DNA from: Candidatus Woesearchaeota archaeon
GTDB taxonomy: Archaea > Nanobdellota > Nanobdellia > Pacearchaeales > GW2011-AR1
NCBI GenBank assembly: GCA_964593995.1
Contig: CAZQKV010000001.1
Coordinates: 1-24,944 of the forward strand
Direction of reading: 5' to 3'
DNA length: 24,944 nt
The position numbers were made by a program, and so were the translations under genes. Under the pieces are notes generated by a model, which did no database searches, was not told where the DNA came from, and saw nothing but the letters and a program-made list of their open reading frames with translations. The number at the start of each line of letters is the position of its first letter. Position 1 is the first letter of the stretch. Below are positions 1 to 24,944 of the stretch, piece after piece.

Positions 1-656
1 AGTGTTCTTAAGTGCAATGCCCCTTTTGAATCAGACAGCATTTTAGCTGCTTTAGATAGGTTTTTAGCAGCAACAACTTCTCCTTCTGCTTTAATTATAA
101 CTGCTCTTTTTTCTCTTTCAGCTTCAGCTTCTTTTCCAATTGTTCTTTTTAATTGTTCAGGCAATTCAACATGCTTTAATTCAACACTATCTACTTTTAT
201 TCCCCAAGGGTCTGTTGCTTTGTCTACTATCTCCCTGATTCTTTTTGAAACAGAATCTCTTTTGCTTAATAAATCATCTAATGAAACTTCTCCAACAACG
301 TCTCTCATAGTTGTTTGAGCTAATTGAGAAACAGCATAATCAAATTCCTCAACTTCAATAATCGCCCTTTTTGCATCACTTACTTTATAATAAAGAACAG
401 CATTTACTTTAATAGAAACATTATCTCTTGTAATTGCATCTTGATCAGGAACATCAATTGCCTTAACTCTTATGTCAACTCTTTCCCACGTTTGTAAAAT
501 AGGGATAACTAATCTTAAACCAGGAATCATTATTGAAGTAAATTTTCCTAATGTAAACCTAACCCCTCTTTCATACTCTTTTACAATTTTTAGCCCTGCT
601 AAAATAAAGAATAAAATAACAATTCCTATACCATATAAAAGTCCAATAGCAACCAT
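1..656 (-). CDS. SPFH/band 7 (stomatin/slipin) membrane protein, 3' end runs off the window
   Basis: Not in the ORF track. Manual translation from ATG 656: MVAIGLLYGIGIVILFFILAGLKIVKEYERGVRFTLGK...TRDNVSIKVNAVLYYKV...AQTTMRDVVG...DPWGIKVDSVELKHV...AEAEREKRA. These are typical stomatin motifs, and the frame is open to the window edge. Confidence 0.93.
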   Translation of the reverse strand, partial: MVAIGLLYGIGIVILFFILAGLKIVKEYERGVRFTLGKFTSIMIPGLRLVIPILQTWERVDIRVKAIDVPDQDAITRDNVSIKVNAVLYYKVSDAKRAIIEVEEFDYAVSQLAQTTMRDVVGEVSLDDLLSKRDSVSKRIREIVDKATDPWGIKVDSVELKHVELPEQLKRTIGKEAEAEREKRAVIIKAEGEVVAAKNLSKAAKMLSDSKGALHLRT

Positions 657-693
657 CTTAATTTATATGAAAAATCCTTAATAAATGTTTTGC

Positions 694-1074
694 TTAATTA
701 GATTCTAATTCTCCATAAGCATTTATTAATCTAGTCTGCAACTTTATCATCTCCTTTTTTAATTTTAAGAATCTCTCTTTATGTTTTGTTGTTTTTCTTT
801 TTTGGCTTCTAAGTTTTGCTAATTCTTTTTTCTTTTTATTTAGAAATTCAGAGTTTTGTTTTATTTCAAGATGAAGATTTTTCTTTTTTATATTTCTTAA
901 TTTAATCTTATTAATCATGTTACTTATGTTTTTGTTTGCATTTTCTTGCCTTAATCTTTCCTGGTTTAACTGCTCTGCTATTTGTCTTACTTTTCCTTTT
1001 AAGTTTGCTATTACCTTCCTTGTTCTCGACAAATCTTCACTTACTTGAACCTCTTTTTCTTTTATATTCTCCAT
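694..1074 (-). CDS. Hypothetical basic coiled-coil protein (126 aa)
   Basis: ORF track. Lys/Arg/Leu/Glu-rich helical pattern, same orientation as its neighbours. Confidence 0.75.
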   Translation of the reverse strand: MENIKEKEVQVSEDLSRTRKVIANLKGKVRQIAEQLNQERLRQENANKNISNMINKIKLRNIKKKNLHLEIKQNSEFLNKKKKELAKLRSQKRKTTKHKERFLKLKKEMIKLQTRLINAYGELESN

Positions 1075-1116
1075 TAAAAAATTAAGAAATTAAAGTATAA
1101 AAACATTCGCAAAAAA

Positions 1117-2259
1117 TCAAAAACCAGTATAATCCAAAACTAATTTCCCTTCCTTATCTCTTAAATAAACAGTATCCCCATCATTATTCCAGATAGCAGG
1201 ACAAGGTCCGCTGCTTCCATGATTTTTCCAATAAAATTCATTGTTTATATCAGTCCCATTTCCACTATATAATGTTACTGATTCTTGTTTTTTTAATATG
1301 AACTCTGGAAAATTATATGTATGAGTTGCCTCATCTTTTACACTCCACCCAGTAATATCACACTCATTATCGCAAGAATTTCTAAATATGATATATTCAT
1401 CATTTGGATTTTCACAATCATCTCCTTCTGCATTTAAATGAAAATAAGAAATTCCTATACATCCTCCGCATAACGAACTTTTTTCCCAAATGCAACCTTT
1501 TGCATTTTTTGCAATTTCTTCAGCTTCTTCTAATTCTAATAAATATCTTTTATTTTCACCAACAATATAGACACTAGCAAATCCTTCTTCAACTAACAAA
1601 ACATTAATATTTTTATCATCAATAATTATATATCTTAACAATCTCTCATAAATATCTTCATTATCAACATCTGTTTCTAATTTAACTTCCTTATTTAATA
1701 TAAGTTCTTCAAGCCTTTCTCTAGCTTTATCATAACATCTTTGTCCTTTTTCTTCAGTATTTATTCCAAGAAGCCTAATCCTTTCTCCACCCTCCAAATA
1801 AACAGTATCCCCATCAATTACTTTTATTACAATTCCTGTTTCATTATTTTCAGGATATTCTATATCAATACATAAATTCTCTATGCATTTTTCATTTCCA
1901 GGGCACAATTTCTCTTCATAATTATTATTTAAACAACACGCATAAGGACAAGTGCCAAAATTAGAATCATTAATTGAGCCATTATCAATTACCAAGGGGG
2001 TAATAGTATTAGCATCTTTAAATCTTGCAAAAGCAAAAACTACAACAACAAGCAAAATAAAAAATAAAATAGTAGAAATTTTTTTACCTTCTTTTTTTAT
2101 AGGTTTGGCAGAAGTAGATTTAGAAGTTTCTAAATATTCTTTAATATCAAAAGAATCTTTTTGTTCTTTAATTAAAGAACCCCCTAATTTTTTCCCACAA
2201 GAAGGACAAAATTGATTTCCTTGTTTTATTTTTCTTCCGCAATGATGACAATAAGGCAT
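1117..2259 (-). CDS. Membrane-anchored thermonuclease (SNase) with N-terminal zinc ribbon and C-terminal lamin-tail domain
   Basis: CHHC...CPSC zinc ribbon, then one TM helix. SNase motifs VIDGDT, IRLLGINTEE, DIYERLLRY. LTD-like motifs NDEYI, DITGWSVKD, VTLYSGNG, IWNNDGDTVYLRD. Confidence 0.9.
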   Translation of the reverse strand: MPYCHHCGRKIKQGNQFCPSCGKKLGGSLIKEQKDSFDIKEYLETSKSTSAKPIKKEGKKISTILFFILLVVVVFAFARFKDANTITPLVIDNGSINDSNFGTCPYACCLNNNYEEKLCPGNEKCIENLCIDIEYPENNETGIVIKVIDGDTVYLEGGERIRLLGINTEEKGQRCYDKARERLEELILNKEVKLETDVDNEDIYERLLRYIIIDDKNINVLLVEEGFASVYIVGENKRYLLELEEAEEIAKNAKGCIWEKSSLCGGCIGISYFHLNAEGDDCENPNDEYIIFRNSCDNECDITGWSVKDEATHTYNFPEFILKKQESVTLYSGNGTDINNEFYWKNHGSSGPCPAIWNNDGDTVYLRDKEGKLVLDYTGF

Positions 2260-2337
2260 GTTCTTTTAAGAAGATTAAATTATAAAAGCTTATCTGAGGT
2301 TTAAAATAACTTTTTTCTCAGCTTCATTTTGTTGTTT

Positions 2338-2496
2338 TTATGCTTTTCTAACTTCTGGGTTTTTTTCTAAGCTCTTATCTAATTCTTCAACAGAACCCCT
2401 ATCTCCTTCAGGAAGGGTTGTATTTATCTTTATAAATCCAGAAGCGTCGCAAATATTTTCTTCAGGAATTTCAATAGTTTTTTCCTTATCTGCCAT
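2338..2496 (-). CDS. Small protein A (52 aa), paralog of small protein B
   Basis: Manual translation MADKEKTIEIPEENICDASGFIKINTTLPEGDRGSVEELDKSLEKNPEVRKA*. BRE-TATA at 2519-2532. Shares 15 of 31 C-terminal residues with the 2534-2668 product. Confidence 0.8.
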   Translation of the reverse strand: MADKEKTIEIPEENICDASGFIKINTTLPEGDRGSVEELDKSLEKNPEVRKA

Positions 2497-2518
2497 TAAT
2501 TTACAAAGGTTTTAATTT

Positions 2519-2532
2519 ATTTATAACTTTTT
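2519..2532 (-). promoter_or_regulatory. BRE-TATA promoter of small protein A (leaderless)
   Basis: Minus strand AAAAAG-TTATAAAT, with the TATA 23-30 nt upstream of ATG 2496. Confidence 0.55.
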
Positions 2533-2533
2533 A

Positions 2534-2668
2534 TTATGTTTTGATGTCAGGATTTTCTTCAAGAGCTCTATTCAAATTTTCAAGAACTCCTCTGTCTCCT
2601 CCTTCAGGAGTAGTGTTTTCATTTATAAATTTTGTAGCAGAGCCTGCCTCTTCTTTGGGAATGTTCAT
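2534..2668 (-). CDS. Small protein B (44 aa), paralog of small protein A
   Basis: Manual translation MNIPKEEAGSATKFINENTTPEGGDRGVLENLNRALEENPDIKT* (TAA TAA). Has its own BRE-TATA at 2693-2707. Confidence 0.8.
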   Translation of the reverse strand: MNIPKEEAGSATKFINENTTPEGGDRGVLENLNRALEENPDIKT

Positions 2669-2692
2669 TTCAAAATTAAATTGCTTATAAGG

Positions 2693-2707
2693 TTTTTAAA
2701 TGTTTTT
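2693..2707 (-). promoter_or_regulatory. BRE-TATA promoter of small protein B (leaderless)
   Basis: Minus strand AAAAACA-TTTAAAAA. The same AAAACATTTA motif lies upstream of the SPFH gene and the 8540 gene. Confidence 0.5.
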
Positions 2708-2779
2708 GATTAATTAAGCAATTTTAATAGATTTTTAATTAAATTTCAATTAAATTTACACAGAATAAGTTTATATAGA

Positions 2780-2807
2780 AGTTCGCACTATCTAGGTTAT
2801 GGAAGTC
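2780..2807 (+). other. Putative dif-like Xer binding site overlapping the xerA start codon
   Basis: AGTTCGCACTA-TCTAGG-TTATGGAAGTC has an 11-6-11 layout and matches 16/28 positions of E. coli dif (GGTGCGCATAA-TGTATA-TTATGTTAAAT) by manual comparison. Confidence 0.4.
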
Positions 2808-3617
2808 AGTGAATTTTTAAAAAGGGTTGAAACAGAAATTAAAATAAGTAAATTATCTGAATATACTTTAAGAAATTATATTGATTTTAATAAAGCATTA
2901 TTAAAGCACTCTAACAAAAATCCTGAGAAAATTGATTCTCAAGATGTTAAGTATTTTCTTGCAGACAAAATGTCTGAAAGAGCTCCTTCTTCTGTGATTT
3001 TATTTCTTGCATCTATTAGATTTGCATATTCTAATGTTCTTGAAAAAGATCCAACTGCAGGAGTTAAAAGACCAAAAAAAGAAGAAAAGATTCCCTCAGT
3101 GTTAACAAGAGAAGAAGTATTGAAATTAATTAATTCTGCCCAAACATTAAAAAGTAGTTTAATACTCCAGTTACTTTATTCTTCAGGATTGAGAGTTTCT
3201 GAGTTAGTTAACTTAAAACCAGTTAATTTAAATTTTAGTGAAAGTAGCGGGTGGGTAAGAGAAGGAAAAGGGAAAAAAGACAGGCTTTTTGTGATGTCAA
3301 AAAAACTTTCAAAAAAGCTTGAGAAATTTATAAGTAGGCACCCTAGTTGGGAATACGTGTTTTCAAAAGAAAAGCCTTTAACTACTAGGAACATACAAAA
3401 GATTGTACAAAAAATTGCAAATCTTATAGGAATTAAAAAAGAGGTTCATCCACACACATTTCGGCATAGTTTTGCTACTCACCTTCTTGATTCTGGGGTT
3501 GACCTCAGGAAGATTCAATTTCTTTTAGGGCACAGTTCAATTGCAACAACTCAGATTTATACGCATATTAGTTCTGATCAAGTAAAATCTATTAAAAATC
3601 CCTTAGATAATCTATAA
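2799..3617 (+). CDS. xerA: XerA/XerC-D family tyrosine recombinase
   Basis: SAM-like N-terminal domain. Full catalytic set: SGLRVSEL (R), GKGKKDR (K), HPHTFRHSFATHLL (HxxR), LLGHSSIATTQIY (H, Y). Confidence 0.93.
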   Translation: MEVSEFLKRVETEIKISKLSEYTLRNYIDFNKALLKHSNKNPEKIDSQDVKYFLADKMSERAPSSVILFLASIRFAYSNVLEKDPTAGVKRPKKEEKIPSVLTREEVLKLINSAQTLKSSLILQLLYSSGLRVSELVNLKPVNLNFSESSGWVREGKGKKDRLFVMSKKLSKKLEKFISRHPSWEYVFSKEKPLTTRNIQKIVQKIANLIGIKKEVHPHTFRHSFATHLLDSGVDLRKIQFLLGHSSIATTQIYTHISSDQVKSIKNPLDNL

Positions 3618-3661
3618 ATTACTTATAAAGCAAAAAAATAAAAAAGAAAAATTTAAAACCG

Positions 3662-3829
3662 CTAGCTATTAATCTCAATAAGATACTTACATATCTCTTT
3701 CTTTCTATCAACTATTCTCTTCCAGGTCGCTTTTGGATACTTTTTCATTAAACTATCCACAGTTCCCCAATATTTTTCAAGCCCAAAATTTAGGCCGCCC
3801 ACCAATGCAAATGAAACCTCTATTATCAT
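3662..3829 (-). CDS. Possible small protein (55 aa) or C-terminal remnant of a frameshifted gene
   Basis: MIIEVSFALVGGLNFGLEKYWGTVDSLMKKYPKATWKRIVDRKKEICKYLIEINS*, preceded by an SD-like GGAGGTG. Family not recognised. Confidence 0.35.
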   Translation of the reverse strand: MIIEVSFALVGGLNFGLEKYWGTVDSLMKKYPKATWKRIVDRKKEICKYLIEINS

Positions 3830-3987
3830 ACTCCACCTCCAGCCATAAAAGCCTCTTGTTATTTAAATATAAAGTTGCGAAAAAAAATATATTTTTTATC
3901 CCCCTCTTGTTTATATACTCCAAATCTGAAAAGTAGTTACAAGTAATTTTAAAGTGGTAGTAGCAGAAATTTAATTTATTATTTATT

Positions 3988-4269
3988 TTATTTAGCCTGA
4001 TTTGCTTTATCTTTTTTTATTAATGCTATCTTAATAGCAATTATAATTGGGAGCGCAATAAAAATAATAAGTCCCTCGAGTATAGCAAAAATATCCACAG
4101 AAGTTGTTGGGATTCTTAAAAGCGCATTTTTTAAATTTGCAGGAGAATAAGTAAACAAAGACCACACAAGTAATCCAATAGTTATAATTAATATAACTCC
4201 TAGTGAGATAATTAAGCCAATTAAGCCTTTTCTTGCATAAAATTCAAATCCTTCAATTTCTTCATCCAT
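3988..4269 (-). CDS. Small membrane protein with two TM helices (93 aa)
   Basis: ORF track; two hydrophobic stretches. Confidence 0.75.
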   Translation of the reverse strand: MDEEIEGFEFYARKGLIGLIISLGVILIITIGLLVWSLFTYSPANLKNALLRIPTTSVDIFAILEGLIIFIALPIIIAIKIALIKKDKANQAK

Positions 4270-4342
4270 TTTCCTTCTTTTTACCTAACTTTTCTAAACT
4301 AAAAAAACAAATTATATTATTTAAAGTTATTTAAATAACTTC

Positions 4343-4771
4343 TTACCTATATAATCCAATAAATTCTGATTTTTCTAAAATATGTCCTTCCATAGCTTTT
4401 TCAAGTTCTTGTTTTGTTGCCCCGTTTTTTAGATCAAGTTTTGTATCTAATGCATGCAATTTAAAAAAATATCTATGGGTTCCAGAAGGAGGCATGGGCC
4501 CTCCATAATTGTTTCTTCCCCAACTATTTTCTCCTTGGACTCCTGGAATAGAATTTTCTTTAATTTCCATTGTATTTGGAGAAATATTCCATACTAACCA
4601 GTGAATCCATAACCCAACAGGAGCATCTGGGTCATCTATAATCAAAACTAGACTTTCTGTATTTTCAGGAACATCTTCAATTATTAATGTTGGATTAATA
4701 TCCTCCCCATCTCCTGTAAACTTAACAGGGATTTTTTCATTGTTTTCAAAATCAGGACTTGTTATCTTCAT
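4343..4771 (-). CDS. YbhB/YbcL family (PEBP/Raf kinase inhibitor-like) protein
   Basis: Motifs GEDINP, LIIDDPDAP, WIHWLVWNI, YGGPMPPSGTHRYFFKLHALD. Confidence 0.95.
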   Translation of the reverse strand: MKITSPDFENNEKIPVKFTGDGEDINPTLIIEDVPENTESLVLIIDDPDAPVGLWIHWLVWNISPNTMEIKENSIPGVQGENSWGRNNYGGPMPPSGTHRYFFKLHALDTKLDLKNGATKQELEKAMEGHILEKSEFIGLYR

Positions 4772-4808
4772 TTTAAATTCTTGTTTTTGATTAAATTTTG
4801 GTTTGGGT

Positions 4809-4859
4809 CAAACCTTTTTGAAGGGTTTGTTTTGATTAAACTTATCTTTAAAAAGTTTA
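4809..4859. repeat. Two degenerate palindromic elements in a divergent intergenic region
   Basis: CAAACCTTT-TTG-AAGGGTTTG (4809-4829) and TAAACTT-ATCTTTAAA-AAGTTTA (4837-4859). Confidence 0.5.
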
Positions 4860-4989
4860 CATTCATTTTAGAAAAACAAAAACTAGTTTATTTATGTTTC
4901 TGTTTTAGAACTTGTTTTTTATAAGGTTTTAACCATAGAAATACTTTTAATACCCTATTTGCTCCTCTAAATTACCCAAACAAGACAAA

Positions 4990-5787
4990 ATGGTGATTTA
5001 CTCTCATTCAAGACTTTCAACATTTGAACAATGCCCTTTAAAATTTAAGTTTAGATATATTGATAAAATTGAGCCAGATATAAAACAAACTATAGAAGGG
5101 TTTTTAGGAAACCGGGTTCATGATGTTTTAGAATGGATTTATAGTCAAGAAAATAAAGAGAAAACTCTTGATTTAGATGAAGTAATTCATTATTATATAA
5201 ACAACTGGAAAGAGAATTTTGGTTCAGAAATAAAAATAGTAAGACCTGAATATAATTTTGATTATTATTATGATCTTGGTATAAAATTCTTAATAAATTA
5301 TTTTATGAAAAATTCCCCTTTTAAAGATAATACAATTGCAACTGAAAAAAAAGTTATTGTAAAATTAGATAAAGAAGGAGAATATTTTTTGCAAGGCTAT
5401 ATAGATAGATTAGTTTATAACGAAGAATCAAGAATTTTTGAAATTCATGATTATAAAACCTCTGGTTTTTTAAAGTCTCAAGAAGAATTAGATAAAGACA
5501 GGCAATTAGCATTATACTCGATTGCTATTAGAGAAGATTTCCCACAAGCAATAGATGTTCATTTGATTTGGCACTTTCTGGCATTTAATCATAAAATAAT
5601 TTCAAAAAGAAGTTTAGAACAATTAGAAAAATTAAAAACAGAAATTATTAATTTAATTAAAAAAATAGAATCTGCAACAGAGTTTCCTGCAAATTCAAGT
5701 CTTCTATGTAACTGGTGTGAATTTAGAAGTAGTTGTTACCTTTTCAATGGAAACAACGAGAATCATATTGAACAAAGATCTGATTAA
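4990..5787 (+). CDS. PD-(D/E)XK nuclease (RecB/AddB/Cas4-like) with predicted 4Fe-4S staple
   Basis: YSHSRLSTFEQCP, LGNRVHDVLE, GYIDRL, IHDYKTS, QLALY, and C-terminal CNWCEFRSSC (1+3 Cys arrangement). Confidence 0.92.
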   Translation: MVIYSHSRLSTFEQCPLKFKFRYIDKIEPDIKQTIEGFLGNRVHDVLEWIYSQENKEKTLDLDEVIHYYINNWKENFGSEIKIVRPEYNFDYYYDLGIKFLINYFMKNSPFKDNTIATEKKVIVKLDKEGEYFLQGYIDRLVYNEESRIFEIHDYKTSGFLKSQEELDKDRQLALYSIAIREDFPQAIDVHLIWHFLAFNHKIISKRSLEQLEKLKTEIINLIKKIESATEFPANSSLLCNWCEFRSSCYLFNGNNENHIEQRSD

Positions 5788-5789
5788 CA

Positions 5790-7724
5790 ATGTGGAGTTT
5801 ATTTGAAAACAACCAAGAATTGAAACCCTTAATTTTTTCTAATGGAAAATCTCAAGAAGATGTAGTTAATGAAGTTGTTGAGTCTATAAAACAAGGTAAT
5901 AAAATTATTTTTATAAGAGGAATGTGCGGGACTGGAAAATCTGCAATTGCTTTAAACCTTGCAAAAGAATTAGGAAGGACTTCTATTGTAGTTCCAATAA
6001 AATCCTTGCAACAGCAATATATTAATGATTATTCTGATAAAAAATATGTTCTAAAGGATTTTGAGAAAATGAAAAATTTTGAGAAACTGAAAATAAAATC
6101 AATTGTAGGAATACATAATTTTAAATTTAAATATTTAAAAGAATCTAAAAATCCAATTGAAATTAAACAACTGCAAGAAAAAAATGCAAAATTAAGTGAT
6201 ATATTTTTAGGGGTAAGTTCAAAACTAAAGCCAAGTGAAGATAAGTCTTGTAATAATATTTTTCTTCCATGTAAAATAGAAATTAAAGAAAAAAATCTCC
6301 CAATGTTAAAAGACTATATTAAACAAAATCCAGACATCAAAATAACTGATTTTAATTCAGTATTAGATATAAAAAGAATGACAATAGCACCAATCTGTCC
6401 ATACTGGTCTCCAATTCTTCCAGAAGAATTTGAAATCAGGAAATTTAAAAATGCAAGAAAAATAAAGTACCTTGGATTAGATAATAGGAAATTTGTTTTT
6501 AATCAAAGAAAAAAAGGGTGTGGATTTTATGACCAGTATCTTGCTTATGAAGATGCTGATGTGATTATATTCAACAGCATGAAATATAAATTAGAGACTT
6601 TGATGAATCGAAAGCCAGCAACAGAAATTGAAATCATAGATGAGTGTGATGAATTTTTAGACAGCTTTGCAAATAAAGAAAAAATAAATCTTAACAGATT
6701 ATTATTTTCACTAAATCTTTTGTTTCCAGAAGATAGCATAGGGCAAGCAATAATAGATGATTTAATCGATATAACGAATACAATCAGATTGAAAAAATCA
6801 TATCAGGAAGGAGAAATTTTCCCTATTAAAGATACCTTAGTTGAAAAACTTCTAATTATTATTTTAAGAAATCAAGAATTTTTATATGGTGTAGAAGCAG
6901 ATGAAAATAATTATGTTTTTCATTTAGATGAAGTAGCTAAAACCTTCCAGGATTTTTTAGATGAAACTTTTTTTTCAATTGAAAAAAGAGAAAATGACAT
7001 CATAGTTCACTTAGTCACGACAAATCTTGCCAAAAAATTAAAGGAACTTATTGAAAAAAATAAAGTTTTAATTATGATGTCAGGAACCATACATTCAGAA
7101 TCTGTTTTAAGGGGAATTTTTGGATTAGAAGAATTTAAAATAATAGATGCAGAAACTAAACACCAAGGAGAATTAATTAAGTGCAGGCACGGATATGAAA
7201 TTGATTGTAAGTATACTAATTTTCAAAATAATCATATTTCAAGAGAGCAATATCTAAAGGCGTTATCAAAGTCGATAGCAAGTGCTAAACTCCCTATCCT
7301 AGTCCATATAACTGCTTTTTCAGACCTGCCAACAGATTATGAAAAAACCCAATTTGAGTTAGATAATTTACCGACAAGAGCAGAGCTTATGCATCAACAG
7401 GCTAGTGACCCTTTAAGTAAAAAGGTAGCAGATTTTAAGCAAGGCAAGATTCCAATCTTATTCACAACCCGCTGTAATCGCGGAGCAGATTTCCCAGGAG
7501 AAACTTGTAATAGTATTGTTATCACAAGATTTCCATACCCAAACATATCGGCTATTTTTTGGAAAATTTTAAAACAAAATAAGCCAGAACATTTTATGAG
7601 TTTTTATATTGATAAGGCAAGAAGAGATCTTCTTCAAAAGATTTATAGGGGATTAAGAAGTAAAGATGATGAAGTTTATCTGCTTTCTCCTGACACAAGA
7701 GTTTTAGATTTTAAAATTAATTAA
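5790..7724 (+). CDS. SF2 helicase, XPD/Rad3/DinG-like (divergent)
   Basis: Walker A GMCGTGKS, IIDECDEF, MMSGT, RGADFPG, motif VI variant QKIYRGLRSKDD. Cys residues lie between motifs Ia and II. Confidence 0.85.
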   Translation: MWSLFENNQELKPLIFSNGKSQEDVVNEVVESIKQGNKIIFIRGMCGTGKSAIALNLAKELGRTSIVVPIKSLQQQYINDYSDKKYVLKDFEKMKNFEKLKIKSIVGIHNFKFKYLKESKNPIEIKQLQEKNAKLSDIFLGVSSKLKPSEDKSCNNIFLPCKIEIKEKNLPMLKDYIKQNPDIKITDFNSVLDIKRMTIAPICPYWSPILPEEFEIRKFKNARKIKYLGLDNRKFVFNQRKKGCGFYDQYLAYEDADVIIFNSMKYKLETLMNRKPATEIEIIDECDEFLDSFANKEKINLNRLLFSLNLLFPEDSIGQAIIDDLIDITNTIRLKKSYQEGEIFPIKDTLVEKLLIIILRNQEFLYGVEADENNYVFHLDEVAKTFQDFLDETFFSIEKRENDIIVHLVTTNLAKKLKELIEKNKVLIMMSGTIHSESVLRGIFGLEEFKIIDAETKHQGELIKCRHGYEIDCKYTNFQNNHISREQYLKALSKSIASAKLPILVHITAFSDLPTDYEKTQFELDNLPTRAELMHQQASDPLSKKVADFKQGKIPILFTTRCNRGADFPGETCNSIVITRFPYPNISAIFWKILKQNKPEHFMSFYIDKARRDLLQKIYRGLRSKDDEVYLLSPDTRVLDFKIN

Positions 7725-7756
7725 TAATAAAGGTAGTAAGTTTTTATAAATTTAGT

Positions 7757-8422
7757 TTATTCATCAACTTCTTCTGTTTCTTCTATTTCTTCATCATCTA
7801 TTTCTTCTTGAGAACTAGAATGAATTAATTGCACAATAGAATATATTACTCTTAAAAGAAATTCAATCCCAAATATAAATATGATAAACATTACAACATT
7901 ATTAAATAATGAAGGAACCTCTTTAAATTTAAGAATTAGATTAGCAATATCAAAAAAGTCAGGATTTAATAAATATGTAGCAAGAACAGTAAAAGGAAGT
8001 ATTTTTGCTAAGTCTTTTGATAAGTCTTCACTAATATAAGCAGTAATTCTTGTTGAAGCAATAATAGCAGCAGAAGCTAAAAGAGTCAGAGCAGCACCGG
8101 CTTCAGATAATAATAATAAAAACAAAGATAAAATTCCGAACCAAAATAATACTAAAAAAGGCAGGATAATTAGATATTCAACAGTATATAAAATAACAGC
8201 AAAGAATTTTTCTAATCCTGGATATTGGGAATGATTATACTTGCTTAAATTTAATTTAATAATTTCTCTTCTTGCTAAAAATTTATAGAACTTCCATATA
8301 AAAACAGCATAAAGCGCTATAAATAATGTATATAATGTAAGGTCAACTAAGATTCTATACCCTTCAGGAACAGAGTTTCTGATACTAGTATAAAATCCTG
8401 CAATCCAGTCAATAAACCCCAT
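7757..8422 (-). CDS. Multi-pass membrane protein with acidic C-terminus
   Basis: ORF track; about 4-5 hydrophobic helices; GAGGT SD-like sequence upstream. Confidence 0.85.
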   Translation of the reverse strand: MGFIDWIAGFYTSIRNSVPEGYRILVDLTLYTLFIALYAVFIWKFYKFLARREIIKLNLSKYNHSQYPGLEKFFAVILYTVEYLIILPFLVLFWFGILSLFLLLLSEAGAALTLLASAAIIASTRITAYISEDLSKDLAKILPFTVLATYLLNPDFFDIANLILKFKEVPSLFNNVVMFIIFIFGIEFLLRVIYSIVQLIHSSSQEEIDDEEIEETEEVDE

Positions 8423-8506
8423 TTTAATACCTCTTTTTACTGTTTTAGGAATTAAAATGTGTTAATAAACTTTTTTATTAAGTTTTAATTAAGAATTTTT
8501 ATTAAA

Positions 8507-8520
8507 AACATTTAAATAAA
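8507..8520 (+). promoter_or_regulatory. BRE-TATA promoter, duplicated at 9385-9398
   Basis: AACATTTAAATAAA ends exactly 20 nt before the ATG of both 8540 and 9418. Confidence 0.65.
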
Positions 8521-8539
8521 TGATTTTATTAGTTACATT

Positions 8540-9364
8540 ATGAAAAGGGGTAAATTAAATAAAAATATTTCTTTAATAATTGTAATTAGTGTGGTATTAT
8601 TAACTGCTGTTGCAATGTATGCTCTTTTCAAGCCTTCTAAAGAGCTTACTAAACAAGAACTTCTAGATATGATTGAACAAGGAGAATTAGCAACAACTAC
8701 TTATTCTACTGGGGGGTCTGGAGATATTCTTTCTTGTAGTGCTAATCACATAACCTGGACTACCTCCCCTTTTTTGTATCATATTATAACTGGAATGCAA
8801 AAAATCAAAAATGTCTGCCCTCCTTGTTTTGGAGAAGAAGTAGAAGTTTATGAAGTTACTTTTCCAAATCCGCTTATGGGGGATAATTTTTATATAACAG
8901 CTTGTGATGAACCTGAAAATGGTTCTGATGATTATGGTTCTGATGCATATGCCTGTTATGAAGCAGATTTCGCGGATTTGCGTCCTGAAGCAACTGTATG
9001 TCATCAGTGTGATGATATTGGAATTACTATTGCTAATGGGAGTGATACTGTAACAGAAGTTGTTTTTGCTGTAGATATTAAGCAAAGAACTAATCCTACA
9101 GATTCTGATTTTTGGGCACTTGATTTTCAATCTGCTTGTAATGATAATCCTCATTGTCCAATAAATGAAGATTGTCCTGGAGACACAGATGGAAATGGAA
9201 TTGTAAATATAGATGATCAAACAAATGTAATAGATCACTGGTTAGAACAACCTTGTCCTGCTAAAGAAGGATGTTGTGGTGGTGCAGATCTAAATGGCGA
9301 CGGAATTGTTAATATGGCTGATTTTGCACTTGTTACCGGAAACCCAGGATTTTGTACAAGCTGA
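8540..9364 (+). CDS. Cys-rich surface protein with N-terminal anchor and C-terminal dockerin-like (double EF-hand) domain
   Basis: N-terminal TM helix; duplicated Ca-binding loops GDTDGNGIVNIDD and ADLNGDGIVNMADF. Confidence 0.85.
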   Translation: MKRGKLNKNISLIIVISVVLLTAVAMYALFKPSKELTKQELLDMIEQGELATTTYSTGGSGDILSCSANHITWTTSPFLYHIITGMQKIKNVCPPCFGEEVEVYEVTFPNPLMGDNFYITACDEPENGSDDYGSDAYACYEADFADLRPEATVCHQCDDIGITIANGSDTVTEVVFAVDIKQRTNPTDSDFWALDFQSACNDNPHCPINEDCPGDTDGNGIVNIDDQTNVIDHWLEQPCPAKEGCCGGADLNGDGIVNMADFALVTGNPGFCTS

Positions 9365-9384
9365 GATTGCTAATTATTCATCAG

Positions 9385-9398
9385 AACATTTAAATAAA
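9385..9398 (+). promoter_or_regulatory. BRE-TATA promoter (copy 2)
   Basis: Identical 14-mer AACATTTAAATAAA with identical spacing to the ATG. Confidence 0.65.
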
Positions 9399-9417
9399 CT
9401 TTCCTATTCTTTTTATT

Positions 9418-10353
9418 ATGAAAAATGAGGGGTTAAAAAAGAATATTTCTTTAGTAATTGTAATTAGTGTGATATTATTAAGTTCTATTGCAATGTATTC
9501 TCTTTTTAGGTCTCCTAAGGAACCTACTAAACAAGACCTTTTAAACATACTTAAGGAAAAAGGAGAATTAGGAACTTCAACTGGCTACGCAAGTTCTAGC
9601 GGGGCCTGGTGTGGTGGAGCAGATATTAATAAAGATGGAAAAGTTGATATGAGTGATTTTGATATTCTTGCAGATAATTGGTTAAAAGATGATTGTGCAG
9701 AAGAAAATAATTGGTGTGATGGGGCAGATATTGATAAAGATGGTATTGTTAATATGGTTGATTATTCAATTTTTGCAGACAATTGGTTAAGACAAGATTG
9801 TGCTGATGGCTATTGTGAAGATGGGACTTTAATTGGGGAGTGTTCAAGTCTTAATCCTCCATTATATTGTGAAGGTGAAGGAAGTGGGGATTATGGAAGT
9901 GGTGATAGTGGCGGAGGCTCAGGAGACTTAATATTTGATTTATCTAAATGTGGAGCAGATGCAGGAAAATGCTGTGAGTCTAATAAAAATCCTGCACAAT
10001 TTGCAACATATCTTGCATTAAATCTCCCGCCTTCAGAAAGTTGTAGCAATGCACATACCTATTTTGATGAAGCAACTATCGGTGGCTGGCTTGATACTTC
10101 TTTTTTTGAAACTCAGGGAATGGCGCAAGTTTCAGGAGGTTATCCAACAAGAGTTAAATGTTCAAGTAACTCTTTTGTTGTAAAGTCAGGTAGTGGGGTC
10201 AGATATAAACCAACCCCTTGTATTTTTGTTCCTGCTTCCCTTTCTAACCCACAACAACAAGTAGCGATTTTAGATTGGAGTCACAAGTCATATGCTTATT
10301 GTAGTTATACTAATGGAAACAGTGTTGAAGCAGTAGAAGTTGAATTACCATAA
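9418..10353 (+). CDS. Cys-rich surface protein with paralogous anchor, dockerin-like domain near the N-terminus and a Gly/Ser linker
   Basis: Leader homologous to the 8540 protein. Ca loops ADINKDGKVDMSDF and ADIDKDGIVNMVDY; linker GEGSGDYGSGDSGGGSGD. Confidence 0.85.
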   Translation: MKNEGLKKNISLVIVISVILLSSIAMYSLFRSPKEPTKQDLLNILKEKGELGTSTGYASSSGAWCGGADINKDGKVDMSDFDILADNWLKDDCAEENNWCDGADIDKDGIVNMVDYSIFADNWLRQDCADGYCEDGTLIGECSSLNPPLYCEGEGSGDYGSGDSGGGSGDLIFDLSKCGADAGKCCESNKNPAQFATYLALNLPPSESCSNAHTYFDEATIGGWLDTSFFETQGMAQVSGGYPTRVKCSSNSFVVKSGSGVRYKPTPCIFVPASLSNPQQQVAILDWSHKSYAYCSYTNGNSVEAVEVELP

Positions 10354-10388
10354 ATATAAATTTATTAAGAATTCTCAGCTTCTTAGAA

Positions 10389-10802
10389 TTACCTAAAACT
10401 TTTTTGTCTTTTTCTTCTTGCCTTGCTATCTCCAGGCTTATAAGCTTCTTTTCTTCTAGTATCAGCAATTAAAAGATTTTTATCGTATTTTAAAAACCTC
10501 TTTTTTAATTCATTTGATTTAGTAAACTCGACTAATGCCCTTGCAATTGCAAGTCTTGCTGCTTGAATCTGGCTTTCAGTTCCCCCGCCTTTTACATTAA
10601 CTTTTATTTCAAAATTAAAATTACCTAATATTTTTTTTGTTAACTCAATTGGTTCCCTTATTGAAAGTTTTTTAAAAACATCAAGATTTTCATAAGGCTT
10701 TTTGTTTATTAAGATTACACCATCCCCTTGCTTGATTGAAGCTTTTGCTATTGCTGTTTTTCTTTTTCCAGAAACTGTTAGTTTTTTTTCTATTTTTGTC
10801 AT
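10389..10802 (-). CDS. rps9: 30S ribosomal protein uS9
   Basis: Motifs GKRKTAIA, VNVKGGG, QAARLAIARAL, ARRKRQKSFR. Confidence 0.97.
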   Translation of the reverse strand: MTKIEKKLTVSGKRKTAIAKASIKQGDGVILINKKPYENLDVFKKLSIREPIELTKKILGNFNFEIKVNVKGGGTESQIQAARLAIARALVEFTKSNELKKRFLKYDKNLLIADTRRKEAYKPGDSKARRKRQKSFR

Positions 10803-10813
10803 CTTTTTAGTTA

Positions 10814-11218
10814 TTATAATTTATTTGATAATTCTTTTAAATCAATATATTTATTATGTCTTGGTCCCTGAATTCTAATCATCTTCTGTTCTGCAAATTC
10901 TTTAGGAATATCTTCATAACACTTAATTTTTTCAATTGCTTGTTTTCCAATTCCTTTTCTATAATCTGGAAGCATAGATCTTATTCCTTTTTTTAATATT
11001 TTATAAGGGAGTTTAGATAGTTTAGGGCCCTTTCCAGAGTGCCCTCCTTTTGATCTTAATTCCTTAAATCTGCTAATAATATCTTTTTTATTTCCAGTTA
11101 TTACTGCTTTTTTAGAATTTACTATTATAATTTTATTACCTTCTAAAGCCTGTTTTGCAGCATAACTGCATAATCTCCCATAACTTGCTCCTTCTGCATT
11201 TATTATTTTTGTCTCCAT
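10814..11218 (-). CDS. rpl13: 50S ribosomal protein uL13
   Basis: Motifs IINAEG..YGRL.SYAAK, AVITG, IRSMLP; canonical operon position. Confidence 0.95.
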   Translation of the reverse strand: METKIINAEGASYGRLCSYAAKQALEGNKIIIVNSKKAVITGNKKDIISRFKELRSKGGHSGKGPKLSKLPYKILKKGIRSMLPDYRKGIGKQAIEKIKCYEDIPKEFAEQKMIRIQGPRHNKYIDLKELSNKL

Positions 11219-11225
11219 TTTTAAC

Positions 11226-11582
11226 TTAGATTATTTTAACGCCTTTTAATTTTACATTATCTTTGATTTCTTTTTGTATTGTTTTTATTTCACAACTTGC
11301 TTTTTTTAATTTCTCTTTTGCAGATTCTGAAAAACTTAAAGCAGAAATCTTTATTTTCTTTTCAATATTACCTTCTCCTAAAACTTTCCCAACAACCATA
11401 ATATTATTTTCTTTTAACTCATTTAGTTTGTTTAGGTTAATTTTTATCTGTTGTTTTGTAGGTTTTGCTAATTCTTTTGCTAAGTCTAATAAGTTATTTT
11501 TTTTAGCAATAAAGATAGTTTCAACTAAATTGGGATTTGTTTTTCTTTTCATTTTTTTATCAATTTGTGTTTTGCTTATCAT
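11226..11582 (-). CDS. rpl18e: 50S ribosomal protein eL18
   Basis: Motifs KTNPNL, INLNKL, VVGKVLGEG, ALSFSESAKEKL; canonical operon position. Confidence 0.93.
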   Translation of the reverse strand: MISKTQIDKKMKRKTNPNLVETIFIAKKNNLLDLAKELAKPTKQQIKINLNKLNELKENNIMVVGKVLGEGNIEKKIKISALSFSESAKEKLKKASCEIKTIQKEIKDNVKLKGVKII

Positions 11583-11611
11583 TTTAACTCTTATAGTTTG
11601 GTAAATATCAA

Positions 11612-11695
11612 TGCGGAGAAGAGGATTTGAACCCCTGTAGGCACTAAGCCACGTGGACCTTAACCACGCCCGTTTGACCGCTCCGGCATCTCCGC
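11612..11695 (-). tRNA. tRNA-Leu, anticodon AAG (A34); CCA not encoded
   Basis: GCGGAGA/TCTCCGC acceptor stem with discriminator A. Anticodon arm CGTGG-TTAAGGT-CCACG, long variable arm, T arm AGGGG-TTCAAAT-CCTCT. Confidence 0.95.
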
Positions 11696-11733
11696 TTTAT
11701 ATTATGCAAGAGAGCACGTATTGAATATTTTTA

Positions 11734-12399
11734 TTATTTAATAGCTTTGTCAAGTTTTTCTAGGTTTTTATCTAAAACTTCAGTACTCTTTTGAAATATC
11801 TCTTTGACTTCTATTTGCCCCCAAGATTCTATATTAAATTTTAACTGGTTTATTTTACTTAGCTTTTTAATCTTATCCATATCTTCTTGAGAAATCCCCT
11901 TTTGTTCTAATTCTTTTTCATCATAACTAATTTCTCCAGAATCATTAATATTCACAAAATCTATTGTTTCTGGATCTAGATTGTGTTTATAATAAATTAA
12001 TCCAGGAGAATACTTAACATGATCAATTCCCAAACCTAATTTTGCATTCGCAAGAATTTCAATTTCCTGGTCTTCGTCTAAAATAGTTATGGGAAGTTTA
12101 TATTGTGTGCCAACACTTGGAGAAATGTCACTTGAATAAACTGTGCACGGGCCTTTTGCTTTTATTTTAAATTTAGTTTCTTTACCTGTTTTAGTAGTCT
12201 TTATTGGTATTAATCCAAGACGATGTGCAATTATTTCATCATATAATGCAGAATCATTTTTAAAAATTTCAACTTCATCAATGGCCATTATTGGAATCTC
12301 AAGTACAGATCTTCGTATGGCATTAGCTAAACTAATTTGCATGTCTGTTGTAAAACTTAATTTTTGTTTTTCTTTATTATAATCTTGTATTTGTATCAT
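11734..12399 (-). CDS. rpoD: DNA-directed RNA polymerase subunit D (Rpo3)
   Basis: Motifs LANAIRRSVLEIPIMAIDEVEI, NDSALYDEIIAHRLGLIP. Confidence 0.96.
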   Translation of the reverse strand: MIQIQDYNKEKQKLSFTTDMQISLANAIRRSVLEIPIMAIDEVEIFKNDSALYDEIIAHRLGLIPIKTTKTGKETKFKIKAKGPCTVYSSDISPSVGTQYKLPITILDEDQEIEILANAKLGLGIDHVKYSPGLIYYKHNLDPETIDFVNINDSGEISYDEKELEQKGISQEDMDKIKKLSKINQLKFNIESWGQIEVKEIFQKSTEVLDKNLEKLDKAIK

Positions 12400-12437
12400 C
12401 TTAACGCTAATAAATATTGCTTTTTAAATTTTATTGA

Positions 12438-12890
12438 TTATACTCTCCTCCCTCTTCTACCTCCTTTCTTTTTAGGGCCCCCTCTTGGCATTCTTGTAGT
12501 ATCCATAATACTTAAAATTCTAAATCCCGCTCTTGTTAATGATTTTATTGCAGCATGTGCCCCAGGCCCGGGATTATTTTGTCCGGTTTTAGCTCTTATT
12601 CTAACATAGAATCCAGTTAAACCATTGTCTTTTGCTTCTTCAGCTATTTTTTGTGCAATAAACATAGCGATAGTTGGATTTGCTTTCAGCCTATTCTGTT
12701 TTGTTGATTGTCCCCCTCCAAATTTAGCAAGAGTTTTTCCAGATAAATCAGTTAGGGACATTATAGTATTATTAAAACTAGTATAAATATTAAGTACAGC
12801 AATTTTTTCTTTCTTTTCTTTCTTCTTTGAAACTTCTTTCCTTTCCTTATCTTCTTCCTTAACTTGTTTTGTTTCTTTTTCTTCATTCAT
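12438..12890 (-). CDS. rps11: 30S ribosomal protein uS11 with Lys/Glu-rich N-terminal extension
   Basis: Motifs SFNNTI, PGPGAHAAIKSL, GGPKKKGGRRGRRV. Confidence 0.96.
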   Translation of the reverse strand: MNEEKETKQVKEEDKERKEVSKKKEKKEKIAVLNIYTSFNNTIMSLTDLSGKTLAKFGGGQSTKQNRLKANPTIAMFIAQKIAEEAKDNGLTGFYVRIRAKTGQNNPGPGAHAAIKSLTRAGFRILSIMDTTRMPRGGPKKKGGRRGRRV

Positions 12891-12891
12891 C

Positions 12892-13659
12892 TTATTGTTT
12901 TTCCTCCTTGGTTTTTTCTTTTATTTCTTGAATCTCTTCAGAAGTTTCTTCTGCTATCTCTTTAATTTCCTCATTAATTTCTTTGTCAGCTTTTTTTTGA
13001 CTTATCTTTCCTTTATCTACTTTTTCTTCAATTTCTGCAACCTCTTCTGCTATTTCTTTTTCAGCTTCAGCTATCTCTTCTGCAATCTCCTCTGCAGAAC
13101 CTGCTGTTTCTTCTGCAATCTCCTCTGCAGAACCTGCTGTTTCTTCCTGGATTTCTTCTCCAATTTCCTTTTTAATCTCTTCAACCTTATCTTTTTTCTT
13201 TTTAATTTTTAAAACAATATTTAGTTCCATATCTGGTTCTTCCTCAAGGGTGACTTGGTAAGAAGGGATATTAATAATTCTCTTACCAACAGAAACATGT
13301 TTATGAACCACTAATTGCCTTGCTTGTTTGGCAGTATTTGCAAGTTTTTTCATATAAACAATTGTTTGTAATCTTCTTTTTAACCAATCTTCTTTATCTA
13401 AAGCAAGCGCATCTGCTATGCTGTTGACCTCAAAACCTTTTTTCTGTAATCTTGAAACAAAAGCTTTTTTTTCTTCATCAGATTTTGTAATTAATTGTTT
13501 TGCAAGATTTCTTATCCTCCTAACTGCAGCATCAGCTTTCCAAATCTCTCTTTTATTTTTTAATCCATATCTCTCTTTTAATTCATTTTCTTCACTTATT
13601 CTTATTTTATCAAAAGGTTTTTGCGGTTTTGAATATTTTTTTATTTTTCTTTTTGGCAT
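12892..13659 (-). CDS. rps4: 30S ribosomal protein uS4 with long acidic C-terminal extension
   Basis: Motifs YGLKNKREIWKA, RRLQTIV, ARQLVVHKHV. Start moved to MPKRK (13659), just after the rps13 stop; the ORF-track start at 13764 overlaps rps13. Confidence 0.95.
   Translation of the reverse strand: MPKRKIKKYSKPQKPFDKIRISEENELKERYGLKNKREIWKADAAVRRIRNLAKQLITKSDEEKKAFVSRLQKKGFEVNSIADALALDKEDWLKRRLQTIVYMKKLANTAKQARQLVVHKHVSVGKRIINIPSYQVTLEEEPDMELNIVLKIKKKKDKVEEIKKEIGEEIQEETAGSAEEIAEETAGSAEEIAEEIAEAEKEIAEEVAEIEEKVDKGKISQKKADKEINEEIKEIAEETSEEIQEIKEKTKEEKQ
13076..13146. repeat. Perfect 33-bp tandem repeat (about 2 copies) in the rps4 tail
   Basis: TTCTGCAATCTCCTCTGCAGAACCTGCTGTTTC at 13078-13110 and 13111-13143, encoding ETAGSAEEIAE twice. 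Confidence 0.95.
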
Positions 13660-13669
13660 TTTTAATTCC

Positions 13670-14155
13670 TTATTTCTTCCTTTTAACTCCCACTGTTTTT
13701 TTCTTACCCTTTGCTCTGAAATTGCTTCTTGTTCTTTGTCCTCTTGTAGGGTGTCCAAAAGCATGTCTTAATCCCCTATAAGACCTTATTTTTTTCAATC
13801 TTCTAATATCAAATTCTTTTTTCATATCAAGCTCCCCGCCGATTAAATGTGTATCTTCTCCAGTATCAAAATCTTTTTTTCTATTTAATAAGAACTTAGG
13901 AAGATCTGCTTTATTTTTGCCTAAAAATGCAATTATTTTTTTTATCTCTTGCTCGCTTAGCTCAGCAATTTTTTTATTTATGTCAATTTTTAAAATTTTA
14001 CAAACAGCATTTGAAATGCTCCACGAAACCCCTTTTATATAAGTGAGCCCAACCAAAACTTTTTTATTTCCAGGAATATCAGTTTGCAGAATTCTAATTA
14101 TAGAAAAATAATCTTTCTTTTCTTTTTGTTTTTTTTGTTCTGATACTTGTTCCAT
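13670..14155 (-). CDS. rps13: 30S ribosomal protein uS13
   Basis: Motifs GLTYIKGV, DIRRLKKIRSYRGLRH, RGQRTRSNFR. Confidence 0.96.
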   Translation of the reverse strand: MEQVSEQKKQKEKKDYFSIIRILQTDIPGNKKVLVGLTYIKGVSWSISNAVCKILKIDINKKIAELSEQEIKKIIAFLGKNKADLPKFLLNRKKDFDTGEDTHLIGGELDMKKEFDIRRLKKIRSYRGLRHAFGHPTRGQRTRSNFRAKGKKKTVGVKRKK

Positions 14156-14194
14156 CTTAATAAACCTCTTAAATTTTCAAAATAAAAAACTTAT

Positions 14195-14737
14195 TTAATG
14201 TTTTATAAAAAGGGCGTATTTTTCTTTTCCAGCCATCTCTTCAAATAGTTTTTTCTCAATAGCTTTTGTAGGGTCTGGTAAATTTGAAACCCTTTTTTTC
14301 AAATCTCCTAGTGTTTCAAAAAATTTTTTATTTCTTTCTGCCAAAATTGCTTCAGTATGTTTTTTCCCAAATCCTGGGAGTAGTTCAAATTGATGCAATC
14401 TCGTGTTTATTGCTTCTGCTGTATTAAAAAAATCAACAAACTTTTTTTCATTGTTTATTATTTCTTTTTTAATAACTTCTCGCAACTGTTCTCTTGCAGT
14501 TTCAGTAAGCTTGTTTTCTGGAAGTCTTCCAAGAATATAATATATTTTTTCTCTCTTGCCTTCTCCAATATATACTTTCTCTGCAATCTCCAATTTAATT
14601 CCCCTTCTTGGAACTAATTGCAATAATGTGAATCTTTTGGTTCCTATAGCCTGCGCTATAGGCATCATTTTCTTTTCTAAAGGATAACCATAAGGAAGGA
14701 AATCTAAGATAATTGCGTATTCTTCTTTTTCTATCAT
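14195..14737 (-). CDS. DUF655 family protein (predicted RNA-binding)
   Basis: Motifs EEYAIILDFLPYG, RLHQFELLPGFGKK; canonical position downstream of rpoF. Confidence 0.92.
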   Translation of the reverse strand: MIEKEEYAIILDFLPYGYPLEKKMMPIAQAIGTKRFTLLQLVPRRGIKLEIAEKVYIGEGKREKIYYILGRLPENKLTETAREQLREVIKKEIINNEKKFVDFFNTAEAINTRLHQFELLPGFGKKHTEAILAERNKKFFETLGDLKKRVSNLPDPTKAIEKKLFEEMAGKEKYALFIKH

Positions 14738-14739
14738 TT

Positions 14740-15054
14740 TTATTGTTTTGTTTTTTTAACAATCTCAAGTATTTTATTTGTTTCATCCTCGTTCAAACTG
14801 ACATCTGTAAAGATCTTATTAAGATCTGACGAATCCTGTGGTAAAAGGTCTACAATTTTCACTACATGTTCTCTTTTGAGCTTTAATAAGTCTAATTTTT
14901 CTAATTCTTCTTTTATTTTTTCTGCTTGTTTAGGTTTAGTTTTTAAAAATTTCTTCAAATAAATTTTCATTTCTTCTTTTCTATCATTATCAGAGATATT
15001 CTCAAGTATTACTTGTACTTCATTTAAATTAAGGGGTGCTCTATCATATATCAT
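14740..15054 (-). CDS. rpoF: DNA-directed RNA polymerase subunit F (Rpo4)
   Basis: HRDC-like VKIVDLLPQDSSDL...ILEIV; lies between rpl21e and DUF655. Confidence 0.88.
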   Translation of the reverse strand: MIYDRAPLNLNEVQVILENISDNDRKEEMKIYLKKFLKTKPKQAEKIKEELEKLDLLKLKREHVVKIVDLLPQDSSDLNKIFTDVSLNEDETNKILEIVKKTKQ

Positions 15055-15055
15055 T

Positions 15056-15307
15056 TTATTTAAGTTTTTTTAAGTGAACAGGATGGATTATATATGTTTT
15101 TTGCTTATTTAAATCCTTTATTTCAACAATATAAGACTTCCCCCGTTTATTTTTAATAATTCCAGATCTCCCTTGTAATTGTTTTGGAAACTTTGGATTT
15201 AAAGATAATTCCCTTCCTACTGAAACCCTATCCCCTTCTTTGAATTCCTGAAAGTATCTACTAAGTTTGATTTTTCCTTTTTCTCTTATGGATTTTCTTT
15301 TGTTCAT
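15056..15307 (-). CDS. rpl21e: 50S ribosomal protein eL21 (short N-terminus)
   Basis: Motifs FKEGDRV, QGRSGII, GKSYIV, IHPVHLK. Confidence 0.93.
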   Translation of the reverse strand: MNKRKSIREKGKIKLSRYFQEFKEGDRVSVGRELSLNPKFPKQLQGRSGIIKNKRGKSYIVEIKDLNKQKTYIIHPVHLKKLK

Positions 15308-15477
15308 TTTTTAATTTAAATCAAATCTTTTTTTTGGGTTGTTTAGACAAACAACTAAGAATTATTTATTCTTAGTGTTCGTCGGTCATTTAAGATATAA
15401 TAAATATCCACTAAGTTTACTCTAAGTACTATGCAAATCCTAGAAATACAACCTTTAAAAAACTTTCTTCTAATAGA

Positions 15478-15654
15478 TTATTCTGGTTTTCCTGATGCTC
15501 CCTGATCTAAGTCTCCTCTTTCTTCAGCTTCCTGCATGTTTTCAACAATAGCATTAAACATTCTTTCACCAAATACTCCTTTTCCACATCTCTCGCAGAA
15601 ATCTATAACACTATCATTTGAAACATTGCATTTGCAATAGATACACTTCCTCAT
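15478..15654 (-). CDS. Small zinc-finger protein (58 aa)
   Basis: Not in the ORF track. MRKCIYCKCNVSNDSVIDFCERCGKGVFGERMFNAIVENMQEAEERGDLDQGASGKPE*, with two CxxC motifs and a GAGGGA SD-like sequence upstream. Confidence 0.8.
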   Translation of the reverse strand: MRKCIYCKCNVSNDSVIDFCERCGKGVFGERMFNAIVENMQEAEERGDLDQGASGKPE

Positions 15655-15733
15655 TTTTATTAATCCCTCTTTTTAAAACTAATTAATCTAATTTAATTAG
15701 TTTATAAATTTTTATATAAAAAACTATCTATTC

Positions 15734-16648
15734 TTAAACCTTTTTTAATCTATTTTTCTTTTTTTTGTATTTTCTATAGAAAATATATCCAACAATCCCA
15801 AGTATCAAAAGTATAACAACTATTATGGTGGTAATATTTGATTTTATTCCTGCTTCTGCAGGAGTTTTTATGTATAAATATGCATTCATATCTTCAGAAT
15901 ATTCATTATTAAATGTATCTTTATAATTTACTTTTAATGGGAGGACAACTGCTTTTTCTCTTGATTTAACATTTATTTTAAATTCTGCTGATTCAAAATC
16001 ATCTGAATCAAGATCCCCAATATATTCTCTGCTAGGAGGGATAATCTCATAATCACTGTTTTCTTGCAGTTCTACTGTAAGGAATTTAGCATCCCCAATA
16101 TCATTATTAATAAAAGTAATAGTTACTTCCCCGAGGTACTTCCCCTGATAAATTGTTGACTCATCTAAAAAAACATAAAATTTTGGAACGCTTTTTATTG
16201 CAATTCCAAAAGTATCAATATCTTGTCTTTCATCTCCAATATGATTAAGATAATCTGTAGTAATATTTGCATTAGAAATTCCTTCGGAACTTCCTGGCAA
16301 AACAACCACATCATATTCTAATTCTTCTCTTTCTAAAGAAGCTAAAGTTGGGATTTTTCTTTTACTAACATCATTTAAAAAAGAAATTTTAGAAGGAAGG
16401 TCTATTTGCACTCGAATATCATTTAACTGAAAATTTCCATTGTTTCTTACTGTTAATCTTAGTTTCCCTGGTTGTCCTGGAATAAGCTCTGGAGGGCTTG
16501 TACTAATATTTTCAATTATTAAAACATGTCCAAAATTAAGTCTTTGTTGTCTATCAAGTTCTATACTCCCCTCTGCAGCACTAACTGAATTAATTAAAAA
16601 AACAAACATTACTAAAATAGTAAAACAACTTTTAACATTCATCTTCAT
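15734..16648 (-). CDS. COG1361 S-layer-domain-like secreted protein with C-terminal TM anchor
   Basis: Signal peptide, beta-rich repeats (PPELIPGQ, YIGDLDSDDFESAEF), C-terminal TM helix and basic tail. Confidence 0.8.
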   Translation of the reverse strand: MKMNVKSCFTILVMFVFLINSVSAAEGSIELDRQQRLNFGHVLIIENISTSPPELIPGQPGKLRLTVRNNGNFQLNDIRVQIDLPSKISFLNDVSKRKIPTLASLEREELEYDVVVLPGSSEGISNANITTDYLNHIGDERQDIDTFGIAIKSVPKFYVFLDESTIYQGKYLGEVTITFINNDIGDAKFLTVELQENSDYEIIPPSREYIGDLDSDDFESAEFKINVKSREKAVVLPLKVNYKDTFNNEYSEDMNAYLYIKTPAEAGIKSNITTIIVVILLILGIVGYIFYRKYKKKKNRLKKV

Positions 16649-16698
16649 TTCATCCCTTTATATTATTTTTAATTTTTCTTAGTTTAAAAGTTTATGCA

Positions 16699-17919
16699 TT
16701 ACTCATGCCTAAGTGCATCAACTGGTTTTAATTTACTTGCTTGATATGAAGGAGCCAGTCCTGATAAGATCCCTATAAAAAACGCAAAAACTAAGACTCC
16801 AAATACTAAAAAAGGATTTAAAGAAGCCCTAACTATATTTGAGCCAATATATGCTGTTGAGACATACTCAATTGTTTTAGCTATTAATATTCCAAAAAAC
16901 AAACCTAAAATTCCACCAATTAAACCTAATAATCCTGATTCAATAACAAAAATTTTAAGGATGTTTGAATTTCTCGCGCCAATAGCTTTCATTGTACCAA
17001 TTTCTTTTGTTCTTTCTAAAACACTTGTATACATTGTATTTGCAATTCCTATTCCACCAACTAAAATTGAAATCAACCCAATACCTACAAGAAATGTTGT
17101 TAATATCAATAAAATCTGATTAAAGATTTCTAAATATTGTTCAGGAGTTTGTAAATCAAAATCAATTGTTTTTTCATCAACATCCCTATAATCCATTAGT
17201 TTTTTTTCAGCTCTTTCAGCAACTTCATTAACATCTTCACCATGCTTTATTTGAACATAAATAAAATCAATCTTATCTCCAGAATCAAATAATTTTTTAT
17301 AATCTTCTAAAGTTATATAGGTTTGTTGATCATCTCCAGGATTTCCAATTGCTTCTACAACTCCAATAACTTCAAATTCAACATCATTTATTTTCAAAAT
17401 ATCTCCTGGTTTAATTGATTTGTCAAACAAATTTTTATATTTATAATTATAACCAATAAGGATTTTTTTACTATCTCCTTTTTTTAACATTCTCCCATCT
17501 TCTGCACCAAGATCAGAAGCTTCAAAAACCATTTCTGCCTCTTCAGGATTTTCCATAGGAATTCCCATAACAAAATAGTACCTTACCTGGTCTTTATAAC
17601 CTATTTTTGCATTTCCAATAGTAAAATATGCAACAATATCAACTCCTTTGGTTTTTCTGATAATATCTACATCTTTAGTTGTTAACTCAACAGCCCCCTG
17701 AGTTCCAGGAGCACCAGAAGTTCCTTTAGGTTGAATAAAAAACTTATCTGTTCCAAGTAATTCAAATTGTTCTTGAACAAAATCATTTAGACCTAAGGAT
17801 AAACTAATCAAAACAAAAATTGTTACAATCGCAAGAAATATTCCTAACAATGTAAGGATGCTTCTAGCTTTTCTTTCTTTTAAATTTCTAAATGCAATTT
17901 TAAAGTAATCTTGTATCAT
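16699..17919 (-). CDS. ABC transporter permease, MacB/FtsX type
   Basis: Motifs RSILTLLGI, GGIGIANTMYTSVLERTKEIGTMKAIGA, PVDALRHE. Confidence 0.95.
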   Translation of the reverse strand: MIQDYFKIAFRNLKERKARSILTLLGIFLAIVTIFVLISLSLGLNDFVQEQFELLGTDKFFIQPKGTSGAPGTQGAVELTTKDVDIIRKTKGVDIVAYFTIGNAKIGYKDQVRYYFVMGIPMENPEEAEMVFEASDLGAEDGRMLKKGDSKKILIGYNYKYKNLFDKSIKPGDILKINDVEFEVIGVVEAIGNPGDDQQTYITLEDYKKLFDSGDKIDFIYVQIKHGEDVNEVAERAEKKLMDYRDVDEKTIDFDLQTPEQYLEIFNQILLILTTFLVGIGLISILVGGIGIANTMYTSVLERTKEIGTMKAIGARNSNILKIFVIESGLLGLIGGILGLFFGILIAKTIEYVSTAYIGSNIVRASLNPFLVFGVLVFAFFIGILSGLAPSYQASKLKPVDALRHE

Positions 17920-19133
17920 CCTCTTAATGCTTGCGTAGGAGGTAATTTACTTGCTTGATAAGAAGGTATTGCTCCAAATAAAATTCCTAATAAAAATGAA
18001 AAACTTATTGCAGAAATAATTAATGAAAAAGACACATCAACCTGGATAATACTTGTTCCAAGAGCATTGTTTGCAACACTTCCTACCCCCAATGCAAATA
18101 AAGCACCAAGACTTGCTCCAACAATCCCTCCAACTAGTCCTAATAACCCTGATTCAATTAAAAATATACTTAAGATATTTGAATTTCTTGCACCGATTGC
18201 TTTCATTGTACCAATCTCTTTCCTTCTTTCTAAAACACTTGTATACATTGTATTTGCAATCCCAACACCACCAACAATAAGAGAGATCATTGCAATCCCA
18301 ACTACAACAATATTAATACTATCTAAAATAGTATTTACAGTAGAAATAACTTGAGCAGGGGTCTGGACAGCAAAATCTTCTTCACCTTCTTTTAAGTCCC
18401 TATCTTTTCTAAGTGCTTTTTCAATTCTTTCAGCAACATCAGAAGCTTCTTCAGTATTTTTTATAGTTAACCCAATCATATCTATTTCATCATCAATCCC
18501 CTCTATTTCTTTTAAATCTTCATAGAAAATTAAAATAGCACCATTAATCATGAAATTTCCAGAACTTTTTAAAATTCCAATAACTTCAAATTCTTCCCCA
18601 CTTATTTTTATTTTTTTTCCGACCTCAACTGGTTTATCAAATTTTGTATCTTTAGAAAAATCATTTCCAAGAAGAACTTTTTTATTATCTCCTATTTTTA
18701 ATAATCTCCCATCAGCTGTTTTTAAACCTAAGGCATCATATTCTTCTTGTAAACTTTCTGCATTGTTTGAAACTCCTCTGGCCATACTAAAACTAACTAT
18801 TTTATTATACTCTATTTTTAATGTCCTTAAGAGAATAGGAGCAGCTTTTTTCACACCCCTAACATTCTCAACTATTTTTAAATCATGGTCTGTTAATTTA
18901 TCTATTGCAGTACTTCCAGGAGGACCAAATCCAGTTTCTGCATTTGTTACAGTAAGATAATCAGAACCCATAGATTCAAATTGGCCTGTAATAGCTGTTT
19001 GTAATCCCTGACCCAAACTTATTAATCCAACAACTGCTGCAATTCCAATAAAAATCCCAACCATAGTTAGCCAGCTTCTTAATTTTCTTCTTTTAAGATT
19101 ATTCAGTGCAATTTTAAAGAAATCTCTTAACAT
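17916..19133 (-). CDS. ABC transporter permease, MacB/FtsX type (paralog)
   Basis: Motifs RSWLTMVGIFIG, GGVGIANTMYTSVLERRKEIGTMKAIGA; 4-bp overlap with the next permease. Confidence 0.95.
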   Translation of the reverse strand: MLRDFFKIALNNLKRRKLRSWLTMVGIFIGIAAVVGLISLGQGLQTAITGQFESMGSDYLTVTNAETGFGPPGSTAIDKLTDHDLKIVENVRGVKKAAPILLRTLKIEYNKIVSFSMARGVSNNAESLQEEYDALGLKTADGRLLKIGDNKKVLLGNDFSKDTKFDKPVEVGKKIKISGEEFEVIGILKSSGNFMINGAILIFYEDLKEIEGIDDEIDMIGLTIKNTEEASDVAERIEKALRKDRDLKEGEEDFAVQTPAQVISTVNTILDSINIVVVGIAMISLIVGGVGIANTMYTSVLERRKEIGTMKAIGARNSNILSIFLIESGLLGLVGGIVGASLGALFALGVGSVANNALGTSIIQVDVSFSLIISAISFSFLLGILFGAIPSYQASKLPPTQALRG

Positions 19134-19138
19134 ATTCT

Positions 19139-19861
19139 TTATTTATTGTTTATTATTCGTCCATCCCTTAACTTATAGATTTTATCAGCATGTTTTGCAA
19201 TATTCAAATCATGAGTAACTAAGATTATTGTTTTTCCTTCATCACTTAATTTTTCAAACATTTTTGCAATTTCTTGCCCCCTCCTGCTGTCAAGGTTTCC
19301 TGTTGGCTCATCAGCTAAAATAACTTCCGGATCATTAGCCAAAGCACGAGCTAATGCAACTCTTTGTCTTTCTCCTCCAGATAATTCATTAGGCAAATGA
19401 TCTAATCGATGTCCTAAACCTATTTTTTCAAGCAATTCTGTAGCCCTTTCTCTTCTTTCATCAAAAGGTATTTCTTGAAAGATCATTGGAAGCATAACAT
19501 TTTCTAGTGCGCTTAATGTAGGAATTAAATTAAATGTTTGAAAAACAAAACCTATTTTCCTCCCCCTAATTTGTGCTAAATCAGATTCTTCTAAAAGTTC
19601 AATATTTTCATTATCTAAATAAATCTCTCCTTTTGTAGCAATATCTAACGCACCAACCATATTCATAGCAGTACTTTTCCCAGAACCAGAAGGACCAACA
19701 ATTGCAACAAAATCCCCCTCATAAATTTCAATATTAATACCATTTAGTGCTTTTACTATTTCATTACCCATCCGATAATATTTAGCAACATTTCTTAATT
19801 TAATTAAAGGTTTTTTTCTCTTTGATTTTTCTACACCTTTTTTTATCAGAGCTTTCACCAT
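19139..19861 (-). CDS. ABC transporter ATP-binding protein (MacB/LolD-like)
   Basis: Motifs [39 protein letters not shown]. Confidence 0.97.
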
Positions 19862-19919
19862 AAAATAATCAGGAATAAAGGGTATTTAAAATTATAAGTA
19901 ATAAAAAATAAAAAAGAAA

Positions 19920-20915
19920 TCAAAACCCCTTCATTAATTTTTCAATTTTTTCCCAGCTTTTTATTGTGTTAAGTTTTCTTCTTAATTTACTGCTTCCTTG
20001 CAAACCTTTTGTAAATTCTTGGGCCTTTAATTTAGAATCTTTTATAGAAAATATTTTGAATTTTTTTGCAAGCGTAATATATTCAAAATAATCATCAATT
20101 TTTTGCTTTTTTGTCTGAAGAACCTGCTTTCCTGTTTCAAGCCATTTATTTATCTGTTTGAAAATAAATGGGTTGCCAATTGCAGCTCTCCCAATCATAA
20201 CATAATCACAATTAGTTTGTTCAAGCATTTGTTTTGCATCTTCTCCATTCCAAACATCCCCGTTTCCAATAACAGGGATTTTAATATTTTGTTTGATTTT
20301 TTTGATTATGCTCCAATCAGCTTTTCCAGAATAACCTTGCTCAACGCTTCTCGCGTGAACAGTGATTGCAGAAGCTCCTGCTTTTTCACAAATTTTTGCA
20401 ATTTCCAGAGAATCATCTGCATTACTTTTATTAAAACCAGTTCTTATTTTTACAGTAAGTGGAATCTTAATTGATTTACTTGCTTTTTTTACAATTTCCG
20501 CAATCTTATTTTTTCGCTTTAGTAAAGCCCCGCCAGAACCTTGCTGCATTATTCTTTTTGAAGGACAACCAATATTAAAGTCAATTATATCAAATTCTTC
20601 TTCTAAAATTTGGGCTGCTTTGATAATTAGTTCTGTATTTTGCCCAAATAATTGTGTAGCAACAGGCTTTTCTTTTTTATTTGTGATGGCAGATTTAAGT
20701 GAAGATTTATTTCCTCTTGAAATTGCATTTGCAGAAAGTAGCTCTGTGCTTACCAGCCCTGCACCATATTTTTTGCACATAATCCTAAATGCAATATTTG
20801 TAATATCATGCATTGGTGCAAGAATTATTTTTGATTTTAACTTTAAAAATTTATTTTGTTTTTTTGAAGTCCCAGAAATTTTTAATTTCTGAGGTTTTGG
20901 AAAATCTTTTGCCAT
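19920..20915 (-). CDS. dusB: tRNA-dihydrouridine synthase (DusB-like)
   Basis: Motifs ILAPM, QLFG, DFNIGCPS (catalytic Cys), TVKIR, ITVHAR, IGNGDV, VMIGRAAIGNP. The exact start is uncertain. Confidence 0.92.
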   Translation of the reverse strand: MAKDFPKPQKLKISGTSKKQNKFLKLKSKIILAPMHDITNIAFRIMCKKYGAGLVSTELLSANAISRGNKSSLKSAITNKKEKPVATQLFGQNTELIIKAAQILEEEFDIIDFNIGCPSKRIMQQGSGGALLKRKNKIAEIVKKASKSIKIPLTVKIRTGFNKSNADDSLEIAKICEKAGASAITVHARSVEQGYSGKADWSIIKKIKQNIKIPVIGNGDVWNGEDAKQMLEQTNCDYVMIGRAAIGNPFIFKQINKWLETGKQVLQTKKQKIDDYFEYITLAKKFKIFSIKDSKLKAQEFTKGLQGSSKLRRKLNTIKSWEKIEKLMKGF

Positions 20916-20924
20916 GTTATATTA

Positions 20925-21845
20925 TTAAGAAACTCCAAATGTTGTTAAAACCCCATAATGGTCGCTTAAGTTTTCTTGGTTATATTTTCCATTTAATACA
21001 ACCTCTGAAGATAAAACCCTTATTCTTGATTTAGGAGATTTTCTTAAAAAAATGTAATCTATTCTTCTTTTCTTCATACCAGTCTCCTTGGTTTTAGTAA
21101 ATGTTCTTAAAACAATATTATTTAATTTTCTTGTGATTATAGAATTACTAGAATCCCAAGTATAACCGCTTTTGTTTTTATTTGTAGAAATAGATGTAAA
21201 AGTATCTTTAATATCAGGAATCTCTTTTTCAGGTTCTAATATTTTTTTATAATCTAAACTCCCGGGTTCACAATTAAAATCTCCAACAAAGATTCCCACG
21301 TTTTGGTATTTTCTATAAATAGAATCAATAATTTTCCTAGTTTTACTAATTTCAAATAATCTATTATTTTCTCTATGGTTTAAATGATTATTAAAAAAAT
21401 CTATTTTTAAATTATTTTTCTTAAACCTTAAACAAATTTGTTGCATATTAATTCTAAATGAAGATAAACCTAAATATGGTAAATAAGATTTTATATCATA
21501 GATTTTCGTTTCTAAACCTTCTTCAAACTTTTGTTTATTAAATGCAATTAGTTTTCCATCCCTTTTTCTAAATGCTACAGATGCTAAAACTTCAGGAATT
21601 AAAGAAACCCTGCTAGCACGATTCCATCTTACTTCATACCCTGCTTTTCCTAAAAAATCACTTAAATATTTTTTAGCACCTCCAACTTCAATAAGCCCAA
21701 ACAAAGTTTTTATTTCATCAACTTCTTGCAAACCAATTATGTCTGGTCTAAGTTCTAGAATTTTATTAGCGACTATTTGTTTATCTAGCCTGCTAACAAA
21801 TCTTCCTAAATTAAAACTTAAAACACTAAATATATTTTCTTTCAT
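20925..21845 (-). CDS. Endonuclease/exonuclease/phosphatase (EEP) family hydrolase
   Basis: Motifs IIGLQEV, VGDFNCEP, RRIDYIF, SDHYGV. Confidence 0.92.
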   Translation of the reverse strand: MKENIFSVLSFNLGRFVSRLDKQIVANKILELRPDIIGLQEVDEIKTLFGLIEVGGAKKYLSDFLGKAGYEVRWNRASRVSLIPEVLASVAFRKRDGKLIAFNKQKFEEGLETKIYDIKSYLPYLGLSSFRINMQQICLRFKKNNLKIDFFNNHLNHRENNRLFEISKTRKIIDSIYRKYQNVGIFVGDFNCEPGSLDYKKILEPEKEIPDIKDTFTSISTNKNKSGYTWDSSNSIITRKLNNIVLRTFTKTKETGMKKRRIDYIFLRKSPKSRIRVLSSEVVLNGKYNQENLSDHYGVLTTFGVS

Positions 21846-21878
21846 ATATTTTAAATAATCCTCCTATTTAATAAACTT

Positions 21879-22142
21879 ATGAAAAACAAATTATCTAAAA
21901 TTGAAATACAAGAAAAAATAAAACAAATTTTTTCTAATAGTTCTAATTCAAATCCTAAAGAAATTAAAAAAGCAAAAAAACTTGCAATGTCTAAAAACAT
22001 TAAGTTAGGTAATTTAAGAAAACTTTTTTGTAAAAAATGCTATGCATTTTTTAATTCTGAAAATTCAGAAATTAGAATTAAAAAAGGTTTTAAAATTATT
22101 AAGTGTAAATGTGGTTATGTAAGTAGGTATAAACTTTCTTAA
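21879..22142 (+). CDS. rnp4: RNase P protein Rpp21/Rpr2-like zinc-binding protein (short)
   Basis: LRKLFCKKC...EIRIKKG..IIKCKCG..SRY matches the Rpp21 zinc-ribbon pattern. Confidence 0.75.
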   Translation: MKNKLSKIEIQEKIKQIFSNSSNSNPKEIKKAKKLAMSKNIKLGNLRKLFCKKCYAFFNSENSEIRIKKGFKIIKCKCGYVSRYKLS

Positions 22143-22173
22143 AAAGACAAGTTTAATCAAAGAAATTTAATTA

Positions 22174-22374
22174 TTAGAACTTCTTGAATTTATTAATCAA
22201 TTCTAATGTATCAACCTGCCCTAAGAACATGCTTCTGCAGCAATATCTTTCTAATCCTAAATCATCTAATACTTTTTGAGAATCTTCTCCTTCTCCTTCA
22301 ACTCTTTTTTTAAATTCTTCCCATAATTGTCCTATTGGCTTACCGCAACTCATGCATCTTATTGGAATTATCAT
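22174..22374 (-). CDS. rpoN: DNA-directed RNA polymerase subunit N (Rpo10)
   Basis: [12 protein letters not shown]...[14 protein letters not shown]. Confidence 0.98.
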
Positions 22375-22431
22375 TTTAATTTTTTAATGTTTTACCCGTG
22401 ATTTTTTGATTTAGTTGGTTTTGGTTGAAAA

Positions 22432-22547
22432 TGAAGACAACTTATGAGCTTCGCTTCATTTCTGAAACTAACACAAATAACATAGCAAGCTTAACTTCTG
22501 TGTTCGGGATGGGAACAGGTGTTTCCAAGCTATTATGGTCGTCTTCA
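22432..22547 (-). rRNA. 5S rRNA (stand-alone)
   Basis: Terminal helix TGAAGAC/GTCTTCA; conserved GACCATA and ACACCTGTTCCCATCCCGAACACAGAAGTTAAG. Confidence 0.93.
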
Positions 22548-22656
22548 ATTATACCTAAAATTGTGTATTTATAAAGCTTTTTATATGGTTAATTATTAGG
22601 ATTTTTATCTCTTATAAAAATCTTAGAGGGTTGATAAGGGATATTTCCTTTATTAT

Positions 22657-22740
22657 GCAGAGGTAGCAAAGCGGTCAAATGCGCAAGACTCAAGATCTTG
22701 TGGCTTAGTGCCTTCAGGGGTTCGAATCCTCTCCTCTGCA
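22657..22740 (+). tRNA. tRNA-Leu, anticodon CAA; CCA not encoded
   Basis: GCAGAGG/CCTCTGC acceptor; CAAGA-CTCAAGA-TCTTG anticodon arm; long variable arm. Confidence 0.97.
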
Positions 22741-22803
22741 TTATATTAATTTTTTAAAGTTAGAATTGCAAAGTTTTATAAGTCATTAACTATCTGTTTT
22801 TTT

Positions 22804-23922
22804 ATGAAGAAAATATTAACTGTATGTACTCATACAGGATCTGCAAATTCATTATCTCCTTTAATAAAATCTCTAGAAAATGAGAATATTGAAGTAGTCT
22901 CTTTAGCAGAAGGCCCTTCACAAGAAATTTTTGACAGGGCTAAAATTGTTTATAAAACTCTTAAAGATTATAGTTCCAAAAATAGCACTGCATATTCTGT
23001 GTATCAAGCTTTAAGACAGGAAAATCCTAGTCTTGTAGTAACTGGGATAAGTGTTCCAAGTGATGATGAACCTTATGTTCTTGAACAGAAGGCAATACTT
23101 GCTTCTGCAGAACTAAAAATGTCAAGCCTTACTATTTTAGATTTTTGGACAGATTATTTAATTAAATTTGGAAGAAGAACAAATGAGCCTTTAATTTTGG
23201 CAGATAAAATCACAGTGCTTGATGGAATAATAAAATCAAAAATGATTGAACAAGGATTTCCAGAAGAAAGATTGTATGTAACCGGAAGCCCTGTTTTTGA
23301 TAAACTCATAGGTATTAGTACTGATTTTACACAAGATCAAAAAGAAAAAGTAAGAAGGGAATTAGGAGCAAGAAAAGATTCTTATTTAATGACTTTTTGT
23401 GCTCAATCAATCAAATAAAGATCTGGATTCAAATTTGGATATACTGAAAACACAGTATTAAAAAGTTTAATTGATTTTTTAAATAGTCCTGCTGGAAAAA
23501 ATAAAAACATAGAATTATTAGTAAAAGCACATCCAGCTAATGATCTTGATATACTTAAGAAAATAGCTACAGATTGTGGTTCTTCTGTTTTATTTAATAA
23601 AGGTTATAATATGAAAGAGGCAATATTAGCTTCAGATGCTATTTTATCTATGTTTTCTACTGTCTTAGTAGAATCTCTTTATTTAAATAGACCTTCAATT
23701 AGTATACAACCCGGACTAAAAGTAGAAGATCCTTTAATAACTAATGAACTTGGAATAACCTTGCCTATCTACAGAGAAAATGAAATCCCTGAAGTTTTAT
23801 CTAAATTAGCTTCAGATCCTGATTTTCAAAATAAATTAGCAGAAAAAAGAGCAGAATTTTCAAAAGCTCAAAAAGCAACGCCTAAAATAAAGAAACTTAT
23901 TTTAGAAACAATAGCAATTTAA
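22804..23922 (+). pseudogene. GT-B fold protein (TagB/TagF-like or UDP-GlcNAc 2-epimerase-like, possibly an ulosonate transferase) interrupted by an in-frame TAA at 23416-23418
   Basis: Track ORFs 22804-23418 and 23611-23922 are in the same frame (offset 807 nt). The frame stays open after the TAA (RSGFKFGYTENTVL...VKAHP...). Motifs VTGSPVFD, VKAHP, SDAILSMFSTVLVESLYLNRP. Confidence 0.8.
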
Positions 23923-24656
23923 TTCAAATTATTCTCTCTTAAATAATCCTCAACTTTAATAATATCTTCTGGAAAGTCAACACTAATTGAGCCCCCTGGA
24001 ACTTCTACACAAGCAATTTTTTCATCATGCTCTAAAAACCTCATCATTTCAATACTTTCTGATTTTTCAACAAATCCTCTCCCCCAATTAGAAAATTTTC
24101 TTAATGAATTTTTAGTAAGAGAATATAATCCTAAATGAGTTTTTTTATTATACTTCTGATTTTTTTCATAAGGGATAGCATATCTTGAAAGAAACAAGAC
24201 ATTGCCATCAATTGTTGGAACTAGTTTTACTATTGAATAATCTTCTTTATCTTTCTCGCTTAAATTATTATCATATGCATTAACAACCTCAATTCCTTTA
24301 TCAAGAACTTGTCTTAATCTTCTGACTACCCTATCAATTGCTTCAGGAGGAATTACAGGTTCGTCTCCTTGAACATTTACATAAATATCTGCATCAATTT
24401 TTTCAGCAACTTCTGCAACCCTATCTGTTCCTGTAGCATGGTCAGAAGAAGTCATAATTACATTAAGATTATTTTCTTTGCAATAATTAAATATCTTTTC
24501 ATCATCTGTTGCAAGTAAAATATCTGTAACTTCTTCGGTTTTTTGAACTTGTTCATAAACTCTTTGAATCATAGTTTTTCCAAGTATTTTTGCAAGGGGT
24601 TTTCCAGGAAATCTGCTTGACCTCCATCTTGCAGGAATAACTGCTAAAACTTTCAT
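23919..24656 (-). CDS. kdsB: 3-deoxy-manno-octulosonate cytidylyltransferase (CMP-Kdo synthetase)-like
   Basis: Motifs IPARWRSSRFPGKPL, GTDRVAE, VNVQGDEP, SVDFPED. ATG 24656 is preferred over the track's TTG at 24668 because a BRE-TATA sits at 24677-24690. Confidence 0.88.
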   Translation of the reverse strand: MKVLAVIPARWRSSRFPGKPLAKILGKTMIQRVYEQVQKTEEVTDILLATDDEKIFNYCKENNLNVIMTSSDHATGTDRVAEVAEKIDADIYVNVQGDEPVIPPEAIDRVVRRLRQVLDKGIEVVNAYDNNLSEKDKEDYSIVKLVPTIDGNVLFLSRYAIPYEKNQKYNKKTHLGLYSLTKNSLRKFSNWGRGFVEKSESIEMMRFLEHDEKIACVEVPGGSISVDFPEDIIKVEDYLRENNLN

Positions 24657-24792
24657 AATATTTAACAATAAAGTTTCTTTATAAGTTTTTATATAAATTC
24701 TAACTTTAATATTCAGGAGAATAACTTTAAAATTTAATGTGGCTTAAGTGCTATAACAGGTTTTTTAAAGCAATTTAGTGTATAATTTTTAT

Positions 24793-24867
24793 GCCCTGGT
24801 AGCTCAATTTGGATAGAGTGCCACCCTCCTAAGGTGGAAGTTGCAGGTTCAAGTCCTGCCCAGGGCA
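24793..24867 (+). tRNA. tRNA-Arg, anticodon CCT; CCA not encoded
   Basis: GCCCTGG/CCAGGGC acceptor; CCACC-CTCCTAA-GGTGG anticodon arm; GCAGG-TTCAAGT-CCTGC T arm. Confidence 0.97.
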
Positions 24868-24944
24868 TGATATTTATATAAGTCTCATAGGTTCTGTAGA
24901 AAGTTTCTTTAATAAAAGCCACCTCTAATTTACAACTAAAAGAA

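Follow-up and report, generated by a model that had tools for sequence, protein, structure and literature searches.

The archaeal recombinase XerA recombines dif without accessory proteins in vitro, and an in-vivo partner for directionality or timing has not been excluded (Cortez et al. 2010, PMC2958812). Xis/AlpA-type recombination directionality factors (RDFs) and the Xer accessory factors (FtsK gamma domain, PepA/ArgR/ArcA) are small and encoded beside a tyrosine recombinase gene, and so, likewise, is the pair of micro-proteins that we describe here. The RDFs and the FtsK gamma domain are, however, basic winged-helix/HTH DNA binders, whereas our pair is acidic and predicted to be disordered; and while RDFs usually reside in mobile elements, the pair lies beside a chromosomal XerA equivalog and is not co-distributed with XerA.

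The two genes lie in tandem between a nuclease gene and xerA in the window, i.e. the whole stretch of 24,944 nucleotides that we analysed:

1117..2259, minus strand: gene for a membrane-anchored Zn-ribbon/SNase/LTD nuclease, 380 aa, directly downstream of the pair
2338..2496, minus strand: long-type micro-protein gene, 52 aa (MADKEKTIEIPEENICDASGFIKINTTLPEGDRGSVEELDKSLEKNPEVRKA), downstream member of the tandem pair (from the ORF list and orthologues)
2517..2532, minus strand: putative BRE/TATA of the long gene, AAAAAG-TTATAAATAA, with the TATA at -30..-21 from the ATG
2534..2668, minus strand: gene for the short-type micro-protein (MNIPKEEAGSATKFINENTTPEGGDRGVLENLNRALEENPDIKT, 44 aa), the upstream one of the two (from the ORF list and orthologues)
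2684..2691: second TATA-like box of the short gene, CTTATAAG (from reading the sequence)
2694..2707, minus strand: putative BRE/TATA of the short gene, AAAAAC-ATTTAAAA, at -39..-26 from the ATG (from reading the sequence)
2799..3617, plus strand: xerA, 272 aa, divergent neighbour of the pair (NCBIfam NF040815, Pfam Phage_integrase)
3662..3829: conserved 55-aa ORF, a candidate for gain or loss together with the pair

Paralogy and coding status of the two ORFs

An earlier sequence-only reading of this DNA had claimed two tandem ORFs of 52 and 44 aa; both are present in the ORF list, with sequences identical to those quoted, and both start with ATG. The 44-aa protein aligns to the 52-aa protein without gaps (19/43 identical residues, 30 positives, E 2e-12, BLASTP), and the 15/31 identity quoted for the C-terminal core of the two proteins proved right by direct count. 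The N-termini had been described as different, which holds for a 7-residue Lys/Glu-rich extension of the long protein but not elsewhere, the I-P-x-E...A motif being common to both. At the DNA level the paralogues are 59% identical, with values of 0.58, 0.74 and 0.44 for codon positions 1, 2 and 3, respectively. The tryptic peptides to be expected from the pair are TIEIPEENICDASGFIK, INTTLPEGDR, GSVEELDK, FINENTTPEGGDR and GVLENLNR.

Shuffling of the 539-bp gap that holds both ORFs (2260..2798, 27% GC) yielded on average 0.33 ORFs of at least 44 aa, with P(>=1) = 0.29 and P(>=2) = 0.04. ORF length by itself is weakly unusual for this gap; as ORFs this long are not rare by chance at 27% GC, the case rests on conservation. 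When the pair is compared with its orthologues (four orthologue sets; five related contigs), dN/dS is 0.06-0.23, i.e. 0.08-0.15 for the short gene and 0.06-0.23 for the long gene. The sense frame is the only frame that is open throughout 11 loci: a 49-aa antisense ORF is also open in the window, but antisense frames are broken in other loci. Length and frame are kept at protein identities as low as 33%, and Rfam gives zero matches for the region at E <= 1. Selection at the protein level, acting on real genes, had been claimed from the window alone; the dN/dS values, the codon-position pattern and the frame data all point the same way, and homologues with a preserved frame were found for both genes. 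Judged from these sequence comparisons, both ORFs are true genes that encode proteins and evolve under purifying selection.

Putative promoters

Each gene was further claimed to have its own BRE-TATA at leaderless spacing. Before the short gene, ATTTAAAA is located at -33..-26, a leaderless spacing, and the putative promoter of the long gene is located within the 37-nt spacer that separates the short and long genes; an A-rich BRE-like hexamer precedes both TATA boxes of the pair. The spacing is the same as that of other promoters in the window: ATTTAAATAA is found at exactly -30..-21 before the genes at 8540 and 9418, and comparable distances separate xerA and the nuclease gene from their TATA boxes, so the claim fits the local promoter grammar. 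In all loci examined (L001, L003, L006, L008 and L010) the short-to-long spacer carries a TATA-like box at about equal distance, and the putative promoter of the short gene is conserved in L001 and L005. A putative TATA/BRE of its own at leaderless spacing is, therefore, supported at the sequence level for each gene, although a separate promoter per gene does not require co-function. As the spacer contains no oligo-T terminator ahead of the long-gene promoter, read-through is possible too, and the long gene could also be transcribed from the short gene in this way. A search for RNA runs that contain the window or L008 returned none.

Family members, types and distribution

Our first word-index search recovered six proteins only. 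A dozen more full-length small relatives came from an exhaustive HMMER scan (1.84 billion representatives), and two further profile searches reached saturation at ~32 sequence clusters, with no already described family among the relatives. Two kinds of large ‘significant’ match in the exhaustive search were rejected as homologues: translated CRISPR-like repeats (P0027, P0045) and TPR arrays, in which many weak repeat matches are summed. The family had been called unrecognised, and we found zero matches for both window proteins in Pfam, NCBIfam, PHROGs and PADLOC. A Pfam scan of all 30 members at E <= 10 returned scattered single matches only (e.g. EFP, POTRA), and a PDB profile search returned chance-level matches only, to designed coiled coils and superoxide dismutase.

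The orthologues fall into two types. Those of the short window gene comprise P0005, P0006 and ~18 other short-type clusters, and those of the long window gene comprise P0002, P0003 and ~9 other long-type clusters. All members are 44-54 aa long (44-48 aa for the short type, 51-54 aa for the long type), except for two ORFs called at greater length, and none of the ~32 clusters shows a domain fusion. The short-type motif is M-N-[LI]-P-E-E-N-I-G-S-A-T-G-x-x-R-E-D-[ST]-T-P-x-x-G-x-x-G-x-L-E-[EN]-L-N-K-A; the long type has a K/E-rich N-terminus followed by I-P-E-E-N-I-x-x-A-S-G-F-x-x-x-N-T-T-x-x-x-G-D-[KR]-G-x-V-E-E-L-D-K-A-L. In the 30-sequence alignment one P, two G and one L are invariant, and A and T are nearly so.

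Both types have orthologues in ~10 independent metagenomic or MAG contexts, and in every locus with enough DNA the gene order is short then long, in tandem, 30-40 nt apart. Short and long proteins of the same genome are 25-48% identical, and between genomes the identity is 33-84% for short-to-short and 45-90% for long-to-long comparisons. As the short and long proteins within a genome are no closer than same-type proteins between genomes, the duplication predates the clade; on this comparison, the pair is an ancient tandem duplication of which both copies have been retained.

The source samples of the family are marine, salt-marsh and sediment, and the window DNA itself is present in salt-marsh metagenomes. 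Pattern scans of 185,579 species-representative genomes found zero further canonical members, and a search with the subfamily alignments found three additional loci in metagenomes and none in genome contigs. As far as these searches reach, the family occurs in a single narrow clade of Pacearchaeota-like DPANN archaea and nowhere else. Its sequences are already deposited as hypothetical proteins: all members that have a name are ‘hypothetical’, and one of them is in GenBank (‘hypothetical protein GOV14_02205, Candidatus Pacearchaeota archaeon’). The family, its two types and their pairing appear to be undescribed in the literature searched. The pair consists of real, selected, clade-restricted paralogous micro-protein genes of an apparently undescribed family.

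Genomic context of the pair

The product of xerA scores 228.5 bits against NCBIfam NF040815 (recomb_XerA_Arch; cut-off 220). The window is chromosomal, with genes for ribosomal proteins S9, L13, L18e, S11, S4 and S13, RNA polymerase subunits and three tRNAs; the ribosomal protein operons are 7 kb from the pair, and xerA stands in a core-gene context. Divergent transcription of the pair from xerA had been read correctly, and the arrangement recurs in every larger context recovered (~10 independent ones), with varying downstream genes. In some loci xerA and the pair are separated by an inserted gene, which is VIT1-like in a subclade (L006, L010, L012, L013 and two further contigs); L021 has a 121-aa ORF at this place, and L005 a 124-aa gene. 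In L011 the far side of xerA is rearranged and the pair is kept.

Among pair-bearing loci XerA is 72-81% identical, so that the genomes are related fairly closely. In further Pacearchaeota MAGs, whose XerA is 69-74% identical, the genes upstream of xerA are unrelated, and no family members were found in the flanks of xerA. In a neighbour-joining XerA tree the pair-bearing loci form one clade, with the pair-lacking loci outside it, and XerA is 272 aa long throughout, whether the pair is present or absent. A strongly conserved xerA promoter element, which has GTGCG in common with the bacterial XerC arm, occurs in pair-lacking genomes too; a dif-like site at the xerA promoter was considered and rejected, as the second inverted arm is not convincing. 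Three observations make a single gain sufficient for the linkage: the pair loci are monophyletic on XerA, sister XerA genes lack the pair, and insertions of further genes separate xerA from the pair in some loci. Judging from the loci compared, the adjacency is best explained by a single insertion beside xerA in the ancestor of the clade, followed by vertical inheritance. The persistence of the pair at xerA despite changed downstream genes could still mean a functional tie.

The SNase-LTD nuclease gene directly follows the pair in the window, L001 and L002, and comes after one intervening gene in the Pacearchaeota MAG L011. In L006-L010, L012, L013 and two further contigs, the downstream genes encode a 221-232-aa unknown protein plus HTH_45, DeoC or beta-CASP. 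Linkage thus holds for xerA in all larger contexts, but for the nuclease only in the close relatives of the window and in L011.

Predicted structure and proposed mode of action

AlphaFold2 models built on the 30-sequence alignment have a pLDDT of 69 for the long protein and 67 for the short protein, values that may be low because of the shallow alignment and not because of true disorder. Each model contains one helix only (residues 35-45 in the long protein, 28-38 in the short protein), with coil elsewhere. The helix is amphipathic (muH 1.6-1.8) and corresponds to a conserved segment, G-D-x-G-x-[VL]-E-[EN]-L-[DN]-K-[AS]-L-x-x-N-P; N-terminal to it is a conserved extended segment, [IL]-P-E-E-N-I-G-x-A-[ST]-G ... 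[ND]-[TS]-T. The pI is ~4.5 for the window proteins and 4.2-5.6 in 28/30 members, and all members are hydrophilic, with GRAVY values of -0.2 to -1.1. The products are, therefore, predicted to be hydrophilic, mostly acidic and largely disordered alone. Likenesses to AbrB/SpoVT-like proteins, ribbon-helix-helix proteins, SASP, EF-hand, SHP-box, HbYX and PIP-box were dropped by eye, with misfits in spacing or key residues and no model match.

Both paralogues have been retained side by side, 1:1, since before the clade diversified. We propose that the short and long peptides pair as a small hetero-oligomer, in which the amphipathic helices would fold on binding, packed onto one another or onto a partner protein, and that the pair would act as a protein-binding adaptor or regulator, not on DNA. 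As neither peptide is predicted to fold alone, the helix is of a packing type, the motif is sharply conserved and the two genes are retained 1:1, a hetero-oligomer is the most economical proposal. A mirror-tree comparison of short-type and long-type distances gave r = 0.40 (p = 0.09), which is not significant. A hetero-oligomeric fold-on-binding module that acts on a protein partner is a tentative reading, to which we assign a probability well short of even. The best explanation overall joins a selected, clade-restricted duplicate pair with putative promoters, a hetero-pairing module and a single insertion at xerA; we consider the odds that this combination is right as a whole to be about even.

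Alternative explanations

The alternative that survives best is that the peptides are hydrophilin-type protectants: abundant disordered proteins that, needing no specific partner, would soften the effects of salt, desiccation or oxidative stress. The strong hydrophilicity, mostly acidic pI and predicted disorder would suit such a role, as would the habitats (salt marsh, marine water and sediment) and the genes connected with iron and oxidative stress that recur nearby in several loci (VIT1-like, SOD, EncFtn-like and desulfoferrodoxin). However, the sharp conservation of the motif, with its invariant P, G, G and L and nearly invariant A and T, and the fact that the two subfamilies have been kept distinct are better accounted for by a specific interface than by bulk physicochemical action. 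The repeats or low-complexity segments typical of LEA proteins are also absent, and the Pfam LEA, KGG and CsbD models give no match. We consider protectants of this kind unlikely.

That the pair might instead act on its divergent neighbour – binding XerA or the synaptic complex as the in-vivo partner that Cortez et al. 2010 (PMC2958812) left open, and so tuning the timing or direction of dif recombination – would agree with the divergent adjacency to xerA, seen in each of the ~10 independent contexts despite varying genes beyond the pair, and with the retention of the pair in L011 despite the rearranged far side of xerA. Yet the pair is missing beside xerA in Pacearchaeota whose XerA is 69-74% identical, the pattern scans of 185,579 species genomes contain no other canonical member, XerA has its 272 aa regardless of the pair, insertions separate xerA from the pair in some loci, and the conserved xerA promoter element is also found in genomes that lack the pair. 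Moreover, as the pair loci are monophyletic on XerA, the adjacency needs one historical event only. The proteins themselves are acidic and have no DNA-binding fold in the models, and there are no Xis, AlpA or HTH Pfam matches for the window proteins or for the 30 members. The basic DNA-binding winged-helix or HTH fold of an excisionase or RDF is thus at odds with the pI and the one-helix models, and co-distribution with a mobile-element integrase is at odds with the core-gene context and with XerA at 69-74% identity occurring without the pair. An XerA partner is, in our judgement, improbable; its most specific version, in which two acidic fold-on-binding peptides would dock on the XerA/dif synapse and gate chromosome-dimer resolution as a clade-specific partner and the first archaeal Xer accessory factor, is decidedly improbable. 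Of the overall interpretation offered by the sequence-only reading, the new selected family beside xerA stands, and the recombination accessory or directionality factor is not supported: the proteins are acidic and mostly coil, sister XerA genes lack the pair, and a single gain explains the adjacency.

A role as inhibitor, immunity factor or chaperone for the SNase-LTD nuclease is very unlikely. Acidic peptides can mimic nucleic acid, and the pair is located on the same strand as the nuclease gene, immediately 5' of it in the window, L001 and L002, with the nuclease one gene further downstream in L011; but unrelated genes take its place in L006-L010, L012, L013 and two further contigs, and the nuclease gene has its own TATA box. 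Furthermore, the catalytic domains of the nuclease are predicted to be extracellular (an N-terminal Zn ribbon is followed by a hydrophobic segment), whereas the peptides have no signal sequence. The constant adjacency to a cognate partner that marks toxin-antitoxin and nuclease-inhibitor systems is lacking, and PADLOC gives no match.

The suggestion that the genes encode peptide precursors, of a two-peptide natural product or of a secreted signal (RiPP-like), found no support and is highly improbable. Two short tandem paralogous ORFs with Thr/Ser/Gly-rich middles are superficially like the arrangement of two-component bacteriocin precursors. However, genes for radical-SAM, LanM/LanB or YcaO enzymes, proteases and exporters are absent beside the pair in every locus, its neighbours across loci being XerA, VIT1-like, SNase-LTD, unknown proteins, HTH_45, DeoC and beta-CASP. 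Conservation extends over the whole length, with no split into a leader and a variable core, and there is neither a conserved Cys nor a double-Gly/GG/GA or other cleavage motif.

Finally, while an ORF of at least 44 aa is fairly frequent at 27% GC and an antisense frame is open in the window too, the notion that the two ORFs have arisen by chance, or that the segment between xerA and the nuclease gene is a non-coding regulatory region, is effectively refuted by the dN/dS values, the preserved identity and frame, the broken antisense frames of other loci and the lack of an Rfam match, and is the least probable of all.

Significance

Gene callers with length cut-offs overlook selected genes in DPANN genomes, and the pair adds a well-delimited micro-protein family with two subfamilies, ~32 clusters and a clear motif. 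Its unusual property is that both duplicates are retained side by side throughout a clade, and such pairs lend themselves to testing how reduced genomes make use of very small proteins that appear to be disordered. If true, the link to XerA would matter for our picture of FtsK-independent control of chromosome-dimer resolution in archaea. At present, this is one more lineage-restricted DPANN family among many, and its immediate importance is modest.

Comparison with known small proteins and with TPR repeats

Hydrophilins, LEA-like proteins and small acid-soluble stress proteins (SASP) share with the family their small size, hydrophilic composition rich in Gly, Thr, Asn, Glu and Lys, predicted disorder and amphipathic helix. 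The family differs from them in its invariant positions, its two stable types and its lack of internal repeats, and none of the LEA, KGG, CsbD or SASP models matches it.

Pup and UBact are comparable in that the pair belongs to the same ~50-60-aa class, is acidic and predicted to be disordered alone, and has a C-terminal helix that could form on binding. However, the family lacks the C-terminal GGQ/GGE or R-[ST]-G-[EQ], its C-termini are variable (...EVRKA, ...DIKT, ...KIKFA), there is no Pup Pfam match, and no ligase or depupylase genes are found nearby. To our knowledge, pupylation of the Actinobacterial type is not known in archaea.

The closest likeness is to the tetratricopeptide-type repeat known as TPR. 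The helix segment of the family matches the loop and helix B of the TPR consensus, G-D-Y-x-G-A-I-E-D-Y-N-K-A-I-E-L-N-P, i.e. positions 15-33 of the 34-residue unit, with its small or hydrophobic positions A20, Y24 (L in the family), A27 and L28 and its N/D-P32 cap; the helix B signature (A20, F/Y24, A27, P32) after a G-D/N turn is present in the family, and the helix predicted by AlphaFold sits exactly at the helix B segment. The family profile matches dozens of TPR proteins, repeat after repeat (‘kGalEeLnkaLkknpk’ vs ‘RGAIEEYNKAIEINPK’), in alignments of 15-18 residues that span the turn, helix B and the N-P cap and score 2-9 bits per repeat. An hhalign comparison of the family with TPR units gave 81% probability over 18 columns, a value that is biased, as the units were chosen from the profile's own matches. 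The match, however, covers half a repeat, and each family protein has one such unit, not an array of three or more. The counterpart of helix A in the family is Pro/Gly/Thr/Ser-rich and predicted to be coil, unlike the helix A of TPR proteins (W4, L7, G8, Y11), which packs on helix B. The Pfam TPR models (TPR_1/2/8/11/12/16 etc.) match neither window protein at E <= 1 and none of the 30 members at E <= 10. Given the outcome for the curated models, helix A and the array, we rejected membership of the family in the TPR proteins.

By its distribution, the pair belongs to a familiar kind, the lineage-restricted small proteins of DPANN archaea. In design, its helix appears to resemble TPR helix B, a helix that packs against other helices, and the family may possibly descend from a fragment of a TPR repeat.

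Micro-protein and nuclease genes around xerA and the pair

Alongside the tandem micro-protein pair and its divergent neighbour xerA, the window carries the following genes:

3662..3829 (-): 55-aa ORF, MIIEVSFALVGGLNFGLEKYWG...KKYPKATWK..., convergent with the xerA 3' end
1117..2259 (-): 380-aa protein: zinc ribbon at the N-terminus, then a hydrophobic segment, plus staphylococcal-nuclease and lamin-tail domains

The 55-aa ORF is a second conserved micro-protein, with 54-55-aa orthologues in every pair-bearing locus examined; in one of these, L011, the orthologue is positioned away from xerA. The ORF has no match in Pfam or NCBIfam, and we saw no orthologue in the flanks of the pair-lacking Pacearchaeota MAGs. 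The nuclease gene downstream of the pair, kept in the related loci L001, L002 and L011, probably encodes a membrane-anchored extracellular enzyme, and DPANN archaea could use nucleases of this kind for nucleic-acid scavenging.

Two further features were noted at the short (44-aa) gene of the pair:

2678..2687 and 2715..2724: perfect 10-nt inverted repeat, AAATTGCTTA / TAAGCAATTT, arms 27 nt apart
2541..2690 (+): TTG-initiated 49-aa ORF, antisense to the short gene

The repeat flanks the gene's putative TATA/BRE on both sides. L001 does not preserve its first arm, and the repeat may therefore be due to chance. The antisense ORF was rejected as a gene, since stops interrupt the corresponding frames of several orthologous loci.

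Variation in gene content

Additional genes were found in related loci:

L005 640..1014 (-): 124-aa gene inserted precisely at the xerA start codon (compared with window 2799)
L006 4449..4928, L010 4423..4902, L012 1932..2411 and L013 5429..5908: 159-aa VIT1-like gene, with weak matches to an iron/manganese transporter family

In L005, a close relative, the inserted gene captures the promoter that is conserved ahead of xerA; the ATGGAA start is duplicated, and xerA lies directly downstream. The VIT1-like gene separates xerA from the pair in one subclade, and further iron/oxidative-stress genes (SOD, EncFtn-like, desulfoferrodoxin) are grouped around xerA in L010 and L011.

Promoter elements

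8540..9364 (+) and 9418..10353 (+): adjoining genes whose products have dockerin type I domains
2770..2790 (+): xerA core promoter and TATA-to-start segment, TTTATATAGAAGTTCGCACTA, just 5' of the ATG at 2799

The dockerin genes, possibly a paralogous surface-protein pair, carry identical copies of a promoter motif, AACATTTAAATAAA, each at -33..-20. The xerA element is near-invariant, with 0-3 mismatches over its 21 nt across all Pacearchaeota loci compared, including those lacking the pair. That it is so well preserved despite XerA protein identity of only 69-81% suggests a cis element, such as an operator. While no clear second inverted arm is present in the element, it has GTGCG in common with the XerC arm of bacterial dif.

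Follow-up and report, generated by a model that had tools for sequence, protein, structure and literature searches.

A solo Cas4-like nuclease gene adjacent to a divergent XPD-fold helicase gene in a Pacearchaeota-type archaeon: a candidate helicase-nuclease machine

Do a nuclease and a helicase encoded almost end to end in an archaeal genome work together, and if so, on what? The question is raised by two neighbouring genes in a stretch of 24,944 nucleotides of archaeal DNA, referred to here as the window. The first-pass annotation of this DNA had read them as a tightly coupled pair without CRISPR context and had suggested a two-component machine of a non-AddAB type, acting in end resection or against mobile genetic elements (MGE) in a DPANN archaeon. 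We examined the two products, their distribution and linkage in related genomes, and their likeness to known helicase-nuclease systems. The DPANN host was confirmed; it belongs to a Pacearchaeota-type order.

The two genes and their products

Both genes are on the plus strand, as are all protein features given below. The ORF map and a match to PF12705 identified a gene for a solo Cas4/AddB-like PD-(D/E)XK nuclease of 265 aa (4990..5787), and the ORF map and a match to PF13307 a gene for an SF2 helicase of XPD/DinG fold of 644 aa (5790..7724). Direct reading of the sequence bore out the claimed spacing of 2 nt, the junction being TAA-CA-ATG (5785..5792). The single polypeptide that characterises EndoDinG (see below) was thus not found in the window, which has two ORFs in different frames with TAA-CA between them; the different frames also rule out, in its simple form, the idea that the window pair is a fusion freshly split by a stop codon. 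The 218-nt intergenic region upstream (4772..4989, delimited by the ORF map and the Pfam match of the neighbouring gene) is presumed to hold the promoter of the two-gene unit; it is bordered by a divergent PEBP gene (4343-4771, minus strand).

The nuclease matched Pfam PDDEXK_1 (PF12705) over profile positions 3-246 of 247 (E = 2e-30, 107 bits, cut-off 22) and fell below the cut-offs for CRISPR-associated Cas4 (TIGR00372, 39.2 bits vs 65; PF01930, 14.9 vs 22.7). Among 4579 candidates, 4330 were homologues at E ≤ 1e-3, carrying source names such as 'putative RecB family exonuclease' or 'PD-(D/E)XK nuclease family protein'. When 19 orthologues and paralogues were aligned, the lone N-terminal cysteine C15 (codon 5032..5034), the catalytic core formed by D139 in GYIDRL and by E151-I-H-D154-Y-K156-T (5404..5460; D139, E151, H153, D154, Y155, K156 and T157), the QxxxY motif QLALY (Q172...Y176, 5503..5517) and the three C-terminal cysteines C240-x2-C243-x5-C249 (5707..5736) were invariant in all 19 sequences. 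The 1+3 cysteine staple and the QxxxY motif noted earlier are therefore real and conserved, and C15, C240, C243 and C249 are putative ligands of an Fe-S cluster. A PDB search gave no match with the single nuclease sequence and, with the nuclease profile, E values of 0.11 at best. Three PF12705 genes were present in genome G000; most DPANN encode a solo-Cas4 and some encode two, according to the main text of PMC5704561.

The helicase matched Helicase_C_2 (PF13307) with E = 1.4e-13 (51.7 bits, cut-off 25.3). The DEAD_2 model (PF06733) found no match in this protein or anywhere in G000, and the N-terminus was matched solely by the ResIII and DEAD models. An AlphaFold2 model (pLDDT 87.3, pTM 0.83) had DinG, EndoDinG, Rad3/XPD and CasDinG as its top Foldseek matches (E 2e-20 to 1e-14); these extended over the full length (probability 1.00, query-length TM-score, TMq, up to 0.63) and indicate the four-domain fold of two motor domains, an Fe-S domain and an Arch domain. 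In 40 sequences the residues of Walker A (G47-T-G-K50-S51, 5928..5942; G49 and K50), Walker B or motif II (D284-E-C-D287, 6639..6650; D284, E285 and D287), motif III, motif V and motif VI (Q616-K-I-Y-R620-G-L-R623, 7635..7658; Q616, R620 and R623) were invariant. The unusual DECD and QKIYRGLR sequences had been read correctly and were common to all 13 sequences compared. The sole departure of motif VI from QxxGRxxR is a Tyr for Gly at +3, which is typical of the order, distant family members having Gly or Ala. The protein identities of the first-pass annotation were thus right, the nuclease by PF12705 and its motifs and the divergent helicase by PF13307 and its fold. ATP-dependent DNA unwinding is predicted to have 5'-3' polarity. 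One relative (P0040) carries an intein exactly between K50 and S51 of Walker A, and in the window helicase an in-frame 18-nt tandem duplication (2.0 copies, 6058..6093; Tandem Repeats Finder, score 65) lies just upstream of the Fe-S region.

The Fe-S cysteines of this helicase family are C113, C161, C203 and C244, of which the window protein keeps three: C161 (6270-6272), C203 (6396-6398) and C244 (6519-6521), together spanning 6270..6521. All three were present in 13 of the 13 sequences compared; among 40 sequences, C244 was invariant and C161 and C203 were conserved in at least 90%. At the first position the window reads GIHNFKF (6111..6128) against the consensus GRxNFxC, with I108 for the Arg and F113 for the Cys, while 12 of 12 relatives have both R and C. 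Contigs of runs X2 and X3 have a G at 6112, which gives Arg108, and do not differ from the window at codon 113; F113 in this strain is confirmed by the agreement of these independent contigs. Another cysteine, C154, is nearby, at a site with Cys or Ala in relatives. Judged from the sequence, the activity of the window helicase may be altered or reduced by F113. With the natural C113F variant one can ask whether this helicase family can do without its first Fe-S ligand.

Linkage in one clade and natural fusions

With the single helicase sequence, a search for related loci returned only four, of which one was spurious (L006, from Duncaniella, 33% identical over 57 residues), and a search of genomes was used in its place. 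Of the 151 genomes of the order, 104 had the helicase (50 of the 68 of high quality) and 81 the nuclease; at the thresholds used, 61 genomes had both, 43 the helicase only and 11 the nuclease only. Both genes were mostly single-copy in the order. The helicase family was confined to the order and a single further family; in the phylum sample, 16 of 301 genomes had it. Conservation of the pair across DPANN, which the first pass had proposed to check, was not observed: the genes were unlinked outside one clade, and the pair lay within 1.5 kb in 7 of the 61 genomes with both genes. Another 8 had both genes on a single contig at distances of 26-336 kb, and the remainder had them on different contigs. 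The nuclease gene elsewhere had gyrA (5 of 10 loci) and the gene for eIF2-gamma (5 of 10 loci) as neighbours; the helicase gene had rpl1/rpl10/rpl12 in 3 of 10 loci and, at one locus each, topA together with a RadA-like gene, or a Toprim gene. Both are ordinary genome-maintenance genes of the order that usually lie far apart, and, with presence patterns only loosely coupled, a partnership cannot be obligatory across the order.

Within one clade the arrangement was different. Where the helicase is at least 55% identical to that of the window, the nuclease gene immediately preceded it (8 of 8 loci); it did so in none of the 25 loci at 54% identity or less. This linked clade consists of the genus of the window and its close relatives. 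Spacers in the eight linked loci were mostly a few to about 90 nt, with one exception of about 400 nt (G096). The gene tree grouped by taxonomic family and placed the 8 adjacent and 9 fused rows in one clade (SH-aLRT 99), with 22 of the 22 separate rows outside it.

The fused rows are proteins of 901-948 aa with both PF12705 and PF13307, which made up 9 of the best 120 helicase homologues and came from JGI, ENA, NCBI and Logan. One of them (P0027) was seen on five contigs, of up to 233 kb; over 249 aa its N-terminus shares 63% identity with the window nuclease, and a variable linker and then the helicase follow. The nine fused cluster representatives formed two subclades (SH-aLRT 99 and 98), and the catalytic motifs of both halves were all intact. 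In a model of the fused protein (pLDDT 86.8, pTM 0.67) the linker was disordered and the relative position of nuclease and helicase uncertain. The best PDB match of this model was FmaDinG/EndoDinG 9kqh_A (E = 3.9e-22 over 916 alignment columns, rmsd 20.7 Å); its nuclease domain alone matched the Cas4-family protein ACE1 (target-length TM-score, TMt, 0.63) and the nuclease domains of AdnAB. For the separate proteins, a prediction of the helicase-nuclease complex with alignments scored 0.00 (mark 0.32; run without controls), which counts neither for nor against binding.

The fusions are the main evidence that nuclease and helicase act together, and these nine natural proteins from close relatives support the functional coupling of a non-AddAB type suggested in the first pass. 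The same data bear on a different explanation, in which the two are independent housekeeping enzymes that became neighbours by rearrangement in one clade, without any partnership, the fusions being tolerated read-through accidents. Such independence would agree with the lack of linkage in most of the order, the loosely coupled presence and the conserved housekeeping neighbourhood that each gene has of its own elsewhere. Yet all eight clade loci agree in the order and orientation of the two genes, mostly with short spacers, the nine fusions fall into two well-supported subclades with every catalytic motif intact, and bacterial EndoDinG has the same nuclease-first layout with coupled activities (PMC13650095). 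We consider mere neighbourhood unlikely.

Known helicase-nuclease systems and the defence context

The nearest described architecture is that of EndoDinG, a name introduced in PMC11981726 (2025); the structure of FmaDinG (PDB 9KQH) and assays were reported in PMC13650095 (2026). According to the latter, FmaDinG, of Finegoldia magna, couples a 5'-3' helicase with an endonuclease that prefers Mn2+, and the published model is that of a nuclease coordinated with a 5'-3' motor. As in the archaeal fusion, a PD-(D/E)XK nuclease is N-terminal to an XPD-fold Fe-S helicase, and 9kqh_A is the best structural match of P0027. EndoDinG is one polypeptide, whereas the window has two separate genes. The main texts of the two papers name only bacterial orders, although the supplements of PMC11981726 may list archaeal or split forms; the host here is a DPANN archaeon. 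Section 3.7 of PMC11981726 places the Fe-S cluster of EndoDinG in the helicase only, whereas the archaeal Cas4/AddB-type nuclease domain of 250 aa has an invariant set of four cysteines of its own. An already described system, which the first pass had counted against its own proposal, was accordingly found in part: the architecture matches EndoDinG as far as presented in PMC11981726 and PMC13650095, and the match stops at the differences just given.

The helicase profile of the window family is nearer to archaeal XPD than to FmaDinG. Its best profile-to-sequence matches were the archaeal XPD proteins of S. acidocaldarius (3CRV) and T. acidophilum (2VSF, 4A15 and 9P55), with E values from 2.8e-25 to 4e-18 (3crv, 2.8e-25; 9p55, 1.6e-20), ahead of FmaDinG (1.1e-14) and E. 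coli DinG (3.4e-8); the corresponding profile scores were 92 bits for archaeal XPD, 57 for FmaDinG and 36 for E. coli DinG. With the single window sequence, 9kqh_A was the only PDB chain below E = 0.001 (8.5e-6), the next matches being RuvB-like proteins from E = 0.011. The four-domain fold and the four-Cys Fe-S motif of the family are also those of archaeal XPD; the window helicase differs in failing the Pfam DEAD_2 model, in its DECD Walker B and Tyr in motif VI, and in belonging to a family with the narrow distribution described above. Canonical archaeal XPD is not known to pair with a Cas4-like nuclease. This profile affinity and the nuclease's own Cys cluster, together with the origin of the linkage inside one archaeal clade, suggest that the archaeal form was assembled independently of bacterial EndoDinG. 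The architecture itself is already known from EndoDinG, and the archaeal split or fused form is a variant of it.

Other known systems are more distant. The solo Cas4 or pfam12705 nucleases of PMC5704561 share PF12705, the 1+3 cysteines and a location outside CRISPR loci, but that paper links pfam12705 nucleases to UvrD-like SF1 and COG1205 helicases; 'DinG' does not occur in its main text, where an XPD-like partner is not described. Dna2, AddAB and AdnAB, which process ends or flaps, are likewise made up of a DNA motor and a RecB-family nuclease bearing an Fe-S cluster; of the archaeal pair, only the nuclease domain resembles AdnA/AdnB in structure. Their motors are of SF1 (UvrD-like in AddAB and AdnAB), in contrast to the SF2 XPD fold found here, and the archaeal pair has neither a Chi-scanning domain nor a second nuclease. 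CasDinG (Csf4) of type IV CRISPR systems has the XPD/DinG fold (7xex and 8e2w, E about 1e-16 to 1e-17), but its Fe-S domain is a degenerate pseudo-FeS domain, as described in PMC13650095, whereas the family of the window helicase keeps four cysteines.

This last likeness raises the possibility that the pair serves in defence against phages or plasmids, as a CasDinG-like or other helicase-nuclease module that degrades invading DNA. The PADLOC model typeIV_DinG (PDLC01439) did match the helicase (2.3e-33, residues 20-638) and the PADLOC Cas4 models the nuclease (8e-11), so that the PADLOC check asked for in the first pass had matches to both proteins. However, the typeIV_DinG model has no curated cut-off and we suspect that it is a generic Rad3/DinG profile; TIGR03117 (Csf4) scored 17.5 bits, far below its cut-off of 400. 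An HsdM methylase gene lies 2 kb from the helicase gene at one locus (L041), and DPANN solo-Cas4 genes beside restriction-modification genes were suggested to be defensive in some cases (Hudaiberdiev et al. 2017, main text of PMC5704561). The absence of a CRISPR context was confirmed. No cas or csf genes were found among the 29 ORFs of the window; Tandem Repeats Finder gave five tandem repeats there, none with a repeat-spacer structure, and no Rfam CRISPR family was found. Cas1 was found in none of the five genomes of the genus. A naive scan for repeat-spacer arrays across the assembly of 954,843 bases turned up none with unique spacers; it flagged contigs C15 and C98, and C15 of G000 was rejected as an array, being a 67-bp tandem repeat with duplicated 'spacers'. 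Largely single-copy genes, a tree that follows taxonomic family, and ribosomal, gyrase and topoisomerase neighbourhoods rather than defence islands leave the anti-MGE reading without support, and we regard a defence module as highly improbable. Use of the pair for DNA repair is more likely than use in defence against viruses.

A proposed role in genome maintenance

The first pass had also asked whether the herA-nurA-mre11-rad50 genes are kept. A search for NurA (PF09376) was negative in 150 of the 151 genomes of the order and positive in 4 of 4 archaeal control genomes. For the other three the outcome was less clear. Mre11-like and short Rad50-like candidates stayed below the curated cut-offs, and a Rad50-like ORF of about 685 aa, present in 5 of 5 genus genomes, was far below. 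Matches to the Rad50 zinc hook were in fact located in SMC (TIGR02168, 526 bits), and DUF87 matches were rejected as HerA, the model being too generic and the HerA call ambiguous. The absence of NurA fits a resection or flap-processing role without proving it; since the Mre11 and Rad50 candidates are below cut-off and HerA is ambiguous, replacement of HerA-NurA by the pair is a circumstantial argument.

No XPD-family helicase besides this one was detected in the lineage; PF13307 matches in G000 were confined to the helicase gene and its copy on contig C14. Nine genomes of the order were positive for DEAD_2, and in 6 of these 9 there was no match to the window-type helicase, whose distribution appears complementary to that of DEAD_2 XPD-like genes. 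Archaeal XPB-Bax1 is a helicase-nuclease pair, and by this parallel the helicase could be the archaeal XPD orthologue of an excision-repair-like pathway with the nuclease as incision partner, damage bubbles rather than DNA ends being the substrate. The lead of archaeal XPD in the profile search and the complementary distribution both favour this. The failure of the DEAD_2 model does not, nor does the locus, where no other excision-repair partner was linked. The Cas4-family enzymes so far characterised are moreover 5'-3' single-strand exonucleases or end-processing endonucleases, not bubble-incision nucleases (PMC3466216). We judge a role in bubble incision to be decidedly unlikely.

We think that nuclease and helicase probably work together in genome maintenance. 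The adjacency and repeated fusion of the genes in one clade point to a single helicase-nuclease machine, and a two-gene unit encoding such a machine for genome maintenance is the best explanation overall, to which we give slightly better than even chances. At the base of one clade the genes would have become neighbours, nuclease first, and within that clade they would repeatedly have come to occur as a single polypeptide, about 900-950 aa long. The two would be subunits of one machine, with the architecture of bacterial EndoDinG and a logic resembling that of Dna2. Its motor would load on single-stranded DNA, be it at an end, a flap or a fork, and move 5'-to-3' using ATP, and in moving would feed or expose a strand to the nuclease. 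With NurA unrecognisable in the order, the likeliest role would be the processing of DNA ends or flaps for recombinational repair or fork restart. For the split proteins we infer physical interaction, and likewise the polarity of the helicase, the specificity of the nuclease, the substrate and the pathway. End or flap resection specifically is a tentative assignment, somewhat less likely to be right than wrong. A broader proposal is doubtful: that in Pacearchaeota-type archaea, which have no recognisable NurA, the sole XPD-like helicase and a solo Cas4 form the main machine for 5'-strand resection and flap processing, independent of EndoDinG and to be seen at three stages (unlinked, adjacent and fused).

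Current ideas are not overturned by these findings, the architecture being already known. With NurA not recognisable across the order, one may ask by what means these reduced archaea resect DNA ends, and the clade with adjacent and fused genes hints that one DNA substrate can be worked on by both an archaeal XPD-like helicase and a solo Cas4. Unlinked, adjacent and fused genes form a series that cleanly illustrates how a helicase-nuclease machine is assembled, seemingly in convergence with EndoDinG. If the broader proposal holds, archaeal XPD and solo Cas4, two families whose role has long been unclear, would gain a definite function in the cell.

The gene pair and its surroundings

The ORF map, Pfam searches and alignments bore out the first-pass annotation in its description of an Fe-S nuclease and a divergent XPD/DinG helicase encoded 2 nt apart. 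The nuclease ORF (4990..5787, + strand, 265 aa) is followed by the helicase ORF (5790..7724, + strand, 644 aa), which lies in a different reading frame; the junction reads TAA-CA-ATG. The rest of the neighbourhood in the window comprises genes for a XerA-like recombinase, PEBP, a membrane protein and dockerin proteins, and then a ribosomal operon. Two neighbouring secreted or membrane-anchored proteins with dockerin-type repeats are encoded at 8540-10353, one of which holds a 105-nt tandem repeat (9607-9803). A tRNA-Leu(aag) was called by ARAGORN at 11612-11695, while an Rfam search at gathering threshold listed only the two other tRNAs of the window. At 12892-13764 on the minus strand, the gene for a 290-aa S4-domain ribosomal protein is unusually long, overlaps the next ORF and contains a perfect 33-nt tandem repeat at 13076-13146 (2.2 copies, 100% matches).

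The reported lack of a CRISPR context also held. Neither a CRISPR-like array nor cas genes were found in the window, Cas1 was found in 0/5 genomes of its genus, and a simple scan of the assembly (G000) detected no repeat-spacer array with unique spacers. In contig C15 of this assembly, at 471-740, a noncoding unit of about 67 bp with a common 31-nt core occurs four times in tandem; this tandem repeat was ruled out as a CRISPR array because the intervening segments are pairwise duplicated and are not unique spacers.

The nuclease ORF encodes a PD-(D/E)XK nuclease (Pfam PF12705, E 2e-30; 107 bits, cut-off 22), and the CRISPR-type Cas4 models gave only sub-threshold matches (TIGR00372, 39 bits against 65; PF01930, 14.9 against 22.7). 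Among 19 aligned orthologues and paralogues, the residues C15, D139, E151, D154, K156, Q172, Y176, C240, C243 and C249 were invariant; the invariance of the Cys and Q/Y residues confirms both the 1+3 Cys pattern and QxxxY as real motifs. The nuclease domain of a naturally fused relative was matched structurally by the Cas4-family protein ACE1 (9iac; TM-score 0.63, normalised to target length) and also by the nuclease domains of AdnAB. Two further PF12705 nucleases are encoded in G000, at C63:677-1438 (locus L039) and C83:3078-3707 (L040). The C63 nuclease (open frame 396 aa) falls in a paralogue group, also represented by loci L055 and L056, whose members are extended at the C-terminus by a helical segment of about 140 aa.

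An XPD-fold helicase with an altered Fe-S motif

Helicase_C_2 (1.4e-13) was matched in the helicase ORF, whose N-terminus is that of a generic helicase. Across 40 aligned sequences the invariant residues were Q22 of the Q-motif, G49 and K50 of Walker A, D284, E285 and D287 of DECD, T433, R564, D567, and Q616, R620 and R623 of QKIYRGLR; apart from Tyr replacing Gly, this motif VI has the textbook form. The AlphaFold2 model was confident (pLDDT 87.3, pTM 0.83) and was matched over its full length by E. coli DinG (2e-20), F. magna DinG (2.6e-18), yeast Rad3 (TM-score 0.63, normalised to query length), CasDinG and archaeal XPD. Searched as a single sequence against solved structures, the helicase matched only F. 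magna DinG (FmaDinG, 9kqh) below E = 0.001, at 8.5e-6. The family profile matched archaeal XPD (3crv, 2.8e-25; 9p55, 1.6e-20; 4a15, 7.5e-20), FANCJ (1.4e-17), FmaDinG (1.1e-14), CasDinG (6e-9) and E. coli DinG (3.4e-8).

The family has few members, with 511 representatives (50% identity, E<=1e-3) among 1.84 billion proteins, and those named by their sources are all archaeal (Pacearchaeota, Nanoarchaeota, Woesearchaeota and Methanohalarchaeum). G000 (74% complete) contains no PF13307 gene besides the window helicase and a second, truncated copy on contig C14, and no match to PF06733 (DEAD_2) was found. Across the Pacearchaeota-type order to which the window belongs, DEAD_2 was matched in 9/151 genomes; 6 of these 9 (G010, G022, G028, G032, G050 and G062) had no match to the window helicase, which suggests that in the order this family takes the place of canonical XPD. 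An XPD-type excision role of the pair is possible. The second copy (C14:8922-10373, L002) ends at the contig edge. It shares 53% identity with the window copy but 63% with the helicases of genomes G036, G044 and G056, which belong to another family of the order and with which it groups in the tree; it may represent a mis-binned contig or an acquired paralogue.

The Fe-S cysteines of the family are C113, C161, C203 and C244; position 154 is Cys in the window and Cys or Ala in relatives. At 6111-6128 the window helicase reads GIHNFKF where 12/12 relatives have GRxNFxC, so that I108 replaces Arg and F113 the first Fe-S Cys; each codon is one G-to-T change away from the usual one. Contigs from two other salt-marsh-labelled metagenome runs, which may include the source sample of the window, have G at 6112, which restores Arg108, and agree with the window at codon 113, so that Phe113 appears genuine. 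Just upstream of the altered motif lies an 18-nt in-frame tandem duplication (6058-6093, 2.0 copies, 94% matches) encoding DFEKMK/NFEKLK. Sequencing runs X1 and X2 also yielded a 10,044-base contig of higher depth, with about 90% identity to short conserved pieces of the helicase gene only (5830-6697), showing that a related organism with its own helicase copy co-occurs in these samples.

Linkage and fusion in a single clade

Searches with the two window proteins found the helicase in 104/151 sampled genomes of the order (50/68 of high quality; 85/105 of the window's own family) and the nuclease in 81/151, with 72 strong matches. Both were present in 61 of the 151 genomes, the helicase only in 43, the nuclease only in 11 and neither in 36. 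A phylum-wide profile search found the helicase in only 16/301 sampled genomes.

Conservation of the pair across DPANN had been raised as a check, and the pair proved not to be conserved there: adjacency was limited to one clade. The nuclease lay directly upstream in 8/8 loci with a helicase at least 55% identical to that of the window (the window, the MAG contigs L003 and L004, and 5/5 other species of the genus) and in the upstream flank (0.67-1.5 kb) of 0/25 loci at <=54% identity. The linkage is sharply clade-specific. In genome G139 the two genes are on the same strand 1.5 kb apart, with a GGDEF gene in between; this diguanylate-cyclase gene (L059:6352-7098, 2.7e-42) is on the opposite strand. 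In 8 other genomes one contig holds both genes at a distance of 26-336 kb, and in the remainder they lie on different contigs. Nuclease and helicase may also work without any partnership. A weaker hint of linkage is that, in metagenome tables, 26 helicase and 26 nuclease clusters match exactly in the length of their longest contig, some only 2.4-7 kb, and may thus lie on the same contigs.

Among the best 120 helicase homologues, nine from several sources were fused PF12705 + PF13307 proteins of 901-948 aa. In one of them (P0027) residues 1-249 share 63% identity with the window nuclease; a variable, often Cys/Asn-rich linker comes next, and then the helicase from W2 onward. A tree of 44 rows (IQ-TREE quick mode, SH-aLRT support only; L015, L020 and L024 left out) placed the 8 adjacent and 9 fused rows in one clade with support 99, and all 22 separate rows outside it. 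Of the fused rows, 7 form one subclade (support 99) and 2 another (support 98), so either fusion or fission happened more than once; the data force only one change, in either direction.

Relation to EndoDinG and possible role

A possible two-component machine of a non-AddAB type had been inferred from the pair. As a design this is already known: a 2025 review of bacterial DinG-like proteins gave the name EndoDinG to a nuclease-first XPD-fold Fe-S motor (PMC11981726), and F. magna DinG was described in 2026 as a Mn2+-preferring endonuclease and 5'-3' helicase with ATP-dependent deep processing (PMC13650095). The best structural match of the fused archaeal relative was 9kqh_A (E 3.9e-22, 916 alignment columns), at an rmsd of 20.7 Å with the linker disordered. 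Both place the nuclease ahead of an XPD-fold Fe-S motor. However, EndoDinG is described as bacterial (PMC11981726) and is one polypeptide, whereas the window pair is archaeal and consists of two genes. The review places the Fe-S cluster of EndoDinG in the helicase only (PMC11981726), whereas the archaeal nuclease is of Cas4 type with its own four Cys. Furthermore, the helicase-family profile is nearer to archaeal XPD than to FmaDinG, and the archaeal linkage arose within a single clade. The pair is an apparently independent archaeal form of the EndoDinG design, split in the window genome. A solo Cas4 is encoded by most DPANN, and pfam12705 nucleases have been linked to UvrD-like and COG1205 helicases in a paper whose main text does not mention DinG (PMC5704561). 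No description of an archaeal XPD-Cas4 pair was found in full-text searches of openly available papers.

In loci outside the clade, gyrA adjoins the nuclease in 5/10 and eIF2-gamma and S6e are nearby in 5/10; the helicase follows rpl1-rpl10-rpl12 in 3/10 loci, or has topA together with a RadA-like gene, or a Toprim gene, as its neighbour. Inteins with a LAGLIDADG domain were present in four helicase relatives (P0022, P0040, P0073 and P0086), that of P0040 between K50 and S51 of Walker A. These neighbourhoods and the Walker A intein point to a housekeeping context and not to a defence island, leaving the proposed anti-MGE function unsupported. The gyrA adjoining the nuclease in genome G126 (L060:5813-9556) is also intein-bearing.

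Retention of herA-nurA-mre11-rad50 had been raised as a check. NurA (PF09376) was not found in 150/151 genomes of the order, the sole exception being a sub-threshold hit, while the control search was positive in 4/4 archaeal genomes. An Mre11-like gene and a short Rad50-like gene are present in the genus, both below curated cut-offs. In genome G088 (L061:4505-8563) a short SMC (955 aa; TIGR02168, 526 bits, sub-cut-off) is convergent with an Mre11-like phosphoesterase (396 aa), and the coding regions abut. The Rad50-like ORF, about 685 aa long and present in 5/5 genomes of the genus, is distinct from this SMC. Since NurA is unseen across the order, yet sub-cut-off Mre11-like and Rad50-like genes are present, end or flap resection is an attractive but circumstantial pathway for the pair. 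We read the pair as a split helicase-nuclease, in which the XPD-fold motor would translocate 5'-3' along single-stranded DNA and hand one strand to the Cas4-type nuclease.

Follow-up and report, generated by a model that had tools for sequence, protein, structure and literature searches.

The central feature of the DNA analyzed here is a tRNA-Leu gene with the anticodon AAG, and an adenosine at wobble position 34 (A34) of this tRNA is the normal state across a deeply diverged group of DPANN archaea with small, AT-rich genomes, the Pacearchaeota and their relatives. The gene lies at 11612..11695 on the minus strand of a 24,944-nucleotide window, the whole stretch that was analyzed, from contig CAZQKV010000001.1 of a Candidatus Woesearchaeota archaeon, and is delimited by ARAGORN, by Rfam family RF00005 and by alignment with 60 orthologs. 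Judged from the sequence, the A34 is authentic and the archaeal tRNA-Leu that carries it is functional.

The anticodon can be read directly on the minus strand, with A34 at 11661, A35 at 11660 and G36 at 11659. It sits within an anticodon arm spanning 11652..11668 (minus strand; direct reading and alignment with relatives), in which the stem strands CGTGG (11668–11664) and CCACG (11656–11652) enclose the loop UUAAGGU (11663–11657). The plus strand at 11657–11663 is ACCTTAA, the reverse complement of which is TTAAGGT, and the loop is of the standard 7 nt, with the order U32 U33 A34 A35 G36 G37 U38. The full gene reads GCGGAGA-UG-CCG-GAGCGGUCAAA-CGG-G-CGUGG-UUAAGGU-CCACG-UGGCUUAGUGCCUAC-AGGGG-UUCAAAU-CCUCU-UCUCCGC-A, an 84-nt type II tRNA with a long variable arm and an A73 discriminator, encoding neither a CCA end nor an intron. 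The AAG anticodon, the A34 at 11661 and the intact stems given in the preliminary description of this DNA are thus exact by direct reading, ARAGORN and Rfam.

ARAGORN reports three tRNAs in the window, including tRNA-Leu(aag) at 11612..11695 (−), and RF00005 matches 11612–11695 end to end (model positions 1–71), scoring 48.2 bits where the gathering threshold is 29. This match comes from a search of the sub-region; the whole-window gathering pass skipped the gene, which we take to be an effect of the speed filter. The cloverleaf comprises a 7-bp acceptor stem, a 3-bp D stem and 5-bp anticodon and T stems, and its loops show the 7-nt anticodon loop, U33, a purine at position 37 and the GTTCRAA T loop of the family. 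The long variable arm, A73 and an anticodon of the NAG/NAA type are sequence features of leucine identity, from which charging by LeuRS is predicted. In the alignment of orthologs, the 15-nt variable region UGGCUUAGUGCCUAC contains a 3-bp stem that covaries, and A73 does not vary. The variable-arm sequence UGGCUUAGUGCCU is common to the Leu-CAA and Leu-AAG genes of the window.

The gene is held between rpoD, encoding RNA polymerase subunit D (11734..12399, minus strand; Pfam PF01193 and PF01000), at the upstream edge of the slot, and rpl18e (11226..11582, minus strand; PF00828 and PF17135) at its downstream edge. Pfam assignments give the order of the cluster as S13-S4-S11-RpoD-tRNA-L18e-L13-S9, and these neighbors, together with the loci of relatives, bear out the earlier proposal that the rpoD–rpl18e interval is a conserved slot for tRNA-Leu. 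The window has a GC content of 29%, ranging from 25 to 35% throughout, and the best named homologs of its RpoD are from “Candidatus Pacearchaeota.”

Elsewhere in the window are a 5S rRNA (22432–22546, minus strand), tRNA-Leu(CAA) (22656–22741, plus strand) and tRNA-Arg(CCU) (24792–24868, plus strand), a trio that many relatives also have in the vicinity of rpoD (L029, L042, L050 and L054 among them). A dihydrouridine synthase (Dus; 19920–20915, minus strand; PF01207, 264 bits), a tRNA-modification enzyme here present in a reduced DPANN genome, adjoins an ABC transporter operon. Three open reading frames, at 1117–2259 (−), 8540–9364 (+) and 9418–10353 (+), encode apparent secreted or surface proteins, one with zinc ribbon, staphylococcal-nuclease and lamin-tail domains and two with dockerin domains; as a predicted domain set, this is in line with nucleic-acid scavenging by an episymbiont.

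An identical tRNA with AAG, together with an identical L18e, is present on an independent metagenome contig of 2472 bp (L001, JGI 3300031698). We sampled the rpoD neighborhoods of 80 species-representative genomes, picked by the similarity of their RpoD to that of the window (41–73% identical). Leu-AAG occurs at 54 of the 80 species loci, GAG at 10 and UAG at 2, so that the suggestion that relatives might all carry GAG fails, AAG being in the majority. ARAGORN called 50 of the 54 AAG genes, and the remaining four, which contain introns, were identified by eye or by Rfam. The other 14 loci have no CUN tRNA within the stretch examined, several of these contigs stopping just after rpoD. An AAG gene immediately following rpoD, and on its strand, is found in 47 sources, namely the window and 46 species loci. 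Both AAG and GAG occur beside rpoD/rpl18e, and no examined locus has both; at the loci examined in the 80 genomes and in metagenome stretches, A34 is encoded without a G34 isoacceptor for the same box.

The four intron-containing AAG genes of the slot (L051, 4902–4999; L061, 10802–10898; L052, 10777–10875; L074, 4158–4277) carry introns of ∼12–40 nt at or beside the canonical 37/38 site. ARAGORN labels those of L051 and L061 “Pro-agg”/“aagg” and misses those of L052 and L074, which were recovered by an Rfam rescan and read by eye. Neither ARAGORN nor Rfam finds a tRNA between rpoD and rpl18e in L029, L031, L049, L065, L077 and L078, their slot tRNA having been lost or relocated, and in L046, L054, L064 and L066 the AAG gene is elsewhere or on the opposite strand. 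Two entries with an archaeal rpoD-tRNA-Leu(AAG)-rpl18e cluster are titled “Candidatus Dojkabacteria bacterium” (L009, JAFCCB010000007.1) and “bacterium” (L005, JAUUWR010000035.1); these bins are probably mislabeled or mixed. The viral contigs scanned for the tRNA pattern gave no matches.

We also scanned metagenomes with a pattern in which the variable arm and T arm of the clade were fixed and position 34 was left free, taking the first 120 stretches. The anticodons among the matches listed in these 120 stretches are UAG in 55 genes, AAG in 43, GAG in 18 and CAG in 5. AAG differs from the canonical archaeal GAG by a single G-to-A change, and the evidence considered here is assembled sequence rather than reads; the A at 11661 could on this account be a sequencing or assembly error, or the gene a decaying pseudogene, with GAG as the real functional anticodon. 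An error is ruled out by the same A34 in the independent contig L001 and by its breadth, across more than half of the species representatives (from many studies and assemblers) and the 43 metagenome contigs with AAG. A pseudogene is excluded by covariation and by breadth across species, and we regard this explanation, in either form, as vanishingly unlikely.

The covariation is evident in an alignment of 61 slot tRNAs (the window and 60 orthologs), which is without any gap. Standard pairs fill 99.7% of 1357 stem cells, as against 78.5% in shuffled controls and 44–52% with partners slid, and both-sided, compensatory changes are found in 20 of the 23 pairs. Within the anticodon stem, all 5 pairs covary and pairing is 100% across relatives, and position 34 remains A while each of these pairs turns over. 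That the anticodon stem has been repeatedly rewritten around a constant A34 argues for selection and not decay. Separately, position 32 is A in 4 of 10 GAG variants (L004, L033, L036 and L070; alignment column 33), and all AAG variants have U32 or C32. As far as the alignment indicates, changes at positions 32 and 34 may be coupled, tuning the strength of the anticodon loop.

The history of position 34 was traced on a neighbor-joining tree of RpoD with Fitch parsimony. Every major branch of this tree includes AAG; GAG turns up at several unconnected points and UAG at two, in slot variants (L017 and L063) whose backbone is common to their AAG neighbors. The Fitch root state of the sample is AAG, with a minimum of ∼10 changes (about 8 A-to-G and 2 A-to-U), a count that is approximate for a single-protein tree. 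Median GC at third codon positions is 0.20 in AAG genomes versus 0.29 in GAG genomes (Mann-Whitney p = 0.0008, with kinship ignored). Among the metagenome matches listed, AAG spans RpoD identities of 31–67%, and contigs with RpoD 29–46% identical that are richer in GC (mean 0.43) carry GAG beside rpoD. The simplest reading is a history in three steps, in which G34 would be the older archaeal state of the rpoD–rpl18e slot, a point change in place, close to where the Pacearchaeota-type radiation begins, would have produced A34, and A34 would have reverted to G34 several times where GC rose.

Two metagenome contigs, L188 (4220 bp, GC 0.52) and L094 (GC 0.41), carry Leu-AAG beside a distant RpoD (31–32% identity) and are not AT-rich. 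A34 is thus not strictly bound to very low GC, and it may reach beyond the Pacearchaeota-type clade.

We next consider how the CUN codons are read. The count of CUN codons reported previously for the integrase/XerA-like gene at 2799–3617 is exact (11 CTT, 2 CTC, 1 CTA and 0 CTG), and the long open reading frames of the window together contain 137 CTT, 11 CTC, 42 CTA and 14 CTG. In the long open reading frames of the AAG genomes, CUN usage is.586 CUU,.088 CUC,.216 CUA and.110 CUG. CUA and CUG thus make up 32% of CUN codons, about a third, and need some reader, either a U34 or C34 tRNA or an unusually permissive A34. The latter is the basis of a proposal in which superwobble lets one A34 tRNA serve the entire CUN box without any other CUN tRNA, and the AAG loci, which show no further CUN tRNA inside 10 kb of rpoD, are in keeping with it. 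However, Leu-UAG with the same clade-specific backbone is at least as common as AAG among the metagenome matches listed, and it resides at a different locus. Fifty-three of the 55 UAG genes have neither rpoD nor L18e nearby, and most AAG and GAG genes among the matches listed have one or both. The UAG genes instead adjoin Cys-GCA, Arg-UCU, Val-GAC or Gly-UCC tRNAs, in contigs that are equally AT-rich.

One of these UAG genes (L139) is on a contig of 647,740 bp (Ga0265297_10000027), equal in size to an AAG-bearing Pacearchaeota scaffold (L034, NCBI JBAZJQ010000001.1, also 647,740 bp). This equality of size is the one ground on which we infer that the two are a single scaffold deposited twice; the pieces of L034 and L139 that were compared have no sequence overlap. 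With a separate Leu-UAG gene at another locus, four-way wobble by A34 is unneeded, and we consider superwobble by a lone A34 tRNA highly improbable. Wide-wobble decoding, one of the two strategies put forward in the preliminary description, is consequently not required. The lineage has an AAG and UAG pair that replaces the usual GAG and UAG. A four-fold-box A34 tRNA, a U34 isoacceptor in the lineage and a reduced, AT-rich genome are the features of the Mycoplasma Thr-AGU type, and all three are found here, the pairing of the two tRNAs within the same genome being presumed.

Many of the pattern-matched tRNA-Leu genes are irregular. On the 5′ side, several are tRNA-like only from about position 30 onward (L093, L107, L110, L119, L148, L157, L185 and L193), and others show a break in the T loop after GGTTCGAA, on the 3′ side (L125, L129, L160, L188, L189 and L196). 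All of these are UAG genes except L185 (CAG) and L188 (AAG), and ARAGORN misses most of them. By their sequence, they look like genes with non-canonical introns or split genes.

The explanation that we favor as a whole, with moderate confidence, is an in-place change from G34 to A34 in a CUN tRNA, with A34 undeaminated, a UAG partner and a switch driven by AT content. In this scheme, A34 would pair with the dominant CUU codon (59% of CUN) by Watson-Crick A:U pairing and not G:U wobble, tRNA-Leu(UAG) would decode CUA and CUG, and the rare CUC (9% of CUN) would be read through weaker A34:C pairing and/or by the U34 tRNA. A34 would most likely not be deaminated, paralleling the Thr-AGU tRNA of Mycoplasma and the Mollicutes without TadA. 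AT mutation pressure and a relaxed need to read CUC would be the drivers of the switch.

On the state of A34 itself, we lean toward its being left unmodified in preference to its conversion to inosine. No archaeal A34 deaminase is known, the genomes of this clade are strongly reduced and rich in AT, as are those of the Mollicutes in which unmodified A34 tRNAs work (PMC3711424), and repeated toggling between A and G is easier without a dedicated enzyme. In addition, unmodified four-fold-box ANN tRNAs are largely neutral in E. coli (bioRxiv 10.64898/2026.05.15.725136), and under the expanded wobble rules (summarized in PMC11066159) unmodified A34 favors U as its partner, accepts C to a modest degree and pairs weakly with A or G. 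Neither tblastn with E. coli TadA as the query nor a motif scan for H[AV]E...PCxxC revealed a TadA-like gene in the window and 200 related loci (80 genome and 120 metagenome loci), which amount to 1.85 Mb, or ∼2% per genome, and Pfam found no deaminase among the sizeable open reading frames of the window. The sole open reading frame with a CDA fold in the 1.85 Mb (HAE...PCIPC; L153, ∼5552–6150, plus strand) directly follows a tRNA-Leu(UAG), and its motifs suggest a dCMP deaminase and not TadA.

Several observations count against an unmodified A34. First, AT pressure alone should flip other G34 tRNAs as well, and none is seen flipped; the other four-box tRNAs in the same loci (Val-GAC, Ser-GGA and Gly-GCC) retain G34. 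Second, in the bacterial lineages in which it was tested (Oenococcus and Streptococcus), Leu-AAG is converted to inosine by TadA. Third, CUC is not specifically avoided in AAG genomes. The ratio CUC/(CUU+CUC) is 0.131 in AAG genomes versus 0.244 in GAG genomes, but the same ratio for Val, whose tRNA keeps G34, shifts in parallel (0.109 versus 0.225). A pooled binomial comparison gave an apparent codon-usage signature of A34, with fewer CUC codons (odds ratio ∼0.66). This is not robust, as a per-genome test of Leu-specific CUC avoidance in AAG genomes is null (p = 0.31) and Val differs more between the two groups. CUC is thus seemingly not hard to read.

These observations bear on the alternative in which A34 is converted to inosine by a deaminase so far unrecognized in archaea, either a transferred bacterial TadA or a diverged enzyme of the CDA fold. 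The mature IAG anticodon would then decode CUU, CUC and CUA, leaving CUG to tRNA-Leu(UAG), and the lack of specific CUC avoidance is what would be expected if C is well read. Wherever Leu-AAG tRNAs of bacteria or eukaryotes have been examined by experiment, they carry I34; A34 is here confined to Leu, the commonest non-Arg substrate of TadA/ADAT, and it has been kept over deep divergence. DPANN archaea have also acquired bacterial wobble-modification genes before, having taken up the position-34 pathway for queuosine (PMC8204110), which makes acquisition of TadA plausible. Against this, no A34-specific deaminase has been reported in archaea, the lineage DNA searched contains no TadA-like gene, albeit in a small sample, and Pacearchaeota-type genomes are strongly reduced. 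The changes of A to G and A to U within the clade would also be easier without an enzyme tied to a single substrate. Considered together, these points make conversion to inosine rather unlikely. The corresponding claim about the organisms, that Pacearchaeota-type DPANN possess a wobble adenosine-to-inosine deaminase (an acquired TadA or an unrecognized archaeal enzyme), we likewise hold to be doubtful, and a shade more so. If it is true, I34 decoding would be on record in archaea for the first time, as an independent natural move toward the expanded use of inosine otherwise typical of eukaryotes.

Papers up to 2026 describe archaea as lacking both ANN tRNAs and TadA/ADAT. In surveys of 167–220 archaeal genomes, ANN tRNAs are essentially absent, and they account for 3 of 10,517 archaeal tRNAs in GtRNAdb. 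The rule that archaea lack A34, on which the preliminary description relied, is contradicted by the A34 reported here; as a finding, however, it is not fully unprecedented, since in Ferroplasma acidarmanus Leu-AAG has replaced GAG (PMC6000648), the only comparable archaeal case that we found. That survey covered genomes other than DPANN metagenome-assembled ones. In the full-text literature on DPANN, Pacearchaeota, Woesearchaeota and Nanoarchaeota, we found no description of an A34, inosine or TadA feature.

The F. acidarmanus fer1 tRNA resembles the present one in being an archaeal tRNA-Leu in which AAG stands for GAG by point substitution, with GAG absent from that genome. It differs in being a one-species event among 167 genomes, the close relatives all having GAG (PMC6000648). 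In contrast, AAG is here the majority and the reconstructed ancestral state, in dozens of species and down to 41% RpoD identity. The closest bacterial likeness is in the Lactobacillales (Oenococcus, Leuconostoc, Streptococcus, Lactococcus and Lactobacillus), where Leu-AAG likewise replaces Leu-GAG clade-wide by a G34A change, in AT-rich genomes that prefer U-ending codons and with the Leu box the most prone (bioRxiv 10.64898/2026.05.15.725136, PMC8007984). These bacteria, however, already have TadA for tRNA-Arg(ACG), and I34 has been shown in Oenococcus and Streptococcus, whereas the host here belongs to a domain for which no A34 deaminase is known, and the 1.85 Mb examined yielded none.

The tRNA-Thr(AGU) of Mycoplasma and the TadA-less Mollicutes with tRNA-Arg(ACG) (PMC3711424) also have small, AT-rich, symbiont-type genomes and an A34 tRNA in a four-fold box beside a U34 partner, a model that needs no deaminase. 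The domain and the codon box are different, and non-modification has been shown or argued there, whereas here we infer it. Eukaryotes, with tRNA-Leu(IAG) made by ADAT2/ADAT3, similarly encode Leu-AAG instead of Leu-GAG, with Leu-UAG as its partner, but they convert eight A34 tRNAs; in the present loci, A34 is found only on Leu, and Val, Ser and Gly keep G34.

In reviews and surveys up to 2026, the lack of ANN tRNAs and of an A34 deaminase in Archaea stands as a domain-level rule, and it has been used in arguments on the origin of the eukaryotic inosine system and on universal selection against A34. An archaeal clade with tRNA-Leu(AAG) as its normal decoder of CUY codons over deep divergence breaks this rule. 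What is new is a known type of tRNA in a domain thought to be without it, apparently without the usual enzyme. For annotation pipelines applied to DPANN genomes and for tRNA-based checks of completeness and quality, Leu-AAG is not to be treated as an error. Should the mature tRNA carry inosine at position 34, archaea would have a wobble deaminase that is so far undescribed. Should A34 stay unmodified, no natural case of such an adenosine serving as a standard cytoplasmic decoder would be larger than this clade, in which the reasons for the avoidance of A34 elsewhere could then be studied.
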